Part shown: piece after piece, positions 1 to 9,182 of the stretch
How positions within the stretch are numbered: position 1 is the stretch's first letter
Layout: every line of letters begins with the position of its first letter
Source of the DNA: a virus
Taxonomy: Duplodnaviria > Heunggongvirae > Uroviricota > Caudoviricetes
DNA length: 9,182 bases
Direction: 5' to 3' (one strand)
Virus record (IMG/VR): IMGVR_UViG_2651869781_000012
Notes under the pieces: model-generated
Database searches by the model: none
Seen by the model: the letters and a program-made list of their open reading frames with translations, nothing else
Told to the model about the DNA's origin: nothing
Made by a program: the position numbers and the translations under genes

Positions 1-251
1 GGTCATGGCCTCCATAGTGATGGCGGGTCCTCCTTGTGGGGTGCCCTGCCACGGGGCGGGAGCATCGCGGAAAAAGGCTAGTTTTTGCATTTTTATTCGT
101 CATCACCACCAATGCAATATATTGATATGACTTGATGTTTTATTTTTCGGTGTCGATTTCGATTGTTTTTTGTTCATCACTGACGCATAACGCCCACCAG
201 CGCAACGCTGAAAGCCAGTCAGTAAACTGGCTTCGGTCATTGTGCACTACG

Positions 252-794
252 TTACTTGTCTTTATCCGGCTGAAACTTATCAGGCACATTTCCGGTAGTT
301 TCCATCAGATAATCGGACAGCATTCGCGGGATGTTTTCATCAAGTTTTGTGCATGCGTTACAGGCTCTGACAACTTCTTTTTTCAGGCCATCCAGCATGA
401 CGGGGGTCATCTGTGGGAAGCTCCTTTGCATAGTAAGCGGGAGGCTGTCCATGATTGATGAAATCTGACTCGCCAGTTTTGAAAGCGCGTACATGCAAAA
501 CTCTGTATCAATCACGTCACCGCGATCGCGCTCGTTTTTAAGTTCCTGCGCCTCCGCCTGTGCTGTCAGTAATCTGATCCTGACTCGTAAGAGTTCATCA
601 TCATCAATCTCGCCTTTGTCGTTTGTAAGCTGGCTAATTGCATTGTTAACCCTATTGTCTATCACGCTGGCAACATCATAAAACGCCTCACGGCCTTTAC
701 GTTCAACGGGAGTCACTCCCCACTTGTCGAATGCTGTAGCACTTACCCGGCAGCTTTGCGCCATGGTTTTTTTGTTCATCAGGTGCGATTTCAT
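252..794 (-). CDS. Terminase small subunit, lambda Nu1-like
   Basis: 180-aa ORF. The C-terminal two thirds resemble lambda Nu1 as recalled from memory (ours ...LTAQAEAQELKNERD...FCMYALSKLASQISSIMDSLPLTMQRSFPQ...IPRMLSDYLMETTG versus lambda ...LTRAQADAQELKNARD...FCTFVLSRIAGEIASILDGLPLSVQRRFPE...IPGLLSEYIEQSG). The N-terminal HTH region is alignable but divergent. ATG at 794 is preceded by a weak GGGA; in-frame alternatives are TTG at 797 and ATG at 779 or 764. The gene starts about 135 bp downstream of cosN, as in lambda. Confidence 0.85.
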   Translation of the reverse strand: MKSHLMNKKTMAQSCRVSATAFDKWGVTPVERKGREAFYDVASVIDNRVNNAISQLTNDKGEIDDDELLRVRIRLLTAQAEAQELKNERDRGDVIDTEFCMYALSKLASQISSIMDSLPLTMQRSFPQMTPVMLDGLKKEVVRACNACTKLDENIPRMLSDYLMETTGNVPDKFQPDKDK

Positions 795-822
795 CAATAT
801 CCCAACTTGGTCAAGGTTTCAG

Positions 823-838
823 GTTGGTGTGTTGGTGT
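823..838. repeat. Tandem direct repeat GTTGGTGT x2 in the cosB-equivalent interval
   Basis: Plus strand 823-830 and 831-838 are both GTTGGTGT. A nearby (ACC)n tract lies at about 881-896. Both sit between cosN and the Nu1-like start. Confidence 0.5.
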
Positions 839-927
839 TATCTTTCCCTTTTTATTCATGGAGATAGAGCAAACAACAAAACCACCACCACCACCCTGAA
901 AAAGCTCATAAATAGCGAAAAACCGCG

Positions 928-939
928 AGGTCGCCGCCC
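928..939 (-). other. cosN-like cohesive-end site (lambda-type cos)
   Basis: The minus strand reads GGGCGGCGACCT, identical to the lambda 12-nt cohesive end as I recall it. Flanks on both sides also resemble lambda: cosQ side GGGTCCTTTCCGGCGATCCGGTAGGCTACG versus lambda GGGTCCTTTCCGGTGATCCGACAGGTTACG, and cosB side CGCGGTTTTTCGCTATTTATGA versus lambda CGCGGGTTTTCGCTATTTATGA. Confidence 0.8.
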
Positions 940-995
940 CGTAGCCTACCGGATCGCCGGAAAGGACCCGCCAGCCAGAACGGGCCCTAATTTCA

Positions 996-1379
996 TCAAC
1001 CAATCAACTTATAGCGACCATCCCGTGCATTGCGACGTACACGCTCAATCTTGAGGCATAGCGCCGCATCTGGCTTTTTTGGGACAGGTACGCGGCAATA
1101 TTCAGAAGCTCGAGGAATATTGTTTATCCAGTCGATCACTTCACTTAAATACCAGGCCTTACGCCCTTCCGTAACCTGTACGCGCTCGGGGAACTCTCCG
1201 CGAGCCTCAAGGTTTAGCAATGTGCGACGGCTAAGGGTAGTAAGTTCCATCACCTGATTCATATCAACAAGGCGTTCACTTAAACGCATTTTGTCAGCAA
1301 TAGCCTTTAATTCCTCTACTGCTGGATCCGGATACATCATTTCGGCAATTGGCTTAAGGTCATTGTAATGATTCTGCAT
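996..1379 (-). CDS. AlpA-family HTH DNA-binding protein (127 aa), function unknown
   Basis: Residues about 40-87 (LTTLSRRTLLNLEARGEFPERVQVTEGRKAWYLSEVIDWI) fit the AlpA/excisionase-type HTH pattern. SD AGGGGGA lies 4 nt upstream of ATG 1379. It starts 11 bp after the D-like stop and ends about 55 bp from cosN. Confidence 0.7.
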   Translation of the reverse strand: MQNHYNDLKPIAEMMYPDPAVEELKAIADKMRLSERLVDMNQVMELTTLSRRTLLNLEARGEFPERVQVTEGRKAWYLSEVIDWINNIPRASEYCRVPVPKKPDAALCLKIERVRRNARDGRYKLIG

Positions 1380-1390
1380 TGTATCCCCCT

Positions 1391-1732
1391 TTACACACGA
1401 GCCAGCGGCTGAACAGAAATACCTGAGCCAACAAACGCGGCAACCTTTGCCGACAGTTCTTTTACAGACTCAGGCCAGTTCAGAGCATCAACATTTAAAA
1501 CACCTGTCTTATAAACCTGTGCCTGTGTTTTTTTCGCTGTGTCGATTTGTACAGCGGAAACATAAACCGCTTTGCCTGCGCTCGTTCCATCCCATACCAC
1601 TAGCGCACCAGTTGCATCTTCCTGCATCAGTGGCGTAAACGCAGGTATTACCCCTTTATTGGCTGAAAATATCCCCAGCGTAGTAACCAGTGCTTCAGTG
1701 CCAGACATGAGTTCAGTGTAATGAGTAGCCAT
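1391..1732 (-). CDS. Head decoration protein, lambda gpD-like
   Basis: 113 aa. TPLMQEDATGALVVWDGTSAGKAVYVSAV and ...NWPESV...AAFVGSGISVQ parallel lambda gpD [29 protein letters not shown] and ...LWPEAA...TAFAGTAISIV (from memory). SD GGGGGAG precedes the ATG; the start is 9 bp after the capsid gene stop. Confidence 0.85.
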   Translation of the reverse strand: MATHYTELMSGTEALVTTLGIFSANKGVIPAFTPLMQEDATGALVVWDGTSAGKAVYVSAVQIDTAKKTQAQVYKTGVLNVDALNWPESVKELSAKVAAFVGSGISVQPLARV

Positions 1733-1741
1733 TGCTCCCCC

Positions 1742-2788
1742 TTAGCCAATGCGAACGGTAACAAAACGATTGATGCGGGCCGGTATTGGCTGTGGTGCTG
1801 AATGTGTCTGCACATATTCAATAGCCGGATCACCAGGCACAATATAGTTTTTCGGTACAAGTTCGGCTTTAGTCAGCCCCATCCGGATTAGCTCCGGATC
1901 CTGAATACCGCCATAAGCGACAATCCCCTGAAGAGCCGTATTGCCAAGCACCATCAAATCAGGATCAAGGAAATATTTTTCAGTTCCGTCCTCGTCGGTA
2001 TAACGCCCGCTGTAAACAACAATCGCAACATCGCCCATATACCCTTTAAAACTCACCGAATCACCAAGGTCTTTAAGGGCCGTTTCCAGTTCGGAATTAG
2101 AACCACGACGAGTATCCAGAGCCTCTTTTATCGCCCTGAATGAACGGTATTTCTTCCATACATTACCGCCCATAATGATAATATTAGTGACGCCCTCACT
2201 AAATTCTGCGTAGCTCTCAATATCATCATTTGGATCAAAAGCTTCTTTATCCTTACCTGACCACTCAGCACCGCCAGACTGAGTGATGATATTTTGTGGT
2301 TTAATATTCCAGTCCAGCTCATAACGTTCAATACCATCGCCCTCAATGATATTTTTCCCCGTTGTGATTGCCTGAACGGCAAGCCATTCAATACGTGCAC
2401 GAATAGCTTTAGCCTGATTTACAATCGCCTGTTTAACTTTAATATTACGCGCTCCAAAAGCATTGTATTGCTCAGGTGATACACCAGCAGGGCGCACAGC
2501 TAACTTATTTGGATCAATGCTGCTTTTCGGTTTCATATAGCCAGGGCGAATTGTTTTTGATTCGTATCCCTCATCTCGTGAAACTTTACTGCCCACCATA
2601 GGAGAGCAAAACGCCGCGATCGGGATATTTGGATCGTCGATCGTATCAAGAATAATGTCTCTCGATTCAAACATTACCGAGCGAGTGAAAAACAAACTGG
2701 TAAACAACGCATTTAATTTTTTTTGCACATCTTCAGCATTAGCCACCTGCACAAGCTGTGTAGGCGAATATAAGTCAACCATACTCAT
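1742..2788 (-). CDS. Major capsid protein, lambda gpE-like
   Basis: Long identical runs with lambda gpE as recalled (ITQSGG.EWS..DK...DP.DDIE.YA...GV.NII, FRSF.A.KE.LDTRRGSNSELETA.KDLG..VS.KG..GDVAIVVYSG.Y, MVLGNT). Both proteins begin MSM. Start at 2788 (MSM) or 2782; AAGAGG sits 6 nt upstream of 2782. The six-frame ORF's 5' extension to 2869 is unlikely to be coding. Confidence 0.9.
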   Translation of the reverse strand: MSMVDLYSPTQLVQVANAEDVQKKLNALFTSLFFTRSVMFESRDIILDTIDDPNIPIAAFCSPMVGSKVSRDEGYESKTIRPGYMKPKSSIDPNKLAVRPAGVSPEQYNAFGARNIKVKQAIVNQAKAIRARIEWLAVQAITTGKNIIEGDGIERYELDWNIKPQNIITQSGGAEWSGKDKEAFDPNDDIESYAEFSEGVTNIIIMGGNVWKKYRSFRAIKEALDTRRGSNSELETALKDLGDSVSFKGYMGDVAIVVYSGRYTDEDGTEKYFLDPDLMVLGNTALQGIVAYGGIQDPELIRMGLTKAELVPKNYIVPGDPAIEYVQTHSAPQPIPARINRFVTVRIG

Positions 2789-2955
2789 CCTCTTTACATT
2801 CATTACAAATAATTGTGAATATATTCTATTACCGATGTCTGCTATGCGAATACATGCAACCAAGTGCAATGTTGTATAAAATATGCCGTGACAACTTCAG
2901 TGCTGATAATTCGTGTTAATGTATTTACTTCCTTTGGTCGGGATTTATGTAGCAT

Positions 2956-2994
2956 GCCGGAAAATCTATTTTTTTCCGGCATCTTTTTGTTTGC
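2956..2994. terminator. Candidate intrinsic terminator between the SSB-like gene and the head genes
   Basis: Stem GCCGGAAAA(2956-2964) / TTTTCCGGC(2972-2980) with a short loop, followed on the plus strand by ATCTTTTTGTTTG. The minus-strand version lacks a clean U-tract, so function for the SSB transcript is uncertain. Confidence 0.4.
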
Positions 2995-2999
2995 AGAAT

Positions 3000-3422
3000 T
3001 TAAAACGGTATATTATCGCCGTACGGATCATCATTCCCCGACTGTTGTTTTGCCCTGTTCAGTGCGTCAGTGGCCTGCCCCTGCTGGCCTTTTTTGCCGC
3101 CCGGTCGCGCTGTTCGCGCACTGATCACGCTGTCTGCGATAACCTGCCAGCCCTGCCGCGTTTCGCCGTTCTGGCCTGTCCACTGGCTTACCTGCATGTT
3201 ACCCGCCACGCTCACCAGTTCGCCTTTGTGGTGTTTTGCCAGTGCGTCGGCCTGTCTGCCAAACGCCAGGACGGATAACCACATCATCGCCGTTCCGTCA
3301 TCTGCCTGGCTGCACGGAAGGGGGACCGCCATACTAGCCATCGCCATTTGTGTACCCTTGCTGGTGGTCTTTAACTGCGGGTCAGCCACCAGCCGTCCGT
3401 AAGCCGCTATCTGTGCTGTCAT
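3000..3422 (-). CDS. Single-stranded DNA-binding protein (SSB)-like, OB-fold with C-terminal IPF tail
   Basis: 140 aa. The N-terminus (AAYGRLVADPQL...) and core (WLSVLAFGRQADALAKHHKGELVSVAGNMQVSQWTGQNGETRQGWQVIADSV) follow the SSB OB-fold pattern. A Gly/Gln-rich linker precedes a C-terminal ...DDPYGDNIPF, reminiscent of the E. coli SSB DDDIPF tail. The ATG overlaps the upstream stop (ATGA). Confidence 0.75.
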   Translation of the reverse strand: MTAQIAAYGRLVADPQLKTTSKGTQMAMASMAVPLPCSQADDGTAMMWLSVLAFGRQADALAKHHKGELVSVAGNMQVSQWTGQNGETRQGWQVIADSVISARTARPGGKKGQQGQATDALNRAKQQSGNDDPYGDNIPF

Positions 3423-3664
3423 GCTGTCTGCTCTCCGGTTTTAACGTTGATGGTTGTCACCTGTTCCGCTTCGGCAATCTCCCGTTCTGTCAGCGTGGCA
3501 AAGTTTGCAGCTGCCGTTGTCATGAATGCGCTAATCAGTTCGGGATGTGCTTTCGCATATCCTTCCCCGGCGTTGCGGTCGATGATTTTTATCGACACCC
3601 TTAACCAGTGTTCCGTCAAATCAAGGGCGTGCGATTGTGATTTTTTTGTGTGCTTCGCTGTCAT
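3419..3664 (-). CDS. Hypothetical protein (81 aa), translationally coupled to the SSB-like gene
   Basis: ORF in the same operon orientation with a stop/start ATGA overlap at 3419-3422. No recognisable motif; the upstream SD is weak. Confidence 0.55.
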   Translation of the reverse strand: MTAKHTKKSQSHALDLTEHWLRVSIKIIDRNAGEGYAKAHPELISAFMTTAAANFATLTEREIAEAEQVTTINVKTGEQTA

Positions 3665-3707
3665 AGGCTTTATCTCACAGCAGTAAATTAAAATTTTTGC
3701 GTTTTAA

Positions 3708-3940
3708 CCCTTCACCTGTTCACCTTTTGATATTTTATCTTTTAATTCATAATGTTAAGGGGTGAACAGTTTCACAAAAACTATTCACCAACTGTTCACC
3801 ACTGTTCACCCTTGAAGCTCAATAAACAATCAAAAAGGTGAACAGTGAATAGTTTGGTGAACAGTTCATAAATAACTGTTCACCCTATAATATACTGATA
3901 TAAAAGATATTTATAACAGGGTGAACAGTGGTGAACAGTT
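3708..3940. repeat. Iteron cluster, P4-type origin-like (TGTTCACC octamers in both orientations)
   Basis: TGTTCACC at 3717-3724, 3793-3800, 3803-3810 and 3877-3884. Reverse complement GGTGAACA(G) at 3761-3769, 3837-3845, 3856-3864, 3920-3928 and 3930-3938. Degenerate copies near 3708-3716 and 3783-3789. AT-rich spacers; begins immediately after the primase stop at 3952. Confidence 0.7.
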
Positions 3941-3951
3941 ATTCCATAAGT

Positions 3952-5769
3952 TTAATTTTTGCTATCGTCATTAGTGACCGATACACATGATGGCATCCAG
4001 TCTTCTGATTCCTCCGTCAGTGTCACGTTTGAACGCAAACCGTGCTTCGTTTTCCGTTTCATATACTCCCTGCCATATTCCGCCATTGCCCCCGGCATAT
4101 CTTTACCGAAGCGCGTCAGTGTTACAGGTTTACCAAACCCATGTGCCTTCATATAAGCCAGATAGGCATGATAGAGATACCTGCGCGGGCTGAATGGCAC
4201 AATTTCAGCATTACCCACTAACAGGCCATCACACATTACCGACGCCATGAGATAGCCGCAGAAGTCCACCAGCGAATCACCTTCACGCTTTATCGCGAGT
4301 GCTTCTTCTGATTTCTGCTGCTCATATAAAAGGCGTCTGGCTTCGTCCTGGTCAGCAAACCGTGTAAGCAGATGACGAATCACTACCGCCAGCTCACCTT
4401 CTATTTTTTCCGCCAGCATTGAATCGCGTTCGTTCTCCGGTACAACTTCCGAAAAATTGAATATCACCCGACGGCGCGAGATCCCCCCACTGCGGTCACT
4501 GAATGACATAGCGTTATTGTTAACCGCCAGCACTACTGCCGGGATACGCGTTGAATATGGGGCTTTATGTTTCGGGTCGATTGCCACCTTGTCACCGCCT
4601 GTAATAGCCTTAATTCCCGCCCCATCACCAGCGTAGCGGGTCATATCCGGCATGATAATCAGCGAAAAGCCAACCACTAACGCGCGTTCCCTTGCATCTT
4701 CCAGCGCCTTCATGCTCGCTGATACTGTATTAGCCTTACCCGCCAGCATGGTGCAAATCTCCGCCATCACGCTTTTACCACTTCCCCCTGGACCTGTTAC
4801 CTCAATGAATAACTGCCAGTCGTACCGGTTCGCCAGCACCATGAATAATGCAGCCAGTACGCGATCCGCCTTGCGGTCATTCTCAGCCACCGAACGGCGT
4901 AACCACTTCCAGAAATTCGGCGCATGTGTTGCCAGCGTTTCCCCCTCTGCTGGTGGGCTGAAAGGTAATTCACTGGCAATTAACAACCAGTCGTTTTTGT
5001 TATGCTCCCGAAAATTACCTGTTCTGGTATCAAATACCCCGTTACTGAATCCAATCAGGTTACGGGCTGTATTCCCCATTACAGGCAAACTTAACTTCAT
5101 GGTATCGACCGCCGATTTAATGGCGTTCTGCGAATAGCTGATCTCCGCATCAATGAAAATCTGCGCCATAGCACGCTGTAACTCTTTATCCTGAACCGGC
5201 TCCCATACAACGCCGTTGTAATGGTGAACAGTGTCAGAGTCGGCATGAATCGCCAGTTCACCGCCATAATGTGCCAGGAGAACTTCGCCGCGTTGACTTG
5301 CTCCCATCTGGTTAAGCGCCAGTGATGAAGCGTTATCGTCTTTTACCCGCTCTTTTTTCTTTACAGGCAGTTCAACTACCTTTTTCTTTTCCGCCAGCTC
5401 TCCCCGCTCACGTTCCAGATATTCGCGCCAGTTCTCCCGTTTCTGGCTGTGCATTCCTTCAGGGTAATAATCAGCATCCCTGACACCTGCCGCTGCCAGT
5501 TTCTGCCCGATGGTATTAACAAGCCCCGGACGCAATAACCCCGCCTGGTAGAGACGCACGCGATAGCGTCCGTCCGGTACGATTTGCAGGTTGTCCAGTT
5601 CGGCAAGTTGTTGCTCTCCAAGCCAGACAGGTGGCACGTTATCGCCAGCCAGTCGCCCGTCCTGTTCCTGCCACTGCTTCGCATGTGCCCACGCATCACT
5701 ACCCGCAAAAATGATGACTTCCGTCATTTTGTCACGCGGCTGGTGTTTTAAATTTGGCGCTTTTTTCAT
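3952..5769 (-). CDS. Phage/plasmid primase-helicase, P4 alpha-like (SF3 helicase domain)
   Basis: About 605 aa. Walker A GPGGSGKS lies in the context FIEVTGPGGSGKSVMAEI, typical of P4-family primase C-terminal/D5-type helicase domains. ATG 5769 has GGAGAGAG upstream and overlaps the upstream gene stop (ATGA). The six-frame track start at 5784 is a GTG. Confidence 0.9.
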   Translation of the reverse strand: MKKAPNLKHQPRDKMTEVIIFAGSDAWAHAKQWQEQDGRLAGDNVPPVWLGEQQLAELDNLQIVPDGRYRVRLYQAGLLRPGLVNTIGQKLAAAGVRDADYYPEGMHSQKRENWREYLERERGELAEKKKVVELPVKKKERVKDDNASSLALNQMGASQRGEVLLAHYGGELAIHADSDTVHHYNGVVWEPVQDKELQRAMAQIFIDAEISYSQNAIKSAVDTMKLSLPVMGNTARNLIGFSNGVFDTRTGNFREHNKNDWLLIASELPFSPPAEGETLATHAPNFWKWLRRSVAENDRKADRVLAALFMVLANRYDWQLFIEVTGPGGSGKSVMAEICTMLAGKANTVSASMKALEDARERALVVGFSLIIMPDMTRYAGDGAGIKAITGGDKVAIDPKHKAPYSTRIPAVVLAVNNNAMSFSDRSGGISRRRVIFNFSEVVPENERDSMLAEKIEGELAVVIRHLLTRFADQDEARRLLYEQQKSEEALAIKREGDSLVDFCGYLMASVMCDGLLVGNAEIVPFSPRRYLYHAYLAYMKAHGFGKPVTLTRFGKDMPGAMAEYGREYMKRKTKHGLRSNVTLTEESEDWMPSCVSVTNDDSKN

Positions 5770-6065
5770 TTCTGCTCTCTCCACGCGGCAATCATGTTTT
5801 TCAGTTCCTGTAGTTTTTTATCCACATCCACACGTGACACATGGTTATTTCTGGAAGTCGGGATTTCCCGCCGGAATCTGCAAATAAAGATCTCCACGTT
5901 CAGCGAACTAAGAAATGAATATCCATCACGGATAAAATAAACACGGTCAAACATCAGTTCTTTTACCGTTACTCTGTTACCGTTCTTATCCAGATAAATA
6001 GCGCCGGGGATAATTTTGTGGTGTGCATAACCGCTGGCAGTCAAGCCAGATAAATATGTTCTCAT
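5766..6065 (-). CDS. Hypothetical protein (99 aa), operon member upstream of the primase
   Basis: ATG 6065 with GGGGA upstream; its stop overlaps the primase start. No recognisable motif. Confidence 0.6.
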   Translation of the reverse strand: MRTYLSGLTASGYAHHKIIPGAIYLDKNGNRVTVKELMFDRVYFIRDGYSFLSSLNVEIFICRFRREIPTSRNNHVSRVDVDKKLQELKNMIAAWREQK

Positions 6066-6071
6066 GATTAT

Positions 6072-6392
6072 TTATCCCCGATTTGAATCAGTATTCGCTT
6101 TCTTTATGGCATTTAATGCATCTGTGGCATTTTCAATGGTGCACCGTAACGAAATATCAAACTGCCCAAGCATTGCCAGTAACAAACCGATATTACCCAT
6201 ATCAATGCGCATGGCCTTTTCGTCATAGTCCTCATTTTCTGACGCATGCCACATCAGGCTACCAATTGACGCAATACCCATTGATATATTGTCAGTAGCC
6301 CCATCCGCAGCGGAATAAACCTTTTTAGCAATATCATGCTCACAGTTAAAATGCGGATTAATCAGGTACTGGTAACTGGTCATGTCAGGCAT
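6072..6392 (-). CDS. Hypothetical protein (106 aa)
   Basis: ATG 6392 is preceded by AGGGGG at 6 nt spacing and overlaps the upstream ORF stop by 8 nt. No recognisable motif. Confidence 0.6.
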   Translation of the reverse strand: MPDMTSYQYLINPHFNCEHDIAKKVYSAADGATDNISMGIASIGSLMWHASENEDYDEKAMRIDMGNIGLLLAMLGQFDISLRCTIENATDALNAIKKANTDSNRG

Positions 6393-6588
6393 GGAACACC
6401 CCCTGACGAATACGGGCAGTAAATACCATCACGCAGCCATCAGGAGATTGCTGGCGAGCTTCCTGTTCGCTGGTGGCCTCAATGTGAATCACGCGCGGTT
6501 GTGCGGTGCTCAGGGCGATAAAACGCCAGATGTATTTATTCAGGTTGTGCGAGTCCCGCCCTTGCGGGTGTGTGGTATGATTTAACAT
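6385..6588 (-). CDS. Hypothetical protein (67 aa), first gene of the primase operon
   Basis: ATG 6588 is preceded by GAGGT at 4 nt spacing. This is the C-terminal 67 codons of the 306-aa six-frame ORF, whose upstream part overlaps the plus-strand genes and promoter region and is probably not coding. Confidence 0.5.
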   Translation of the reverse strand: MLNHTTHPQGRDSHNLNKYIWRFIALSTAQPRVIHIEATSEQEARQQSPDGCVMVFTARIRQGVFHA

Positions 6589-6673
6589 AGCTACCTCGAT
6601 ACGCTTTCTATCGTTGGTGGTTAGAAGCCCTGCGAGTGGTAACGACACTTGCGGGGCTTTGCATTTATGCACC

Positions 6674-6757
6674 TTGACAACCTCAAGGTGTGGCCCACTA
6701 CATTCTTTAGGTGTGGCCCACGTCAAGAGTTTTATTTGTGCTTTTTCTGTGTATACT
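6674..6757 (+). promoter_or_regulatory. Divergent promoter/operator region with two copies of GGTGTGGCCCAC
   Basis: TTGACA at 6674-6679. Direct repeats GGTGTGGCCCAC at 6687-6698 and 6710-6721, each containing the near-palindrome GTGGCCCAC. TATACT at 6752-6757 lies about 30 bp upstream of the RHH gene ATG. The region sits between divergently oriented genes at 6588 (-) and 6788 (+). Confidence 0.4.
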
Positions 6758-6787
6758 GTCCCCCACCAATCCAACAGAGGAATAGAA

Positions 6788-6967
6788 ATGGCAACGGGTA
6801 CAACAAACGCAAAATCACAAGCTCTAAAGGCTCGTGTACCACACGAAATAGTAAACGCCATGGAATCAGTGAAAGAATCAGGCGAAAGCACATCACAATT
6901 CATCATTGCGTCAATGCAAGGCGAGATCAAACGCCGCCAGCGACGCAAAGCCAAGGAGTCAGAATAA
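6788..6967 (+). CDS. Ribbon-helix-helix (CopG/Arc-like) DNA-binding protein, 59 aa
   Basis: AGAGG at 6776-6780 precedes ATG 6788. The sequence KSQALKARVPHEIVNAMESVKESGESTSQFIIASMQGEIKRRQRR fits a beta-strand plus two helices RHH layout. Transcribed divergently from the primase operon. Confidence 0.6.
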   Translation: MATGTTNAKSQALKARVPHEIVNAMESVKESGESTSQFIIASMQGEIKRRQRRKAKESE

Positions 6968-7024
6968 TCACTATCAGCGCCGTGGTGTGAGTAACTACGG
7001 CGCATTGCTATGCAGGTGCTTACC

Positions 7025-7204
7025 ATGAACGATAAAGAGTTAAAAAAAACACCACCACAAACACTGAAAGGACAGCGCAAAAAGATAGCGCATGAGCATG
7101 AATCAGAAAGATTCGCCCCCTGTTCTTTTGCTCTTGAGAAATTCCTTAAGGAGCACAAGAAAAAGCTATCATTGCAAACCTGGGAACGAACCGAATCTGA
7201 CTGA
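7025..7204 (+). CDS. Hypothetical small lysine-rich protein (59 aa); coding status uncertain
   Basis: ATG 7025 is preceded by AGGTG (7014-7018). It lies between the RHH gene and the plus-strand terminator. Highly charged, no recognisable motif. An alternative ATG is at 7010. Confidence 0.3.
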   Translation: MNDKELKKTPPQTLKGQRKKIAHEHESERFAPCSFALEKFLKEHKKKLSLQTWERTESD

Positions 7205-7268
7205 TCAAATTGCCCACCAGCCAGCAAATCGCTATGATGTTCGGGCTTATGTTTAGTGTTTTCCCATT

Positions 7269-7297
7269 GGCGACCGCCCCCGGTCGCCTTTGTTTTA
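7269..7297 (+). terminator. Rho-independent terminator
   Basis: Stem GGCGACCG(7269-7276), loop CCCC, stem CGGTCGCC(7281-7288), then TTTGTTTT(7289-7296). It lies between convergent plus-strand genes and the alpA stop at 7316. Confidence 0.6.
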
Positions 7298-7315
7298 TAT
7301 GTCATATGCTCCCCT

Positions 7316-7525
7316 TTACGCTGCCTTACCTGAATTAATGCGATCCCGGCTTTTAACCCATTCCATAACCTCGGACAGCAGCCAACCTACAGAACGCCCC
7401 CCCAGATTAAGACGTGACGGAAAGCATCCTTTTTTCTCCAGTTCATAGCGTGTAGTGCGACACACTCCAGTTAACTTACGACATTCATCCTCACGGATTA
7501 CGCGATCTTCATTTATTTCACGCAT
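7316..7525 (-). CDS. alpA: AlpA-family transcriptional regulator
   Basis: 69 aa. LTGVCRTTRYELEKKGCFPSRLNLGGRSVGWLLSEVMEWV matches the AlpA HTH pattern. Same orientation as the integrase, with an AT-rich upstream region. Confidence 0.85.
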   Translation of the reverse strand: MREINEDRVIREDECRKLTGVCRTTRYELEKKGCFPSRLNLGGRSVGWLLSEVMEWVKSRDRINSGKAA

Positions 7526-7943
7526 ACAAAAACCTACATAAAAATTACGTATATAAACTTTTCTCTTAGCTGTAGATATATGAGACCGGATATTACTTAG
7601 ATTCTTTTTTCACCTCTTAAATTAAAAACACAACCTTGCTAAAGGCTTTGTTCGCTAAGGTTCGTAGAAGCTCGTTAGTGTTTAAAATCGTGTCACGAGT
7701 TTTTAAGCGACGCAACAAAAAATGTCGTCATTTGGCATTACGCTTGAATTATCTCATTAAAAACAAATAGATAAACCATCAAGTGTTGGAACAATCAAGA
7801 AACAGAGAATAAAAACTCAGAAGAAGACATTCCAATTTTTTGATGGTTAACATATATAAAGCGAAGATATTTGCAGATATTTTCCGATATTCTACGATTT
7901 ATTCACGGCTGTAATCTCTTAAAGAAAAAACAGCCGTAATTTG

Positions 7944-9182
7944 TCAAGAATTTTGGGTGTAAATTCGCGGGGCCATAACAACGATTTTTTCATCATTGTT
8001 CTGGAGAAGCTCGAGACGGTCTACCCATAGATTAAGAGCATCACGTTTTGCATCAAGATAACGGGAGTGATTATAGACTCGTTGCATCCCCGGCATCTGG
8101 TGGGCGGTAAGCTGCTCGACAATATGCGGATCCACGCCTAAATCGTTCAGCATGGTTGTAAATGTGTGCCGGATGTCATGCAACGACCAAGGGGCTTGAT
8201 TAATGCGTCTGTGTGCCGTTCTTCCGTACTCTGATACGGATGATTGCCCTTTCAGTTCTCCAAGCAATAAGCCCGTGTGCCTGTTCTTCTCCACCAGCTT
8301 CGTGACGAACGGCAAAATGCTTTCCGGTATTGGCCTGAATATGGCGACCTTCGTTTTGCTGTGCTCCTTCGGTACTGTCCAGAGCATTTCTTTAAAATCC
8401 CACTCCTGCACCTCAGAGCGCCTTAGCTCGGTGGTACGGCATCCAAAAACAATCAGGAGGCGAATTAGGGCGCTGTAGTACGGCGGGAATATTTTGTCAT
8501 CCAGAGCGCGGAGTAATTCCCCAAGCTCCTTGTTTGTTAGTACGCGCTCGCTCACTTCTGCTTTTTTTCCCACATCACCGACAACCATATCATCAAGAAC
8601 GTTGCTGATTGCGTATCGTCGTTTTCGGCAGTACTTAAGCGCCTGTTTGCATACCTGTAGCAAAAATCCGGCAGATACCGGGCTTCGCTTTGCCATCTGG
8701 TCAAAACATGTCAACCAGTGCCGTAGCTCGCATTTTTCCAACGGCATAGCGCCAATCTGGCTGATTATGTGTTTATTGATCCGGCTTTTCAGTGATTCGT
8801 AGTCAGTGCGCTTTTCCTTTGCATACGATTCAAGCCAGTAAGTAAGCGCTTCCTTAACTGTCACGGGGGCTAACGCATCCTGTACAGCACGATTAAGCTC
8901 ATAGCGCGGATTTTTCCCCTCAGCCAGCCAGGCGCGACACTGTGCTGCTTTTTCCCTGGCTGCTTTCAGGCTCAGATCGGGATAATTGCCCAGTCTCAGA
9001 CGTTCCGGTGATACCTGCCTACCAGTTCCGGCCCTGTAAGTGAAATACCAGGTTAACAGGCCGCTGGTGGAATGTCTTACGCTAAGATTGCCACCGTCAT
9101 TAAAAAAGGCGTTTTTTGTGGTTGGTGATCCGCTTAATTTTCGTAAAAGAGTGTCGCTAAGTCTATGAATTGCGCTGCTCAT
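7944..9182 (-). CDS. int: Tyrosine recombinase / integrase, P4-type
   Basis: 412 aa. The N-terminal arm-binding-like region (DGGNLSVRHSTSGLLTWYFTYR...LGNYPDLSLKAAREKA) and C-terminal catalytic motifs (HDIRHTFTT; ...QRVYNHSRY) fit the family. The ATG is the last three bases of the window, so an upstream start cannot be excluded. Confidence 0.9.
   Translation of the reverse strand: MSSAIHRLSDTLLRKLSGSPTTKNAFFNDGGNLSVRHSTSGLLTWYFTYRAGTGRQVSPERLRLGNYPDLSLKAAREKAAQCRAWLAEGKNPRYELNRAVQDALAPVTVKEALTYWLESYAKEKRTDYESLKSRINKHIISQIGAMPLEKCELRHWLTCFDQMAKRSPVSAGFLLQVCKQALKYCRKRRYAISNVLDDMVVGDVGKKAEVSERVLTNKELGELLRALDDKIFPPYYSALIRLLIVFGCRTTELRRSEVQEWDFKEMLWTVPKEHSKTKVAIFRPIPESILPFVTKLVEKNRHTGLLLGELKGQSSVSEYGRTAHRRINQAPWSLHDIRHTFTTMLNDLGVDPHIVEQLTAHQMPGMQRVYNHSRYLDAKRDALNLWVDRLELLQNNDEKIVVMAPRIYTQNS

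Follow-up and report, generated by a model that had tools for sequence, protein, structure and literature searches.

The window, by which we mean the whole 9,182-nt stretch of DNA that was analyzed, carries every gene except one on its minus strand. The genes are intact and free of frameshifts, and the dN/dS values of the capsid, decoration, and terS genes (0.03–0.27) lie well below 1. Genes for integration, regulation, and accessory functions are found at the following positions:

7944..9182, minus strand: tyrosine integrase, cspD-clpS-specific (Pfam Phage_integrase and Arm-DNA-bind_3)
7316..7525, minus strand: AlpA, regulator and excision factor (Pfam Phage_AlpA, 9.1e-16)
6788..6967, plus strand: YlcI/YnfO family gene (59% identity to the protein annotated as YlcI/YnfO in L007)
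6385..6588, minus strand: Icd-like host cell division inhibitor gene
6072..6392, minus strand: conserved hypothetical protein of 106 aa (phrog_15327)
5766..6065, minus strand: DUF4222 protein (Pfam DUF4222)
3419..3664, minus strand: conserved hypothetical protein of 81 aa (phrog_1231)
3000..3422, minus strand: single-stranded DNA-binding protein (SSB; Pfam SSB, phrog_44)

The YlcI/YnfO family gene is the only plus-strand gene. The short Icd-like gene, which is annotated in RefSeq in L001, covers the C-terminal portion of an open frame that spans 6385–7305, and residues 258–301 of this longer ORF match NCBIfam phage_ICD_like. AlpA shares 45% identity with P4 Vis/ORF88. The DUF4222 gene is syntenic across all relatives examined, and the E. 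coli PICIs EcCICFT073 and EcCIIHE3034 both hold a gene at the position that matches the 81-aa hypothetical protein.

The replication module consists of two features:

3952..5784, minus strand: Pri-Rep, a P4-alpha-like SF3 helicase and origin-binding protein (Pfam D5_N, DUF5906, and Pox_D5; phrog_864; start at 5769 in RefSeq)
3706..3943, no strand assigned: replication origin, an AT-rich stretch in which (A)CTGTTCACC iterons occur in either orientation, nine of them exact and several more degenerate

Pri-Rep is 48% identical to residues 290–771 of P4 alpha and 49% identical to the EcCICFT073 protein. The octamer TGTTCACC, which in P4 carries the annotation "ori type 1 repeat", occurs 10 times in the window against an expectation of 0.36, and nine of these copies lie at 3717–3937, immediately 3′ of the replicase gene. 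This position agrees with that described for PICI origins, which lie 3′ of pri-rep.

These features raise the reading that the island is related to P4 and parasitizes a helper of the P2 type. The replicase core (the helicase/DNA-binding part of alpha), the iterons, the AlpA/Vis-type regulator, and a distantly related tyrosine integrase (23% identity) are indeed held in common with P4. The resemblance fails, however, on the P4 hijacking module. Searches of the window by tblastn for sid, psu, delta, epsilon, and cI returned no homolog, a P2/P4-type cos is absent, and the primase domain found at the N terminus of P4 alpha is missing from the replicase. The packaging signals are instead of the lambda and phi458 types, and the capsid and TerS genes belong to the lambda family, which makes a P4-like satellite extremely improbable.

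The packaging functions are gathered at the left end of the window:

906..969, minus strand: cos1 core, with cosQ (GGGTCCT, 963–969), cosN GGGCGGCGACCT (928–939), and an adjacent conserved block
800..927, minus strand: cosB1, a PICI-specific region between cosN1 and terS, with an inverted repeat (817–829/889–901) and a (GGT)n run
252..797, minus strand: terS, full-length Nu1-type small terminase subunit (Pfam Phage_Nu1, 9.8e-23; phrog_57; start at 794 in RefSeq)
22..184, plus strand: cos2, convergent with cos1, with a cosQ-like GGGTCCT (25–31), cosN GGGCGGGAGCAT (54–65), and a phage-type cosB flank of ~120 bp

The cosN1 sequence matches lambda cosN exactly, and the 64-bp block that runs from cosQ via cosN to TTTATGA is identical to lambda at 59 positions. 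cosB1, on the other hand, shares ~50% identity with lambda cosB, which is near background; it is 85–98% identical among TerS-type PICIs and at most 40% identical to its counterpart in the Rpp-type EcCICFT073. The type of cosB thus co-varies with the presence of a TerS or an Rpp. TerS and lambda Nu1, both 181 aa long, are 37% identical from end to end, the C-terminal region included. The closest phage homolog is N15 gp1 (47.5%), and a comparison with RppA found no similarity. The terS gene has a dN/dS of 0.10–0.27; in its product, 19 positions vary across the conserved N-terminal 120 aa and 32 across the variable C-terminal 60 aa. Relatives of this packaging module sit as insertions within lambdoid prophages with a Nu1 that is 99% identical to that of lambda. 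Judged by homology and co-variation only, TerS would bind its private cosB1 and recruit a lambda-type large terminase.

The cos2 site was overlooked in the first-pass annotation. It is 86–88% identical to the cos region directly upstream of terS in the phages phi458 and mEp460, and positions 54–92 of the window correspond to the left cohesive end (bases 1–39) in the linear Tritos (97.4%) and cdtI records. cosN2 is one base off the phage versions compared (GGGCGGGAGCAT versus ...GCGT). The TerS of phi458-type phages is only ~20% identical to that of the island. Two different phage packaging sites are therefore present on one island.

Between the packaging genes and the SSB gene lie two head gene homologs and a second AlpA-like gene:

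1742..2782, minus strand: major capsid protein homolog of the lambda E family, 346 aa (Pfam Phage_cap_E, phrog_29)
1391..1732, minus strand: head decoration protein homolog of the lambda D/SHP family (Pfam HDPD, phrog_49; PDB 1td0 match)
996..1379, minus strand: second AlpA-family wHTH protein, 127 aa (Pfam Phage_AlpA, phrog_2790; PDB 8c3t AlpA, 1.6e-10)

The capsid homolog is 42% identical to lambda E and 54% identical to c1499 of EcCICFT073, the crystal structure of which has been solved (3BQW), and the decoration homolog is 40% identical to lambda D. Their dN/dS values are 0.03–0.16 and 0.06–0.15, respectively. The second AlpA-like protein is unrelated to c1501 and RppA, with which it was compared. 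Its gene accompanies this capsid/decoration subtype and adjoins D and E in L006 as well, which is without terS.

Genes for a portal, protease, scaffold, TerL, tail, or lysis were not found in the window in a gene and Pfam/phrog survey. The first-pass annotation was accurate in this respect (it had named the portal, protease, scaffold, large terminase, and tail genes as missing), and the integrase, AlpA, alpha-like primase, iterons, cosN, Nu1, D, and E homologs it had reported are all present where it had placed them.

The att sites and flanks fall outside the window, and the chromosomal location is deduced from E. coli copies that are 96–97% identical to it. These near-identical copies span 10.47 kb, with clpS on one side and yljB/cspD on the other, and have the 11-bp direct repeats ATGATAGTTAT at their ends. 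The copy in strain W619 (97.3% identical to the window) is flanked by clpS and yljB/cspD with no contiguous prophage, so the element is a self-contained unit that does not belong to a prophage. Lambda-family head and terminase genes that lack the rest of a head operon might also be left over from a decayed lambdoid prophage, or might belong to one of two unrelated elements, head genes and an int/primase island, that happen to be adjacent. Such an origin is contradicted by the att-type repeats between housekeeping genes, by the recurrence of the same 10.5-kb unit in 83 complete genomes, by the gene order kept in EcCICFT073 and EcCIIHE3034, and by the intact state of the genes. The E, D, and Nu1 homologs evolve under constraint and are not pseudogene remnants. 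As the capsid protein is at most 41.5% and TerS at most 47.5% identical to any phage homolog, recent prophage debris is not a tenable description, and there is hardly any chance that either version is correct.

The window very probably represents ~88% of a Gram-negative PICI of the EcCICFT073/EcCIIHE3034 family, and specifically of its TerS-encoding subtype. It contains all five published PICI core modules, namely int, alpA, pri-rep with its ori, the capsid homolog, and terS, which make up the canonical proteobacterial architecture (PMC10085698). The gene arrangement is ordinary for a PICI family already described in E. coli and is not new. The first-pass annotation had not recognized the arrangement, although a PICI that occupies the same att site and encodes TerS, a capsid protein, and a decoration protein, EcCIIHE3034, had already been catalogued (PMC6092414). 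Its broader picture of a self-contained satellite, with P4-like integration and replication genes, a lambda-like cos/Nu1/D/E set, and a helper that supplies portal, protease, scaffold, TerL, and tails, is borne out.

EcCIIHE3034 (site cspD-clpS, att core ATGATAGTTAT, 10.5 kb; Fillol-Salom et al. 2018, ISME J, PMC6092414 Table S1) resembles the island in att site, att core, and size, as well as in its integrase (98%), AlpA (97%), TerS (87%), and cosB1 region (86%). Read from the RefSeq annotation of its locus, the gene order int, alpA, icd-like, DUF4222, pri-rep, ori, SSB, capsid, decoration, X, cos, terS, cos is that of the window. The two are nevertheless different mosaics of modules: the EcCIIHE3034 capsid is only 55% identical, the gene after decoration is c1501-like instead of AlpA-like, and the second cos is lambda-type instead of phi458-type.

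EcCICFT073, the prototype Gram-negative PICI (PMC6092414; PMC6739421), has the same architecture and synteny. Its capsid homolog c1499 and decoration homolog c1500 parallel the E/D pair of the window; it carries two inverted cos sites, with cosN and cosQ identical to those of lambda and a cosB that differs, and lambdoid phages serve as its helpers (lambda, phi80, and a resident prophage). It differs from the window in its cosB, in its integration site next to phoQ, and in encoding the TerS-binding adaptor Rpp (c1503) in place of TerS.

In helper-embedded PICIs (Eco567.11capE type; PMC10111431), the TerS, cos, HTH, D, E, SSB, and Pri-Rep modules are 93–96% identical to those of the window (L006, L008, L010). 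These elements belong to another integrase clade, are inserted into a lambdoid prophage within its E or B gene, often carry defence genes, and lack cos2 in those examined. Among SaPIs, cos1 with terS can be compared to the pac SaPIs, in which the satellite TerS and the helper TerL recognize satellite DNA, and cos2 to SaPIbov5, which carries the helper's own cos site (PMC6739421, PMC6092414). SaPIs, however, use unrelated proteins in Gram-positive hosts, and their TerS acts in headful (pac) and not in cos packaging. A Ppi homolog was not seen in the window.

The role of the E/D pair is less straightforward. The first-pass annotation had proposed that the island makes its own capsid shell. In EcCICFT073, deletion of c1499 or c1500 left transfer and interference unchanged, and lambda packaged only phage-sized DNA (PMC6092414), so an own shell is unsupported. 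The knock-outs concern an Rpp-type island with a capsid subtype 54–55% identical to that of the window, and small capsids were sought with lambda only. Spelled out, the proposal is a satellite type between classical PICIs and cf-PICIs, in which the E/D-like proteins form island-specific, possibly small capsids on the portal, scaffold, and protease of the helper, and the island TerS steers packaging into them. The two genes are intact, invariably occur together, and evolve under strong purifying selection; their products constitute a satellite lineage with no more than 41.5% identity to any capsid encoded in 50,697 phage records; and PmCI172, a further PICI that has a capsid homolog, produces small capsids. 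Yet the core cf-PICI parts (portal, protease, scaffold, head-tail connector, and TerL) are absent from the island, and a T=4 lambda-like head would be only ~60% full with a 10.47-kb monomer inside, as estimated from P4/P2 and SaPI/80alpha size ratios. Together with the EcCICFT073 deletions, this leaves partial capsid formation unlikely. The E-like and D-like genes are functional, and our best guess is that they modulate the assembly of helper heads or interfere with it, and do not build an autonomous shell. A dispensability model does not account for the strong purifying selection on both genes.

The life cycle of this PICI can be modeled on the tested relative EcCICFT073 and on lambda biology. 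A lambdoid helper would elicit AlpA-dependent excision and rightward transcription, after which the P4-alpha-like Pri-Rep would act on the TGTTCACC iterons and replicate the island into concatemers. The conserved N-terminal wHTH of TerS would then engage the private cosB1, while the Nu1-like C-terminal part would contact the lambda-type large terminase (gpA) of the helper. The large terminase is expected to nick the lambda-identical cosN1 and to use cosQ1 for termination. The DNA would enter helper-built heads, most likely as multimers, as four copies amount to 41.9 kb and lie within the lambda packaging range. The IHE3034 and 18098 islands also encode TerS, and in 2018 they were reported to transfer at ≤110 CFU per recipient once their resident prophages had been induced (PMC6092414). 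The candidate cos2, a near-copy of the complete phi458/mEp460-type cos, suggests a second helper: lambdoid phages of this type, which have an unrelated TerS, could probably package the island via cos2 with their own terminase and without any island factor.

The window is very probably a TerS-type Gram-negative PICI of the cspD-clpS site and a new mosaic of published modules. Its identity was determined from an E. coli genome collection, a phage collection, and the literature, with the PICI criteria taken from Fillol-Salom 2018 and the SatelliteFinder PICI model of de Sousa 2023. ORF and family scans place all of its genes on the minus strand, with the exception of YlcI:

7944-9182, minus strand: tyrosine integrase (Pfam Phage_integrase and Arm-DNA-bind_3)
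7316-7525, minus strand: AlpA, the regulator adjoining int
6788-6967, plus strand: small YlcI/YnfO gene
6385-6588, minus strand: Icd-like gene
6072-6392, minus strand: conserved hypothetical gene
5766-6065, minus strand: DUF4222 gene
3952-5784, minus strand: Pri-Rep, D5/SF3-type replication protein of 610 aa
3706-3943: iteron field constituting the origin, immediately 3' of the Pri-Rep gene
3419-3664, minus strand: small conserved gene
3000-3422, minus strand: SSB
1742-2782, minus strand: capsid gene (MCP) of the lambda-E family
1391-1732, minus strand: decoration gene (Dec) of the lambda-D family
996-1379, minus strand: second AlpA-family HTH gene (127-aa protein)
906-969, minus strand: cos1
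252-797, minus strand: terS, Nu1-family small terminase of 181 aa
22-184, plus strand: cos2

The tyrosine integrase takes up one end of the element, AlpA lies next to int, and the genes are essentially unidirectional. The primase-replicase module has its iteron origin immediately 3', capsid morphogenesis is represented by the E-like and D-like genes, and the small terminase homolog is accompanied by the two cos sites. The first-pass annotation had reported that portal, protease, scaffold, large terminase, and tail genes are lacking, and no ORF of the window matches these families or lysis families in the ORF and family scans. The element falls into the ~10-15 kb size class and has att repeats at a chromosomal site, as seen in the 10.47-kb copy of strain W619. 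PICIs share a core of an integrase, a regulator, a primase-replicase, a capsid-morphogenesis gene (frequent in Proteobacteria), and a small terminase (de Sousa et al. 2023, PMC10085698), and all five components are present in the window. A major capsid gene occurs in 21 of the 29 reference Gram-negative PICIs (helper-embedded-PICI paper, PMC10111431).

The published element EcCIIHE3034 is a 10.5-kb PICI at the cspD-clpS site with the att core ATGATAGTTAT (Table S1, Fillol-Salom et al. 2018, PMC6092414). The RefSeq annotation of its locus gives the same gene order as the window, including a ‘major capsid protein’, a ‘head decoration protein’, and a ‘terminase small subunit’. The integrase, AlpA, and TerS of EcCIIHE3034 are 98%, 97%, and 87% identical to those of the window, whereas the capsid proteins share merely 55% identity. 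EcCICFT073, the prototype Gram-negative PICI, is also syntenic with the window and carries its own pair of capsid (c1499) and decoration (c1500) genes. Given these matches to the published PICI core, EcCIIHE3034, and EcCICFT073, the arrangement, which the first-pass annotation had described as not recognised, is the standard proteobacterial PICI layout; the features that it had listed (cosN, iterons, Nu1/D/E homologs) are all found in the window. TerS is encoded by the IHE3034 and 18098 islands, and the TerS-type islands assayed in 2018 were barely transferred by their own resident prophages (PMC6092414).

The mosaic character is illustrated by the left 2.5 kb of the window, which is 100% identical to E. 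coli C 237-04, and by an integrase and AlpA that are as in EcCIIHE3034. At the same att site, the C 237-04 island carries a TerS-cos-HTH-D-E block with 100% identity to that of the window. Its replicase (12801-14924) is a 707-aa DUF927-domain protein and not P4-alpha-like. By sequence comparison, the two islands differ by a clean swap of their replication modules.

The whole window is matched at ≥80% coverage in 83 of 5,426 complete E. coli genomes, and the best match is 97.3% identical. In W619 the island is flanked by clpS on one side and yljB/cspD on the other and is bounded by two copies of ATGATAGTTAT located 10,468 bp apart. Missing from the window are ~1 kb of the island at the left, with a single 94-aa gene (no match in a PDB sequence search), and ~180 bp at the right. 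The W619 island has no prophage next to it. This removes the main scenario that the first-pass annotation had named against its self-contained island, namely a contiguous lambdoid prophage, and the flanking genes bear that proposal out. A prophage remnant is likewise rejected, as the island is bounded by ATGATAGTTAT repeats between clpS and cspD and its head genes are intact. Helper-embedded PICIs are inserted in a late gene of a lambdoid prophage; the full-length relatives of the window sit between clpS and cspD, and its integrase is of the cspD-clpS type.

The “P4-type backbone” proposed in the first-pass annotation holds for the replicon and fails as a description of a P4-like satellite. 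The octamer TGTTCACC is present in 10 copies compared to 0.36 expected, nine of them grouped immediately 3' of the replicase gene, and the P4 record annotates the same octamer as ‘ori type 1 repeat’. Pri-Rep is 48% identical to residues 290-771 of P4 alpha. The primase domain at the N-terminus of P4 alpha has no counterpart in it, and Pfam detects no primase catalytic domain. The sole match of its N-terminal ~117 aa (window 5434-5784) is phrog_2850, a family of unknown function. When all P4 proteins are compared to the window by tblastn, the matches are limited to int, alpha, and Vis, and sid, psu, delta, epsilon, and cI are absent. A P2-type cos or P4 cohesive end is also absent from the window. 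The two elements thus have in common the replicase core, the iterons, an AlpA/Vis homolog, and a distant integrase, and nothing more. With neither the hijacking module (sid, psu, delta, epsilon) nor a P2-type cos in the window, a P4-like satellite is rejected.

Several scans add little to this gene content. No RNA family is returned by Rfam for the whole window at E ≤ 0.1, promoter-like sites are fewer in the window than in shuffled sequence, NCBIfam yields no model for TerS, MCP, Dec, or HTH, and the small hypothetical proteins have no Pfam match. An open frame of 306 aa (6385-7305, minus strand) runs antisense across the YlcI/YnfO gene, and its Icd-like family match is confined to the last ~45 residues. 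It is probably an over-extended ORF; in relatives, a short icd-like gene or pseudogene fragments are annotated at this position. The segment from the icd-like gene to int differs in length by ~120 nt between the window and W619. The 217-bp gap between the SSB and capsid genes harbors a hairpin (2954-2982, 11-bp stem, ATGCCGGAAAA...TTTTCCGGCAT) and a weak sigma-70-like site (2850-2823, minus strand), which together could mark the boundary between a replication and a packaging operon.

The packaging module combines a lambda-like cos core with a terminase subunit of its own. The cos core had been described as identical to lambda cosN, and GGGCGGCGACCT indeed occurs once and exactly at 928-939 (minus strand). 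The cos1 block, which extends from cosQ GGGTCCT (963-969) through cosN to TTTATGA, agrees with lambda at 59 of 64 bases. According to the DNA alignments used for the cos comparisons, the region beyond the conserved cosN block (cosB1) is 85-98% identical among TerS-type islands, ≤40% identical to the Rpp-type EcCICFT073, and similar to lambda cosB at background level. It contains a conserved inverted repeat (817-829/889-901). One repeat arm includes a (GGT)n/(ACC)n run (window 885-899), which was compared with W619 (12790-12994); W619 is 6 bp (two units) short of the length shared by the window and C 237-04. The variation in length falls within the presumed TerS-binding region.

TerS is 37% identical to lambda Nu1 end to end, with 181 aa in both proteins. 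The closest phage TerS is gp1 of N15 (47.5%), with none higher among 50,697 phage records, and a PDB sequence search with TerS gives no match at E ≤ 0.01. Six TerS alleles vary at 19 of 120 N-terminal residues compared to 32 of 60 C-terminal residues (window 252-431). The N-terminal 120 residues would comprise the DNA-binding and oligomerisation regions, and the variable C-terminus may reflect adaptation to differing helper large terminases. [quoted passage not shown] The island TerS would therefore read a private cosB and borrow the TerL of the helper, a model that we infer from the cosB divergence, the allele variation, and the Nu1 C-terminal alignment. EcCICFT073, an Rpp-type cos PICI, resembles the window in that its cosN and cosQ are lambda-like and its cosB is foreign to the helper (PMC6092414, PMC6739421). 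It differs in using Rpp (c1503), which attaches to the TerS of the helper and redirects it to the island (PMC6739421), where the window has a complete Nu1 homolog instead; TerS-type islands are devoid of Rpp. TerS and the 127-aa HTH protein were both considered as Rpp and rejected, as neither shows similarity to RppA by BLASTP.

The second site, cos2, is absent from the first-pass annotation and lies on the opposite side of terS, convergent with cos1. In phages phi458 and mEp460, the segment immediately upstream of terS shares 86-88% identity with it. Window positions 54-92 match bases 1-39, the left cohesive ends, in the linear records of phages Tritos and cdtI, and the joined Tritos ends align through a GGGTCCT heptamer 29 nt upstream. 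The cosN of cos2 (GGGCGGGAGCAT) is one base off the version of those phages and four off that of lambda. The TerS of phi458/mEp460-type phages is only ~20% identical to that of the island. From the match to a phi458-type cos and an unrelated TerS, cos2 most likely allows the phi458/mEp460 lineage to package the island by means of its own holo-terminase. Mimicry of cos is known from SaPIbov5 (PMC6739421, PMC6092414). A second, inverted cos occupies this position in EcCIIHE3034 and EcCICFT073 as well, where it is of lambda type. The cos2 sequence is absent from the helper-embedded relatives examined, and the full cos2-terS-cos1 cassette is found in 94 genomes. The two-cos phenomenon in PICIs is already known, and the 2019 Rpp paper asks why two differing cos sites occur in some PICIs (PMC6739421); the literature searched yielded no description of the heterologous nature of the second cos.

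The TerS-cos-HTH-D-E module reaches ≥80% coverage in 264 genomes and occupies several chromosomal locations. Copies with 93-96% identity lie inside lambdoid prophages, within the E gene (L006 and L008) or the portal gene (L010), and a further copy (L009) lies beside tRNA-Pro and yejM. The three prophage-borne relatives match the helper-embedded PICIs of PMC10111431. Their accessory defence-like genes encode DUF262 with HEPN, Abi-family, TIR, and Bro-N domains. The Nu1 of the embedding prophages is 99% identical to that of lambda, including in E. coli KE47 (L008), where the embedded island (around 9545-9755) has the cohesive-end sequence GGGCGTCAGGCG in place of GGGCGGCGACCT of the window. The helper of the island would be lambda-type. 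The helpers of EcCICFT073 are lambda, phi80, and a resident lambdoid prophage (PMC6092414, PMC6739421), and its transfer requires int and alpA, with pri-rep being nearly essential (PMC6092414). Lambda packages exclusively phage-sized DNA with EcCICFT073 (PMC6092414). Four island copies would amount to 41.9 kb, or ~86% of the lambda genome, which is inside the packaging range accepted by lambda and agrees with this phage-sized DNA.

The capsid and decoration proteins are 42% and 40% identical to lambda E and D, and the Nu1, D, and E homologs named in the first-pass annotation are all present. That they might be pseudogene remnants is contradicted by MCP, Dec, and TerS being free of internal stops across six islands and by pairwise dN/dS values, computed from DNA alignments, of 0.03-0.16 for MCP, 0.06-0.15 for Dec, and 0.10-0.27 for TerS. 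Among the 50,697 phage records, no MCP is more than 41.5% identical to that of the island. Since no phage MCP exceeds this value and no phage TerS exceeds 47.5%, the two proteins read as old satellite-specific lineages and not as recent captures. PDB entry 3BQW (‘putative capsid protein of prophage’) seems to correspond to the product of c1499, as its alignment to the window protein covers the same residues and substitutions as that of the protein from the CFT073 locus. Next after the decoration gene comes a gene that tracks the capsid subtype, being AlpA-like in the window and L006 and c1501-like in CFT073 and IHE3034, which hints at a functional link. As a counterpart of c1501, the 127-aa HTH protein is rejected due to a lack of similarity.

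Deletion of c1499 or c1500 in EcCICFT073 leaves transfer and interference unchanged (PMC6092414). The leading guess is that the E/D pair would modulate, or interfere with, head assembly of the helper, in line with the analogy to SaPIbov5 Ccm drawn by the 2018 authors (PMC6092414). A cf-PICI is rejected, as the head and packaging set of the cf-PICI core (PMC10085698) is absent: TerL, portal, protease/scaffold, head-tail connectors, and HNH are missing from both the window and the full W619 island. A further reading, considered improbable, is that the island E/D proteins are built into capsids around its own DNA with a cognate helper only, either as own shells on the portal, scaffold, and protease of the helper or as mixed shells, and that the two heterologous cos sites let the island ride two lambdoid packaging machines. 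If true, TerS-type E. coli PICIs would stand between classical PICIs and cf-PICIs as a reduced class that is partly capsid-forming.

As a discovery, the window carries little weight: descriptions of its satellite class date back to 2018, SatelliteFinder picks it up, and annotations of it exist in hundreds of E. coli genomes. Two features retain some interest: a second cos that is heterologous, and a capsid/decoration pair whose conservation is unexplained. The former, as a recognisable copy from another lambdoid lineage, leads to a testable dual-helper hypothesis. The latter presents the field with a question: proteobacterial PICIs keep their capsid and decoration homologs under strong constraint, yet these were dispensable in the sole knock-out test.

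Follow-up and report, generated by a model that had tools for sequence, protein, structure and literature searches.

A full-length small terminase without a large partner, beside a lambda-type cos site in an Escherichia coli phage satellite, is predicted to direct helper TerL to satellite DNA

Here, we propose that the small terminase (TerS) of an Escherichia coli phage satellite binds the satellite's own cosB and assembles with a gpA-family large terminase (TerL) supplied by a helper, which would then cut the cosN at 928-939. We give this reading, which rests on sequence comparison, a probability of about 0.7. The window, by which we mean the whole 9,182-nucleotide stretch of DNA that was analysed, belongs to a ~10.47-kb element of the phage-satellite type known as PICI, located between clpS and yljB/cspD as judged from complete genomes and comparison with an empty site. 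An initial annotation of the window had already suggested a satellite TerS that recruits helper TerL. The suggestion itself holds, since the island has no TerL of its own, a lambda-like cosN and cosQ, and a different cosB; two of the supports it was given, a domain argument centred on lambda and a SaPI-like mechanism, call for revision.

The closest complete genomes, E. coli W619 and XD35, both carry the element between clpS and yljB/cspD. The whole window is 97.3% identical to W619, whose TerS is 100% identical to that of the window, and the stretch containing terS and cos (252-1000) matches strain XD35 at 100% at the DNA level. K-12, which has clpS-yljB-cspD without an island, served as the empty site from which the island ends were placed, and an imperfect direct repeat, GATA(G/A)ATAACTATCAT, flanks the island at both ends. 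The element is a discrete island, with its own att site and absent from the empty site of K-12. All credible genes of the window lie on the minus strand (Table 1). The integrase, alpA and primase define a PICI backbone, and the 127-aa AlpA-family gene is part of the cos/terS module, so that integrase, alpA, primase-replicase, capsid and terS are all present and co-oriented within ~10 kb. No tail, lysis, portal or large-terminase gene was found in the island. A capsid-forming satellite (cf-PICI) was rejected because TerL, portal, protease and head-tail connector genes of its own are absent, only the gpE-like and gpD-like genes being there; P4-like and prophage-operon readings were also considered and rejected.

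The element is neither rare nor of a new kind. RefSeq calls a "terminase small subunit" at the same coordinates in relatives, and the cassette occurs in ~17% of complete E. coli genomes (941/5426), O157:H7 included. The gene order int-alpA-pri-SSB-capsid-decoration-cos-terS recurs at three integration sites and in several genera, and in O157:H7 strains the island at roxA-phoQ (the EcCICFT073 site) has this terS/cos in place of rppA. SatelliteFinder counts terS among the core components of PICIs, and a TerS-encoding PICI of strain IHE3034, which we located at the same cspD-clpS site, was published in 2018; a PICI with a lambda-type cos and terS without terL is therefore a kind already known, and it is common.

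Table 1. Coordinates of the features of the satellite island within the window
Feature	Position	Strand	Basis or remark
terS, intact 180-aa Nu1-family small terminase ORF	252..794	-	Pfam and PHROG
cosB-like region, 133 bp, cosN to terS start codon	795..927	-	position as cosB of lambda, N15 and EcCICFT073
Inverted-repeat distal arm CACCAACCTGAAA, 13 nt	817..829	-	partner 889-901
R3-equivalent GGT/GTT-repeat motif with GTTGTTGTTT-type core	870..894	-	conservation in satellites; core as in N15 R3 segment
Inverted-repeat proximal arm TTTCAGGGTGGTG, 13 nt	889..901	-	overlaps start of R3-equivalent motif
cosN cohesive-end sequence GGGCGGCGACCT	928..939	-	equals lambda 12-nt end; single copy in window
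cosQ-like box GGGTCCTTTCCGG	957..969	-	18-30 nt upstream of cosN
127-aa AlpA-family HTH gene	996..1379	-	directly upstream of cos
gpD-like head decoration gene	1391..1732	-	satellite morphogenesis module
gpE-like major capsid gene	1742..2782	-	satellite morphogenesis module
SSB	3000..3422	-	
D5_N/DUF5906 primase	3952..5784	-	
DUF4222 gene	5766..6065	-	
Icd-like gene	6385..6588	-	
alpA	7316..7525	-	
Tyrosine integrase	7944..9182	-	far end of island

The call of a Nu1-like small terminase at 252-794 in the initial annotation is confirmed by an intact 180-aa ORF that matches both Pfam Phage_Nu1 (PF07471; E=1e-22, 81 bits, cut-off 30) and PHROG 57 (terminase small subunit; E=6e-52). The Pfam match covers aa 64-148 only, the N-terminal 63 aa lying outside this lambda-centred model, and the PHROG match spans aa 1-174. 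The protein begins with an N15-type winged HTH (aa 1 to ~55), which a linker or long helix joins to a conserved hinge, LTAQAEAQELKN (~aa 75-87); the C-terminal half (aa ~88-180) is of satellite type and includes a 13-aa tail extension. A profile of the N15-type subfamily matches the solved structure of lambda TerS 1-101 (6HN7_B) over aa 6-84 at E=2e-6; the link to lambda TerS came only from this profile, since phmmer with the single TerS sequence returned nothing relevant from the PDB. An AF2 model, used for its secondary structure alone given its low confidence (pLDDT 66.5, pTM 0.29), has helices at 8-14, 21-25 and 41-56 and a beta-hairpin at 31-40, i.e. an HTH, a wing and then long helices. 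Foldseek found no significant match of this model in the PDB, with matches to MerR-type winged HTHs falling below significance. The gene evolves under purifying selection (dN/dS 0.21 against the O157:H7 allele). The winged HTH of the Phage_Nu1 family is present and so is its layout, with the ATG at 794 directly downstream of cosQ-cosN-cosB; the overlapping downstream gpA-type gene of the phage operon is what the island terS lacks.

The absence of a large terminase extends well beyond the window. As first noted from the window ORFs, no gpA-like ORF is found in the 251 bp (positions 1-251) beyond the terS stop. The initial annotation allowed that the gene might lie past the left edge and proposed reading farther left as a check; in W619 and XD35 that sequence holds no gpA homolog, and the island ends beside clpS ~1.23 kb past the terS stop. 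In genomes with the identical gene, terS is followed by a 94-aa ORF, attL and clpS, all inside this 1.23 kb, and the largest ORF between the stop and the left end encodes 128 aa of a conserved family without assigned function (PHROG 1561). A gpA-type TerL needs ~1.9 kb, and in phages its gene overlaps the 3' end of terS. Thirty related satellite loci, searched by tblastn with lambda A, N15 gp2 and 21-type TerL as queries, yielded no TerL, and the remainder of the island was likewise free of one in W619, XD35 and IHE3034. Because complete genomes show the island ending 1.2 kb past the terS stop, the island encodes TerS without a TerL of its own.

A complete cos adjoins terS. The annotation had proposed a cos region at 795-927, which is real and continues into the cosN and the cosQ-like box of Table 1. 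As in lambda, CGCGG.TTTTCGCTATTTATGA comes after cosN, and the cosQ-like box is conserved in every satellite of the comparison and in the helper prophages analysed, namely that of CFT073, the L059 helper described below, and PhiR5_1; conservation of cosQ-cosN among PICIs has been described (Murialdo and Feiss 2022). The cosB-like region does not resemble R3/I1/R2/R1 of lambda. Positions 46-70 counted from the cohesive end read GTGGTGGTGGTGGTTTTGTTGTTTG. The two arms of an inverted repeat (889-901 and 817-829) are 92% complementary with 59 nt between them, and the distal arm, which overlaps a second conserved cosB block, CAATACACC(C/A)AC(C/T)TG, could by analogy with lambda R2 be an inverted second TerS site. 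Scanning for the IHF consensus revealed no site in cosB, matches in the window being no more frequent than chance, and a sigma-70 promoter scan of 1-1500 found none. A "terminator" at 926-941 was dismissed as merely the partly symmetric cosN.

The N-terminal HTH had been described as divergent, which is correct with respect to lambda (35% identity to the Nu1 DNA-binding domain, lambda 1-68) but does not make it a new type. The best phage match of TerS is N15 gp1, at 47.5% overall; over aa 1-47 the two are 61% identical, with the same deletions relative to lambda and a common pattern AFDKWGV.PVE..GRE.F.DV.SV.DNR. On these identities we place the domain in the known N15-type specificity class. 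Among lambda-like phages, N15 stands for a third packaging specificity, suggested to be shared by the Monarch prophage group, and its R3 sits roughly at the position of lambda R3 (Feiss et al. 2015, PMC4669245). Positions 48-62 of N15 cosB read GAGGTTGTTGTTTAA. All eight satellites with an N15-type domain (8/8) have GGTGGTGGTGGT(G/T)TTGTTGTT at the R3 position together with the second block mentioned above, while the flanks diverge. Satellites with a lambda-identical domain have lambda R3/I1/R2/R1 in their cosB, and those with a 21-type domain have 21-type R sites. Across the sequences of these three satellite classes, the type of DNA-binding domain covaries with the type of cosB.

The C-terminal half is a different matter. 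The initial annotation had it well conserved, which is true of the middle, where the self-assembly segment is 51% identical to lambda Nu1 100-140; identity drops to only 34% in the gpA-binding tail (lambda Nu1 141-181), which carries the 13-aa extension. In N15 gp1, the same two segments are 76% and 80% identical to lambda. The contrast drawn there between a conserved tail and a diverged HTH is lambda-centric and needs correcting, the tail being as diverged as the DNA-binding domain (34% vs 35%). The tail does keep a motif, LDE.IP..LS.Y, in the region that binds TerL in lambda. When 50,697 phage genomes were searched with the C-terminal half, PhiR5_1 came closest, at 53% identity, with lambda-type proteins reaching 41%; the part best conserved with phage TerS is the central segment, at 50-62%. 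A homology search with the C-terminal half alone returned mostly partial E. coli TerS fragments, and the half is absent from the phage proteins that were returned.

Relatives of the gene are mosaics, sibling satellites having this half attached to lambda- or 21-type DNA-binding domains with matching cosB. Islands at the phoQ site have a 194-aa TerS (P0099) that is nearly identical over its N-terminal ~100 aa to a 21-type prophage TerS and whose C-terminal ~95 aa differ from the window TerS by one residue. At the DNA level, 393 bp of its gene are 98.7% identical to window 564-172 and its 5' 526 bp are 84.6% identical to the cos-terS of a CFT073 prophage, from which the 21-type cos-terS-terL used for comparison was taken; the junction falls inside the conserved hinge-coding AQADAQELKN segment. 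In satellites embedded in helper prophages (L025-L031), the capsid, decoration and AlpA-family genes are 98%, 96% and 96% identical to those of the window, while TerS is only 37-39% identical: its first ~100 residues are almost identical to lambda Nu1, its C-terminal half is satellite-type, and next to it lies a cosB with lambda R3/I1/R2/R1 and a cosN altered to GGGCGTCAGGCG. In some sibling satellites, domain and cosB are identical to those of a phage; discrimination at cosB is not the whole story there, a point against our main explanation. A megablast search of E. coli genomes with the terS of the helper-embedded satellites found nothing, as these satellites are from other members of the Enterobacteriaceae. 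Diverged alleles of aa 129-180 (59% identity) exist within the N15-type group, with a dS of 1.24 in this region against 0.08-0.22 elsewhere and a dN/dS of 0.20 there against 0.21 overall, so that the diverged alleles are still under purifying selection. Fusion or deletion homologues also exist, P0094 being a gpD-TerS fusion and P0085 a TerS fused with the downstream ORF.

From these mosaics we tentatively suggest, at somewhat less than even odds, that an exchangeable packaging-specificity cassette lies between cosQ/cosN and the hinge-coding AQADAQELKN. Recombination with phages would swap cosB and the matching domain (lambda-, 21/PhiR5_1- or N15-type), the private C-terminal half would be kept, and Rpp would be an alternative occupant. 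If this were true, the C-terminal half would engage helper TerL and stay separate from helper TerS, and the satellite-specific part of the protein would be this half and not the DNA-binding domain, reversing what the initial annotation had assumed.

One contig (IMGVR_UViG_3300011966_000057) carries a helper and a satellite together, satellite L023 being inserted in gene E of prophage L059. The L023 TerS is 58% identical to that of the window and has an N15-type domain; the Nu1 and gpA of the L059 helper are 87% and 88% identical to those of lambda. Satellite and helper have an identical cosN, GGGCGGCGACCT, and similar cosQ boxes, whereas their cosB regions are unrelated and identity is only 39% in the DNA-binding domain and 37% in the C-terminal tail. 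Between the two, what TerL reads is shared and what TerS reads is private, as would be expected if a satellite TerS steers helper TerL to satellite DNA.

How might packaging of the island then proceed? Induction by a lambdoid helper would lead to excision and replication of the island and to concatemers. The satellite TerS would bind its own cosB (795-927) through the N15-type winged HTH, probably at the GGT/GTT-repeat R3-equivalent and possibly with the inverted distal partner. Its C-terminal half would assemble with a gpA-family large terminase of the helper, which would nick the lambda-identical cosN (928-939), package satellite DNA into capsids and terminate at the cosQ-like box. We infer the binding of TerS to cosB, its binding to helper TerL and the choice of helper. 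The tail, which retains the LDE.IP..LS.Y motif, is a putative TerL-contact region; with the tail at 34% to lambda and N15 and the C-terminal half at 53% to its best match, its fit to any particular gpA is only putative, which counts against the proposal.

The closest published relative is the IHE3034 island, listed as a PICI that "encodes TerS" and yielding <1-40 transductants/ml when the resident prophages were induced with mitomycin C (Fillol-Salom et al. 2018, ISME J, PMC6092414). It shares with the window island the cspD-clpS site, a near-identical integrase, the gene order, an alpA protein with the same accession, and the cosN and cosB motif. Its TerS also has 180 aa and is 87% identical overall (~97% over aa 1-128), but its last 50 aa belong to a different allele (59% identity), and upstream of cos the island has a 137-aa protein in place of the 127-aa AlpA-family one. 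The publication covers the presence of TerS and the very low transfer only, with no analysis of cos, domain type or mechanism. We count this low transfer, in a relative with the same cos and an 87% identical TerS, against our main explanation, and likewise the weakness of the AF2 model and of its Foldseek matches.

Counting in its favour is the position of terS, which lies next to cos in the slot of a proven packaging gene in the collinear EcCICFT073. This satellite, mobilised experimentally (Fillol-Salom et al. 2018, PMC6092414), is the model Gram-negative PICI and has the same order of int, alpA, icd-like gene, DUF4222 gene, primase, SSB, capsid, decoration, small protein and cos, with a lambda-type cosQ and cosN, a private cosB and then a specificity gene. 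That gene, exactly at the position of the island terS, is rppA (144 aa), proven to redirect packaging (Fillol-Salom et al. 2019; Murialdo and Feiss 2022). At the R3 position, EcCICFT073 has ACCACCACC and the island GGTGGTGGT. The N-terminus of RppA is itself a TerS-type winged HTH (PHROG 57, E=4e-8; it also matches the TerS winged-HTH profile), a similarity described in the literature (Murialdo and Feiss 2022). However, RppA is without the TerL-binding C-terminus and must heterodimerise with helper TerS, the terS of the helper being a strict requirement for EcCICFT073 transfer, whereas the island TerS, a full-length 180-aa Nu1 homologue, is predicted to replace helper TerS rather than to partner it. 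That the island protein is itself an Rpp was rejected: BLASTP detects no similarity between TerS and RppA (E=1.4), its 180 aa compare with 139-154 aa in RppA/B/C, and it has a full Nu1-type C-terminal half.

Among phages, N15 gp1 is the closest TerS, with S.QAFDKWGV in the recognition region where the island has SATAFDKWGV, and the R3 region of N15 cosB has a GTTGTTGTTT-type motif. In the island, the motif comes after (GGT)n and lies ~8 bp farther from cosN; two of the 12 cohesive-end positions of N15 differ from lambda, the island end being that of lambda; gp1 is followed by the TerL gp2; and the C-terminal half of gp1 is lambda-like (76-80%) where that of the island is 34-51% identical to lambda. 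Lambda gpNu1 shares family, length, cos-terS layout and an identical cosN with the island, but is 37-40% identical overall, has another cosB and another DNA-binding subtype with ~14 extra residues in the alpha3 region, and is accompanied by an adjacent gpA, which the island is without.

The comparison with SaPIs of Staphylococcus aureus, made in the initial annotation, is apt in its logic, a satellite giving the specificity subunit and using helper TerL. It fails for the mode of packaging: SaPI TerS belongs to an unrelated family and acts in headful (pac) packaging, while the island is cos-type with defined cohesive ends. A SaPI-type pac hijack was rejected on the lambda-type cos, with its 12-nt cohesive-end sequence, that adjoins the island terS. 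In helper-embedded satellites (L014-L033), which sit within gene E of prophages resembling lambda or N15, identity to the window reaches 98% for the capsid gene, 96% for the decoration gene and 96% for the AlpA-family gene; unlike them, the window island occupies the chromosomal clpS-cspD site and has a different integrase (41-42% identity). Their prototype, 11capE, has been described as being without terS (bioRxiv 10.1101/2022.07.18.500453).

Could TerS instead serve mainly to interfere with the helper? Like Rpp, it might form mixed oligomers with helper TerS through the central segment, or it might titrate TerL, satellite packaging being secondary or absent. The rppA position that terS occupies, the 50-62% conservation of the central segment and the poor transfer of the IHE3034 relative all fit such a factor, as does the retention of a private C-terminal half even where a phage has almost the same N-terminal half and cosB, consistent with selection for protein-protein interactions rather than for DNA specificity. 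Yet every satellite examined has a complete cos with a conserved cosB beside the gene, and this cosB covaries with the domain; an inhibitor alone would not need them. Moreover, TerS differs from Rpp (144 aa) in having a complete Nu1 architecture, down to the tail that in lambda binds TerL. We therefore consider interference unlikely as the main role of TerS, although the two roles are not mutually exclusive and interference is plausible as an additional or alternative function.

Two further explanations would deny terS a satellite function altogether. Because the head/packaging module is present only as fragments, and deletion or fusion derivatives occur among the homologues (P0094, P0085), terS, cos, gpE and gpD might be functionless leftovers of a degraded lambdoid prophage. 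This is very improbable in the face of a dN/dS of 0.21 across alleles, the mosaic C-terminal part included, a gene order conserved at three integration sites and in several genera, a frequency of 17% among complete E. coli genomes, and the experimental mobilisation of the collinear EcCICFT073. That we are looking at an ordinary phage terS, with its large terminase just past the left edge, could be entertained only so long as 251 bp were visible past the stop codon. The 94-aa ORF, attL and clpS within 1.23 kb in genomes with the identical gene, the blank tblastn searches of 30 related loci with lambda A, N15 gp2 and 21-type TerL, and the overlap of TerL genes with the terS 3' end in phages leave it next to no probability, and for the closest complete genomes, XD35 and W619, it is excluded.

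A terS without terL in a PICI is, taken alone, what specialists expect. TerS-encoding Gram-negative PICIs have been catalogued, and we did not find their mechanistic dissection in the searchable literature; nor did we find there the N15-type class assignment of the island TerS with its matching cosB, the alternation of TerS or Rpp at one locus, or the modular exchange of cosB and DNA-binding domain relative to a C-terminal half private to satellites. These three proposals draw their support from sequence comparison only. The natural domain-swap series, in which one C-terminal half is joined to N15-, 21- and lambda-type domains with matching cosB, could be used to map cosB recognition and the choice of TerL. 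The only worked-out mechanism in E. coli is that of Rpp, which depends on helper TerS. The cassette described here predicts a second route to satellite packaging, one in which the satellite would replace helper TerS with its own.

We find that a single position after cos can be occupied by either of two genes in otherwise collinear islands, namely rppA in EcCICFT073 (L013) and a small terminase gene of the window type in the O157:H7 island (L042). At the R3 position, named after the TerS-binding site of lambda and N15, EcCICFT073 has ACCACCACC versus GGTGGTGGT in the terS islands, the two sequences being related as a reverse-complement repeat. Whichever gene follows cos, it is itself followed in all islands examined by a conserved protein of 93-94 aa belonging to PHROG 1561, whose function is not known. 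The annotated start of this ORF falls 12 nt beyond the left edge of the window, and the MTMTMT repeat region at that edge lies within an upstream in-frame extension of the ORF. Upstream of cos, islands of the EcCICFT073 type encode a 137-aa protein with a weak match (PHROG 53, E=1e-8) to the C-terminal part of profiles for the head maturation protease; this protein is possibly a fragment of a Nu3-like scaffold. In the window, this position is taken by a 127-aa HTH protein of the AlpA family.

Coordinates of the features compared (window or locus)
Feature	Coordinates	Remark
rppA/cos region, EcCICFT073	L013:19500-20093	set against window 252-969
terS/cos region, O157:H7 island	L042:10979-11727	roxA-phoQ site, shared with EcCICFT073
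137-aa protein upstream of cos	L013:19083-19496; L124:13523-13936; L042:11727-12140	
PHROG 1561 protein	window 1-251; L001:7704-7988	
Capsid and decoration genes	window 1391-2782	
306-aa ORF	window 6385-7305	minus strand
Icd-like gene	window 6385-6588	3' end of the 306-aa ORF
YlcI/YnfO-family gene	within window 6614-6967	strand opposite the 306-aa ORF
clpA-adjacent element, strain XD35	L041:220-5405	outside the window, beyond clpA
cos/terS region, PhiR5_1	L125 1850-2743	set against L005:5700-6300

The satellite in the window carries two head-protein genes of its own, one for a gpE-like capsid protein with about 41-42% identity to lambda E and one for a decoration protein of the gpD type, and encodes no portal, protease or scaffold beside them. 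Both genes have counterparts of 96-98% identity in the helper-embedded satellites L025-L031, whose cos/terS cassette is wholly unlike that of the window. In L025, L026 and L031, which lie within lambda-like prophages, the first ~100 residues of TerS are near-identical to lambda Nu1, as is cosB to that of lambda (over the ~200 bp compared upstream of terS), and the cohesive-end sequence is GGGCGTCAGGCG, unlike lambda at 5 of 12 positions. Further satellites have the cosN variants GGGCGTCGACCT, GGGCGGCAGACG and GGGCGGCAGCGT.

Elsewhere in the window, the mechanically called 306-aa ORF is probably spurious; the Icd-like gene as annotated matches only its 3' end, and a YlcI/YnfO-family gene is found on the opposite strand. 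Separately, in strain XD35 a second small element adjoins clpA, with genes for an integrase, an HTH protein and a DUF3987 protein.

Two TerS homologues are deletion derivatives. In P0094, which lacks the AlpA-family gene, cos and the 5' end of terS, the gpD-like protein contributes its N-terminal part, which is joined to the C-terminal half of TerS, while in P0085 TerS is joined to the downstream PHROG 1561 protein. Among phages, the closest match to the C-terminal half of the satellite-type TerS is PhiR5_1 (62% and 45% in two segments), whose cos and TerS N-terminal half are nearly the same as those of phoQ-site satellites with the 194-aa TerS (P0099 type). PhiR5_1 represents a candidate class of donor or helper.

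Follow-up and report, generated by a model that had tools for sequence, protein, structure and literature searches.

The stretch of DNA analysed here (the window; 9,182 nucleotides, IMG/VR record IMGVR_UViG_2651869781_000012, assigned to the Caudoviricetes) is a phage-inducible chromosomal island (PICI) of E. coli, approximately 10 kb long, that has the EcCICFT073 backbone and is located between clpS and cspD. Its ORFs and Pfam matches give int, alpA, an Icd-like gene, DUF4222, a primase, SSB, and gpE-like and gpD-like genes, and no TerL, portal, tail or lysis gene was found in the island among the ORFs, the Pfam matches or the RefSeq annotation of a copy that is 97% identical. An integrase, an AlpA regulator and a primase-replicase encoded in one direction within about 10 kb are what is expected of a Gram-negative PICI, and the gene content fits the PICI core set (PMC10085698). 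The island is syntenic with EcCICFT073, and its small terminase gene, terS, sits in the slot that is held there by rppA. In the searchable literature we found no experiment on helper-dependent induction, packaging or transfer of islands of this terS type.

The cos region lies between two genes on the minus strand, an HTH gene at 996..1379 and the Nu1-like terS at 252..794, which is the placement that a first-pass annotation of this DNA had claimed. The HTH gene encodes an AlpA-family protein (Pfam PF05930; PDB 8c3t, E 1.6e-10), and its 3' end lies directly upstream of cosQ; the gene delimits the module on the upstream side. Its association with cos is not obligatory, since an unrelated 137-aa gene replaces the HTH gene in the O157-type and CFT073 islands; the 127-aa HTH protein was considered as a counterpart of the 137-aa protein in the same slot of EcCICFT073, and the two have no similarity. 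On the other side, the cos core begins 145 nt upstream of the terS ATG at 794 and on the same strand, in the cos-then-terS order of lambda. Scanning of 1-1500 gave no sigma-70-like promoter, the sole terminator-like match in the cos site was cosN itself, and no Rfam family matched in a scan of the whole window. There is also a second, inverted and degenerate cos-like site on the plus strand at 25..70 (0 expected by chance), with GGGTCCT at 25-31 and ACGGGGCGG-GAGCAT-CGCGG at 51-70. Its placement and orientation are those of EcCICFT073 cos2, and its core matches at 8/12 positions here, whereas the O157 and eco241 islands have an intact one.

From its resemblance to lambda, the minus strand of 817-969 can be read as a putative cos packaging site, predicted to be cut so as to leave 12-nt 5' cohesive ends. 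Firstly, the packaging-termination element cosQ is represented by the heptamer GGGTCCT (963..969, minus strand), an exact match and one of only two in the window, which is invariant across all aligned islands and prophages. In the ungapped alignment it falls at the lambda-equivalent bp -30 to -24, so that the cosQ-to-cosN spacing is that of lambda, with the heptamer at 969..963 about 17 bp upstream of cosN; the corresponding lambda positions are 48473-48479 (counted on J02459), which we take to be cosQ. Secondly, cosN, ACGGGGCGGCGACCTCGCGG, with its flanks reads 942..923 on the minus strand and is identical to lambda at 20/20 positions. The 12-nt cohesive-end core within it, GGGCGGCGACCT (939..928), had been recognized in the first-pass annotation as identical to that of lambda; it occurs once in the window, against 0.03 matches expected in shuffles with up to one mismatch allowed. 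In the alignment of islands and phages (alignment A1) the core columns are invariant or nearly so, the exceptions being the variant that N15 itself carries and one island with GATCT. By analogy with lambda, the nicks would be placed at 940|939 on the minus strand and at 927|928 on the plus strand. Thirdly, the spacer that is equivalent to I2 (CGCGGTTTTTCGCTATTTATGAGCTTTTTCA..., 896..922, minus strand, cos bp 18-44) has 17/20 identity to lambda at bp 21-40 and varies at 4/27 positions among six island alleles. Lambda I2 covers bp 18-50 and is essential, with bp 30-35 being critical (PMC4856287); at bp 30-35 the island has TATGAG and lambda TATGAA.

The extent of this similarity was measured by ungapped alignment of the cos region to the lambda cos junction (the ends of J02459), in 20-bp bins counted from the first cohesive-end base. 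Upstream, identity was 12/20 at -39 to -20 and 16/20 at -19 to 0; downstream, it was 19/20 at +1 to +20, 17/20 at +21 to +40 and 9/20 at +41 to +60, and farther downstream it was at background (2-8/20). Thus both the cosQ-side and the cosB-side flanks are lambda-like, and the similarity falls to background at about bp +42, immediately before R3. That the similarity fades had been noted from the sequence alone, which placed the point about 25 bp into cosB, and this was right; the point lies about 25 bp past cosN, within the end of the I2 spacer and just before lambda R3 (bp 50-65). Moreover, BLASTN of 780-1010 against 50,697 phage records returned matches to 94 lambdoid records (E down to 2e-21), including lambda, 21, HK629/630, 434-type and Stx phages, each of them confined to approximately 971-894 of the window, a block of about 78 bp with 85-91% identity that contains cosQ (exact), cosN (20/20) and the greater part of the I2 spacer. 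The lambda cos sequence on which the first-pass annotation relied was therefore correct, as judged from the real ends of J02459 and from these 94 records. An exact scan of GTDB genomes for the cosN plus I2 pattern gave 16 loci, most of which looked like DNA of lambda itself in unrelated assemblies, and these are unsuitable as a diversity sample.

Beyond the I2 spacer the site is unlike that of lambda, and two candidate R boxes were found there. The candidate R3 box (881..901, minus strand) was located by an inverted-repeat and GGT-motif scan and consists of an inverted-repeat arm, TTTCAGGGTGGTG (cos bp 39-51), that runs into a (GGT)5 tract (bp 45-59). It aligns column for column with the R3 box (G/A)GTTGTTGT of N15 and of the prophages E2855 and Ceylon31 at bp ~50-60, and its 3' part is conserved in all six island alleles. 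The candidate R2 box, CAACACACCAACCTGAAA (817..835, minus strand), is inverted, and it aligns with the inverted R2 box ACAACAACC of N15-type prophages. The two boxes are linked by an inverted repeat of 13 nt (92% complementary, 59 nt between the arms), in which the arm at 817-829 pairs with 889-901. Among the six island alleles the R2 block varies at 2/17 positions, compared with 12/34 and 13/24 in the adjoining segments. The first of these is the A/T-rich segment at 836..880 (minus strand), the most variable in the site, which by position alone corresponds to lambda I1, the IHF bend site. A search of both strands of 770-999 for the IHF consensus WATCAANNNNTTR, with up to 2 mismatches allowed, gave no match, and this weighs little because the I1 of lambda is itself a poor match to the consensus. 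Alignment with the N15-type prophages, which have an R1 box, showed that R1 is absent from the island cosB.

The island cosB is not an orphan sequence, but a homolog of the cosB of lambdoid prophages with an N15-type TerS, in which the R boxes are altered. The R3 box has GGTGGTGGT in the island for GGTTGTTGT in the N15 type, and R2 has ACACCAACC for ACAACAACC; that is, the island boxes contain GGTGGTGGT and GGTTGGTGT, and those of the N15 group GGTTGTTGT. Since the island boxes are only one or two bases away from the N15 type, a helper TerS of that type might be able to read them. The GGT-rich boxes are candidate sites for the binding of TerS. The (GGT)n tract varies in length: it has 5 units here but 3 units in strain W619, a difference that moves the remainder of cosB by 6 bp with respect to cosN. 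Lambda tolerates altered spacing of these two elements poorly, changes of 3-11 bp being harmful or lethal (PMC9026076, PMC4856287), and given this sensitivity the change in (GGT)n length counts against the function proposed for cosB, as do the missing R1 and the lack of an IHF consensus between the boxes.

The terS gene encodes a full-length small terminase of the Nu1 family (Pfam PF07471, 81 bits against a cut-off of 30), 180 aa long from the ATG at 794 and 175 aa from an alternative later ATG at 779, and RefSeq annotates the gene (543 nt) as terminase small subunit. The protein is 37% identical to lambda Nu1 from end to end over 175 aa and 47% identical to N15 gp1, and has no similarity to RppA (c1503; BLASTP E 1.3). 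The gene is under purifying selection (dN/dS 0.16 against allele CH4784). The N-terminus aligns to the Nu1 domain with its invariant W, P, G, E and D residues, and this DNA-binding domain is 58-60% identical to the N15 type, 40% to lambda and 31% to the 21 type. The recognition helix reads SATAFDKW and that of the N15 type SVQAFDKW, a difference of two residues. Over the central region (residues 67-125), identity to each of the lambdoid TerS proteins examined is about 50%. The roles of the lambda TerS domains have been established, including TerL binding by the C-terminus (PMC9026076), and the alignment of the island protein extends through the corresponding region. The C-terminal segment is thus present and can be aligned, which would be consistent with a predicted contact with TerL, although docking is not assured because over the last 38 aligned residues identity to the phage TerS proteins examined is only 24-34% (61-68% among islands).

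Structural comparison contributed little beyond this. The AlphaFold2 model of TerS, built with 21 homologues, is of low confidence (pLDDT 64.7, pTM 0.27), and only its secondary-structure pattern was used; in the DNA-binding domain this is helix-helix-hairpin-helix, at a pLDDT of only 65-75. A Foldseek search with this weak model gave no significant match, the best being winged-helix proteins of MerR type (E 0.22), and a sequence search of the PDB gave nothing meaningful. The solved structures of Nu1 and Rpp are of N-terminal parts only and are too divergent.

The module is common. It is present in 762 of the 5426 complete E. coli genomes, where it is intact at several integration sites and on two backbones, and cos1 with rppA is present in 97 of 5426, approximately eightfold fewer, a count that comes from a DNA search and may miss RppC-type alleles. 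Matches of cosN type were found in about 4680 of the 5426 genomes, so that compatible helpers should be common. A peptide-pattern scan of GTDB genomes for relatives of TerS confirmed none. Relatives of the HTH-cos-terS module that keep a GGT-rich R3 do occur in Enterobacter and in other Enterobacteriaceae, and these appear to be surrounded by lambdoid prophage, as their neighbor is a truncated lambdoid capsid gene, after which come FI, FII, Z and U. The O157 Sakai prophage Sp7, which has been reported to be excised and packaged (PMC2669165), was considered as a possible island of terS type that would have lent experimental support. It was rejected, as its head genes are a different set and it encodes both a TerS and a TerL; Sp7 is a capsid-forming PICI that occupies the same attachment site.

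Across islands and phages, the type of cosB co-varies with the type of TerS DNA-binding domain. The G-for-T changes in the R boxes and the SATAFDKW helix are common to 7/7 E. coli island alleles, and GTTGTTGT and SVQAFDKW to 3/3 N15-type phages. The pairing of DNA-binding domain and cosB is further supported by a natural chimera in a sister island, the TerS P0099. Residues 1-102 of this protein are about 97% identical to a prophage TerS of 21 type, residues 98-194 are about 99% identical to the TerS of the island in the window, and the cosB of the P0099 island is of 21 type (R3-I1-R2-R1).

Most likely, then, the island cosB is recognized by the island TerS, which recruits the TerL of a helper phage to cut the conserved cosN. 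Anatomy, homologies, conservation and co-variation are established directly from the sequences, and from these we infer the binding of TerS to the R boxes, the recruitment of TerL and cleavage. Because cosQ, cosN and I2 have been kept near-identical to those of lambdoid phages, a helper TerL of gpA type should be able to nick the island DNA, which would give 12-nt cohesive ends by cutting at the two predicted positions and would end packaging at the next cos. The two inverted GGT-rich boxes around the A/T-rich segment would form an island version of the N15-type cosB, to be recognized by the predicted winged helix at the N-terminus of the island TerS, while the C-terminal half of the protein docks the helper TerL, and a hybrid terminase of island TerS and helper TerL would then prefer island concatemers. 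We judge it fairly probable from these comparisons that the helper TerL is hijacked in this manner, with the island TerS reading the island cosB and the helper TerL cutting at cosN. The first-pass annotation had proposed that the nicking site is kept and recognition is re-targeted. This interpretation is favored by the PICI-type context, the precedent of EcCICFT073, the full-length divergent TerS and the co-variation of cosB with TerS; however, in view of the homology of cosB to that of N15-type prophages, it holds clearly against helpers of lambda or 21 type, and re-targeting is only subtle against those of N15 type.

We consider it unlikely that the island TerS acts instead as an adaptor or poison in the manner of Rpp, co-assembling with the helper TerS through its central oligomerization region into a mixed complex that recognizes the cosB of the island and is blocked on that of the phage, with the helper TerS contacting TerL. 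The similarity of residues 67-125 to every lambdoid TerS examined makes such mixed oligomers plausible, terS occupies the exact slot of rppA on the same backbone, Rpp is known to act by heterodimerizing with the helper TerS (PMC6739421), and conservation with phage TerS is poor at the extreme C-terminus. However, Rpps are proteins of 139-154 aa with a winged helix and dimerization helices but no TerL-binding tail (PMC9026076), whereas the island protein, at 180 aa, is Nu1-like throughout, aligns to the end of lambda Nu1 and lacks any sequence similarity to RppA. Moreover, its C-terminal half is nearly unchanged across the swap of the DNA-binding domain in P0099, which points to a specific function of its own.

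It also seems rather improbable that the site is plain cos mimicry, in which an N15-type helper TerS reads the island cosB and terS has an auxiliary or interfering role without real re-targeting. In its favor, the similarity of E2855 and Ceylon31 to the island cos extends through R2 (78-82% identity), their R boxes differ by one or two bases and the identity of their DNA-binding domains to that of the island is 58%; satellites that copy the helper cos do exist, such as 11capE, which has no terS (PMC10111431), and the cos-type SaPIs (PMC5052747). Yet the box and helix sets of the islands (7/7) and the N15-type phages (3/3) form the pattern expected of two distinct specificities, the R1 box of the prophages is missing from the islands, and terS is under purifying selection. 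That the module is an inactive relic, the left end of a captured lambdoid prophage (cos plus Nu1) that is now unused, is highly improbable, because even if the second cos-like site (25-70) is clearly decayed in its core and variation in (GGT)n length could mean relaxed constraint, 762 genomes carry the module intact, on two backbones and at several sites of integration, cosQ, cosN, I2 and the R boxes are conserved amid variable surroundings, the terS dN/dS is 0.16 and the equivalent site of EcCICFT073 is functional (PMC6092414).

The terS-type cos module is a variant of a hijacking strategy that is already known from related islands, and the principle of re-targeting is not a new concept, as it has been published for islands of EcCICFT073 type. 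There is perhaps an even chance that it represents a third route of hijacking, in which a complete TerS with an island-specific C-terminal half that captures the helper TerL would gain its specificity by swaps of cassettes comprising the DNA-binding domain and cosB, either of N15 type with changed R boxes or of 21 type, in a common and unstudied class of E. coli PICIs. If true, this route would be distinct from both Rpp adaptors and plain copying of cos. To our knowledge, Rpp is the only route that has been worked out for cos-type islands, and in complete E. coli genomes the terS-type module is several-fold commoner than the rppA module (762 vs. 97). PICIs transfer virulence and defence genes among enterobacteria at high frequency, and the outcome of the contest for the helper packaging motor decides which phages mobilize them and which phages are blocked. 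With its natural series of domain swaps and a length-variable (GGT)n tract at the position of R3, the module is a natural system in which to address the determinants of TerS/cosB specificity and the rigidity of the spacing from cosN to R3, an old question in lambda, and it may supply engineered delivery vehicles, whether cosmids or PICIs, with orthogonal cos/TerS pairs.

Among known systems, the cos1/RppA packaging-redirection system of EcCICFT073 (Fillol-Salom 2018, 2019; Murialdo & Feiss 2022) is the nearest precedent. In that island it was demonstrated experimentally that a lambda-like cosQ and cosN with a foreign cosB redirect helper packaging (PMC6092414, PMC6739421, PMC9026076), the foreign cosB conferring island-specific packaging while the helper TerL acts at the conserved cosN (PMC6092414, PMC6739421), and cosB being read through the adaptor RppA (PMC6739421). 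The two islands share the backbone, the gene order, a cos slot after the capsid and decoration genes, a near-lambda cosQ and cosN, a conserved I2, a cosB unlike that of lambda and an inverted second cos downstream. They differ in that EcCICFT073 has a 144-aa Rpp and one proposed R3 box (ACCACCACC, bp 55-63), whereas the island described here has a 180-aa full-length Nu1 homolog and two inverted N15-like boxes.

Compared with phages, N15 (gp1) and the prophages E2855 and Ceylon31 have the closest TerS DNA-binding domain (58-60%) and an R3 box equally distant from cosN (bp ~50-60), and the two prophages have an inverted R2 at the corresponding place; unlike them, the island lacks R1 and a TerL gene after terS, and the C-terminal half of its TerS is distinct and bears a 12-residue tail. 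With lambda the island shares the 12-nt core, the flanks of cosN, cosQ and its spacing, most of I2, the orientation of cos followed by terS, and a TerS that is homologous over its full length (37% identity), but it has neither R boxes of CGTTTCC type nor a recognizable IHF site at I1, and its DNA-binding domain, 40% identical, is without the insertions of lambda. The TerS-S of SaPIs is likewise a satellite-encoded TerS that is used with a helper TerL and a satellite-specific site (PMC6092414, bioRxiv 10.1101/2022.09.08.507074), yet it belongs to an unrelated TerS family and to headful (pac) packaging; packaging here would be of cos type, so that the satellite must also preserve the nicking and termination sites of the helper. 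The HE-PICI 11capE and cos-type SaPIs such as SaPIbov5 resemble the island in having a helper-compatible cos and no TerL (PMC10111431, PMC5052747), but they have copied the whole helper cos including cosB and use the helper TerS, with no terS of their own, whereas in the island of the window cosB and terS would form a matched, island-specific pair. Lastly, P0099 recalls the lambda-21 hybrid terminases (PMC9026076) in having a DNA-binding domain and a cosB of 21 type with a foreign C-terminal half; unlike those hybrids, however, it arose naturally in satellites, and it is the island-type C-terminal half that is the constant part.

We show that the cos site, on the minus strand between the gene for an HTH protein (996-1379) and the Nu1-family gene terS (252-794), is real. 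The 12-nt core GGGCGGCGACCT lies at 939..928 (minus) and has no other match in the window at up to one mismatch, 0.03 such matches being expected by chance in shuffles. The first-pass annotation had placed a lambda-identical core at 928-939 on the minus strand, and both the sequence and the position hold against the cos junction obtained by joining the two ends of J02459. In an ungapped comparison with this junction, anchored on the core, identity in 20-bp bins was 12/20 at -39..-20, 16/20 at -19..0, 19/20 at +1..+20, 17/20 at +21..+40 and 9/20 at +41..+60, with background levels further out; the drop between the last two bins agrees with the fading point noted in that annotation. Twenty bp comprising cosN and its flanks (942..923, minus) and the cosQ heptamer GGGTCCT (969..963, minus) are exact, the latter in the same register as in lambda. 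The annotation had also proposed alignment to other lambdoid cos regions, and a BLASTN search of the phage collection with 780-1010 matched 94 lambdoid records, all confined to approximately window 971-894 (identity 85-91%, lowest E 2e-21). Judging from these alignments and the subsite definitions for lambda (PMC9026076, PMC4856287), the shared block is cosQ, cosN and most of I2 (bp 18-50), and similarity to lambda stops just short of R3 (bp 50-65). A terminator scan also flagged cosN (926-941, minus), where the two-fold symmetry gives a 5-bp G+C-rich stem followed by the I2 T-run; transcripts reading through from the HTH gene to terS would have to cross this stem.

The substantial genes of the window are all on the minus strand and encode an integrase (7944-9182), AlpA (7316-7525), a DUF4222 protein, a D5/P4-type primase (3952-5784), SSB, a lambda gpE-family capsid protein (1742-2869), a gpD-family decoration protein (1391-1732), a second AlpA-family HTH protein of 127 aa (996-1379) and the Nu1-family protein, listed here in map order; no large terminase, portal, tail or lysis genes are among them. 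This gene set and size are those of the Proteobacterial PICI core (PMC10085698). The copy in E. coli W619 is 97% identical, is annotated alike and forms a ~10-kb island between clpS and yljB/cspD. The gpD and gpE homologues lie directly upstream of HTH-cos-terS, as they do in EcCICFT073 (c1500, c1499); one possible role is to alter the size of the capsid, as Ccm of SaPIbov5 does, and in EcCICFT073 deletion of the capsid or decoration gene did not account for interference (PMC6092414). The HTH protein, encoded immediately upstream of cos, has a 35-residue N-terminal extension and may be a late-operon regulator. Its position is kept in Enterobacter relatives, and an unrelated 137-aa protein is found instead in the CFT073 and O157-type backbones.

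When complete E. coli genomes were searched with 252-1000, lambdoid prophages (H106, H107) matched past the lambda-like block, to cos bp ~120. These prophages encode a 168-aa N15-type TerS, 43-46% identical to the island TerS, and have the genes for TerL, W and portal after it. In an alignment of cos sites from islands, prophages and N15, the prophage R3, (G/A)GTTGTTGT at bp ~51-60, coincides with the mapped R3 of N15 and is followed by an A/T-rich middle, an inverted R2 (ACAACAACC) and R1 (TGGTTGTTGT). The island cosB matches that of the prophages column for column in this alignment, yet differs in the R boxes: the candidate R3 is GGTGGTGGT, within a (GGT)5 tract at bp 45-59, the candidate R2 is ACACCAACC, and R1 is absent. 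Both island boxes together form a 13-nt inverted repeat, TTTCAGG(G/T)TGGTG (889-901 and 817-829), whose arms are 92% complementary and 59 nt apart. The (GGT)n tract has 5 units in the window (881-895); the W619 island, 97% identical, has 3 (L003 6880-6890), and its remaining cosB therefore lies 6 bp nearer to cosN. Lambda tolerates changes in cosN-cosB spacing poorly (PMC9026076, PMC4856287), and this length variation may tune packaging, in the manner of a microsatellite, or inactivate it. In six island alleles, taken from various strains and integration sites, variable positions numbered 2/10 in cosQ, 2/21 in cosN, 4/27 in I2, 3/15 in the GGT tract, 2/17 in the R2 block, 12/34 in the A/T-rich middle and 13/24 from R2 to the ATG.

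The island TerS scores 81 bits on PF07471 and aligns end to end with lambda Nu1 at 37% identity, its closest phage relative being N15 gp1 (47% identity). Identity in the DNA-binding domain is 58-60% to N15-type, 40% to lambda, 31% to 21-type and 93-100% to other island alleles; in the central region it is about 50% to each of the three phage types and 85-95% to other island alleles; and over the last 38 aligned residues it is 24-34%, 34%, 29% and 61-68%, respectively. The predicted recognition helix reads SATAFDKW in every island allele from E. coli, and SVQAFDKW in N15 as well as the two N15-type prophages. Island TerS proteins also have a 12-residue C-terminal tail, which phage TerS lack. 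The dN/dS of terS against the CH4784 allele is 0.16. The AF2 model of TerS was weak; its predicted secondary structure is compatible with a winged helix, and a fold search gave no significant match for it.

The strongest comparative evidence at hand that the island TerS may read its adjacent cosB, and that its C-terminal half may have an island-specific job, comes from P0099, a 194-aa island TerS found by protein search in PICIs at the phoQ locus (gene at L034 4001-4585, cos at L034 3770-4000). Over residues 1-102, P0099 shares ~97% identity with a CFT073 prophage TerS of the 21 type, and over residues 98-194 it shares ~99% with the C-terminal half of the window TerS, with the crossover within the conserved AQA(D/E)AQELKN motif. 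The cos of this island has the same cosQ and cosN, but a 21-type cosB with R3, I1, R2 and R1 that agrees box for box with the annotated phage 21 sites (M81255). This pairing indicates that DNA-binding-domain type and cosB type move together, the island-type C-terminal half being constant. The swap, which arose naturally, mirrors the lambda-21 hybrids in which the TerS N-terminus determined cosB specificity and the C-terminus TerL specificity (PMC9026076).

The cos and terS module is present in 762 of 5426 complete E. coli genomes (at least 80% coverage), and the EcCICFT073 cos1 and rppA module in 97 at the same coverage, a DNA-level count that distant Rpp alleles such as RppC may escape; counting every kind of cosN-type match, about 4680 of these genomes have one. 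Two backbones carry the terS module, that of the window, with the 127-aa HTH gene upstream, and a CFT073-type, with the 137-aa gene upstream; its loci are clpS, phoQ, yejO and smrA, and the junctions between backbones are located at cosQ or shortly ahead of cosN. Relatives with a TerS of 57-59% identity, in Enterobacter, Citrobacter and other Enterobacteriaceae, have kept capsid-decoration-HTH-cos-terS as their order and also have a GGT-rich R3. They are followed by a truncated lambdoid capsid gene E and then by FI, FII, Z and U (about 4550-8500 in contigs L031-L033 and L037-L039), so that these islands appear to be embedded in the capsid gene of a helper prophage. This is the helper-embedded PICI configuration (PMC10111431), and it suggests that the helpers are lambdoid. 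The stretch from terS to the junction contains opposite-strand cargo in these islands, coding for FRG-domain and DUF3892 proteins in some and for a 402-aa protein without a recorded Pfam match in others; these are possibly defence genes. In different strains, PICIs of three kinds occupy the same roxA/phoQ attachment site (L041 4712-20172, compared with L024 and L006): Rpp-type in CFT073, terS-type in O157 strain 9000 and others, and capsid-forming with its own TerS and TerL in O157 Sakai (Sp7).

From the cos anatomy, homology, conservation and co-variation, which are direct observations, we infer binding, recruitment and cutting. In the most likely mechanism, the island, once induced, would replicate into concatemers; the N-terminal winged-helix domain of its TerS would bind both GGT boxes, and the C-terminal half would recruit a helper gpA-type TerL, which would nick the conserved cosN at 940|939 and 927|928, with termination later at the next cosQ/cosN. 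The weak conservation of the TerS C-terminal tail with phage TerS is a misfit with TerL recruitment, and the finding of no IHF consensus between the R3 and R2 boxes fits uncomfortably with this mechanism, as do the different (GGT)n length in W619 and the weakness of the AF2 model. An island of ~10 kb is much shorter than the DNA that lambda packages, so that a head would have to take up several copies, or be a smaller one made with the gpE- and gpD-type proteins of the island; EcCICFT073 is packaged in full-size heads, as its authors report (PMC6092414). A less likely rival is that the island TerS would co-assemble with the helper TerS in an Rpp-like manner; with a central region that shares about 50% identity with every lambdoid TerS, mixed oligomers are plausible, and they could also account for interference. 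Plain mimicry of the cos of an N15-type helper is a further rival, consistent with island R boxes that are only 1-2 bases away from the N15-type. That the cos block is a relic is unlikely in view of its conservation, the selection on terS and its distribution.

The principle put forward in the first-pass annotation, that the nicking site is kept and recognition re-targeted, proves right in substance and had already been established for this island family by the published work on EcCICFT073 cos and RppA. EcCICFT073 was located in CFT073 at L006 27931-38655 and is syntenic with the window island, its order being capsid, decoration, 137-aa gene, cos1, rppA (c1503, 144 aa), cos2 and a 93-aa gene. 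Its cosQ and cosN are like those of lambda and phi80 and its cosB is unlike theirs; the cloned cos is functional, the island requires the helper terminase, and the heterodimer of RppA and helper TerS reads the island cosB and no longer that of the phage (PMC6092414, PMC6739421). Its putative R3 was put at bp 55-63 by Murialdo and Feiss (PMC9026076). This sequence, ACCACCACC (L006 37603-37611), is the reverse complement of the window GGTGGTGGT, and it and the window R3 (881-895) stand at nearly equal distance from cosN; they could be one box in opposite orientation for Rpp- and TerS-type readers, or a low-complexity coincidence. The place of cos2 is occupied in the window by a cos-like site downstream of terS and inverted relative to the main cos (25-70, plus), with an exact cosQ GGGTCCT at 25-31 and ACGGGGCGG-GAGCAT-CGCGG at 51-70. 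Its flanks are exact, its 12-nt core is only 8/12 and its I2 part is replaced; bp 51-58 of this copy read CACCACCA, similar to the R3 proposed for EcCICFT073 cos1. In the O157-type and eco241 islands the cos2 core is intact and followed by a phage-21-type R3 (CATGTCGGTACTTCT in eco241).

Rpps fall 30-40 residues short of the length of TerS and probably have no TerL-binding domain (PMC9026076). The window differs from EcCICFT073 in that the gene after cos encodes a full-length Nu1 homologue, not an Rpp, and no RppA similarity was found in it by BLASTP (E 1.3). PICI terS genes as such have already been catalogued (PMC10085698), and we found no description or test of a full-length TerS with a matched cosB variant in the searchable literature. 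What appears to be new here, as read from the sequences, is that the island encodes a full-length TerS and pairs it with a matching cosB of N15 derivation, the two forming a cassette that can be exchanged, on a principle known from EcCICFT073.

Follow-up and report, generated by a model that had tools for sequence, protein, structure and literature searches.

A second, extended AlpA-family protein in the capsid operon of a cos-type Gram-negative PICI and a candidate operator at its late promoter

Members of the Phage_AlpA family are normally single-domain proteins of ~60-75 aa that are encoded adjacent to int, and typical E. coli PICIs encode one AlpA only (PMC11773190). What is the role of a second family member of 127 aa that is encoded 6.5 kb from int, within the capsid operon and next to cos? 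We investigated this question for the protein, in the following called AlpA2, on a window of 9,182 nucleotides (the whole stretch of DNA that was analysed, IMG/VR record IMGVR_UViG_2651869781_000012).

The window belongs to the cos-type Gram-negative PICIs of the EcCICFT073 kind, i.e. it is an E. coli island that parasitises phages. Its layout is that of Gram-negative cos-type PICIs such as EcCICFT073 (PMC6092414, PMC6739421), and a 97%-identical island of E. coli W619 is flanked by clpS and cspD. All genes of the window lie on the minus strand. The integrase gene (9182-7944) adjoins the gene of the first AlpA, AlpA1 (7316..7525, 69 aa; Pfam Phage_AlpA, E=9e-16), such that AlpA1 and not AlpA2 holds the PICI master-regulator slot, i.e. 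that of the first gene downstream of int. An Icd-like gene and a DUF4222 gene follow before the D5-type primase gene (5784-3952). The origin comprises at least 12 GGTGAACAGT iterons (3700-3945), and orf81 and the SSB gene lie between the origin and the capsid gene. The late operon starts with a lambda gpE-like major capsid gene (1742..2782, 346 aa from the annotated ATG; Pfam Phage_cap_E, 1.5e-41), followed by a lambda gpD-like head decoration gene (1391..1732, 113 aa; Pfam HDPD, 2.3e-15) and directly thereafter by AlpA2 (996..1379, ATG start). The AlpA2 stop codon (998..996) ends the gene 27 nt before cosQ (GGGTCCT, 963..969, minus strand) and 57 nt before cosN with the 12-nt cohesive-end sequence GGGCGGCGACCT (928..939, minus strand), both of which are identical to lambda. 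The whole stretch of cosQ, cosN and CGCTATTTATGA is near-identical to lambda, and divergence starts in cosB. Here the island carries its own cosB' (800..927, minus strand) with the inverted repeats TTTCAGGGTGGTG (901..889) and CACCAACCTGAAA (829..817). A full-length Nu1-like terminase small subunit (TerS) is encoded outside the AlpA2 module (252..797; Pfam Phage_Nu1, 9.8e-23) and aligns with residues 2-180 of lambda Nu1. Rfam at the gathering threshold gave no match anywhere in the window, and NCBIfam holds no family for AlpA2 or the neighbouring genes.

AlpA2 is tightly tied to the genes in front of it. Reading along the minus strand, the TAA of the decoration gene (1393..1391) abuts the Shine-Dalgarno sequence AGGGGGA of AlpA2 (1390..1384), which is followed by TACA and the ATG at 1379. 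This arrangement (1380..1393), read directly from the sequence, indicates translational coupling. The D-like gene has a like junction, in which the capsid TAA (1744..1742) is followed by GGGGGAG (1741..1735), CA and the ATG at 1732.

The protein itself consists of N-terminal helices (residues 8-15 and 19-33), a winged HTH (36-86), a Pro-rich linker (87-104) and a C-terminal basic helix (105-120). The winged-HTH core (1122..1274, minus strand) contains the recognition helix LSRRTLLNLEAR, which is nearly invariant in the family. Pfam Phage_AlpA (PF05930) matches residues 36-85 with E=1.4e-8 and 34.9 bits at a curated cut-off of 21, covering positions 2-51 of the 51 profile positions. Sequence searches of the PDB with AlpA2 returned 8C3T only, an AlpA-family excisionase that matches the HTH stretch with E=1.6e-10 and is the only close solved relative by sequence. 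PHROG 2790 ('excisionase and transcriptional regulator') matches residues 11-109 with E=1.8e-48, such that this family already covers most of the extensions. RefSeq contains the identical protein from the 97%-identical island as 'helix-turn-helix transcriptional regulator' (WP_001179421.1). AlpA1 and AlpA2 share 32% identity over 56 aa.

For the structure, an AF2 model from a 21-sequence alignment was unusable (pLDDT 60), and a 123-sequence alignment fixed the core. The resulting model predicts a winged-HTH fold like that of the solved family member. Fold searches matched the HTH core only, with figures of 7.3 for RdfS, 7.0 for BldC, 6.8 for Pukovnik Xis, 6.2 for RppC, ~6 for TerS DNA-binding domains and 4.8 for TorI, and with MerR-type domains also among the matches; they returned no match for either extension. 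Both extensions display heptad-like hydrophobic faces, formed by V21, L24, I27 and M31 in the N-terminal helix and by L107, I111, V114 and A118 in the C-terminal helix. The C-terminal helix (codons 105-120, 1020..1067, minus strand) is amphipathic and basic with the sequence LCLKxERVRRQAR. Together with the wider motif LxLKxER...G...L(I/V)G it is kept even at 47-53% identity. Strong purifying selection acts on each of the three parts of AlpA2: Among pairs with non-saturated dS, dN/dS was 0.07-0.17 over the whole gene and 0.01-0.07 in the HTH, with values of 0.11-0.24 and 0-0.22 in the N- and C-terminal extensions, respectively. AlpA2 is a Phage_AlpA family member by sequence and fold that is found outside the usual context of the family.

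These results bear out the basic picture of a preliminary description made from the letters alone, which had seen a second, 127-aa AlpA-type HTH protein with an extra C-terminal region, placed between the decoration gene and cos and coupled into the head operon by the same type of Shine-Dalgarno sequence as the D-like gene. Its remark that lambda has no counterpart at this position holds as well, given that the lambda annotation contains no such gene beside cos and that tblastn of AlpA2 against 50,697 phage records, lambda included, returned no match. The N-terminal extension and the repeat array upstream of the operon (see below) had both been missed.

AlpA2 is found in 408 of 5,426 complete E. 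coli genomes (7.5%). Homologues, almost all of 127 aa, occur across Enterobacteriaceae, among them Escherichia, Enterobacter, Citrobacter, Klebsiella, Salmonella, Kosakonia, Kluyvera, Cedecea, Buttiauxella and others. Recognition helix and wing are nearly invariant throughout (TTLSRRTLLNLEARGEFPxRVQVTEGRKAWYLSE). A library clustered at 50% identity contained only three full-length representatives (P0001, P0100, P0101), while ~2,000 weaker matches had the HTH alone in common with AlpA2. A scan of a genome-contig collection provided 4 loci only, and a metagenome scan no new AlpA2 clades. The gene neighbourhoods of more distant N-extended AlpA proteins (P0116, P0117) are unrelated, and an apparent homologue of the C-terminal tail only (P0103) turned out to be a chimera from a capsid/AlpA2 deletion.

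In the 98 AlpA2 loci for which we mapped the neighbouring genes, AlpA2 lies directly 3' of the capsid and decoration genes, apart from a few loci at contig ends. The block of capsid, decoration and AlpA2 genes is the sole one common at good identity to islands that otherwise differ in the integrase (40-51% identity), the att site, the primase family (D5_N, DUF927 or Toprim), the early regulator and everything right of cos. Many relatives of the island are embedded in helper prophages.

A second conserved element is found in front of this block. Upstream of the capsid gene, the window carries three direct hexamers on the minus strand, TTATAC (2879..2874), TTGCAC (2869..2864) and TTGCAT (2859..2854), which are separated by N4 and thus phased by 10 bp (2854..2879 in total). 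They precede a putative late promoter core (2823..2850, minus strand) with a -35-like TTCGCA (2850..2845), a 16-nt spacer and the -10 element TAGAAT (2828..2823), and are centred at about -60.5, -50.5 and -40.5. Every AlpA2 island whose sequence reaches far enough upstream of the capsid gene has such a phased array of 3-5 hexamers there. In the spacer between SSB and capsid gene, the array block is the only part that can be aligned across genera (alignment A3). Chains of at least three hexamers at 10-11 bp spacing occurred once in the window compared to 0.006 expected in shuffled sequences, a chance estimate that is optimistic since the hexamer pattern was defined after viewing the sequences. 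Each locus of 18-21 kb, att flanks and helper late genes included, contains one array. With a slightly relaxed hexamer pattern exactly one chain was found in 113 of 132 AlpA2 loci, the rest being incomplete loci or loci with two perfect hexamers. None of the 80 EcCICFT073-type loci without AlpA2 contains the array; their late promoter instead has the inverted repeat ATTGCAyAAAATGCAAT and a consensus -10.

The position of the array with respect to the promoter is fixed. The last hexamer keeps a constant distance to the -10 element, though the sequence between them is not conserved, which places the hexamer centres near -40.5, -50.5, -60.5 and sometimes -70.5. Of 11 representatives, 7 have an extended -10 (TGn; TGnTAnnAT), and by inspection most are without a recognisable -35. 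Class II-type activator promoters are characterised by a -35 that is weak or missing and by a proximal site centred near -41.5, and both are found here. As far as sequence can tell, array and promoter thus have the geometry of an activator-dependent promoter. We rejected the array as a replication origin, the origin iterons being the GGTGAACAGT repeats given above, and by inspection as a sigma-54 promoter, where the -24 element has TG instead of GG and the spacing deviates by one.

Which protein may bind the array? Identical arrays go along with 95-100% identical AlpA2, yet the AlpA1 recognition helices of the same islands differ (CRTTRYE, ANSTRWK, SRSCRYR), such that among the islands compared the array does not track the AlpA1 allele. 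The hexamers rather change with the AlpA2 clade, where each case of covariation represents one lineage: AlpA2 of the Buttiauxella/Scandinavium type (N56D, L57M, A59E) goes with TTATAC-type repeats, the P0101 clade (R52Q) with TTAGAC/TTGTGC hexamers and Cedecea AlpA2 (R52G) with TTGTAC hexamers. One locus (L099) combines the common E. coli AlpA1 allele with a diverged AlpA2 and a TTATAC-type array. The fold class of Xis, RdfS and BldC polymerises head-to-tail on direct repeats. An array that follows the AlpA2 clade but not AlpA1, together with a fold class of this kind, makes AlpA2 the most economical candidate binder. At the same time, the array is only 1.5 kb away from AlpA2 in the same module, so linkage by itself would lead to their co-inheritance. 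The link between AlpA2 and the array rests on co-occurrence, from which we infer AlpA2 as the putative binding protein.

Taken together, we consider it the best explanation, with a probability of roughly 45%, that AlpA2 is a positive autoregulator, i.e. an activator of the late operon of capsid, decoration and AlpA2 genes with the array as candidate operator. The sign of the regulation and the role assigned to the extensions are inferred, and negative autoregulation is also possible. A late activator had been among the options of the preliminary description. This option is favoured here on indirect support, namely phased repeats at the class II positions of the capsid promoter that occur only in islands with AlpA2.

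If AlpA2 acts in this manner, several protomers would bind cooperatively and head-to-tail via their winged HTH to the 3-5 TTRYAY hexamers 10 bp apart. The protomer at the -40.5 site would recruit RNA polymerase to a promoter with a usable or extended -10 and a poor -35. The N-terminal helices and the C-terminal basic helix could provide contacts between protomers and/or with the polymerase. Since AlpA2 is the third gene of the operon that it would activate, another source of first expression is needed. The first AlpA2 may originate from read-through of the AlpA1-driven early/replication operon, for which it speaks that no T-run terminator was found on the minus strand between SSB and capsid gene. 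For helper-embedded relatives the first AlpA2 might come from helper late transcription (PMC10111431). The result would be a self-reinforcing switch that locks capsid, decoration and AlpA2 at high expression. Further observations stand against an activator: The strong coupling to structural genes and the strong Shine-Dalgarno sequence suggest near-stoichiometric high expression, which is unusual for a regulator, and the closest solved relatives of AlpA2 are excisionases.

The nearest functional analogues of AlpA2 as an activator would be P4 Vis and the AlpA of EcCICFT073. P4 Vis is an AlpA-type protein of a satellite and is reported to regulate the P4 late promoters, including that of the capsid-size operon. 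Its gene comes first in an operon adjacent to int, and the short protein doubles as an excisionase. Vis and AlpA2 have no subfamily relationship at the sequence level, and P4 is without a capsid gene. EcCICFT073 AlpA belongs, like AlpA2, to the Phage_AlpA family and to the same kind of element, and provides a precedent as a transcriptional activator of island genes (PMC6092414). The copy of this protein in our window is AlpA1, to which AlpA2 is related by the 32% core identity given above. Compared to AlpA1, AlpA2 is nearly twice as long, has conserved N- and C-terminal extensions, is encoded by the last gene of the capsid operon and not beside int, and is far more conserved across islands.

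Among the alternatives, the one that survives best, though we regard it as unlikely, is that the array is bound by another factor, such as a lambda-type CII, the early AlpA1 or a host factor, and that AlpA2 has its target elsewhere. In the E. coli clade two of the hexamers, TTGCAC-N4-TTGCAT, contain the lambda CII box TTGC-N6-TTGC, and the same search finds pRE as the only such pair in lambda. All islands furthermore encode some early AlpA-like regulator. The late promoter of EcCICFT073-type islands also has TTGCA half-sites, in its inverted repeat, so the two promoters may share a factor or an ancestry. As a CII box the array is nevertheless improbable from its position, with the second TTGC 12 nt from the -10 at pRE but 27 nt here, and from the variants of other clades, which have TTAT, TTAG or TTGT in place of TTGC in three to five repeats. 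AlpA1 is disfavoured by its varying recognition helices next to identical arrays. The array is also absent from AlpA2-less islands of the same hosts, which speaks against this alternative.

Helper interference was the third option of the preliminary description. We find it distinctly unlikely that AlpA2 is aimed at the helper phage, as a regulator or as a TorI-like protein-binding inhibitor of late expression or assembly that favours the island. TorI exemplifies that AlpA-like winged HTH proteins can act on protein partners. The confinement of the family to satellites and its absence from phage records would fit such a function, as would a conserved C-terminal helix without an assigned partner and the expression of AlpA2 together with an interference-type late zone. 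On the other hand, the candidate array was found neither in lambda nor in the lambdoid prophage of CFT073, and the helper late genes that flank embedded islands have none either. Moreover, rppA alone of the EcCICFT073 post-ori genes blocked lambda (PMC6739421), though EcCICFT073 is an island without AlpA2.

Quite doubtful is also a recombination directionality factor, be it a second one for the island integrase or a stand-in for the Xis of the helper. The closest solved structures do point in this direction, i.e. 8C3T from GIsul2 (40-45% core identity), RdfS, Pukovnik Xis and TorI, as do the label of PHROG 2790 and the many relatives residing in helper prophages. AlpA2 also resembles lambda Xis in its architecture, in which a winged HTH is followed by a C-terminal tail for partner contacts. 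The single-domain proteins GIsul2 AlpA, RdfS, Pukovnik Xis and BldC (55-70 residues) align, however, only with residues ~35-90 of AlpA2, and the excisionases among them act at att sites. A directionality factor adjoins and co-varies with its cognate integrase. In the island it is AlpA1 that adjoins int, whereas AlpA2 is part of the distant capsid operon and remains 95-100% identical among islands with 40-51%-identical integrases and different att sites. According to the preliminary description, its view would be overturned if AlpA2 were clearly homologous to an excisionase of known function that has its cognate site close to att. The first half was found, the closest solved structure being the GIsul2 excisionase, but no phased array of the candidate motif lies near either island end or att.

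A published example of a second AlpA allows a direct comparison. EcCIMP1 is a PICI with two AlpA-family genes, of which alpA_1 is not needed for excision and transfer of the island itself (PMC11773190); it is the only published case of a second AlpA in a PICI that we found. The alpA_1 gene lies on the opposite strand at the island end, and its product resembles the helper Xis, which it can partly replace (PMC11773190), in favour of an excisionase role. AlpA2 differs in all these respects, being co-oriented with its neighbours in the capsid operon, carrying extra helices and having no detectable similarity to any phage Xis among the phage records searched.

The preliminary description had further considered a cos or packaging specificity factor. 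We regard it as very unlikely that AlpA2 is a packaging accessory that acts on the cosQ/cosN side or on the terminase, e.g. by promoting cos cleavage or termination, as a functional cousin of the Rpp proteins. Right of cos, 47 of the 98 mapped AlpA2 loci have a PICI-type cosB' with inverted GGTGGTG repeats and a Nu1-like TerS, 8 have lambda-type R sites with a phage-like Nu1, 18 have lambda-type R sites but no TerS, and 19 have neither cosB type nor TerS, some of them with TIR or Abi cargo. RppA was found in none of the 98. Conversely, all 80 islands with an EcCICFT073-type capsid module are without AlpA2 but use the same cosQ/cosN, and carry RppA in ~19 and the same Nu1-like TerS in ~39 cases. 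The GGTGGTG repeats, and with them the island-specific cosB', follow TerS and not AlpA2. With at least four arrangements right of cos next to AlpA2, and TerS and cosB also occurring without it, the cassettes left and right of cos assort independently. Such free combination makes AlpA2 unlikely as a partner in cosB/TerS specificity, which disfavours this claim of the preliminary description. Between the AlpA2 stop codon and cosQ we also found neither a repeat nor a block conserved across genera.

Rpp proteins (RppA/RppC) have an N-terminal HTH, are encoded right of cos, pair with a specific cosB and bind the helper TerS (PMC6739421). Rpp proteins are recognised by homology to RppA/B/C, i.e. an N-terminal wHTH and a C-terminal coiled coil, by a position right of cos and by a dedicated cosB. 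AlpA2 is located left of cos, occurs regardless of the cosB type and of whether, and which, TerS or Rpp is encoded, and has no sequence similarity to Rpp or TerS. By similarity and gene position, AlpA2 is no Rpp. An Rpp identity was also discarded for the 181-aa protein right of cos, since it has no similarity to RppA and no PDB match and aligns over its full length to lambda Nu1; in EcCICFT073 the gene right of cos is rppA. The slot of AlpA2 (capsid, decoration, X, cos) is taken in EcCICFT073 by c1501, which shows no homology to AlpA2 by BLASTP or hhalign, has no HTH and is similar to the Nu3/scaffold end of the protease gene in the helper.

Least probable of all is that AlpA2 couples capsid expression to packaging, bound head-to-tail to DNA with its C-terminal helix engaging the helper terminase or procapsid at cosQ/cosN; if true, the small island genome could be recognised or cut independently of cosB, TerS and Rpp, by a second hijacking route unrelated to Rpp.

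AlpA2 as a putative late activator bears on the timing and the control of the late capsid and packaging genes in Gram-negative PICIs. Published work assigns PICI regulation to a single int-proximal AlpA, and term searches of PICI papers, including that on helper-embedded PICIs, gave no passage on a late-zone AlpA gene. What is new is a distinct extended AlpA subfamily that a widespread PICI lineage, including helper-embedded PICIs, carries as a fixed part of its capsid module. Matches to the 'AlpA family' in satellites should thus not automatically be read as master regulators or excisionases. The late zone of PICIs appears to be assembled from independently assorting cassettes left and right of cos, and the candidate operator at the capsid promoter makes late-gene control in PICIs directly testable.

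[quoted passage not shown] Immediately downstream of these embedded islands follow the truncated helper capsid gene and the FI, Z, U and V tail genes. To the right of cos, defence-type cargo was seen: a TIR-domain protein in the IAI39 island (L013 7260-8402) and an Abi_C protein in L002 (9779-10540).

Within the window, the replication origin (3700-3945) lies directly downstream of the primase gene. It comprises at least 12 iterons of the forms GGTGAACAGT and ACTGTTCACC in both orientations, with an AT-rich core in the middle. The interval between int and alpA1, the int-proximal AlpA gene, carries three ATATC repeats with 11-bp phasing (gaATATCggaaaATATCtgcaaATATCttcgc, approximately 7868-7895, minus strand), which may serve as binding sites for AlpA1 or for the arm domain of the integrase. 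A mechanically listed 306-aa ORF at 6385-7305 (minus strand) is probably not a gene: for the matching stretch of a near-identical island RefSeq annotates other genes, namely an Icd-like gene on the minus strand and a YlcI/YnfO-family gene on the plus strand.

In the EcCICFT073-type islands the slot of AlpA2, the AlpA-family protein between decoration gene and cos, is occupied in EcCICFT073 itself by c1501 (L007 2084-2497). Its product matched a helper prophage at L007 45395-45628 with 37% identity over 83 aa, the matching part being the C-terminal (Nu3/scaffold) portion of the S49 protease gene. c1501 may encode a satellite scaffold protein. The late promoter of these islands also differs, combining an inverted repeat, ATTGCAyAAAATGCAAT, across the -35 region with a TATAAT element (L014 12960-13669; L100-L179). 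Just upstream of it a gene for a PerC-family regulator was present in about half of the same loci. This other capsid module may be under a different late regulator.

Some islands retain AlpA2 and the left cos half but carry a lambda-type cosB (R3/R2/R1, CGTTTCC; L003 8345-8700, L009 5384-5700), and in these no TerS (terminase small subunit) gene was found right of cosN. Such a combination suggests that these islands recombined with a helper at cos. In the window a 21-nt direct repeat with 76% identical copies flanks the cos region, one copy lying over the end of AlpA2 (990-1010) and the other over the start of the TerS gene (788-808). A similar pair occurs in L002. The pair could mark a cassette boundary or be due to chance. 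Several islands of the E. coli clade and related ones furthermore contain the motif AGG(G)CCCG 8-12 nt past the AlpA2 stop codon (window 975-988; L009, L010). The motif and the cosQ segment CGGGTCCT (963-970) are complementary, so that RNA or single-stranded DNA could fold into a putative hairpin across cosQ.

Right of cos the island encodes a full-length lambda-Nu1-like TerS (252-797, minus strand), which aligns to Nu1 residues 2-180 with a diverged DNA-binding N-terminal part. Adjoining its gene is a non-lambda cosB (800-927) with the inverted repeats TTTCAGGGTGGTG and CACCAACCTGAAA spaced by approximately 59 nt. Parts of the PICI literature describe these PICIs as being without terS. The same Nu1-like TerS replaces RppA, the Rpp (redirecting phage packaging) protein of EcCICFT073, in about 39 of the 80 islands of the EcCICFT073 type, so that a cos TerS encoded by the PICI itself seems to be a common alternative to Rpp.

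Follow-up and report, generated by a model that had tools for sequence, protein, structure and literature searches.

The stretch of DNA analysed here (9,182 nt, hereafter the window) covers the greater part of a Gram-negative phage-inducible chromosomal island (PICI) 10.2 kb long, which belongs to the EcCICFT073 family and carries two adjacent genes, E' and D', for proteins of the lambda gpE (coat) and gpD (head decoration) types. Sequence comparisons indicate that the two belong to an old E/D lineage specific to satellites, maintained under strong purifying selection. The gene pair itself is already known as c1499/c1500 in EcCICFT073 (Fillol-Salom 2018), the coat protein of CFT073 being available as PDB 3BQW; new here are the satellite lineage, the fixed gene order, the intactness of the genes together with their dN/dS, the islands splitting helper E, a promoter-like TTGCAY x3 element, and natural chimeras. 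Our preferred explanation, held tentatively and short of an even chance, is that E' and D' are working coat and cement proteins, which assemble on the portal and scaffold of the helper and are redundant with the helper's own.

Identity and content of the island

In the island, int, alpA, pri, ssb, cos and Nu1 are co-oriented, and the combination of int, alpA and pri-rep with a downstream ori is present; 10 GGTGAACAGT iterons accompany pri (3715-3939). Size and content are those of PICIs (10-20 kb, no lysis or tail genes), and a helper-type cos is associated with a packaging-specificity gene, which is a Nu1 homologue and not Rpp. Helper-phage induction, excision and high-frequency transfer have been experimentally shown only for EcCICFT073 (PMC6092414). 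A 97% identical island of E. coli W619 lies between clpS and cspD, delimited by 25-nt att repeats 10,236 bp apart, and not inside a helper late gene, where helper-embedded PICIs are integrated.

E' and D' are the first two genes of the late/packaging operon of the island. The earlier note had placed the pair on a satellite lacking portal or scaffold partners, and had suggested a search of the flanks for scaffold-like genes: indeed, neither the window nor the remainder of the 10.24-kb W619 island yielded a portal, protease or scaffold gene. The same sequences also lack head-tail connectors and a large terminase, which, with portal and protease, are typical of cf-PICIs. No Sid/Psu-, CpmAB- or scaffold-like gene was detected in the island, a result which a distant fold relative could escape. 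All island ORFs were accounted for, the leftover small ones matching only PHROGs of unknown function, and an Rfam scan of the window gave no matches. The features identified are collected in Table 1.

Table 1. Position of the E'-D' operon and associated features within the window.
Feature	Position	Strand	Evidence
E', lambda gpE-type HK97-fold major capsid protein gene	1742..2788	minus	ORF, Pfam, PDB matches, model
D', gpD/SHP-type head decoration (cement) protein gene, 113 aa	1391..1732	minus	Pfam, PDB matches, model
Promoter-like region of the E'-D' operon (putative function)	2823..2869	minus	consensus scan and conservation
AlpA-like helix-turn-helix gene, 127 aa, third gene of the operon	996..1379	minus	Pfam, PDB, PHROG
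cos site, with cosN 12-mer GGGCGGCGACCT at 939..928	928..975	minus	alignment with joined lambda ends
Nu1-type small terminase gene, full-length, start at 797, 794 or 779	252..797	minus	identity, Pfam, PHROG

The coat and decoration proteins

The ORF containing E' spans 2869..1742 and encodes 348 aa from the ATG at 2788 or 346 aa from the ATG at 2782. The former was the start chosen in the earlier note, and its product (MSMVDLY...) parallels that of lambda (MSMY...); the latter is better spaced from AAGAGG, and is the RefSeq start in the W619 island, where the counterpart is annotated 'major capsid protein'. E' matches the Pfam family Phage_cap_E (PF03864) with E=1e-41 over profile positions 4-327 (324/329 covered). 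In phmmer searches it aligns end to end with lambda gpE (7VI9; E=4e-76, residues 5-345), and it also matches PDB 3BQW (E=8e-122). The AlphaFold (AF2) model, with a pLDDT of 81 and a long helix at 110-141, was compared by Foldseek with known structures: the best match was 3BQW (TM 0.90), and lambda gpE scored 0.86-0.88 (7SJ5: 0.86). E' is a full-length gpE-type protein, with a predicted HK97 fold including N-arm, E-loop, spine helix and A/P domains.

The indels between E' and gpE are small, the two being otherwise co-linear, and E' has no added domain. Conservation is uneven. Identity between E' and E peaks in the A-domain core (75% over lambda residues 221-240), whereas the N-arm, with a between-clade identity of just 21%, ranks with the segments that differ most from helper E. 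The tryptophan at position 308, invariant in 64 phage E proteins, is a tyrosine in window-type E', a replacement which could alter assembly behaviour.

D' starts 9 nt past the E' stop and has its own ribosome-binding site (GGGGAG). It matches Pfam HDPD (PF02924; E=2e-15), phage 21 SHP (E=3e-16) and lambda gpD (E=1e-12), and its monomer model superimposes on SHP/gpD with a TM of 0.8-0.9 and an rmsd of 1.3 A. By profile and predicted fold, D' is a member of the gpD/SHP decoration family. The N-terminal THY motif of D is kept in D'; in gpD, the N-terminal strand pairs with the E-loop and N-arm of gpE (PMC5701804).

Gene order in related loci

On the coding strand, E' precedes D', while in lambda D (5747-6079) precedes E (6135-7160). 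This confirms the earlier description of an E-like gene before a D-like one, reversed relative to lambda and upstream of cos-Nu1; both genes are intact. D precedes E in every phage record that could be cross-checked, and no phage lineage with the opposite order was found. Two records with an apparently unusual architecture, a D-E fusion (P0081) and a duplicated E (P0048), turned out to be lambda sequences with a frameshift or assembly artefact, the former retaining the usual order.

Related loci were gathered by an alignment-query scan of viral contigs (IMG/VR); a single-protein scan of genome contigs gave 4 loci. In 78 of the 80 IMG/VR loci E' is followed by D' with a gap of 9-13 nt, and this order holds whatever the packaging gene downstream (Nu1-like, lambda-Nu1-like, RppA or none). 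Among the 51 loci of the window type, 32 split helper E at codon 80 and 4 interrupt helper B, so that 36 are embedded in one of these two genes. The interrupted E genes share 64-100% identity with lambda E (at least 96% in most cases), which identifies the helpers as true lambda-type phages. Of 5426 complete E. coli genomes, 395 contain the E'-D' pair.

Lineage and selection

When 110 full-length E homologues were compared, 45 fell into a clade excluding lambda-type E. Identity is 50% or more within this satellite clade and 45% or less to phage E, and no phage record reached 60% to either E' or D'. The earlier note had regarded near-identity to the E and D of a prophage, or broken frames, as the mark of a recombination remnant; instead, E' is about 41% identical to lambda E or any deposited phage E, D' 36-40% to lambda gpD or any deposited counterpart, and both frames are open. 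The view that the pair had been captured as a unit fares worse: as a recent event it disagrees with membership of an old PICI-specific clade, and it is further disfavoured because the simple pick-up of a D-E block would not give the reversed order.

All 83 complete copies of E' and all 81 of D' are intact, and length is conserved over at least five genera. Across genera E' is more conserved than the primase (86% vs 76%), with dN/dS values of 0.01-0.07 obtained at saturated dS; the ratio was therefore re-estimated on unsaturated pairs (dS 0.02-0.8), for which it ranges from 0.06 to 0.13. Natural in-frame chimeras between helper E and island E' also occur. One of them, located beside FI-FII (L056), was considered as possible evidence of working chimeric coats and discarded: it lies within an IS-ridden prophage remnant, and is therefore uninformative on chimera function.

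Promoter-like element, neighbouring genes and cos

Upstream of E', three TTGCAY repeats are found with a 10-nt period (2869..2844). Their spacing is N4, an N5 spacing producing no match. The third repeat overlaps a -35-like TTCGCA, followed after 16 nt by a -10-like TAGAAT (2828..2823). The repeats are kept across genera while the flanking sequence diverges, and almost all window-type loci carry a single copy of the element, located 70-100 nt upstream of E'. An exact match is missing only in L005 and in L057, the latter a locus truncated upstream of E'. The element was not found in CFT073-type loci, and no copy was found upstream of alpA. Since E' and D' share the orientation of the island operon and lie downstream of this conserved promoter-like element, the control by the island proposed earlier appears plausible.

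The AlpA-like gene begins 11 nt past the D' stop and matches Pfam AlpA (1e-8), PDB 8C3T (2e-10) and PHROG 2790 (2e-48); it follows D' in window-type loci long enough to show that position. The cosN 12-mer is identical to that of lambda and its cosQ-side flank is lambda-like; on the cosB side the similarity fades about 30 bp beyond cosN. The Nu1 homologue shares 37% identity with lambda Nu1 across 179 aa, matches Pfam Phage_Nu1 (1e-22) and PHROG 57 (6e-52), and showed no match to Rpp structures.

Possible role of the E'-D' pair

Interference with the helper is a general trait of PICIs. Experimental data bearing on E' and D' come from EcCICFT073. Deletion of c1499 or c1500 did not reduce transfer by the resident helper, an island with c1499 replaced by cat was still transferred by lambda and phi80, interference with lambda persisted in both deletions, and the DNA packaged with lambda was all phage-sized (PMC6092414). 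When downstream genes were expressed singly, c1499 and c1500 did not lower lambda plaquing and only rppA was inhibitory; deletion of rppA alone fully restored plaquing (PMC6739421). Literature searches found no demonstrated function for E' and D' of PICIs. The purifying selection, the fixed synteny and the constant tie to the cos/packaging module nevertheless imply a real function, outside the conditions tested so far.

According to the preferred reading, a lambda-like helper would induce the island, and the operon would be transcribed from the promoter bearing the TTGCAY repeats; in relatives embedded in a helper, read-through from helper late transcription may also reach it. The close spacing of the genes would yield E' and D' in roughly equal amounts. 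E' would polymerise on the portal, scaffold and protease of the helper, which the island lacks, compatibility with lambda Nu3, B and C being assumed. The resulting shell would be lambda-sized and made of E' alone or mixed with helper E. Trimers of D' would then cement the expanded E' lattice, whose N-arm is, in lambda, part of the gpD binding site, and the island Nu1 homologue would steer the large terminase of the helper to the island cos. The pair would represent a normally redundant coat supply, making the satellite independent of helper E and D, and would be of greatest importance where helper E is missing or comes late, as in the many close relatives inserted at its codon 80. The idea of a 'backup copy' was raised by Mageeney et al. 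(PMC10111431); as an argument, it reaches the chromosomal island of the window only through module sharing. By analogy with EcCICFT073, deletions causing neither loss of transfer nor relief of interference, and single expression leaving lambda uninhibited, count against this explanation, as would an altered assembly resulting from the W308 replacement.

A related possibility, which we consider rather unlikely, is a half capsid-forming PICI: with the natural lambda-type helper of the island, the satellite would build a shell of its own on stolen portal, scaffold and protease, perhaps with altered assembly (W308Y, N-arm), the operon being switched on through the TTGCAY repeats by the co-encoded AlpA-like protein. 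Alternatively, E' and D' could confer a non-redundant quality on the virion: once incorporated, they would change particle stability or persistence, for example under the pressure of multimeric island DNA or during environmental survival, traits that short laboratory transfer assays would miss. Strong selection despite the lack of a laboratory phenotype, and the constant association of E' with D', would fit this proposal, as would the stabilisation of filled heads by gpD-type proteins (PMC5701804); it overlaps the coat-supply explanation, both requiring incorporation into shells, and taken separately is improbable.

The earlier note had seen in the pair a plausible route to a smaller capsid. 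In this Ccm-like scheme, E', on its own or at certain lattice positions, would force helper-nucleated shells to a smaller T number, fitting one or two island copies and excluding the helper genome. Precedents exist, as SaPIbov5 Ccm, a coat-protein homologue, redirects phi12 capsids (PMC8569155), and PmCI172, which has a capsid homologue, makes small heads (PMC6092414; PMC6893505). The island, moreover, is just 10.24 kb long, and the W308 replacement would be compatible with a changed assembly. The idea is nonetheless quite improbable, and found no support in the relative: EcCICFT073, with the same E'-D' module, packaged phage-sized DNA with lambda, and the deletions had no effect. In addition, nothing in the sequence of E', which is co-linear with gpE apart from small indels and carries no extra domain, points to another shell geometry, the island has no Sid-, CpmAB- or scaffold-like gene, and a lambda head holds four island copies (41 kb). 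Very improbable is also a role in interference, in which E' and/or D' would poison or decoy capsid assembly, or titrate scaffold and portal, in helpers other than lambda. It would agree with the general behaviour of PICIs, and mixed capsomers are conceivable, given the similarity of the A-domain cores and the in-frame E/E' chimeras, but in EcCICFT073 the inhibition of lambda followed rppA and not c1499 or c1500, and a poison needs neither a matched cement protein nor a dN/dS at the level of structural coats. Finally, PICIs do capture helper late genes (PMC10111431), and helper E and island E' do recombine, so that the pair might be a functionless leftover of helper late genes. This has almost no likelihood: with its distance from any phage E, its invariably intact copies, low dN/dS and stable length, and its frequency in E. 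coli genomes, a remnant appears effectively refuted by the selection data.

Should E' and D' take part in building transducing particles or in modifying them, the dependence of classical PICIs on helper heads would be weaker than is assumed, with consequences for the transfer of virulence and defence genes and for PICIs as delivery vehicles. A half capsid-forming island, if real, would stand between classical PICIs and cf-PICIs.

Comparison with known systems

That an E'-D' pair is already described in PICIs had escaped the earlier note. EcCICFT073 shares with the window the arrangement ssb ... E' - D' - small gene - cos - packaging-specificity gene - small gene, with the same protein families. 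Its E' and D' are 55% and 54% identical to those of the window, which thus represents a second sub-clade. An unrelated 137-aa gene occupies the slot of the AlpA-like gene and RppA that of the full-length Nu1 homologue; PerC and a 68-aa gene upstream of E' are absent from the window, and the TTGCAY repeats are found only in the window type. SaPIbov5 Ccm, compared by description, is likewise a coat-protein homologue on a cos-type satellite, but redirects capsid shape and size; the EcCICFT073 relative showed no change in size.

Lambda gpE/gpD and phage 21 SHP resemble the island proteins in folds, lengths and co-linearity, and the cosN 12-mer and small terminase family are also common; the island differs in lacking Nu3, C, B, W, FI, FII and A, in its reversed gene order and in the tyrosine replacing W308. 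A cf-PICI such as EcCIEDL933 is similarly a satellite with its own HK97-fold coat protein, and 9GYI, a cf-PICI capsid, appears among the distant fold matches of the E' model (rank 46). However, cf-PICIs encode portal, protease, connectors, HNH, TerS and TerL (bioRxiv 10.1101/2022.09.08.507074), while the window island is limited to coat, cement and TerS. Helper-embedded PICIs (11capE type; Mageeney et al. 2023, PMC10111431) differ in their integrase, to which that of the window is about 42% identical, and in location, the window's relatives being chromosomal (clpS/cspD). In many of them, the E'-D'-HTH module is 95-100% identical to that of the window, and replication modules are also common to both (e.g. 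pri of L020, 99%).

Coat and cement genes of the island

The pair at 1391-2788 (-) consists of two intact, selected and co-oriented genes, for a lambda gpE-type coat protein (E') and a gpD-type cement protein (D'), placed in the packaging module of a PICI without any other head gene. E' matches the Pfam family Phage_cap_E over nearly the whole profile (E=1e-41), lambda gpE end to end (E=4e-76) and PDB 3BQW (E=8e-122); D' matches Pfam HDPD (2e-15), the SHP protein of phage 21 (3e-16) and lambda gpD (1e-12). The structure model of E' (pLDDT 81) reaches a TM score of 0.90 to 3BQW and 0.86-0.88 to lambda gpE, and that of D' (pLDDT 82) an rmsd of 1.3 A to SHP and gpD. Both proteins are members of their families by profile as well as by fold. 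On the coding strand of the window E' precedes D', while D precedes E in lambda and in all phage records that could be cross-checked between the E' and D' phage searches. The reversed order of an E-like and a D-like gene, reported in the earlier note, is thus confirmed by profiles, models and gene order, far above chance.

The element is a classical Gram-negative PICI, with every long database-supported ORF of the window on the minus strand. No portal, protease, scaffold, large terminase, Sid/Psu-like, tail or lysis gene was found by Pfam and PHROG searches of every island ORF.

Features of the island, in coding-strand order
Feature	Position	Strand	Remarks
int	9182..7944	-	
alpA	7525..7316	-	small genes next
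D5/P4-type primase	5769..3952	-	
iterons	3939..3715	both	ten copies of GGTGAACAGT, just downstream of primase gene
81-aa gene		-	before ssb
ssb	3422..3000	-	
sigma-70-like site	2850..2823	-	gene strand; TTCGCA, 16 nt, TAGAAT (-10-like at 2823-2828); consensus match
E' ORF	2788 or 2782..1742	-	ATG 2788 (earlier note) or ATG 2782 (RefSeq start in E. coli W619 island)
D' gene		-	start 9 nt past E' stop; own GGGGAG in front; from sequence
AlpA-like gene	1379..996	-	127 aa; after D'
cos site	928-975	-	12-nt cosN 939..928
Nu1 homologue	797..252	-	full-length; 37% identity to lambda Nu1 over 179 aa

The iteron cluster is expected to be the PICI replication origin; 11 matches were reached in none of 200 shuffles. 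One further copy lies inside the primase gene, at 5223. The cosN 12-mer is that of lambda and its cosQ-side flank is lambda-like; on the cosB side the likeness ends about 30 bp past cosN, consistent with a small terminase encoded by the island. As there is no flanking chromosome in the window, the insertion site was taken from the island of E. coli W619 (97% identical), which lies between clpS and cspD, is flanked by direct repeats of 25 nt at a distance of 10,236 bp, and includes an extra small gene past the window's left edge. A mechanical ORF of 306 aa at 6385-7305 (-) is probably no real gene; the W619 annotation has at the equivalent place a small Icd-like gene (-) and a YlcI/YnfO gene (+), the only oppositely oriented gene of that island.

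Lineage, constraint and synteny

Among 50,697 phage records, the closest match to E' is lambda E itself, at 41.5% identity. All 436 records matching E', and all 127 matching D', fall below 60%, so that a recent pick-up of the pair, considered in the earlier note, is not borne out. By neighbour-joining, 45 of 110 full-length homologues, drawn from a collection of 5.8 billion proteins, form a satellite clade which includes the window and CFT073 proteins and no lambda-type E; identity is at least 50% within it and at most 45% across to other E proteins. It is composed of two sub-clades, the window type and the CFT073 type, which share 55% identity.

E' has 346 aa and no indels in Superficieibacter, Kluyvera, Cedecea, Kosakonia and E. 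coli, with a dN of 0.05-0.14 and saturated dS across genera. Reading frames are open in all the complete copies from 87 loci (83 of E', 81 of D'). Approximate dN/dS values (NG86, pairs with dS between 0.02 and 0.8) are 0.06 for window-type E', 0.13 for CFT-type E' and 0.10-0.13 for D'. Between the window and Kluyvera, E' is more similar (86%) than the primase (76%).

D' follows E' at 9-13 nt in 78 of 80 IMG/VR loci, many of which are near-identical E. coli sequences and not independent; of the other two, one is cut by a contig end and one is a chimera. What follows cos varies independently of E'/D' type over the 80 loci, being Nu1-like, a 72%-lambda-like Nu1, RppA or absent. For such a swapped gene, window 252-797 (-) may be compared with positions 7660-8094 of locus L002. 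Of 5426 complete E. coli genomes, 395 match the window-type E'-D' segment at a coverage of at least 80%. An E. coli protein of 194 aa, annotated as terminase small subunit (P0146), contains both D' and Nu1 domains (PF02924 and PF07471), which implies that one genome has lost cos and the AlpA-like gene by deletion.

Between-clade identity is lowest, at 21%, in the N-arm (lambda residues 1-20) and in residues 101-120, and highest, at 75%, in lambda residues 221-240. In the lambda head, the N-terminal strand of gpD is paired with both the E-loop of gpE and the N-arm of a neighbour (PMC5701804). W308 is shared by all 64 phage-type E proteins, but 21 of 45 island proteins have Y there, window E' among them (approximately 1850, -). 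The W308A mutation of gpE probably blocks assembly. PDB 7SJ5 is this mutant.

Helper genes and recombinants

Islands at codon 80 of E of the helper, the lambda-like phage exploited by the island, account for 32 of 51 window-type loci; four more lie in helper B. The interrupted E is 64-100% identical to lambda E, mostly at least 96%, so E' coexists with a genuine lambda-type E. Helper-embedded relatives have the orientation of the helper late operon.

Two reciprocal in-frame chimeras of lambda-type helper E and window-type E' were observed. An ENA metagenome scaffold (L008, crossover at ~3461-3469) reads B-C-Nu3-D-E(1-~243)::E'(C-terminus)-D'-HTH, and an IMG/VR isolate contig (L056, 6001-7038), within an IS-ridden prophage remnant, reads ssb-E'(1-237)::E(238-341)-FI-FII. 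Both crossovers fall within the conserved LDTRRGSNSELETA stretch. The longest exact match between lambda and window coat genes is 11 nt and the L008 junction microhomology 8 nt, which makes an assembler mis-join unlikely. A 463-aa protein from one Logan contig (P0005) is an E'-D' read-through fusion, its stop codon lost. In P0005 and in loci L050-L054, E' is ~84% but D' 96% identical to the window; the E' differences of P0005 are confined to the first ~240 residues, suggesting that alleles recombine near the same conserved stretch as the chimeras.

A conserved element upstream of E'

The E', D' and HTH genes are closely packed, with gaps of 9 and 11 nt. The spacer from ssb to E' is 217 bp long, and a hairpin within it (2954-2982) has a terminator score for the opposite strand only. 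When spacers from five genera are aligned, almost the sole conserved element is TTGCAY, present three times with a 10-nt period (window 2844-2869, -), between diverging flanks; the third repeat overlaps the -35. The exact two-repeat pattern occurs once per locus, 70-100 nt upstream of E', in nearly all window-type loci, being missing only in L005 and in L057, the latter cut off upstream of E'; it was found in 0 of 30 CFT073-type loci. Judged by consensus match and phylogenetic footprint rather than by a mapped start site, the region is probably an activator-dependent island promoter, with an activator site for the late operon. The AlpA-like protein, inherited together with the element, is a candidate regulator, although linkage confounds this inference.

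Possible roles and known systems

The E'/D' feature is already known: its prototype is c1499/c1500 of EcCICFT073, named capsid and head decoration by Fillol-Salom et al. 2018 (PMC6092414), and 3BQW is the crystal structure of the EcCICFT073 capsid protein (sequence match of 801 bits over residues 1-351). Of 29 reference Gram-negative PICIs, 21 have a capsid gene, and for helper-embedded PICIs in the helper E gene the island copy was proposed as perhaps a backup (Mageeney et al. 2023, PMC10111431). A literature search found no paper assigning a function to PICI E'/D'.

Our tentative reading, held at somewhat less than even chances, is that E'/D' are a working but redundant coat supply on helper scaffold, portal and protease. 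Upon induction, E' and D' would be produced together; E' would assemble on these helper components into a lambda-sized shell, pure or mixed with helper E, and D' would cement its lattice. The island Nu1 homologue would steer the large terminase of the helper to the cos site of the island; a lambda head has room for four copies of the island, 41 kb in all. In standard assays helper E/D would make the pair superfluous, and its benefit would come when helper E is delayed or disrupted, the latter being the case for embedded islands. Against a coat supply, knock-outs show the pair to be dispensable: deletion of c1499 or c1500 leaves island transfer unaffected and does not restore lambda plaquing, and a c1499::cat island is still transferred by the resident helper, lambda and phi80 (PMC6092414). 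A role in virion quality, such as stability, fits all the data and is considered unlikely.

Redirection of capsid size by E', with precedents in Ccm and PmCI172, is quite improbable: the closest relative studied contradicts it, as EcCICFT073 DNA packaged with lambda is phage-sized (PMC6092414) and the review by Dokland reports for EcCICFT073 a capsid homologue with packaging at normal size (PMC6893505), and the sequence holds no supporting feature. That E'/D' act as a poison or decoy against the helper is very doubtful, since, of the genes downstream of ori cloned singly, only c1503 (rppA) inhibited lambda, and rppA deletion fully returned lambda plaquing (Fillol-Salom et al. 2019, PMC6739421). 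A functionless remnant is hardly to be credited, as the data on selection exclude it. New evidence comes from the satellite-specific clade, the strength of the constraint and the fixed synteny, and in its light "no phenotype" reads as "wrong assay"; concrete handles are offered by the TTGCAY promoter element and by the chimeras of helper and island genes.

The window island differs from cf-PICIs in having no portal, protease or TerL, and from P4 in having no Sid/Psu. Its layout is that of EcCICFT073, where the order is ssb, PerC, a 68-aa gene, major capsid, head decoration, a 137-aa gene, a 144-aa gene (RppA) and a 93-aa gene. It is distinguished from EcCICFT073 by a true Nu1 homologue at the Rpp place (no match to Rpp structures), by an AlpA-like third gene, and by E' and D' of the other sub-clade.

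Follow-up and report, generated by a model that had tools for sequence, protein, structure and literature searches.

The closest described system to the locus studied here is EcCICFT073, the prototype Gram-negative PICI (Fillol-Salom et al. 2018, PMC6092414). Helper-dependent induction, replication and high-frequency transfer have been documented for this island with lambda and phi80 (PMC6092414, PMC10530653), and its Pri-Rep protein was shown to melt and unwind the origin (PMC6092414). In the same study, the rep-ori segment alone maintained a plasmid in DH5alpha, and deletion of the capsid or decoration homologue did not relieve the interference with lambda (PMC6092414). The EcCICFT073 genes follow the order int, HTH (alpA), Icd-like, DUF4222, primase-family protein (Pri-Rep), ori, an 85-aa hypothetical protein, SSB, PerC, capsid and decoration, with the 85-aa and SSB genes at NC_004431 1384284-1384948. 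A 2023 survey placed primase, SSB and DUF5906 genes, together with the ori, in the 'Replication' category of PICI genes (PMC10111431).

We focused on the corresponding gene pair in a 9,182-nucleotide stretch of DNA from a virus (IMGVR_UViG_2651869781_000012; hereafter, the window). Judged by its gene layout, the window is a Gram-negative PICI of the EcCICFT073 type (Table 1). Such islands were recognised by a size of ~9-12 kb, a terminal integrase, alpA, an iteron ori placed after the pri-rep gene, one-directional transcription, few packaging or capsid genes and the lack of tail and lysis genes. The window has this layout: the listed genes, like every substantial ORF, are all on the minus strand and are collinear with EcCICFT073. 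The integrases hold the same position in related islands, and in a related genome (NZ_CP160108) the same segment lies in an integrase-bounded island between a tRNA-Ile gene and nfeF, indicating site-specific insertion. The 81-aa protein of the window is 88% identical to the 85-aa protein of EcCICFT073; the two SSBs are 69% identical, that of EcCICFT073 ending in ...DDPYGDDIPF and differing in its linker by an indel. A PerC gene follows the SSB gene in EcCICFT073, whose record annotates no terS, whereas the window has a Nu1-like TerS gene and a second AlpA-like gene.

Table 1 Features of the window and of related loci. Plain positions refer to the window; L numbers are loci carrying relatives of the pair.
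Feature	Position	Strand	Evidence or description
Late/hijacking module	252-2869	-	Pfam Phage_cap_E, HDPD, Phage_AlpA, Phage_Nu1; PHROGs 29, 49, 2790, 57
Nu1-like TerS (small terminase)	252-797	-	
Second AlpA-like HTH protein	996-1379	-	
Lambda D-like decoration protein	1391-1732	-	
Lambda E-like capsid protein	1742-2869	-	
Palindromic GC-rich hairpin	2954-2982	.	18 nt after the SSB stop; terminator scan and folding
SSB	3000-3422	-	Predicted OB-fold domain (~1-100), short basic Q-rich linker of variable length, D-x-I-P-F tip
Putative translational-coupling junction	3419-3436	-	GGAGAG (3436-3431), 8-nt spacer, ATGA; direct sequence reading
81-aa gene	3419-3664	-	PHROG 1231 match, homologue searches, AlphaFold2 model; predicted alpha-helical hairpin
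Replication origin	3715-3940	.	At least 11 iterons GGTGAACAGT in both orientations around AT-rich spacers; repeat families D1-D3, inverted pairs I18-I24
Pri-Rep replicase	3952-5784	-	Pfam D5_N, DUF5906, Pox_D5; PHROG 864; SF3 helicase and origin binder
DUF4222 protein	5766-6065		
306-aa ORF	6385-7305	-	ORF listing
AlpA regulator	7316-7525	-	Pfam Phage_AlpA, E 9.1e-16
Tyrosine integrase	7944-9182	-	ORF; 23% identity to P4 Int; island end
SSB-lineage gene in L039	NZ_OY754392 77397-77819		Directly after DUF927 replicase; ProQ/FinO-family RNA-chaperone gene next
D5_N/DUF5906 replicase beside 81-aa relative	L002, L017, L019, L029, L032		
DUF927 replicase, with or without Toprim, beside 81-aa relative	L003, L004, L006, L026-L028		
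VapE replicase beside 81-aa relative	L014, L031		
Prim-Pol + DUF3987 replicase beside 81-aa relative	L023		
PriCT_2 + AAA_25 replicase beside 81-aa relative	L037		

The preliminary description of this DNA had set the locus against P4, a framing that does not hold. In tblastn searches with all P4 proteins, homologues were found in the window for Int (23% identity), the AlpA-like orf88 (45%) and alpha (48%, over residues 290-771 only, the N-terminal primase third being absent), and none was found for sid, delta, psu, epsilon or cnr. Unlike P4, the window carries lambda-type capsid, decoration and TerS genes, and its gene order and small gene pair are those of EcCICFT073. With those five P4 genes absent and the primase part of alpha missing, we rejected a P4-like satellite identity. 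The accompanying remark that P4 is not known for carrying an SSB was correct: P4 lacks an SSB, and it also lacks any member of the 81-aa family.

In Pfam searches Pri-Rep gave no Toprim, AEP or zf-CHC2 (zinc-finger primase) match; its RefSeq label, 'DNA primase family protein', is therefore possibly an overstatement. The sole match of its first ~117 residues was to PHROG 2850, whose function is not described. The iteron origin lies between the Pri-Rep gene and the 81-aa gene, directly upstream of the latter, and its layout agrees with the PICI ori described previously (PMC6092414). Scans of the ten largest ORFs gave no tail or lysis family, and an Rfam scan of the window, which covered P4-type C4/isrK immunity RNAs, returned nothing at the gathering score. 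Near the start of the window, positions 21-175 match the cos-end regions of E. coli siphophages, with positions 1-39 of the phage Tritos record corresponding to 54-92 of the window at 97%; this stretch, adjoining the Nu1-like TerS gene, is probably the cos site of the island. Several small genes are annotated in the zone of the 306-aa ORF in related islands; one encodes an Icd-like cell-division inhibitor, and another, a YlcI/YnfO gene, is transcribed divergently.

The two genes are minus-strand ORFs of 81 and 140 codons' worth of protein, respectively, both located where the preliminary description had placed them. The tetranucleotide ATGA (3422-3419) is common to the stop codon of the 81-aa gene (TGA, 3421-3419) and the start codon of the 140-aa gene (ATG, 3422-3420), and the ribosome site of the latter lies inside the upstream gene; on the minus strand the junction reads AACCGGAGAGCAGACAGCATGA. 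The identical 4-nt overlap is annotated in EcCICFT073 and NZ_CP160108. The overlap and the GGAGAG motif form the arrangement expected for translational coupling, as had been proposed. Cluster-level homologues of the SSB numbered 750 at E<=1e-10, and those of the 81-aa protein comprised 164 close-homologue clusters, or 686 representatives at E<=1e-3 in an exhaustive profile search with 50% clustering; neither ORF is therefore a chance reading frame.

On the mRNA strand, the hairpin downstream of the SSB gene has a predicted folding energy of -17.3 kcal/mol (z -3.3), and no U-run follows it. Its T-run is found on the plus strand only, where it gives a terminator-like match, and a canonical rho-independent terminator after the SSB gene was thus rejected. 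The hairpin marks the border between the replication and capsid modules, as a boundary and not as a textbook terminator. A scan for sigma-70 promoters inside the ori gave none for the pair at the threshold used, and we therefore assume that transcription continues from Pri-Rep into both genes. Jointly with the accessory role discussed below, we consider it fairly probable that the two genes form the distal end of the early replication operon (int <- alpA <- ... <- Pri-Rep <- ori <- 81-aa <- SSB).

Profile searches indicate that the 140-aa product is a bona fide yet divergent member of the SSB family, consistent with its initial description as an SSB-like protein of a phage satellite. It exceeded the cut-offs of both Pfam PF00436 (E 1.7e-15, 57.4 bits, cut-off 26, profile positions 4-101 of 104) and NCBIfam TIGR00621 (59.3 bits, cut-off 53.95), and 24 solved SSBs in the PDB matched at E<=1e-3, the best with an E value of 2.9e-10. 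We infer its OB fold from these matches, both those to the family profiles over their full length and those to SSBs of known structure. Pairwise alignment gave 26% identity to E. coli SSB. In E. coli SSB, the residues W40, W54, F60 and W88 stack on ssDNA, and His55 contributes to tetramer stability. W48, F54 and W81 of the island SSB align to W54, F60 and W88, so three of the four stacking aromatics are kept; the W40 equivalent is missing, its loop being shorter and without Trp, and the His55 position is occupied by Leu. The latter two differences count against assuming an E. coli-type oligomeric state and binding mode.

In overall architecture the island protein resembles E. coli SSB, with a full-length predicted OB-fold domain followed by a disordered linker and a D-x-IPF tip. 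It is shorter (140 aa versus 178 aa), and its linker is ~35 residues long and basic/Q-rich, compared with ~60 residues rich in Gly/Gln/Pro in E. coli SSB. The IPF-type C-terminal tail noted in the preliminary description is clear: the protein ends in ...DDPYGDNIPF, and D-x-IPF is conserved across the family. In an alignment of 16 diverse island-family SSBs, W48, F54, W81, D136, P139 and F140 were invariant and I138 was conserved in at least 90% of the members, whereas the linker between domain and tip showed indels. Invariant aromatics and tip with a variable linker are the pattern expected if DNA binding and partner binding are under selection.

The lineage of this SSB is essentially restricted to islands of enterobacteria. 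A search of 50,697 phage records detected no close relative, the best matches being Staphylococcus and Streptococcus phage SSBs with <30% identity. Only 52 of 72,556 plasmid records matched, mostly non-mobilisable ones, and ~10 of these did so at >=60% identity. Descent from a conjugative plasmid or a phage was rejected on these grounds. The SSBs of temperate phages and plasmids are likewise borne by mobile elements, carry a host-compatible tail and sit in a replication or early module; they are unlike the island SSB in that its best phage matches are Gram-positive ones and its plasmid matches few.

The 81-aa protein had been described as lacking recognisable features. This stands for the curated libraries: Pfam, NCBIfam, PADLOC and PDB sequence searches gave no match, no DNA-binding family including helix-turn-helix was matched, and a profile built from 33 aligned sequences found nothing in the PDB. 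It does not stand more generally, as the protein matches PHROG 1231 along its whole length (E 2.3e-49, function not described) and belongs to the 686-member family noted above, most representatives of which are 70-110 aa long. By these searches, the family is a wide one without an entry in curated libraries. The 164 clusters of close homologues are confined to the Enterobacteriaceae, and tblastn against the 2025 INPHARED set found no homologue in a cultured phage. The family core reads ...A(I/V)xxID..FGxGYAKxHPEL(I/V)xAFMxTAAxDF, with D29, G35, Y36 and L43 invariant in 44 diverse sequences.

An AlphaFold2 model built with the 44-sequence alignment had a mean pLDDT of 77.7, with 10-residue blocks over residues 11-60 at 81-95; with 24 close homologues as input, the pLDDT was as low as 62.8. 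The predicted helices span residues 3-32, 36-39 (a short turn helix) and 41-79, forming a helical hairpin, and the protein may be oligomeric. Fold searches gave no functional lead. The model resembles four uncharacterised proteins of uncultured Caudovirales in BFVD (24-30% identity, probability 0.87-0.98), and neither these nor PHROG 1231 have a described function. P4 Cnr and other P4 proteins were rejected as homologues, the best E value being 0.71 with --max (cnr/orf106 included).

An SSB carried by a satellite of this kind is not unusual. Of 5426 complete E. coli genomes, 1672 (~31%) contain a match to the 801-bp segment, which is already annotated there as 'SSB' and 'hypothetical', and PICI SSBs already have their place in the 'Replication' category (PMC10111431). 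Among 60 evenly sampled E. coli matches, both genes were covered in 52, the SSB gene only in 3, the small gene only in 3 and neither in 2. The pair is thus part of the ordinary, annotated equipment of a class of E. coli satellites that is very common and has been studied experimentally. What remains new is that the literature searched contained no experiments on either gene, including on PICI SSB function, and that the 81-aa family is broad and without a curated-library entry.

We favour, with moderate confidence, the reading that both genes are accessories of the early replication operon of the island, the SSB being functional and island-specific and the 81-aa protein a separate factor. This reading is supported by the SSB-family membership, the constraint on aromatics and tip, and the position behind ori and Pri-Rep on one strand, in a unit that has the ATGA coupling and is closed by the hairpin, as well as by the same pair in the same place in EcCICFT073, by the presence of both genes in 52 of the 60 sampled E. 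coli matches and by the replication category of the PICI survey (PMC10111431). The restriction of the Pri-Rep match to residues 290-771 of P4 alpha and the varied replicases beside the 81-aa relatives also count in its favour. The maintenance of a plasmid by rep-ori alone (PMC6092414) argues that the 81-aa and SSB genes are accessories that are non-essential for replication. Host SSB evidently suffices there, so that any benefit of a second SSB would be quantitative.

Under such an accessory role, the helper phage would induce the island, and Pri-Rep would melt the iteron origin and unwind the DNA. The island SSB would then coat the ssDNA exposed at forks and around the ori, while the replication of the helper and that of the island are competing for host SSB. 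The C-terminal tip of E. coli SSB binds host partners such as the Pol III chi subunit, DnaG and PriA, and the host-type D-x-IPF tip of the island protein could recruit the same kinds of partners. As Pri-Rep has no recognisable primase domain, recruitment through the tip may matter and could be especially useful here. The argument for DnaG recruitment is weakened by the SSB also occurring with a DUF927 replicase (E. coli F719, L039), a type that elsewhere has its own Toprim primase (L006). The 81-aa protein would be a separate accessory, a small helical hairpin that is co-translated with the SSB in the present clade.

The company kept by the wider 81-aa family bears on what this second accessory might act upon. 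We compared loci of the family, 22 from species-representative genomes and 13 from metagenome and assembly look-ups. The recurrent neighbours of the 81-aa relatives are an integrase, an AlpA or HTH_17 gene and a replicase, with the small gene positioned after the replicase or before it and overlapping AlpA (L026-L028); in L037 it follows the HTH_17 gene. In addition to the replicase types listed in Table 1, a RepA-type replicase is found beside the 81-aa relative in E. coli RM9975 (L040). As the family accompanies unrelated primase-helicases, its target would probably be common to all of them, such as a host replication or repair component or DNA. We therefore regard, with low confidence, a shared host component or DNA as the most likely target, rather than the SSB or a particular replicase. 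A broader proposal is that the family is a generic replication or host-takeover factor of integrative islands, for example an adaptor or inhibitor of a conserved host replisome or repair protein, which became coupled to an SSB in enterobacterial PICIs as a two-part ssDNA-handling unit. It would explain the company of at least six unrelated replicase families, and we regard it as tentative and rather unlikely.

The same loci speak to the idea that the two proteins are obligate partners, with the 81-aa protein serving as a modulator or adaptor of the SSB that caps its tip, loads it at the ori or bridges it to Pri-Rep, the coupling setting their stoichiometry. The overlapping ATGA together with a strong ribosome site located within the upstream gene, the identical overlap in EcCICFT073 and NZ_CP160108 and the joint presence of the two genes in the matched region of 52 of the 60 sampled E. 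coli records would all fit. Each gene is also found by itself in E. coli. F719 has the DUF927 replicase, an ori, the SSB gene and a ProQ/FinO gene and no 81-aa gene, and RM9975 has a RepA-family helicase, an ori and an 81-aa homologue with the same C-terminal tail and no SSB gene, which makes an obligate complex unlikely. Beyond E. coli, phmmer searches with the island and E. coli SSBs as queries (E<=0.1) found no SSB-like ORF within 5-6 kb of the distant 81-aa relatives at ~30 loci (L003-L023, L026-L038), including those of Raoultella, Xenorhabdus, Nitrosomonas and Verrucomicrobia, and an SSB partnership conserved across the wider family was rejected. Of the 'partner' relationship suggested in the preliminary description, the gene order within one clade is thus what stands, and the 81-aa protein is better described as an independent, widespread companion of mobile-element replicases than as an SSB partner. 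Obligate pairing in the present clade is accordingly an improbable account of the two genes.

A role of the SSB in conflict, in which it titrates host SSB-interactors, hinders replication or recombination of the helper, or triggers or blunts SSB-sensing defence, also appears unlikely. Its tip is strictly conserved and its OB domain is 26% identical to that of the host SSB, which fits a protein that has kept partner binding and perhaps does not co-assemble with host SSB. The lineage is essentially island-specific (50,697 phage records; ~10 plasmid records at >=60%), and interference functions are known on PICIs (PMC6092414). The gene sits, however, in the replication operon beside the ori, outside the variable accessory/interference region, and PADLOC-DB gave no match for the SSB, the 81-aa protein, four distant 81-aa relatives, Pri-Rep or two neighbouring small proteins. 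The interference by EcCICFT073 has also been ascribed to redirected helper packaging, in a paper without mention of an SSB (PMC6739421).

Very improbable is a reading in which the 81-aa protein has no link to ssDNA and acts as a small regulator of early transcription or of the replication of the island, be it in a Cnr-like copy-number or initiation role or as an AlpA co-factor, which its gene immediately beside ori or replicase in many islands, its overlap with the AlpA gene (L026-L028) or position after the HTH_17 gene (L037) and its small (~80 aa), helical and possibly dimeric model might suggest, but against which stand the absence of similarity to any P4 ORF, cnr/orf106 included (best E 0.71, --max), the absence of a helix-turn-helix or other DNA-binding family match, and the company of non-homologous replicases, which argues against a replicase-specific regulator.

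The pair gains interest from the abundance of these islands. PICIs of the EcCICFT073 type carry virulence and defence genes between strains, and they matched about one third of the complete E. coli genomes searched. Their replication has so far been reduced to 'Pri-Rep plus ori', and two conserved genes sit directly behind that ori. If the SSB raises copy number, or if its IPF tip brings DnaG and Pol III to a primase-less SF3 helicase, this would help to explain how satellites out-replicate their helpers. The 81-aa protein is the more open question of the two, as a member of a broad unannotated family tied to varied mobile-element replicases.

Some members of the 81-aa family were found in other settings. 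A minority of the relatives look chromosomal: one lies between gap and pgk in a Desulfobulbaceae MAG (L020, 4941-5258), another adjoins groEL in a Verrucomicrobiae MAG (L007, 4962-5207), and a third is beside methyltransferase and oxidoreductase genes (L034, 1329-1562). The relatives beside gap/pgk and groEL indicate that the family is not strictly tied to mobile-element replication, and it may not be restricted to mobile elements. In Shigella flexneri CP182556 (L002, 5207-5683), the 81-aa homologue is followed by an SSB gene that seems to be disrupted, with only a C-terminal fragment ORF (5522-5683) matching the island SSB. In two further proteins, P0321 (179 aa) and P0300 (205 aa), the 81-aa core is fused to an N-terminal extension, which in P0321 looks GIY-YIG/T5orf172-like by eye.

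Follow-up and report, generated by a model that had tools for sequence, protein, structure and literature searches.

A P4-type iteron cluster directly 3′ of the "primase" gene as the probable replication origin of a Gram-negative PICI

What is the function of a dense group of short repeats that lies between two co-oriented genes, one of them annotated as a primase, in a record assigned to a tailed phage? We addressed this question in a 9,182-nt stretch of DNA from the IMG/VR virus record IMGVR_UViG_2651869781_000012 (Caudoviricetes), hereafter the window. An exact search identified 10 copies of the octamer TGTTCACC in the window, against a mean of 0.36 expected by chance from dinucleotide shuffles; none of 200 shuffles reached 10 copies, and the shuffle maximum was 3. 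Nine of the 10 copies were clustered within 221 nt (3717-3937), four on the + strand (starts at 3717, 3793, 3803, and 3877) and five on the − strand (3761, 3837, 3856, 3920, and 3930), and all nine could be extended to CTGTTCACC. Together with three degenerate copies in register with the exact ones, they form a set of 12 iterons at 3709-3937. The intergenic region that contains them (3665-3951, 287 nt) has a GC content of 32%, compared with 47% for the window, and its two long spacers (3725-3760 and 3885-3919) are each 83% AT. The iteron nearest to the gene upstream, referred to below as the initiator gene, ends 14 nt from the stop codon. A sequence-only reading of this DNA had described about nine octamer copies in both orientations, with AT-rich spacers, at 3708-3940 and immediately 3′ of the gene, and all of these points were borne out by the exact search and the base composition. 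The region contains the following features.

3705..3815, + strand: origin module A (gene-distal), with the layout of module B and a blastn match to the P4 ori core
3709..3716, + strand: degenerate iteron CCTTCACC, two mismatches
3717..3724, + strand: iteron TGTTCACC, exact search
3725..3760, no strand: AT-rich tract 1, 36 nt, 83% AT, candidate unwinding element
3761..3768, − strand: iteron TGTTCACC, exact search
3782..3789, + strand: degenerate iteron TATTCACC, one mismatch, a variant also found in P4 crr
3793..3800, + strand: iteron TGTTCACC, exact search
3803..3810, + strand: iteron TGTTCACC, 10 nt from the copy at 3793, exact search
3833..3945, − strand: origin module B (gene-proximal), alignable over its full length to module A and to the P4 ori core at 9301-9420
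3837..3844, − strand: iteron TGTTCACC, exact search
3844..3851, − strand: degenerate iteron TATTCACT, two mismatches, overlapping the copy at 3837 by 1 nt, read from the sequence
3856..3863, − strand: iteron TGTTCACC, exact search
3877..3884, + strand: iteron TGTTCACC, exact search
3885..3919, no strand: AT-rich tract 2, 35 nt, 83% AT, candidate unwinding element
3920..3927, − strand: iteron TGTTCACC, exact search
3930..3937, − strand: iteron TGTTCACC, 10 nt from the copy at 3920 and 14 nt from the stop codon, exact search

Read on the − strand, module B consists of two iterons, a 35-nt AT tract, one inverted iteron, 13 nt, and three iterons, the middle of which is a degenerate copy. Module A shows this layout when read on the + strand, which places the two modules in opposite orientations; the iteron region also contains the inverted-repeat pairs I1 and I2. 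No sigma-70 promoters or intrinsic terminators were predicted in 3300-4300, no Rfam families were found in the window, and a search for the octamer in the full-text literature matched only unrelated primer sequences. The tenth exact copy is isolated inside the initiator gene (5223-5230, − strand), with an inverted one-mismatch copy 25 nt away (5255-5262, + strand). One homologous locus (L086) also carries an exact TGTTCACC at the gene position matching 5223. This intragenic pair could be a binding site within the gene or a chance match in coding sequence that is conserved.

To interpret the cluster, the identity of the element that carries it must be considered. At 97% identity, the window matches an island in the chromosome of E. 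coli W619 that is inserted between clpS and cspD, with a copy of ATGATAGTTAT at either end, the att core listed for the PICI EcCIIHE3034 (Table S1, Fillol-Salom et al. 2018, ISME J, PMC6092414). The PICIs EcCICFT073 and EcCIIHE3034 share a gene order of integrase, AlpA-type regulator, Icd-like gene, DUF4222, "primase", and a 288-nt intergenic region, followed by a small ORF, SSB, and lambda-type capsid and decoration genes. Given this gene order and the att core, the window element is identified from its sequence as a Gram-negative PICI of roughly 10.5 kb at the cspD-clpS site of E. coli. The PICI context comprises the att site, seen at the ends of the near-identical W619 island and of a PICI-specific type that prophages do not use, and the integrase and AlpA-like genes of the window; the neighbouring genes referred to below are as follows.

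252-797: small terminase gene (TerS)
3000..3422, − strand: island SSB gene (Pfam SSB, E 1.7e-15; TIGR00621)
3419..3664, − strand: conserved 81-aa gene of the replication module, just downstream of the candidate origin (phrog_1231)
7316-7525: AlpA-like gene
7944-9182: int

A gene at the position of the 81-aa gene is also present in EcCICFT073 and EcCIIHE3034. The segment 252-2869 (− strand) encodes a lambda-type major capsid protein (E), a decoration protein (D), a second AlpA-family HTH protein, and TerS, with no portal and no protease, and thus represents the partial head module typical of EcCICFT073-type PICIs. In the 306-aa ORF at 6385-7305 (− strand), only residues ~224-305 match known families (Icd-like, repressor); RefSeq places there a 67-aa Icd-like gene with an oppositely oriented YlcI/YnfO gene upstream of it, and the long ORF is probably an over-extension.

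The presence of TerS suggests one alternative function, namely that the repeats are a pac or cosB-like packaging site for this terminase, as terminase sites are often arrays of short repeats. However, terS is located at a distance of 3 kb, the repeats of EcCICFT073 are organized in the same way in an island with no annotated terS and with cos packaging, and the octamer is a known P4 alpha binding site that covaries with the C-terminal domain of the helicase, as described below. We regard a packaging site as extremely unlikely.

The region is common in E. coli: of 5426 complete genomes, 594 contain the 287-nt sequence at a coverage of at least 80%, with 658 occurrences in all and up to six per genome, and no RefSeq annotation over the region was seen among the matches listed. 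A related circular sequence is present in PLSDB. The 10,790-bp circle pZ1323HEC0475-3 contains exactly one att core and encodes the integrase protein of the W619 island and the same initiator, with a 99% identical origin and a different head module. It fits an excised circular PICI with an extrachromosomal existence, and it could also have been assembled from excision products and not represent an episome that replicates stably.

Functional data are available for the corresponding region of EcCICFT073. In PICIs, the region directly 3′ of the initiator gene serves as the origin, and the pri-ori segment of EcCICFT073 maintains a temperature-sensitive plasmid at the restrictive temperature; a pri mutant gave no colonies, and deletion of ori gave significantly fewer (Fillol-Salom et al. 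2018, PMC6092414). EcCICFT073 primase supplied in trans with "Primase-Ori" in cis constitutes a conditional replicon in MG1655 (Brodel et al. 2024, Nature, PMC11338833), and the supplement of that paper prints an origin sequence of 279 nt. We found that this sequence is the intergenic region after the primase stop codon, with 266 of 288 positions identical to the CFT073 chromosome. The experiment proposed in the sequence-only reading, with the origin in cis and the primase in trans, has therefore already been published for a positional homologue, which replicates (PMC11338833). The intergenic regions of the window and EcCICFT073 (287 and 288 nt) are collinear and 65% identical (187/288), with coinciding iteron positions. 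The organization described for PICI origins is also found in the window, where the 12 iterons are arranged around two AT-rich tracts (35-36 nt, 83% AT).

Based on these sequence comparisons, the repeats are very probably the replication origin of an EcCICFT073-family PICI, bound by the helicase encoded just upstream. Functional support comes from the homologue EcCICFT073, in which the initiator is 50% identical and the iteron word is different. The kind of origin is thus known and has been tested in a sister island, to which the window island adds a member with P4 iteron specificity.

The sequence-only reading had named the octamer as the type 1 repeat of the P4 ori and crr, and the P4 annotation confirmed this. 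P4 replication needs both ori and crr. In the P4 record X51522, 16 "ori type 1 repeats" are annotated across the two elements; 11 are exactly TGTTCACC, and the others, TATTCACC among them, are one-mismatch variants. The same record places ori at 9086-9809 and crr at 4291-4590, 4.5 kb apart, with crr directly 3′ of the alpha gene, a terminator between them, and ori at a distance. The alpha protein binds ori and crr (Ziegelin et al. 1993, EMBO J 12:3703, cited in PMC8628076). In a blastn comparison, window positions 3743-3815 aligned with the P4 ori core.

This P4 arrangement raises the possibility that the cluster is a crr-like auxiliary enhancer and that a separate true origin lies elsewhere in the island. 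The position of the cluster would be consistent with this, as the P4 region directly 3′ of alpha is crr and not ori, and in crr, too, an AT-rich tract is surrounded by type 1 repeats of both orientations. However, no second TGTTCACC cluster was found in the whole window, which covers nearly the whole island, when up to one mismatch was allowed. Moreover, the part of P4 to which both modules align is the ori core and not the 120-nt crr repeat, and the equivalent 279-bp region of EcCICFT073 is sufficient in cis (PMC11338833). A crr-like role without origin function is very unlikely indeed. The earlier designation of the region as a P4-type origin thus holds for the iterons and the ori-core layout but not for the split into ori and crr, the window having one compact cluster, and the family closest to it is the Gram-negative PICI origin rather than P4.

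If the cluster is an origin, the protein expected to bind it is the product of the initiator gene. The maximal ORF of this gene begins at GTG 5784 (610 aa), and the likely start is ATG 5769 (605 aa), from which the 605-aa RefSeq homologue in near-identical islands is also annotated; residue numbers given here refer to the 610-aa ORF. The gene and its domains are as follows.

3952..5769, − strand: initiator gene; RefSeq homologues annotated "DNA primase family protein"
3991..4281, − strand: C-terminal origin-binding domain, winged helix, residues 502-598; match to 1KA8, translation checked
4018..4068, − strand: variable segment EYMKRKTKHGLRSNVTL, residues 573-589, putative beta2-wing-beta3 hairpin; 85-homologue alignment, translation checked
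5434..5769, − strand: N-terminal domain of ~112 aa, Toprim-like fold without catalytic acidic residues

Pfam matches to D5_N, DUF5906 (SF3 helicase), and Pox_D5 were detected in the initiator, a combination that is the signature of SF3 helicases of the P4 alpha and poxvirus D5 type, and the Walker A motif GPGGSGKS is conserved. The protein is 50% identical to the EcCICFT073 primase and 77% identical to the homologue in vB_KppS-Ant; its 48% identity to P4 alpha (BLASTP) is limited to alpha residues 290-771, which contain the helicase and the origin-binding domain. At the C-terminus, 97 residues match chain residues 2-99 of 1KA8, the origin-binding domain of P4 alpha, with an E-value of 1.4e-24 (phmmer against PDB).

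The N-terminal part is different, and its ~115 residues show no match to alpha. No Pfam match to a Zn-ribbon or Toprim domain was obtained at E ≤ 1 for the window protein, and the same was true of the EcCICFT073 protein, whereas Zn_Ribbon_Prim and Toprim_3 were found in P4 alpha and in a 784-aa Enterobacter homologue (L017). When profiles of 29 short-type and 48 alpha-type N-termini were compared with hhalign, they aligned at the linker only, with no match to the primase region of alpha. A relationship of the N-terminal domain to Toprim is suggested by fold search only. According to our reading of the alignment, the position of the Toprim Glu-Gly is occupied by Ala27-Gly28, with an invariant Ala and with Gly in at least 90% of sequences, and that of the Asp-x-Asp by Ala81-Gly82, both present in at least 90%. 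Since an alpha-like N-terminus is lacking and the catalytic positions are replaced, the "primase" is best called an alpha-derived helicase-initiator whose Toprim remnant is probably inactive, as judged from the sequence. The earlier proposal that the primase is a true alpha-like initiator is consequently retained for the initiator, in view of the 1KA8 match and the 48% identity, and is probably not valid for a primase, as no Zn-ribbon or Toprim match was obtained.

Two observations concern the diversity of this N-terminal part. The 784-aa protein of Enterobacter hormaechei (L017:1649-4003) has a genuine Zn-ribbon and Toprim, and its helicase core is 89% identical to that of the window protein, which indicates that the primase domain and the Toprim remnant have been exchanged on nearly the same core. 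In homologues of ~575-602 aa (e.g., L022 and L030), the N-termini are ~10% identical to the window N-terminus in the alignment and may represent a third N-terminal type.

We then compared the iterons and initiators of 85 loci from ~20 genera, consisting of 80 fetched from one-genome-per-species contigs (out of 350 matching in GTDB) together with the window, CFT073, IHE3034, the induced element vB_KppS-Ant, and P4. With few exceptions, these 85 loci showed a strong excess of an 8-mer in the 450 nt 3′ of the gene, in clusters within ~300 nt. Nearly every copy of TGTTCACC, the sole word counted across the entire ~6.5-kb loci, was located within these 450 nt. Among 25 loci that were drawn, the iteron positions relative to the stop codon were nearly superimposable in classes A-C and roughly so in class D. 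The words were distributed as follows.

TGTTCACC: window, Klebsiella, Raoultella, Pectobacterium, Pantoea, P4, and all Xenorhabdus/Photorhabdus alpha-type genes
TGTCTACC: CFT073, E. ruysiae, Kluyvera georgiana, Enterobacter, Lelliottia, and Scandinavium
TCTCCACC: Yersinia, Rahnella, Edaphovirga, and Erwinia
TGTCCGCC / TGTCCACC: Serratia

Switches between the words TGTTCACC, TGTCTACC, TCTCCACC, and TGTCCGCC track a segment of 17-22 residues in the binding domain, which corresponds to residues 573-589 of the window protein. From winged-helix topology, we infer that these residues form the beta2-wing-beta3 hairpin; a single-sequence AlphaFold model of the origin-binding domain had a pLDDT of 37 and was unusable, and the name "wing" is therefore used here in a provisional sense. 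The wing motifs and the iteron cores are paired as follows.

KRKTKxG[IL]RSN: TTCACC
RKKSTKGN[MI]RSN: TCCACC
KRKQCTRGPDKGRxxSN or TRKVKGVTQTN: TCTACC
KKxESKKKATRGRIQSN: GTCCGC

Across the 85 homologues, the motif family of this segment predicted the downstream word in every locus with an intact frame, as counted without phylogenetic correction over four to five classes with few independent switches. The pairing is illustrated by the E. ruysiae locus L009, whose identity to the window protein is 93% for the helicase core and 86% for the body of the binding domain but 27% for the wing, where it has EYKRAKCTKGPDKGRVITNVLL in place of residues 573-589, and its iteron is TGTCTACC. P4 alpha, conversely, is 52% identical in the core and yet has the wing family and TGTTCACC in common with the window. 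The wing alone does not provide a simple code, as the unlike wings VKGVTQTN (CFT073-type) and GPDKGRxxSN (L009-type) occur with one TCTACC core. The sole mismatch between wing and word was found in L020, whose C-terminus is frameshifted. In this Pectobacterium brasiliense locus (L020:2216-3978), the frameshift lies just before the wing, and seven TGTTCACC iterons are still present downstream; it reflects either a decaying element or a sequencing error.

The covariation also bears on a regulatory interpretation, according to which the repeats serve mainly as an operator or roadblock, used by the initiator or by another island regulator such as AlpA to control the 81-aa gene, ssb, and the capsid genes. 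The cluster fills the space between two co-oriented genes with no predicted terminator, and in iteron replicons it is common for the initiator to control its own expression by way of the iterons. Nevertheless, no sigma-70-like promoter was predicted, covariation of the word was seen with the upstream helicase's binding domain and not with HTH regulators, and the homologous EcCICFT073 region is a proven origin. Control of transcription as the main function is very unlikely, and an autoregulatory role of the iterons would be at most a second role for the same sites.

A scaffold with interchangeable 8-mers and wings might constitute a specificity or incompatibility code, and the window origin might be cross-activated by a P4-like alpha; we put this forward tentatively, as possible rather than probable. 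Because the window island has the P4 word and wing family, cross-activation by a co-resident P4-like alpha, or competition for it, is conceivable. If such a code exists, several satellites could replicate side by side in one cell without firing each other's origins, and cross-activation would amount to cross-talk between two satellite families with different helper phages.

Taking the cluster as the origin, we propose the following mechanism. The C-terminal winged helix of the SF3 helicase would bind the twelve (C)TGTTCACC sites, as suggested by P4 and by the covariation. The sites are laid out as two inverted copies of a module that is present once in the P4 ori core, and each module would nucleate one helicase hexamer, the two facing in opposite directions, with melting at the two 83% AT tracts. 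Hexamer loading of this kind, similar to that at the palindromic origins of SV40 T antigen and papillomavirus E1, would lead to bidirectional theta replication of the excised circle. Priming would most likely be performed by host DnaG, since the initiator lacks a Zn-ribbon and catalytic Toprim residues and since the CFT073 "primase", which has the same architecture, was the sole island protein supplied. The island SSB, encoded just downstream, would coat the unwound strands. As described in the literature on the PICI family, the replication operon would be switched on only after helper-phage induction via AlpA, and the origin would consequently be silent when integrated.

These results have several implications. 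Labelling the 287-nt region as a PICI origin would improve the annotation of satellites. Interpreting the protein as a helicase-initiator with a dead Toprim changes the biochemistry to be expected of the PICI "primase". At least four iteron words on one scaffold, each with its own segment variant, represent candidate orthogonal initiator/origin pairs, and conditional replicons of the EcCICFT073 kind are already in use in phage-delivered gene editors (PMC11338833). The word and wing classes also offer a tractable system for studying how the wings of winged helices read DNA.

Among known systems, EcCICFT073 is similar to the window island in island family, gene order, and the arrangement of iterons around AT-rich tracts, starting ~14 nt past the stop codon, as well as in the domain architecture of the initiator, whose N-terminal domain is 69% identical; EcCIIHE3034 has the same cspD-clpS att core. 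The differences are the iteron, which is TGTCTACC in EcCICFT073 and EcCIIHE3034 and TGTTCACC in the window, the wing (TRKVKGVTQTN in EcCICFT073 and KRKTKHGLRSN in the window), and the second long spacer, which is GC-richer with a hairpin in EcCICFT073 but AT-rich in the window.

The similarity to P4 involves the octamer itself, which is identical, and the shared variant TATTCACC. It extends to the ori core, where two iterons, ~35 nt of AT-rich sequence, one inverted iteron, 13-14 nt, and three iterons follow one another as in each window module. The SF3 helicase, the winged-helix origin-binding domain, and the wing motif family of alpha are likewise all present in the window initiator. In contrast, P4 has a split ori and crr, whereas the window has two inverted modules within 240 nt, with no terminator predicted between the initiator gene and the repeats, and the Zn-ribbon and catalytic Toprim primase domain of alpha is missing from the window protein. 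The type 2 repeats of P4, which are three tandem CCACTTAAAG in that phage, had only chance-level matches in the window and none in the iteron region. Upstream of the initiator there are two small ORFs, neither of which resembles P4 ORF106 (Cnr/DUF5375), and no sid, psu, or delta was seen among the island ORFs scanned; the window island has lambda-type capsid E, decoration D, and TerS instead.

More distant systems resemble the window origin in function. In SaPIs, as described in PMC6092414, the origin is placed in the same way with respect to the initiator gene, and sets of iterons surround an AT-rich region where melting occurs, but their iterons are unrelated, and by that description the window origin works like a SaPI origin without belonging to that group. 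SV40 large T antigen and papillomavirus E1 likewise combine an SF3 helicase with a separate origin-binding domain and act on inverted sites with AT-rich flanks, and a weak Pfam match to PPV_E1_C (E 2e-4) was obtained for the initiator. They differ in their hosts and in the fold of the origin-binding domain, which is a winged helix in the window protein. By analogy with these two proteins, the inverted sites of the window suggest head-to-head loading of a double hexamer.

Follow-up and report, generated by a model that had tools for sequence, protein, structure and literature searches.

Small genes coupled to the primase of an Escherichia coli phage-inducible chromosomal island resemble the early operon of P4 in their arrangement

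The left operon of P4 has the order vis - eta/kil - eps - orf151 - orf106 - alpha. In this operon kil is nested in the long frame eta, and Kil inhibits host cell division or kills the cell; for the P4 mechanism we follow the summary in PMC10111431. The immI operon of phage P1 runs c4 - icd - ant1/2 and uses a C4 antisense RNA, and its Icd is a reversible inhibitor of cell division that is also required for the expression of the downstream ant gene. Among the phage-inducible chromosomal islands (PICIs) of Gram-negative bacteria, EcCICFT073 and EcCIEDL933 are organised in four zones, i.e. integration, Bro, replication and late. The role of alpA in EcCICFT073 has been described (PMC6092414), and whether such elements have a repressor was called unclear in a PICI paper of 2018. 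Finally, RgdR (ECs1581) and C1493 activate LEE1 and T3S, repress motility and bind DNA non-specifically (PMC3378721).

The window, i.e. the whole stretch of 9,182 nt that was analysed, can be assigned by its genes to the satellites, as an E. coli PICI of the EcCICFT073 type. It carries int, alpA, primase, SSB, capsid E/D-like and Nu1-like genes and is collinear with EcCICFT073 and with the Sp7 (OI-51) island of Sakai. Three ORFs on the minus strand, which lie where the Bro zone meets the replication zone in the scheme of PMC10111431, are translationally coupled to one another and to a P4-type primase. ORF1 (6385-6588, 67 aa) starts at the ATG at 6588 and is the first gene of the operon. ORF2 (6072-6392, 106 aa) overlaps it by 8 nt (ATGCCTGA), and ORF3 (5766-6065, 99 aa) follows after a gap of 6 nt and overlaps, in the letters ATGA, the start of the P4-family primase/helicase gene (3952-5769, minus strand; D5_N, DUF5906 and Pox_D5 in Pfam and NCBIfam, phrog_864 with E 5e-192). 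The primase start at ATG 5769 matches the PGAP annotation of relatives, and a Shine-Dalgarno-like motif stands before each start (GAGG, GGGGG, GGGGA and GGAGAG). The preliminary description had reported small stacked ORFs with the last one overlapping the primase start, and the coordinates and junctions given there agree with ours.

PGAP (NCBI) calls all three ORFs as genes. Their pooled pairwise pN/pS values are 0.20 for ORF1 (65 unique sequences), 0.34 for ORF2 (25) and 0.36 for ORF3 (20), i.e. the ORFs are kept as coding in relatives. Among 5426 complete E. coli genomes, 1422 contain a match to the 1-kb block, which in 453 cases spans at least 80% of the block, and the Icd/ORF2/DUF4222/primase block is also present in one capsid-forming PICI. 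We consider it probable that the island's early (replication) operon begins with these three ORFs as translationally coupled genes, ORF1 belonging to the Kil/Icd family, ORF3 being a divergent member of the RgdR family and ORF2 a protein-binding modulator. The analysis demonstrates that the genes are real, to which families they belong, their synteny, the open frame and the co-variation of operator and YlcI; the biochemical activities, the anti-termination by the long frame and the part played by ORF2 are inferences. Most of this is ordinary: such an operon is what the P4 early operon kil-eps-alpha looks like in a PICI, and for two of the three genes the family already has a name.

The P4-like position that had been claimed for these ORFs is borne out by the gene order, in which alpA corresponds in position to vis, the long frame with ORF1 to eta/kil, ORF2 to eps, ORF3 to orf151/orf106 and the primase gene to alpha. 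In both elements an alpA/vis homologue is followed by a long frame with a nested NF033153 ORF of about 65 codons, the next gene starts 8 nt before the stop of that ORF, and small genes then lead to a P4-family primase. In both, the start of the long frame directly follows the alpA homologue, the P4 frame being open from just after vis, and in both a promoter apparently lies inside the frame, that of the window being putative. P4 epsilon and ORF2 have the same place directly after the kil-like gene and the same 8-nt overlap of its stop. We tried ORF2 and ORF3 as homologues of P4 eps, orf151 and orf106 and rejected them, as BLASTP, HMM and profile comparisons gave no similarity; in PHROGs epsilon corresponds to 10016/3688 and ORF2 to 15327/6805, with an hhalign probability of 0.1%. 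Unlike the P4 frame, that of the window is antisense to a YlcI/YnfO gene of the plus strand, to a second small gene and to their terminator, and a protein-type operator pair lies at its promoter. As to the other islands, CFT073 carries four small genes and Sakai three at the place that is taken up in the window by one gene of 106 aa.

ORF1 matches the phage_ICD_like model NF033153 with 69.3 bits (cut-off 25, E 2.2e-19). The same model gives 52.6 bits for P1 Icd and 76.1 bits (E 1.6e-21) for the 65-codon ORF of P4, which we take to be kil. In BLASTP, ORF1 and P1 Icd are 42% identical over 43 aa (E 6e-8); the similarity covers just the N-terminal two thirds of Icd, whose C-terminal tail of about 20 aa is lacking in ORF1. 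The relationship is a remote one, since tblastn of ORF1 against all phage records gave one hit and none to P1. On these matches the basic ORF1 protein (pI 9.3) can be classed as a Kil/Icd-family member and as the counterpart of P4 kil and P1 icd. Both icd and ORF1 are short leader genes that overlap the next start; a point of difference is that the downstream gene of P1 is an antirepressor. ORF1 can be translated from its own ribosome-binding site (GAGG 5 nt ahead of the ATG, kept among variants) on transcripts of an internal, operator-controlled promoter. By analogy with Kil and Icd, its product would most likely arrest host cell division or growth once the operon is on. The 'Icd' of the HE-PICI paper is isocitrate dehydrogenase and was dismissed as an unrelated lead.

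ORF3 belongs to the family DUF4222 (PF13973; 60.7 bits against a cut-off of 27, E 9.8e-17). It is basic (pI 9.9) and 31-34% identical to RgdR of the E. coli O157 island OI-51/CP-933C and to C1493 of EcCICFT073, both of which are likewise basic DUF4222 proteins of 99 aa whose genes lie upstream of the primase gene and overlap it. ORF3 is a divergent RgdR-family protein, in which a helix follows a small basic barrel of the Tudor/SH3-like type. Its residues 20-22 are P20-G21-A22 and not RGD; the RgdR clade itself varies at this site, with RGD, NGD, PGD, HGD and KGD. The allele of the window falls in a separate clade and always travels with ORF2. ORF3 is probably a non-specific DNA binder and perhaps binds RNA polymerase too, and it would act on transcription or on the replication of the island, host genes being possible targets as for RgdR. 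In essentially all of 81 loci the DUF4222 gene ends where the primase gene starts. A family known only as virulence regulators is a fixed, primase-coupled part of the PICIs of E. coli, where its alleles fall into two widely separated classes, and this suggests that its native role lies in the island's own cycle. A DUF4222 scan of genome contigs gave two loci only.

ORF2 is an acidic (pI 4.6), helical, non-membrane protein. It matches phrog_15327 (E 7e-71) and has no match in Pfam, NCBIfam or PADLOC; sequence searches of the PDB gave nothing significant for ORF1, ORF2 or ORF3. The AF2 model is a helical hairpin of low confidence (pLDDT 65), and a Foldseek search with it reached a best E of 1.6 to generic helical hairpins, the model being too weak to use. 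The three ORFs had been described as having no recognisable motif and an unknown function. This is correct for ORF2 alone and wrong for ORF1 (NF033153) and ORF3 (DUF4222): profile searches place the latter two in known families, which goes part of the way to a refutation in the terms of that description, and give no characterised family for ORF2. The ORF2 family is satellite-restricted and rare, with 16 clusters (90% identity) in 5.8e9 proteins, nearly all from E. coli, and 20 hits in 1.84e9 representatives. Its DNA is found in 474 genomes, always intact and at 95% identity or more. Full-length remote homologues with 24-44% identity and conserved motifs occur in other satellites, where they stand 0-2 genes from an Icd-like gene in seven out of seven loci, and in-frame Icd-ORF2 fusions occur in databases. 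The alignment of the ORF2 family was too divergent for a locus search.

ORF2 is linked to the window-type DUF4222 allele wherever both are visible (26/26 loci). The majority of the PICIs with a near-identical Icd-like gene are without ORF2, so that ORF2 cannot be an obligatory Kil/Icd partner. The slot between the Icd-like and DUF4222 genes is a shuffling region of small acidic proteins; homology of ORF2 to the other slot families A, B, C and E was rejected at hhalign probabilities of at most 2.6%. ORF2 is most likely a protein-binding modulator, and its partner could be Kil/Icd, DUF4222, a helper protein or a host protein. It is plausible that the slot is a home of helper- or host-directed accessory functions, ORF2 among them, and its interchangeable small acidic proteins make it a reasonable place for new activities of this kind.

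In phase with ORF1, the minus-strand frame stays open for 266 codons further upstream, to 7386, without a single stop, as against 14 and 26 stops in the other two frames. The first ATG of this eta-like frame (6385-7305, 306 codons) is at 7305, with GGGGAG just upstream, and lies 11 nt past the stop of the satellite activator gene alpA (7316-7525, minus strand; PF05930, E 9e-16). ORF1 of the preliminary description is thus confirmed in its start at ATG 6588 and not as an isolated ORF of 67 aa. When the sequence was shuffled the frame was open in 0 of 20000 cases; among 81 related loci it is open in 62, and the other frames in none. Antisense to it lies a plus-strand cassette that consists of the YlcI/YnfO-family gene (6788-6967, 59 aa; NF041551 with E 7.8e-19, phrog_949), a hypothetical gene of 64 aa downstream of ylcI that is annotated in relatives (7010-7204; phrog_21027) and a terminator (7269-7297).

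Although the openness of the long frame is kept, its amino acid sequence is not conserved. Where the frame is free of plus-strand genes there is no excess of third-position changes (180/152/143 and 87/81/90), and between variants indels of 1-2 nt shift the local frame, yet sum to multiples of three. Distant satellites carry such a frame too, and in the loci L092 and L093 it is fused to an ORF2-like first gene, not an Icd-like one. On the substitution and indel patterns, a real N-terminal protein domain was rejected as the main reading of the frame. The precedent is P4 kil nested in eta (PMC10111431), and an open frame with unconserved amino acids is compatible with a translation that prevents termination. 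With the frame beginning just after alpA, ribosomes on alpA read-through transcripts would block Rho termination, and those leaving the frame would pass on to ORF2, ORF3 and the primase.

It could still be argued that the true product of ORF1 is the full-length protein of about 306 aa, i.e. an N-terminally extended Icd-like protein whose extension has a function that depends on its sequence. Most relatives keep the frame open, GGGGAG precedes the ATG at 7305, long Icd-like proteins are described by gene callers and in a preprint (10.1101/2023.04.06.535777), and the CFT073 version contains a weak Bro/Ant-like remnant. However, besides the absent third-position excess and the frame-shifting indels, the extension lies on the strand opposite to a genuine YlcI gene and a plus-strand terminator, the same kind of extension is joined to a different first gene in distant satellites, and ORF1 has its own conserved ribosome-binding site; we regard this product as improbable. 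That ORF2 might be a spurious or decaying ORF without function is brought to mind by its very narrow distribution (the 16 clusters, nearly all E. coli) and its low-confidence structure prediction. A pN/pS of 0.34, which denotes purifying selection, its intact state in 474 genomes, full-length homologues of 24-44% identity that have conserved motifs and lie in the same neighbourhood of other satellites, and the coupling of its translation on both sides make this extremely hard to believe.

Two further readings concern the phages with which the island deals. The ORFs had been proposed as a likely place of helper derepression, for which we find no support; in its most plausible form, ORF2, at the position of P4 epsilon, would be a derepressor or antirepressor that induces or manipulates a lambdoid helper prophage. 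ORF2 does follow the kil-like gene directly and with the 8-nt overlap seen for eps, it is small, acidic and helical like many protein-binding inhibitors, it occupies a slot of interchangeable small acidic proteins, and Bro/Ant-type genes or their remnants lie just upstream in related elements. But it resembles epsilon, orf151 and orf106 neither in sequence nor in profile, and in EcCICFT073 it is the helper that turns on alpA, i.e. the effect has the opposite direction (PMC6092414), so that we hold such a derepressor to be quite unlikely. The operon of the Icd-like, ORF2, DUF4222 and primase genes might also be mainly a phage-triggered growth-arrest or abortive-infection module, with the Kil/Icd-like protein as effector and the small genes as sensors or modulators. 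A preprint (10.1101/2023.04.06.535777) describes operons of an Icd-like gene and a primase, as well as P4 kil, as lethal effectors that are triggered by phage, the effect of the former being lost on removal of the Icd-like gene, and reports that a P4 prophage kills on Abc1 expression, perhaps via kil; moreover, EcCICFT073 interferes with lambda via genes that were unidentified at that time (PMC6092414). Against this, PADLOC-DB models match none of ORF1, ORF2 and ORF3 (E up to 1), the observations also agree with ordinary induction of a satellite, Kil being a toxin made as a by-product, and the ECOR61 locus of the preprint is only presumed to be this module. Such a defence role is possible, though we are inclined to doubt it; it is compatible with the early-operon reading that we prefer, and the two are not exclusive.

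The putative operon promoter lies inside the long frame (6697-6726, minus strand), with a -35 element TTGACG (6726-6721), a spacer of 18 nt and a -10 element TGTAGT (6702-6697) that is TATAGT in the relative L026. It was read by eye and in the alignment of variants; it is a weak match to the consensus and was not called by a strict consensus scan. Two exact copies of the putative operator GTGGGCCACACCT, as compared to 0.13 expected by chance, are found on the minus strand, one of them abutting the -35 element (6709-6721) and the other overlapping the -10 element and the start site (6686-6698). Both copies change together among the element variants and follow the YlcI allele, not the AlpA allele. 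The non-cognate operator sequence is GTGGCTGACACCT, the cognate one being GTGGGCCACACCT. The co-variation of the operator pair with the allele of the divergent YlcI/YnfO gene, at which the codon-position substitution pattern fits a plus-strand gene, suggests its product as a candidate repressor of the operon. The long frame, the operator pair and the co-varying gene together suggest a model of operon repression and switching.

A more far-reaching reading would make ORF2 the founder of an undescribed class of satellite early proteins (phrog_15327/6805) that act jointly with the Kil/Icd-like protein, ORF2 being either its modulator or the part that senses or targets a protein of the helper phage. 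On this view the Icd-ORF2-DUF4222-primase operon would serve as a module for growth arrest or interference that a phage triggers, and the long frame would be kept open solely to let ribosomes carry alpA read-through across an antisense YlcI/YnfO repressor cassette. We put this forward as a speculation that is, on balance, unlikely. If it were true, a YlcI/YnfO-type repressor would be the 'missing' master repressor of the Gram-negative PICIs.

The control by RNA that is used in P1 and P4 was also looked for. Unlike in these two phages, no RNA of the C4/CI/isrK type or of another relevant Rfam family was detected, neither in a search of the entire window (E up to 1) nor in one of positions 6540-6800 (E up to 10), and the P4 immunity mechanism is therefore not simply copied in the window. 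The 5' leader of ORF1 contains a hairpin (6625-6659, minus strand) with a fold z-score of -2.1 and no match in Rfam. It is followed by the strongly conserved GGGCTTCTAACCACCAACGATA, and its stem shows compensatory changes in three variants, i.e. AAGTG/CACT, GGTG/CACC and ACTG/CAGT.

The three ORFs preceding the P4-family primase gene lie on the minus strand, and their stops and starts are stacked as the preliminary description had it: ORF1 (67 aa, 6385-6588), ORF2 (106 aa, 6072-6392) and ORF3 (99 aa, 5766-6065). ORF1 and ORF2 overlap by 8 nt (ATGCCTGA), ORF2 and ORF3 are separated by 6 nt, and the TGA of ORF3 overlaps the primase ATG at 5769 as ATGA; a Shine-Dalgarno-like motif is found ahead of each start. 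All three ORFs are coding. The pooled pairwise pN/pS values are 0.20, 0.34 and 0.36, respectively, and PGAP calls all three as genes in relatives. The 1-kb block is matched in 1422 of 5426 complete E. coli genomes, in 453 of them nearly at full length.

The window is an E. coli-type phage-inducible chromosomal island (PICI). Its gene order is collinear with EcCICFT073, the PICI of strain CFT073, and its layout recurs in the Sakai Sp7 (OI-51) island; an island between clpS and cspD in strain W619 is 97% identical to the window. The gene set comprises the integrase gene (7944-9182), alpA (7316-7525), the primase gene (3952-5769, minus), an 81-aa gene, an SSB gene and a late region (252-2869, minus) with lambda E-like capsid, D-like decoration, second AlpA-like (996-1379, minus) and Nu1-like small terminase (252-797, minus) genes. 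The Icd/ORF2/DUF4222/primase block is present in a capsid-forming PICI too. We note that the Nu1-like protein may be the packaging-redirection protein of this PICI type.

Our observations establish the family identities, the conserved gene order, the open frame and the operator co-variation; the activities of the genes are inferred. We interpret the block as a PICI version of the P4 early operon. An inhibitor of growth or division, of the Kil/Icd type, would be nested within a translated but non-conserved frame, and this long frame would link alpA read-through to a coupled gene chain ending at the primase. An internal, operator-controlled promoter would probably be repressed by a YlcI-type protein, an RgdR-family DNA-binding accessory protein would be fixed to the primase, and the middle position would be a variable cargo slot, occupied here by ORF2.

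ORF1 matches NCBIfam NF033153 ('host cell division inhibitor Icd-like') with an E value of 2e-19. P1 Icd, which is 42% identical to ORF1 over 43 residues (E 6e-8), also fits this family, and so do the last 65 codons of the P4 'cI gene product' frame, with a score above that of ORF1 (E 1.6e-21). We take these codons to be kil, following Forti et al. 1999 as summarised in PMC10111431. P1 Icd blocks cell division reversibly and the expression of the downstream ant depends on it, and P4 Kil is lethal to cells (PMC10111431). The Icd/Kil-like PHROG families 6196, 1743 and 6928 are labelled 'transcriptional repressor'; it appears to go back to an early annotation of the P4 cI-region protein (NP_042040.1) and is no evidence of function.

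ORF1 belongs to a frame that remains open as far upstream as the alpA stop (6385-7386, minus). This frame contains no stops over 266 upstream codons, against 14 and 26 in the two remaining frames of the minus strand; an open frame was retained in 0 of 20000 shuffles. The first ATG is at 7305, 11 nt past the alpA stop, and is preceded by GGGGAG. Over the 600 nt preceding the Icd-like gene, no stop interrupts the in-phase frame in 62 of 81 related loci, which represent 25 of 36 sequence clusters; for the other frames the median is 12-14 stops, and no locus has them open. Distant satellites show a similar open extension ahead of whatever gene leads the operon; in two of the loci (L092/L093) this gene is ORF2-like, not Icd-like. 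Antisense to the long frame lie a genuine gene of the YlcI/YnfO family (NF041551, E 8e-19), another small gene and the terminator of the two. The amino acid sequence of the long frame is neither conserved nor under selection: the stretches without plus-strand genes show no third-position excess (180/152/143; 87/81/90), and the variants carry frame-shifting indels of 1-2 nt with totals that are multiples of three. The architecture, with ORF1 nested in the long frame, is that of P4 eta/kil; the long frame looks like a counterpart of P4 eta, and by analogy we infer an eta/kil-type role for it. P4, however, has a C4/CI/isrK-type RNA, and none was detected in the window by an Rfam search. In the N-terminal part of the CFT073 long frame (L004 2752-4050), residues 54-95 give weak matches to Bro/Ant antirepressor families (E 6e-5 to 1e-2), and the Icd-like gene of Sakai has a separate 247-aa gene, ECs1576, ahead of it. 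A Bro-type gene may be the ancestor of the long frame.

Within the long frame there is a promoter-like sequence, TTGACG-18-TGTAGT (6726-6697, minus), whose -10 reads TATAGT in a relative. Two exact 13-bp copies of GTGGGCCACACCT (6709-6721 and 6686-6698, minus) flank this -10, as compared with 0.13 copies expected by chance. In relatives both operator copies change together (GTGGCTGACACCT, GTGTTTAACACCT, TGTGCGCACA), a pattern that fits a cognate repressor-operator pair. The operator type tracks the allele of the divergent ylcI gene (YlcI/YnfO family, 6788-6967, plus) and not that of AlpA, which makes the YlcI/YnfO protein a candidate island repressor; the operator pair adjoins this gene, so linkage alone could contribute to the co-variation. 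The 2018 PICI paper (PMC6092414) identified AlpA as an activator and described it as unclear whether a repressor exists. Further downstream, the 5' leader of ORF1 contains a hairpin (6625-6659, minus), with compensatory changes in its stem among three variants, and a very conserved stretch, GGGCTTCTAACCACCAACGATA, comes after it. The hairpin has no Rfam match.

ORF3 contains a DUF4222 domain (E 1e-16) and has the length and position of ECs1581, published as RgdR, and of C1493, the corresponding CFT073 protein. However, the identity of these proteins to ORF3 is only 31-34%, and RgdR has RGD where ORF3 has PGA. RgdR is an activator of LEE1 and type III secretion, a repressor of motility and a non-specific DNA binder (PMC3378721). 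The DUF4222 proteins fall into two allele classes, with mosaics between them. In essentially all of the 81 loci the end of the DUF4222 gene coincides with the primase start, and this fixed position suggests that the native function of these proteins lies in the cycle of the island itself.

Pfam, NCBIfam, PADLOC and PDB give no match for ORF2, which is a member of phrog_15327 and distantly related to phrog_6805. The family is rare (16 clusters in 5.8 billion proteins, 20 matches in 1.84 billion representatives), and the 474 E. coli genomes that carry ORF2 do so with a DNA identity of at least 95%. The protein is acidic (pI 4.6) and not membrane-like, its structure is predicted with low confidence as a helical hairpin, and a fold search with this model found nothing. 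Remote relatives (24-44% identity) share the motif G.S.IG.LMF...Y...DM..IG; in 7 of 7 satellite loci they lie 0-2 genes from an Icd-like gene, with alpA on one side and a primase on the other. In 26 of 26 loci the DUF4222 allele that accompanies ORF2 is of the window type; the RgdR type never occurs with it. Its position, including an equal 8-nt overlap, is that of P4 epsilon; sequence and profile comparison led us to reject it as an epsilon homologue. Nothing was found to support the earlier suggestion that these ORFs might derepress a helper. The block may have an interference role in view of a preprint (10.1101/2023.04.06.535777), which reports that P4 kil and operons with an Icd-like gene and a primase act as lethal effectors triggered by phage.

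The slot between the Icd-like and DUF4222 genes varies from 229 to 1130 nt across islands (L004 4050-4940 in CFT073, L005 3691-4299 in Sakai, and the IMG/VR loci L008-L087). Other islands carry combinations of four further small acidic families there, all unrelated to ORF2. With ORF2, five unrelated small acidic families occupy the slot, arranged as ORF2 alone, A-C, A-B-A-B, C and others, where the letters denote families. Among database variants there are two putative in-frame Icd-ORF2 fusions, P0002 (171 aa) and P0160 (324 aa). Another putative in-frame fusion, of an Icd-like ORF with a family-A protein, is seen in a related locus (L072 3248-3679).

Follow-up and report, generated by a model that had tools for sequence, protein, structure and literature searches.

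A candidate ribbon-helix-helix repressor and its three co-varying operator sites in a Gram-negative PICI

Ribbon-helix-helix (RHH) repressors with operators embedded in promoters are a well-known kind of regulator, and the closest working analogue of the locus described here appears to be the Mnt/Arc system at the ant operon of phage P22, which by our comparison is closer than the OR region of lambda. In lambda, three operators lie over the divergent promoters PR and PRM, and exchange of the immunity region defines heteroimmune groups. Immunity in P1 (c4) and P4 (CI) is conferred by antisense RNA, from an element directly upstream of an Icd-like first gene. Among phage satellites, the repressor genes stl of SaPIs and rpr of Gram-positive PICIs are divergent from the excision/replication operon (PMC6092414); Stl and Rpr, which are larger and of the HTH type, bind proteins of the helper phage, and their genes are co-oriented with int. 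For Gram-negative PICIs, the founding paper called the global repressor unclear (PMC6092414), and a later survey described the genes of these islands as mostly unidirectional (PMC10111431). Helper phages act on the Gram-negative island EcCICFT073 by switching on alpA transcription, and overexpression of AlpA alone induces this island (PMC6092414). Among open-access papers and bioRxiv, a single paper was found that names YlcI/YnfO in satellites, including capsid-forming PICIs, as an accessory "prophage-associated protein". Here, a divergently encoded protein of that family and the DNA sites beside its gene were analysed in an island of the EcCICFT073 type.

The island and its divergent 59-aa gene

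By its gene content, the whole stretch of DNA that was analysed (the window, 9182 bp) is a Gram-negative PICI of the EcCICFT073 type. Searches with Pfam and PHROGs gave the order int, alpA, primase and then captured capsid and terminase small-subunit genes, all in one direction, and this order matches EcCICFT073. The integrase gene (7944-9182) and alpA (7316-7525; Phage_AlpA, PF05930, E = 9e-16) lie on the minus strand together with the operon, which begins with the gene for a 67-aa Icd-like protein (6385-6588; NCBIfam NF033153; ATG at 6588 with a GAGG ribosome-binding site) and continues with a 106-aa ORF, a DUF4222 gene, a D5_N/Pox_D5 primase gene (3952-5784, minus strand, Pfam), an 81-aa ORF and SSB. 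Family labels for the Icd-like protein disagree, as PHROGs assigns it to phrog_6196, "transcriptional repressor", and NCBIfam calls it "host cell division inhibitor Icd-like". Beyond SSB are genes for a lambda-E-like major capsid protein, a head-decoration protein, a second AlpA-like protein and the small terminase subunit. The second AlpA-like protein (996-1379, minus strand), a winged-helix protein of 127 aa whose gene lies among the late genes and is flanked by those for the head-decoration protein and the small terminase subunit, may have a packaging or regulatory role; when it was considered as an Rpp-type packaging factor, a PDB search matched the AlpA-family structure 8c3t alone.

The plus strand between alpA and the operon carries the 59-aa gene (6788-6967), a lysine/glutamate-rich 64-aa ORF downstream of it (7010-7204; phrog_21027) and a terminator-like hairpin. 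The hairpin (7269-7288, GGCGACCG-cccc-CGGTCGCC) is followed by TTTGTTTTAT, and the whole element (7269-7298) is the predicted terminator of the 59-aa gene's transcript. Its T-run is present on the plus strand only, and a minus-strand alpA transcript meets no U-tract, so that the terminator is predicted to be one-directional. The 64-aa ORF is restricted to E. coli relatives, where it lies inside the exchanged block described below, and is missing from most loci; it is therefore not a conserved partner of the 59-aa gene.

As the original prediction had it, a 59-aa gene is divergent from the primase operon across a gap of roughly 200 bp: the 59-aa gene starts at ATG 6788 on the plus strand and the operon at ATG 6588 on the minus strand, leaving an intergenic region of 199 bp (6589-6787). 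A ribosome-binding site, GAGGAA (6777-6782, plus strand), can be read from the sequence 5 nt before the ATG. The way in which the ORF has diverged indicates that it is a real gene. Its product is 50-98% identical among Enterobacterales homologues. In these homologues, third codon positions account for 54% of the nucleotide differences, and single-nucleotide codon changes are synonymous 2.5 times as often as non-synonymous (24159 against 9729).

An AlphaFold model of the 59-aa protein, made with 41 homologues (monomer, pLDDT 89.7), has a beta-strand at about residues 11-17 (QALKARV), a helix at 19-28, a GESTS turn and a long second helix at 35-58 that has a basic tail, which is the beta-alpha-alpha arrangement of the MetJ/Arc/CopG superfamily. 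The model supports the RHH fold that had been ascribed to the protein; Pfam does not bear it out. A Pfam scan of the 59-aa protein gave no RHH match, and its sole match, Lyase_1 (E = 0.037), was rejected as spurious. No curated RHH profile in Pfam was above threshold for the protein or its family members, and PDB searches with the 59-aa sequence and with the family profile returned nothing relevant. The sub-threshold Pfam matches of family members fall in RHH families, namely CB_ParB_C (10 of 41 members; 3e-4), Arc (0.012), RHH_5 (0.15) and PSK_trans_fac. Mnt and Arc of the P22 immI region have no detectable sequence relationship to the 59-aa protein. Furthermore, P22 has a second RHH partner and none is found here, and the target operon in P22 is that of the antirepressor, whereas here it is an Icd-like and primase operon in a phage satellite.

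The 59-aa protein belongs to the YlcI/YnfO family (NCBIfam NF041551; DUF3950), which is known from lambdoid cryptic prophages: residues 9-50 score 67.4 bits against a curated cutoff of 30, and the E. coli orthologues carry the YlcI/YnfO name in RefSeq. The family is narrow, comprising 89 representative clusters among 1.84 billion proteins, and common in E. coli, where 825 of 5426 complete genomes have relatives; a tblastn search of the 59-aa protein against 50,697 deposited phage genomes gave no match. K-12 YlcI is a very distant relative of the window protein (BLASTP E = 0.15), and its gene, in the DLP12 prophage (L060, 6252-6446), is divergent from the terminase gene nohD across cos and is not beside a replication operon. 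By eye, K-12 YlcI has an RHH-like sequence pattern. There are hints in these sequences that the whole DUF3950 family may consist of small DNA-binding regulators.

Divergent transcription from the replication operon is the feature that this locus shares with Stl and Rpr, and on that likeness the RHH protein had been proposed as a natural target for inducers encoded by helper phages. Followed to its end, the comparison would make the RHH protein a master repressor of the whole island that is induced when a helper-phage protein binds it directly, and the basic stretch EIKRRQR, in which helix B terminates and which is invariant, could be a protein interface. We regard this as unlikely. The protein has only 59 aa and no domain beyond the RHH fold in the AlphaFold model, which argues against a separate sensor domain. 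Its gene converges on alpA and int, whereas stl and rpr point in the direction of int transcription; no RHH-type site was found near the alpA promoter of the window; and the EcCICFT073 helper acts on alpA transcription, with AlpA alone being sufficient (PMC6092414). The invariance of EIKRR is partly an ascertainment artefact, because the loci were collected by a peptide pattern that includes EIKRR. Nothing here links the RHH protein to a helper protein, so that of the proposed likeness to SaPIs the divergent topology stands, and the helper-encoded inducer finds no support.

Candidate operators and promoters of the intergenic region

Everything that the original prediction described in the intergenic region is present in the sequence, and the two sites that it named are here extended to three. 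It had pointed to a TTGACA, found at 6674-6679, and to two 12-bp near-palindromic repeats, GGTGTGGCCCAC, which are located at 6687-6698 and 6710-6721, some 9 bp further right than a quick reading suggests. The two copies match exactly over 13 nt (AGGTGTGGCCCAC, 6686-6698 and 6709-6721, 23 bp from start to start). When 58 loci were compared (56 from one-genome-per-species contigs, the E. coli locus L001 and EcCICFT073, L059), the conserved unit proved to be an 11-bp element, GTG-N5-CAC, in three copies at fixed positions, of which the third had been missed. In the window, site 1 (6688-6698) and site 2 (6711-6721) are both GTGTGGCCCAC, with the core TGGCC, and this 11-mer has two exact copies in the whole 9182 bp (about 0.004 expected by chance, by our own arithmetic). 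Site 3 is CTGTCCCCCAC (6756-6766), with the degenerate core TCCCC in place of TGGCC, and ends 21 bp before the RHH ATG; all three sites are given on the plus strand. The fragment 6670-6760, which had been suggested for binding assays, would cut through site 3.

The positions of the three sites are conserved. Their distances from the RHH ATG are -32, -77 and -100 to -112 in about 55 loci, with site 2 fixed at -77 in nearly all loci and site 3 at -32 in about 55, and a search with the loose pattern xTG-N5-CAx over the 140 nt that precede the gene finds almost solely these three sites (about 55 loci). The spacing of sites 1 and 2 ranges from 20 to 36 bp across loci, and the two may be direct or inverted. 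Within one locus the N5 cores are the same or 1-2 bases apart; between loci they are completely different, and 16 operator classes can be distinguished by N5 core. Site 3 is often the most degenerate copy and always starts with CTG, as its first two bases are shared with the end of a nearly invariant -10 element, TATACT. Dissimilar from P22, in which each protein has one symmetric operator of 17-21 bp, the locus has three 11-bp GTG-N5-CAC sites 20-36 bp apart, and sites 1 and 2 are likewise too far apart to match the closely packed cooperative arrays known for Arc, CopG and omega.

A strict sigma-70 consensus scan of the intergenic region called no promoter, and the promoters described here are consensus-based candidates assigned from elements that are conserved across loci. 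The leftward operon promoter would consist of a -35 element, TTGACG (6721-6726, minus strand), whose TTGA is invariant in all loci, and a candidate -10 element, TGTAGT (6697-6702, minus strand), which matches the consensus after a spacer of 18 nt. This -10 is weak in the window (TGTAGT), TATAGT in EcCICFT073 and TAnnnT in most loci. In every locus the -35 TTGAnG adjoins site 2 on the opposite strand, and in almost every locus a TAnnnT -10 comes 16-18 nt further on. Site 2 fills the -35/-10 spacer of this promoter, taking 11 of its 17-18 bases in every locus, and site 1 overlaps or comes after the leftward -10 across loci; in the window it reaches into the -10 and into the region where the operon transcript is predicted to start (near 6688-6692, minus strand). 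The promoter of the RHH gene itself has the -10 TATACT (6752-6757, plus strand), nearly invariant across loci, and a good -35 is absent. Site 3 overlaps the last 2 nt of this -10 and covers the predicted start of the RHH transcript (6764-6766, plus strand).

A Mnt/Arc-type arrangement, in which an autoregulated RHH repressor has its operator inside overlapping divergent promoters, would agree with the consensus promoter elements and the positions of the sites in all loci, provided that transcription starts where it is predicted to. The layout is also like that of lambda OR, as there are three related operators over two divergent promoters and the weakest site is on the repressor's own promoter. 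However, lambda repressor is an HTH protein with a cleavable C-terminal domain, whereas an RHH fold is predicted here, and this locus gives no sign of neighbouring dimers that cooperate, of SOS control or of an equivalent of Cro.

The same positions bear on the possibility that the RHH protein does bind the sites, but mostly to regulate itself or as an activator. It might, for instance, activate its own promoter, which lacks a -35, by way of site 2, and have its main role elsewhere as an antitoxin-like or accessory protein. This we hold to be very unlikely. In every locus, site 2 is within the spacer of the leftward promoter, which is a classic repressing position, and there is no conserved downstream partner gene, which indicates that the RHH protein is not part of a toxin-antitoxin pair. 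The identity of an RHH antitoxin was in fact rejected on the same ground, as most loci are without a co-oriented ORF within 150 nt downstream of the gene.

The TTGACA at 6674-6679 pairs solely with TACATT, at a spacer of 19 bp. It is held within an inverted repeat, CACCTTGA-N5-TCAAGGTG (6670-6690), which has counterparts in many loci and runs into the left edge of site 1, with GGTG common to both; the left half of the TTGACA belongs to this inverted repeat, and loci with 35-bp site spacing lack the repeat. Similar TTGA...TCAA-like repeats are found in loci in which sites 1 and 2 are spaced by 20-26 bp and are absent at the 35-bp spacing. The 6670-6690 repeat could be a stem-loop at the 5' end of the operon mRNA, part of a rightward or second promoter, or a site for another protein.

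The operon leader (minus strand) is predicted to fold into three hairpins (z = -2.5): the 6670-6690 repeat, a GC-rich hairpin at 6625-6659 and a small hairpin at 6597-6613, at or just upstream of the Icd-like Shine-Dalgarno sequence. The latter two are conserved, and 7 of their 10 predicted pairs have compensatory changes among 33 loci, so that the sequences vary while the pairing is kept. A T-rich stretch comes after the 6625-6659 hairpin on the plus strand. This hairpin, which a terminator scan did not call, might be the end of a short cis-antisense RNA; such an RNA would begin at TGGTATGAT (6573-6581) and span the Icd-like ribosome-binding site. In having a candidate immunity element directly upstream of an Icd-like first gene, and structured leader hairpins as well, the locus is like P1 c4 and P4 CI, but those systems act by antisense RNA, whereas the specificity determinant here would be a protein with DNA sites. 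C4/IsrK-type RNAs have been reported in other Gram-negative PICIs (PMC10111431). When the whole window was compared with Rfam by cmscan (E <= 1), no C4/IsrK/CI-type immunity RNA was found, and the sole match was a spurious snoRNA.

Co-variation, cassette exchange and co-residence

Over the 58 loci, the N5 core changes jointly at all three sites and tracks residues 12-14 of the beta-strand. The strand QALKARV or QSLKSRV occurs with the core TGGCC, QK(L/V/I)QARA with GA(T/C/G)TC, KKLEARV with TCAGC, QMTTVRI with AAATA, QQLNARF with AATCG, KRFDVRV with TCGGA, QKMSARV with GCACC and LQ(V/L)SVRL with AACAC. Alignment column 14 is the most informative and fully determines the operator class (U = 0.79), followed by columns 12 and 13. 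As predictors of two loci having the same operator class, RHH residues 11-15 and the whole RHH protein each gave an AUC of 0.996; the Icd-like protein, whose gene is adjacent and divergent, gave 0.489 and AlpA 0.64. In 19 locus pairs the Icd-like proteins are more than 80% identical yet the operators differ, and 56 pairs share an operator class yet have Icd-like proteins that are less than 40% identical. A direct example is the window and L001, in which the Icd-like proteins are 91%, the AlpA proteins 97% and the RHH proteins 69% identical, with the cores TGGCC and GATTC respectively.

RHH proteins read DNA through the beta-strand with an alternating pattern of residues, and by analogy the DNA-facing side of the strand would here carry residues 12, 14 and 16, the last an invariant arginine. 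We propose that beta-strand residues 12 and 14, together with the N5 core, are the main determinants of operator specificity. The class information in columns 14, 12 and 13 and the AUC of residues 11-15 are indirect but strong evidence that an RHH dimer would read the repeated DNA sites with its paired beta-strands. Situated on conserved promoter elements, and co-varying over 16 classes with the beta-strand and not with the flanking proteins, the repeats behave as the RHH operators for which they were originally taken.

Identity profiles between islands demonstrate where this variation is exchanged. Between the window and L001, identity reaches 92-100% at 6051-6600 and at 7301-7800 and drops to 44-88% across 6601-7300, with the minimum on the operators. 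Between the window and EcCICFT073, compared over 6051-7800, identity is 92-100% solely at 6401-6950 and 22-50% elsewhere; the operators of EcCICFT073 are identical to those of the window, and its RHH protein (gene C_RS30120) is 98% identical. These sharply mosaic profiles indicate that the RHH gene and its operators move as one immunity-type cassette. The block that is swapped between the window and L001 also takes in the 64-aa ORF and the leader hairpin.

Because the RHH gene adjoins the operators, part of the co-variation could be plain linkage. In the extreme case the sites would be true operators that are bound by the 64-aa ORF product, AlpA, the Icd-like protein or a host protein, with the RHH gene, the nearest gene to the sites, simply travelling along; the content of the block swapped between the window and L001 would agree with this. 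We give such an explanation only a slim chance. Most loci keep the sites without the 64-aa ORF, and a single host factor would be unable to keep pace with as many as 16 cores. The identity of the Icd-like protein and of AlpA fails to predict operator class (AUC 0.49 and 0.64), and both were ruled out as the operator binder for this reason. Moreover, the top columns 14, 12 and 13 sit on the DNA-reading strand of RHH proteins. A role of the repeats in replication, as iterons, or in partition, as a centromere for an RHH protein of the ParG, omega or ParB type, is scarcely credible: the CB_ParB_C domain weakly matched by 10 of 41 family members is the RHH domain of centromere-binding ParB, but there are just three sites, each locked to a -35 or -10 element, no ParA-type ATPase was found among the window proteins with Pfam or PHROGs, and the origin is reported to be downstream of pri in these islands (PMC10111431).

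If operator classes are immunity groups, the islands that share a genome are of interest. In nine genomes with two to four islands each (L003/L025, L010/L038, L012/L037/L039/L048, L019/L034/L043, L022/L035, L024/L049, L026/L040, L030/L032 and L044/L047), none of the 16 co-resident pairs shares an operator class, compared with 4.5 pairs expected (within-genus permutation, P = 0.001). The finding that no class is shared within a genome fits heteroimmunity; competition for the same integration site is an alternative, or could account for part of the pattern.

A proposed repressor and immunity circuit

From the architecture, the co-variation and the mosaicism that can be read in the sequences, together with the predicted fold, we infer that the 59-aa RHH protein probably binds the three sites and represses the operon promoter, as an autoregulated repressor/immunity cassette. 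RHH dimers would contact the three 11-bp GTG-N5-CAC operators with paired beta-strands that enter the major groove, and the leftward sigma-70 promoter would drive the early operon of the Icd-like, DUF4222 and primase genes. As site 1 overlaps the -10 of this promoter and site 2 fills its -35/-10 spacer, their occupancy would block RNA polymerase and silence the replication genes. The weaker site 3, which abuts the -10 of the repressor's own promoter, would provide negative autoregulation. The gene and its operators would together form an exchangeable immunity cassette, and its classes may have diversified by paired changes in two beta-strand residues and in the 5-bp operator core.

The RHH cassette is separate from AlpA, in agreement with the original suggestion of a control layer besides AlpA, and the arrangement of the two suggests a route of derepression. 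Since the T-run of the hairpin at 7269-7288 is on the plus strand only, the alpA transcript could read on into the RHH gene and the operon. Transcription from the alpA promoter, driven by AlpA and unterminated, would then run antisense through the RHH gene into the operon, and on this geometry it would be carried past the repressed promoter and would interfere with repressor synthesis. The induction of EcCICFT073 by overexpressed AlpA alone (PMC6092414) implies that AlpA can override the RHH repressor, whatever its action. The full proposal, that the RHH/three-operator cassette is the missing repressor and immunity determinant of Gram-negative and capsid-forming PICIs, with at least 16 heteroimmune classes and with AlpA acting by antisense read-through instead of at the operon promoter, is put forward tentatively.

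No description of the RHH cassette of EcCICFT073 was found in open-access papers and bioRxiv, and it may be described elsewhere. The small EcCICFT073 genes of the cassette bear late-numbered RefSeq locus tags, which suggests that they were added after the original annotation. What appears to be new is that a likely function can be given to a YlcI/YnfO-family protein and that Gram-negative PICIs would have a repressor/operator cassette, a reading that the comparison of loci strongly supports.

If immunity with antisense read-through operates as proposed, loss of the RHH gene in EcCICFT073 would lead to expression of the replication operon that is independent of AlpA and of a helper, and a resident island would keep out only those newcomers that belong to its own class. 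If the RHH protein is the repressor of the operon, the 16 pairs of protein and operator would represent a natural set of small orthogonal repressors that may be useful in engineering PICI-based delivery vehicles. The protein would then also supply a missing part of the PICI induction circuit, and the published "activation" by AlpA would be open to reinterpretation. Furthermore, the YlcI/YnfO/DUF3950 family would gain a function, and these satellites would gain a scheme for immunity typing.
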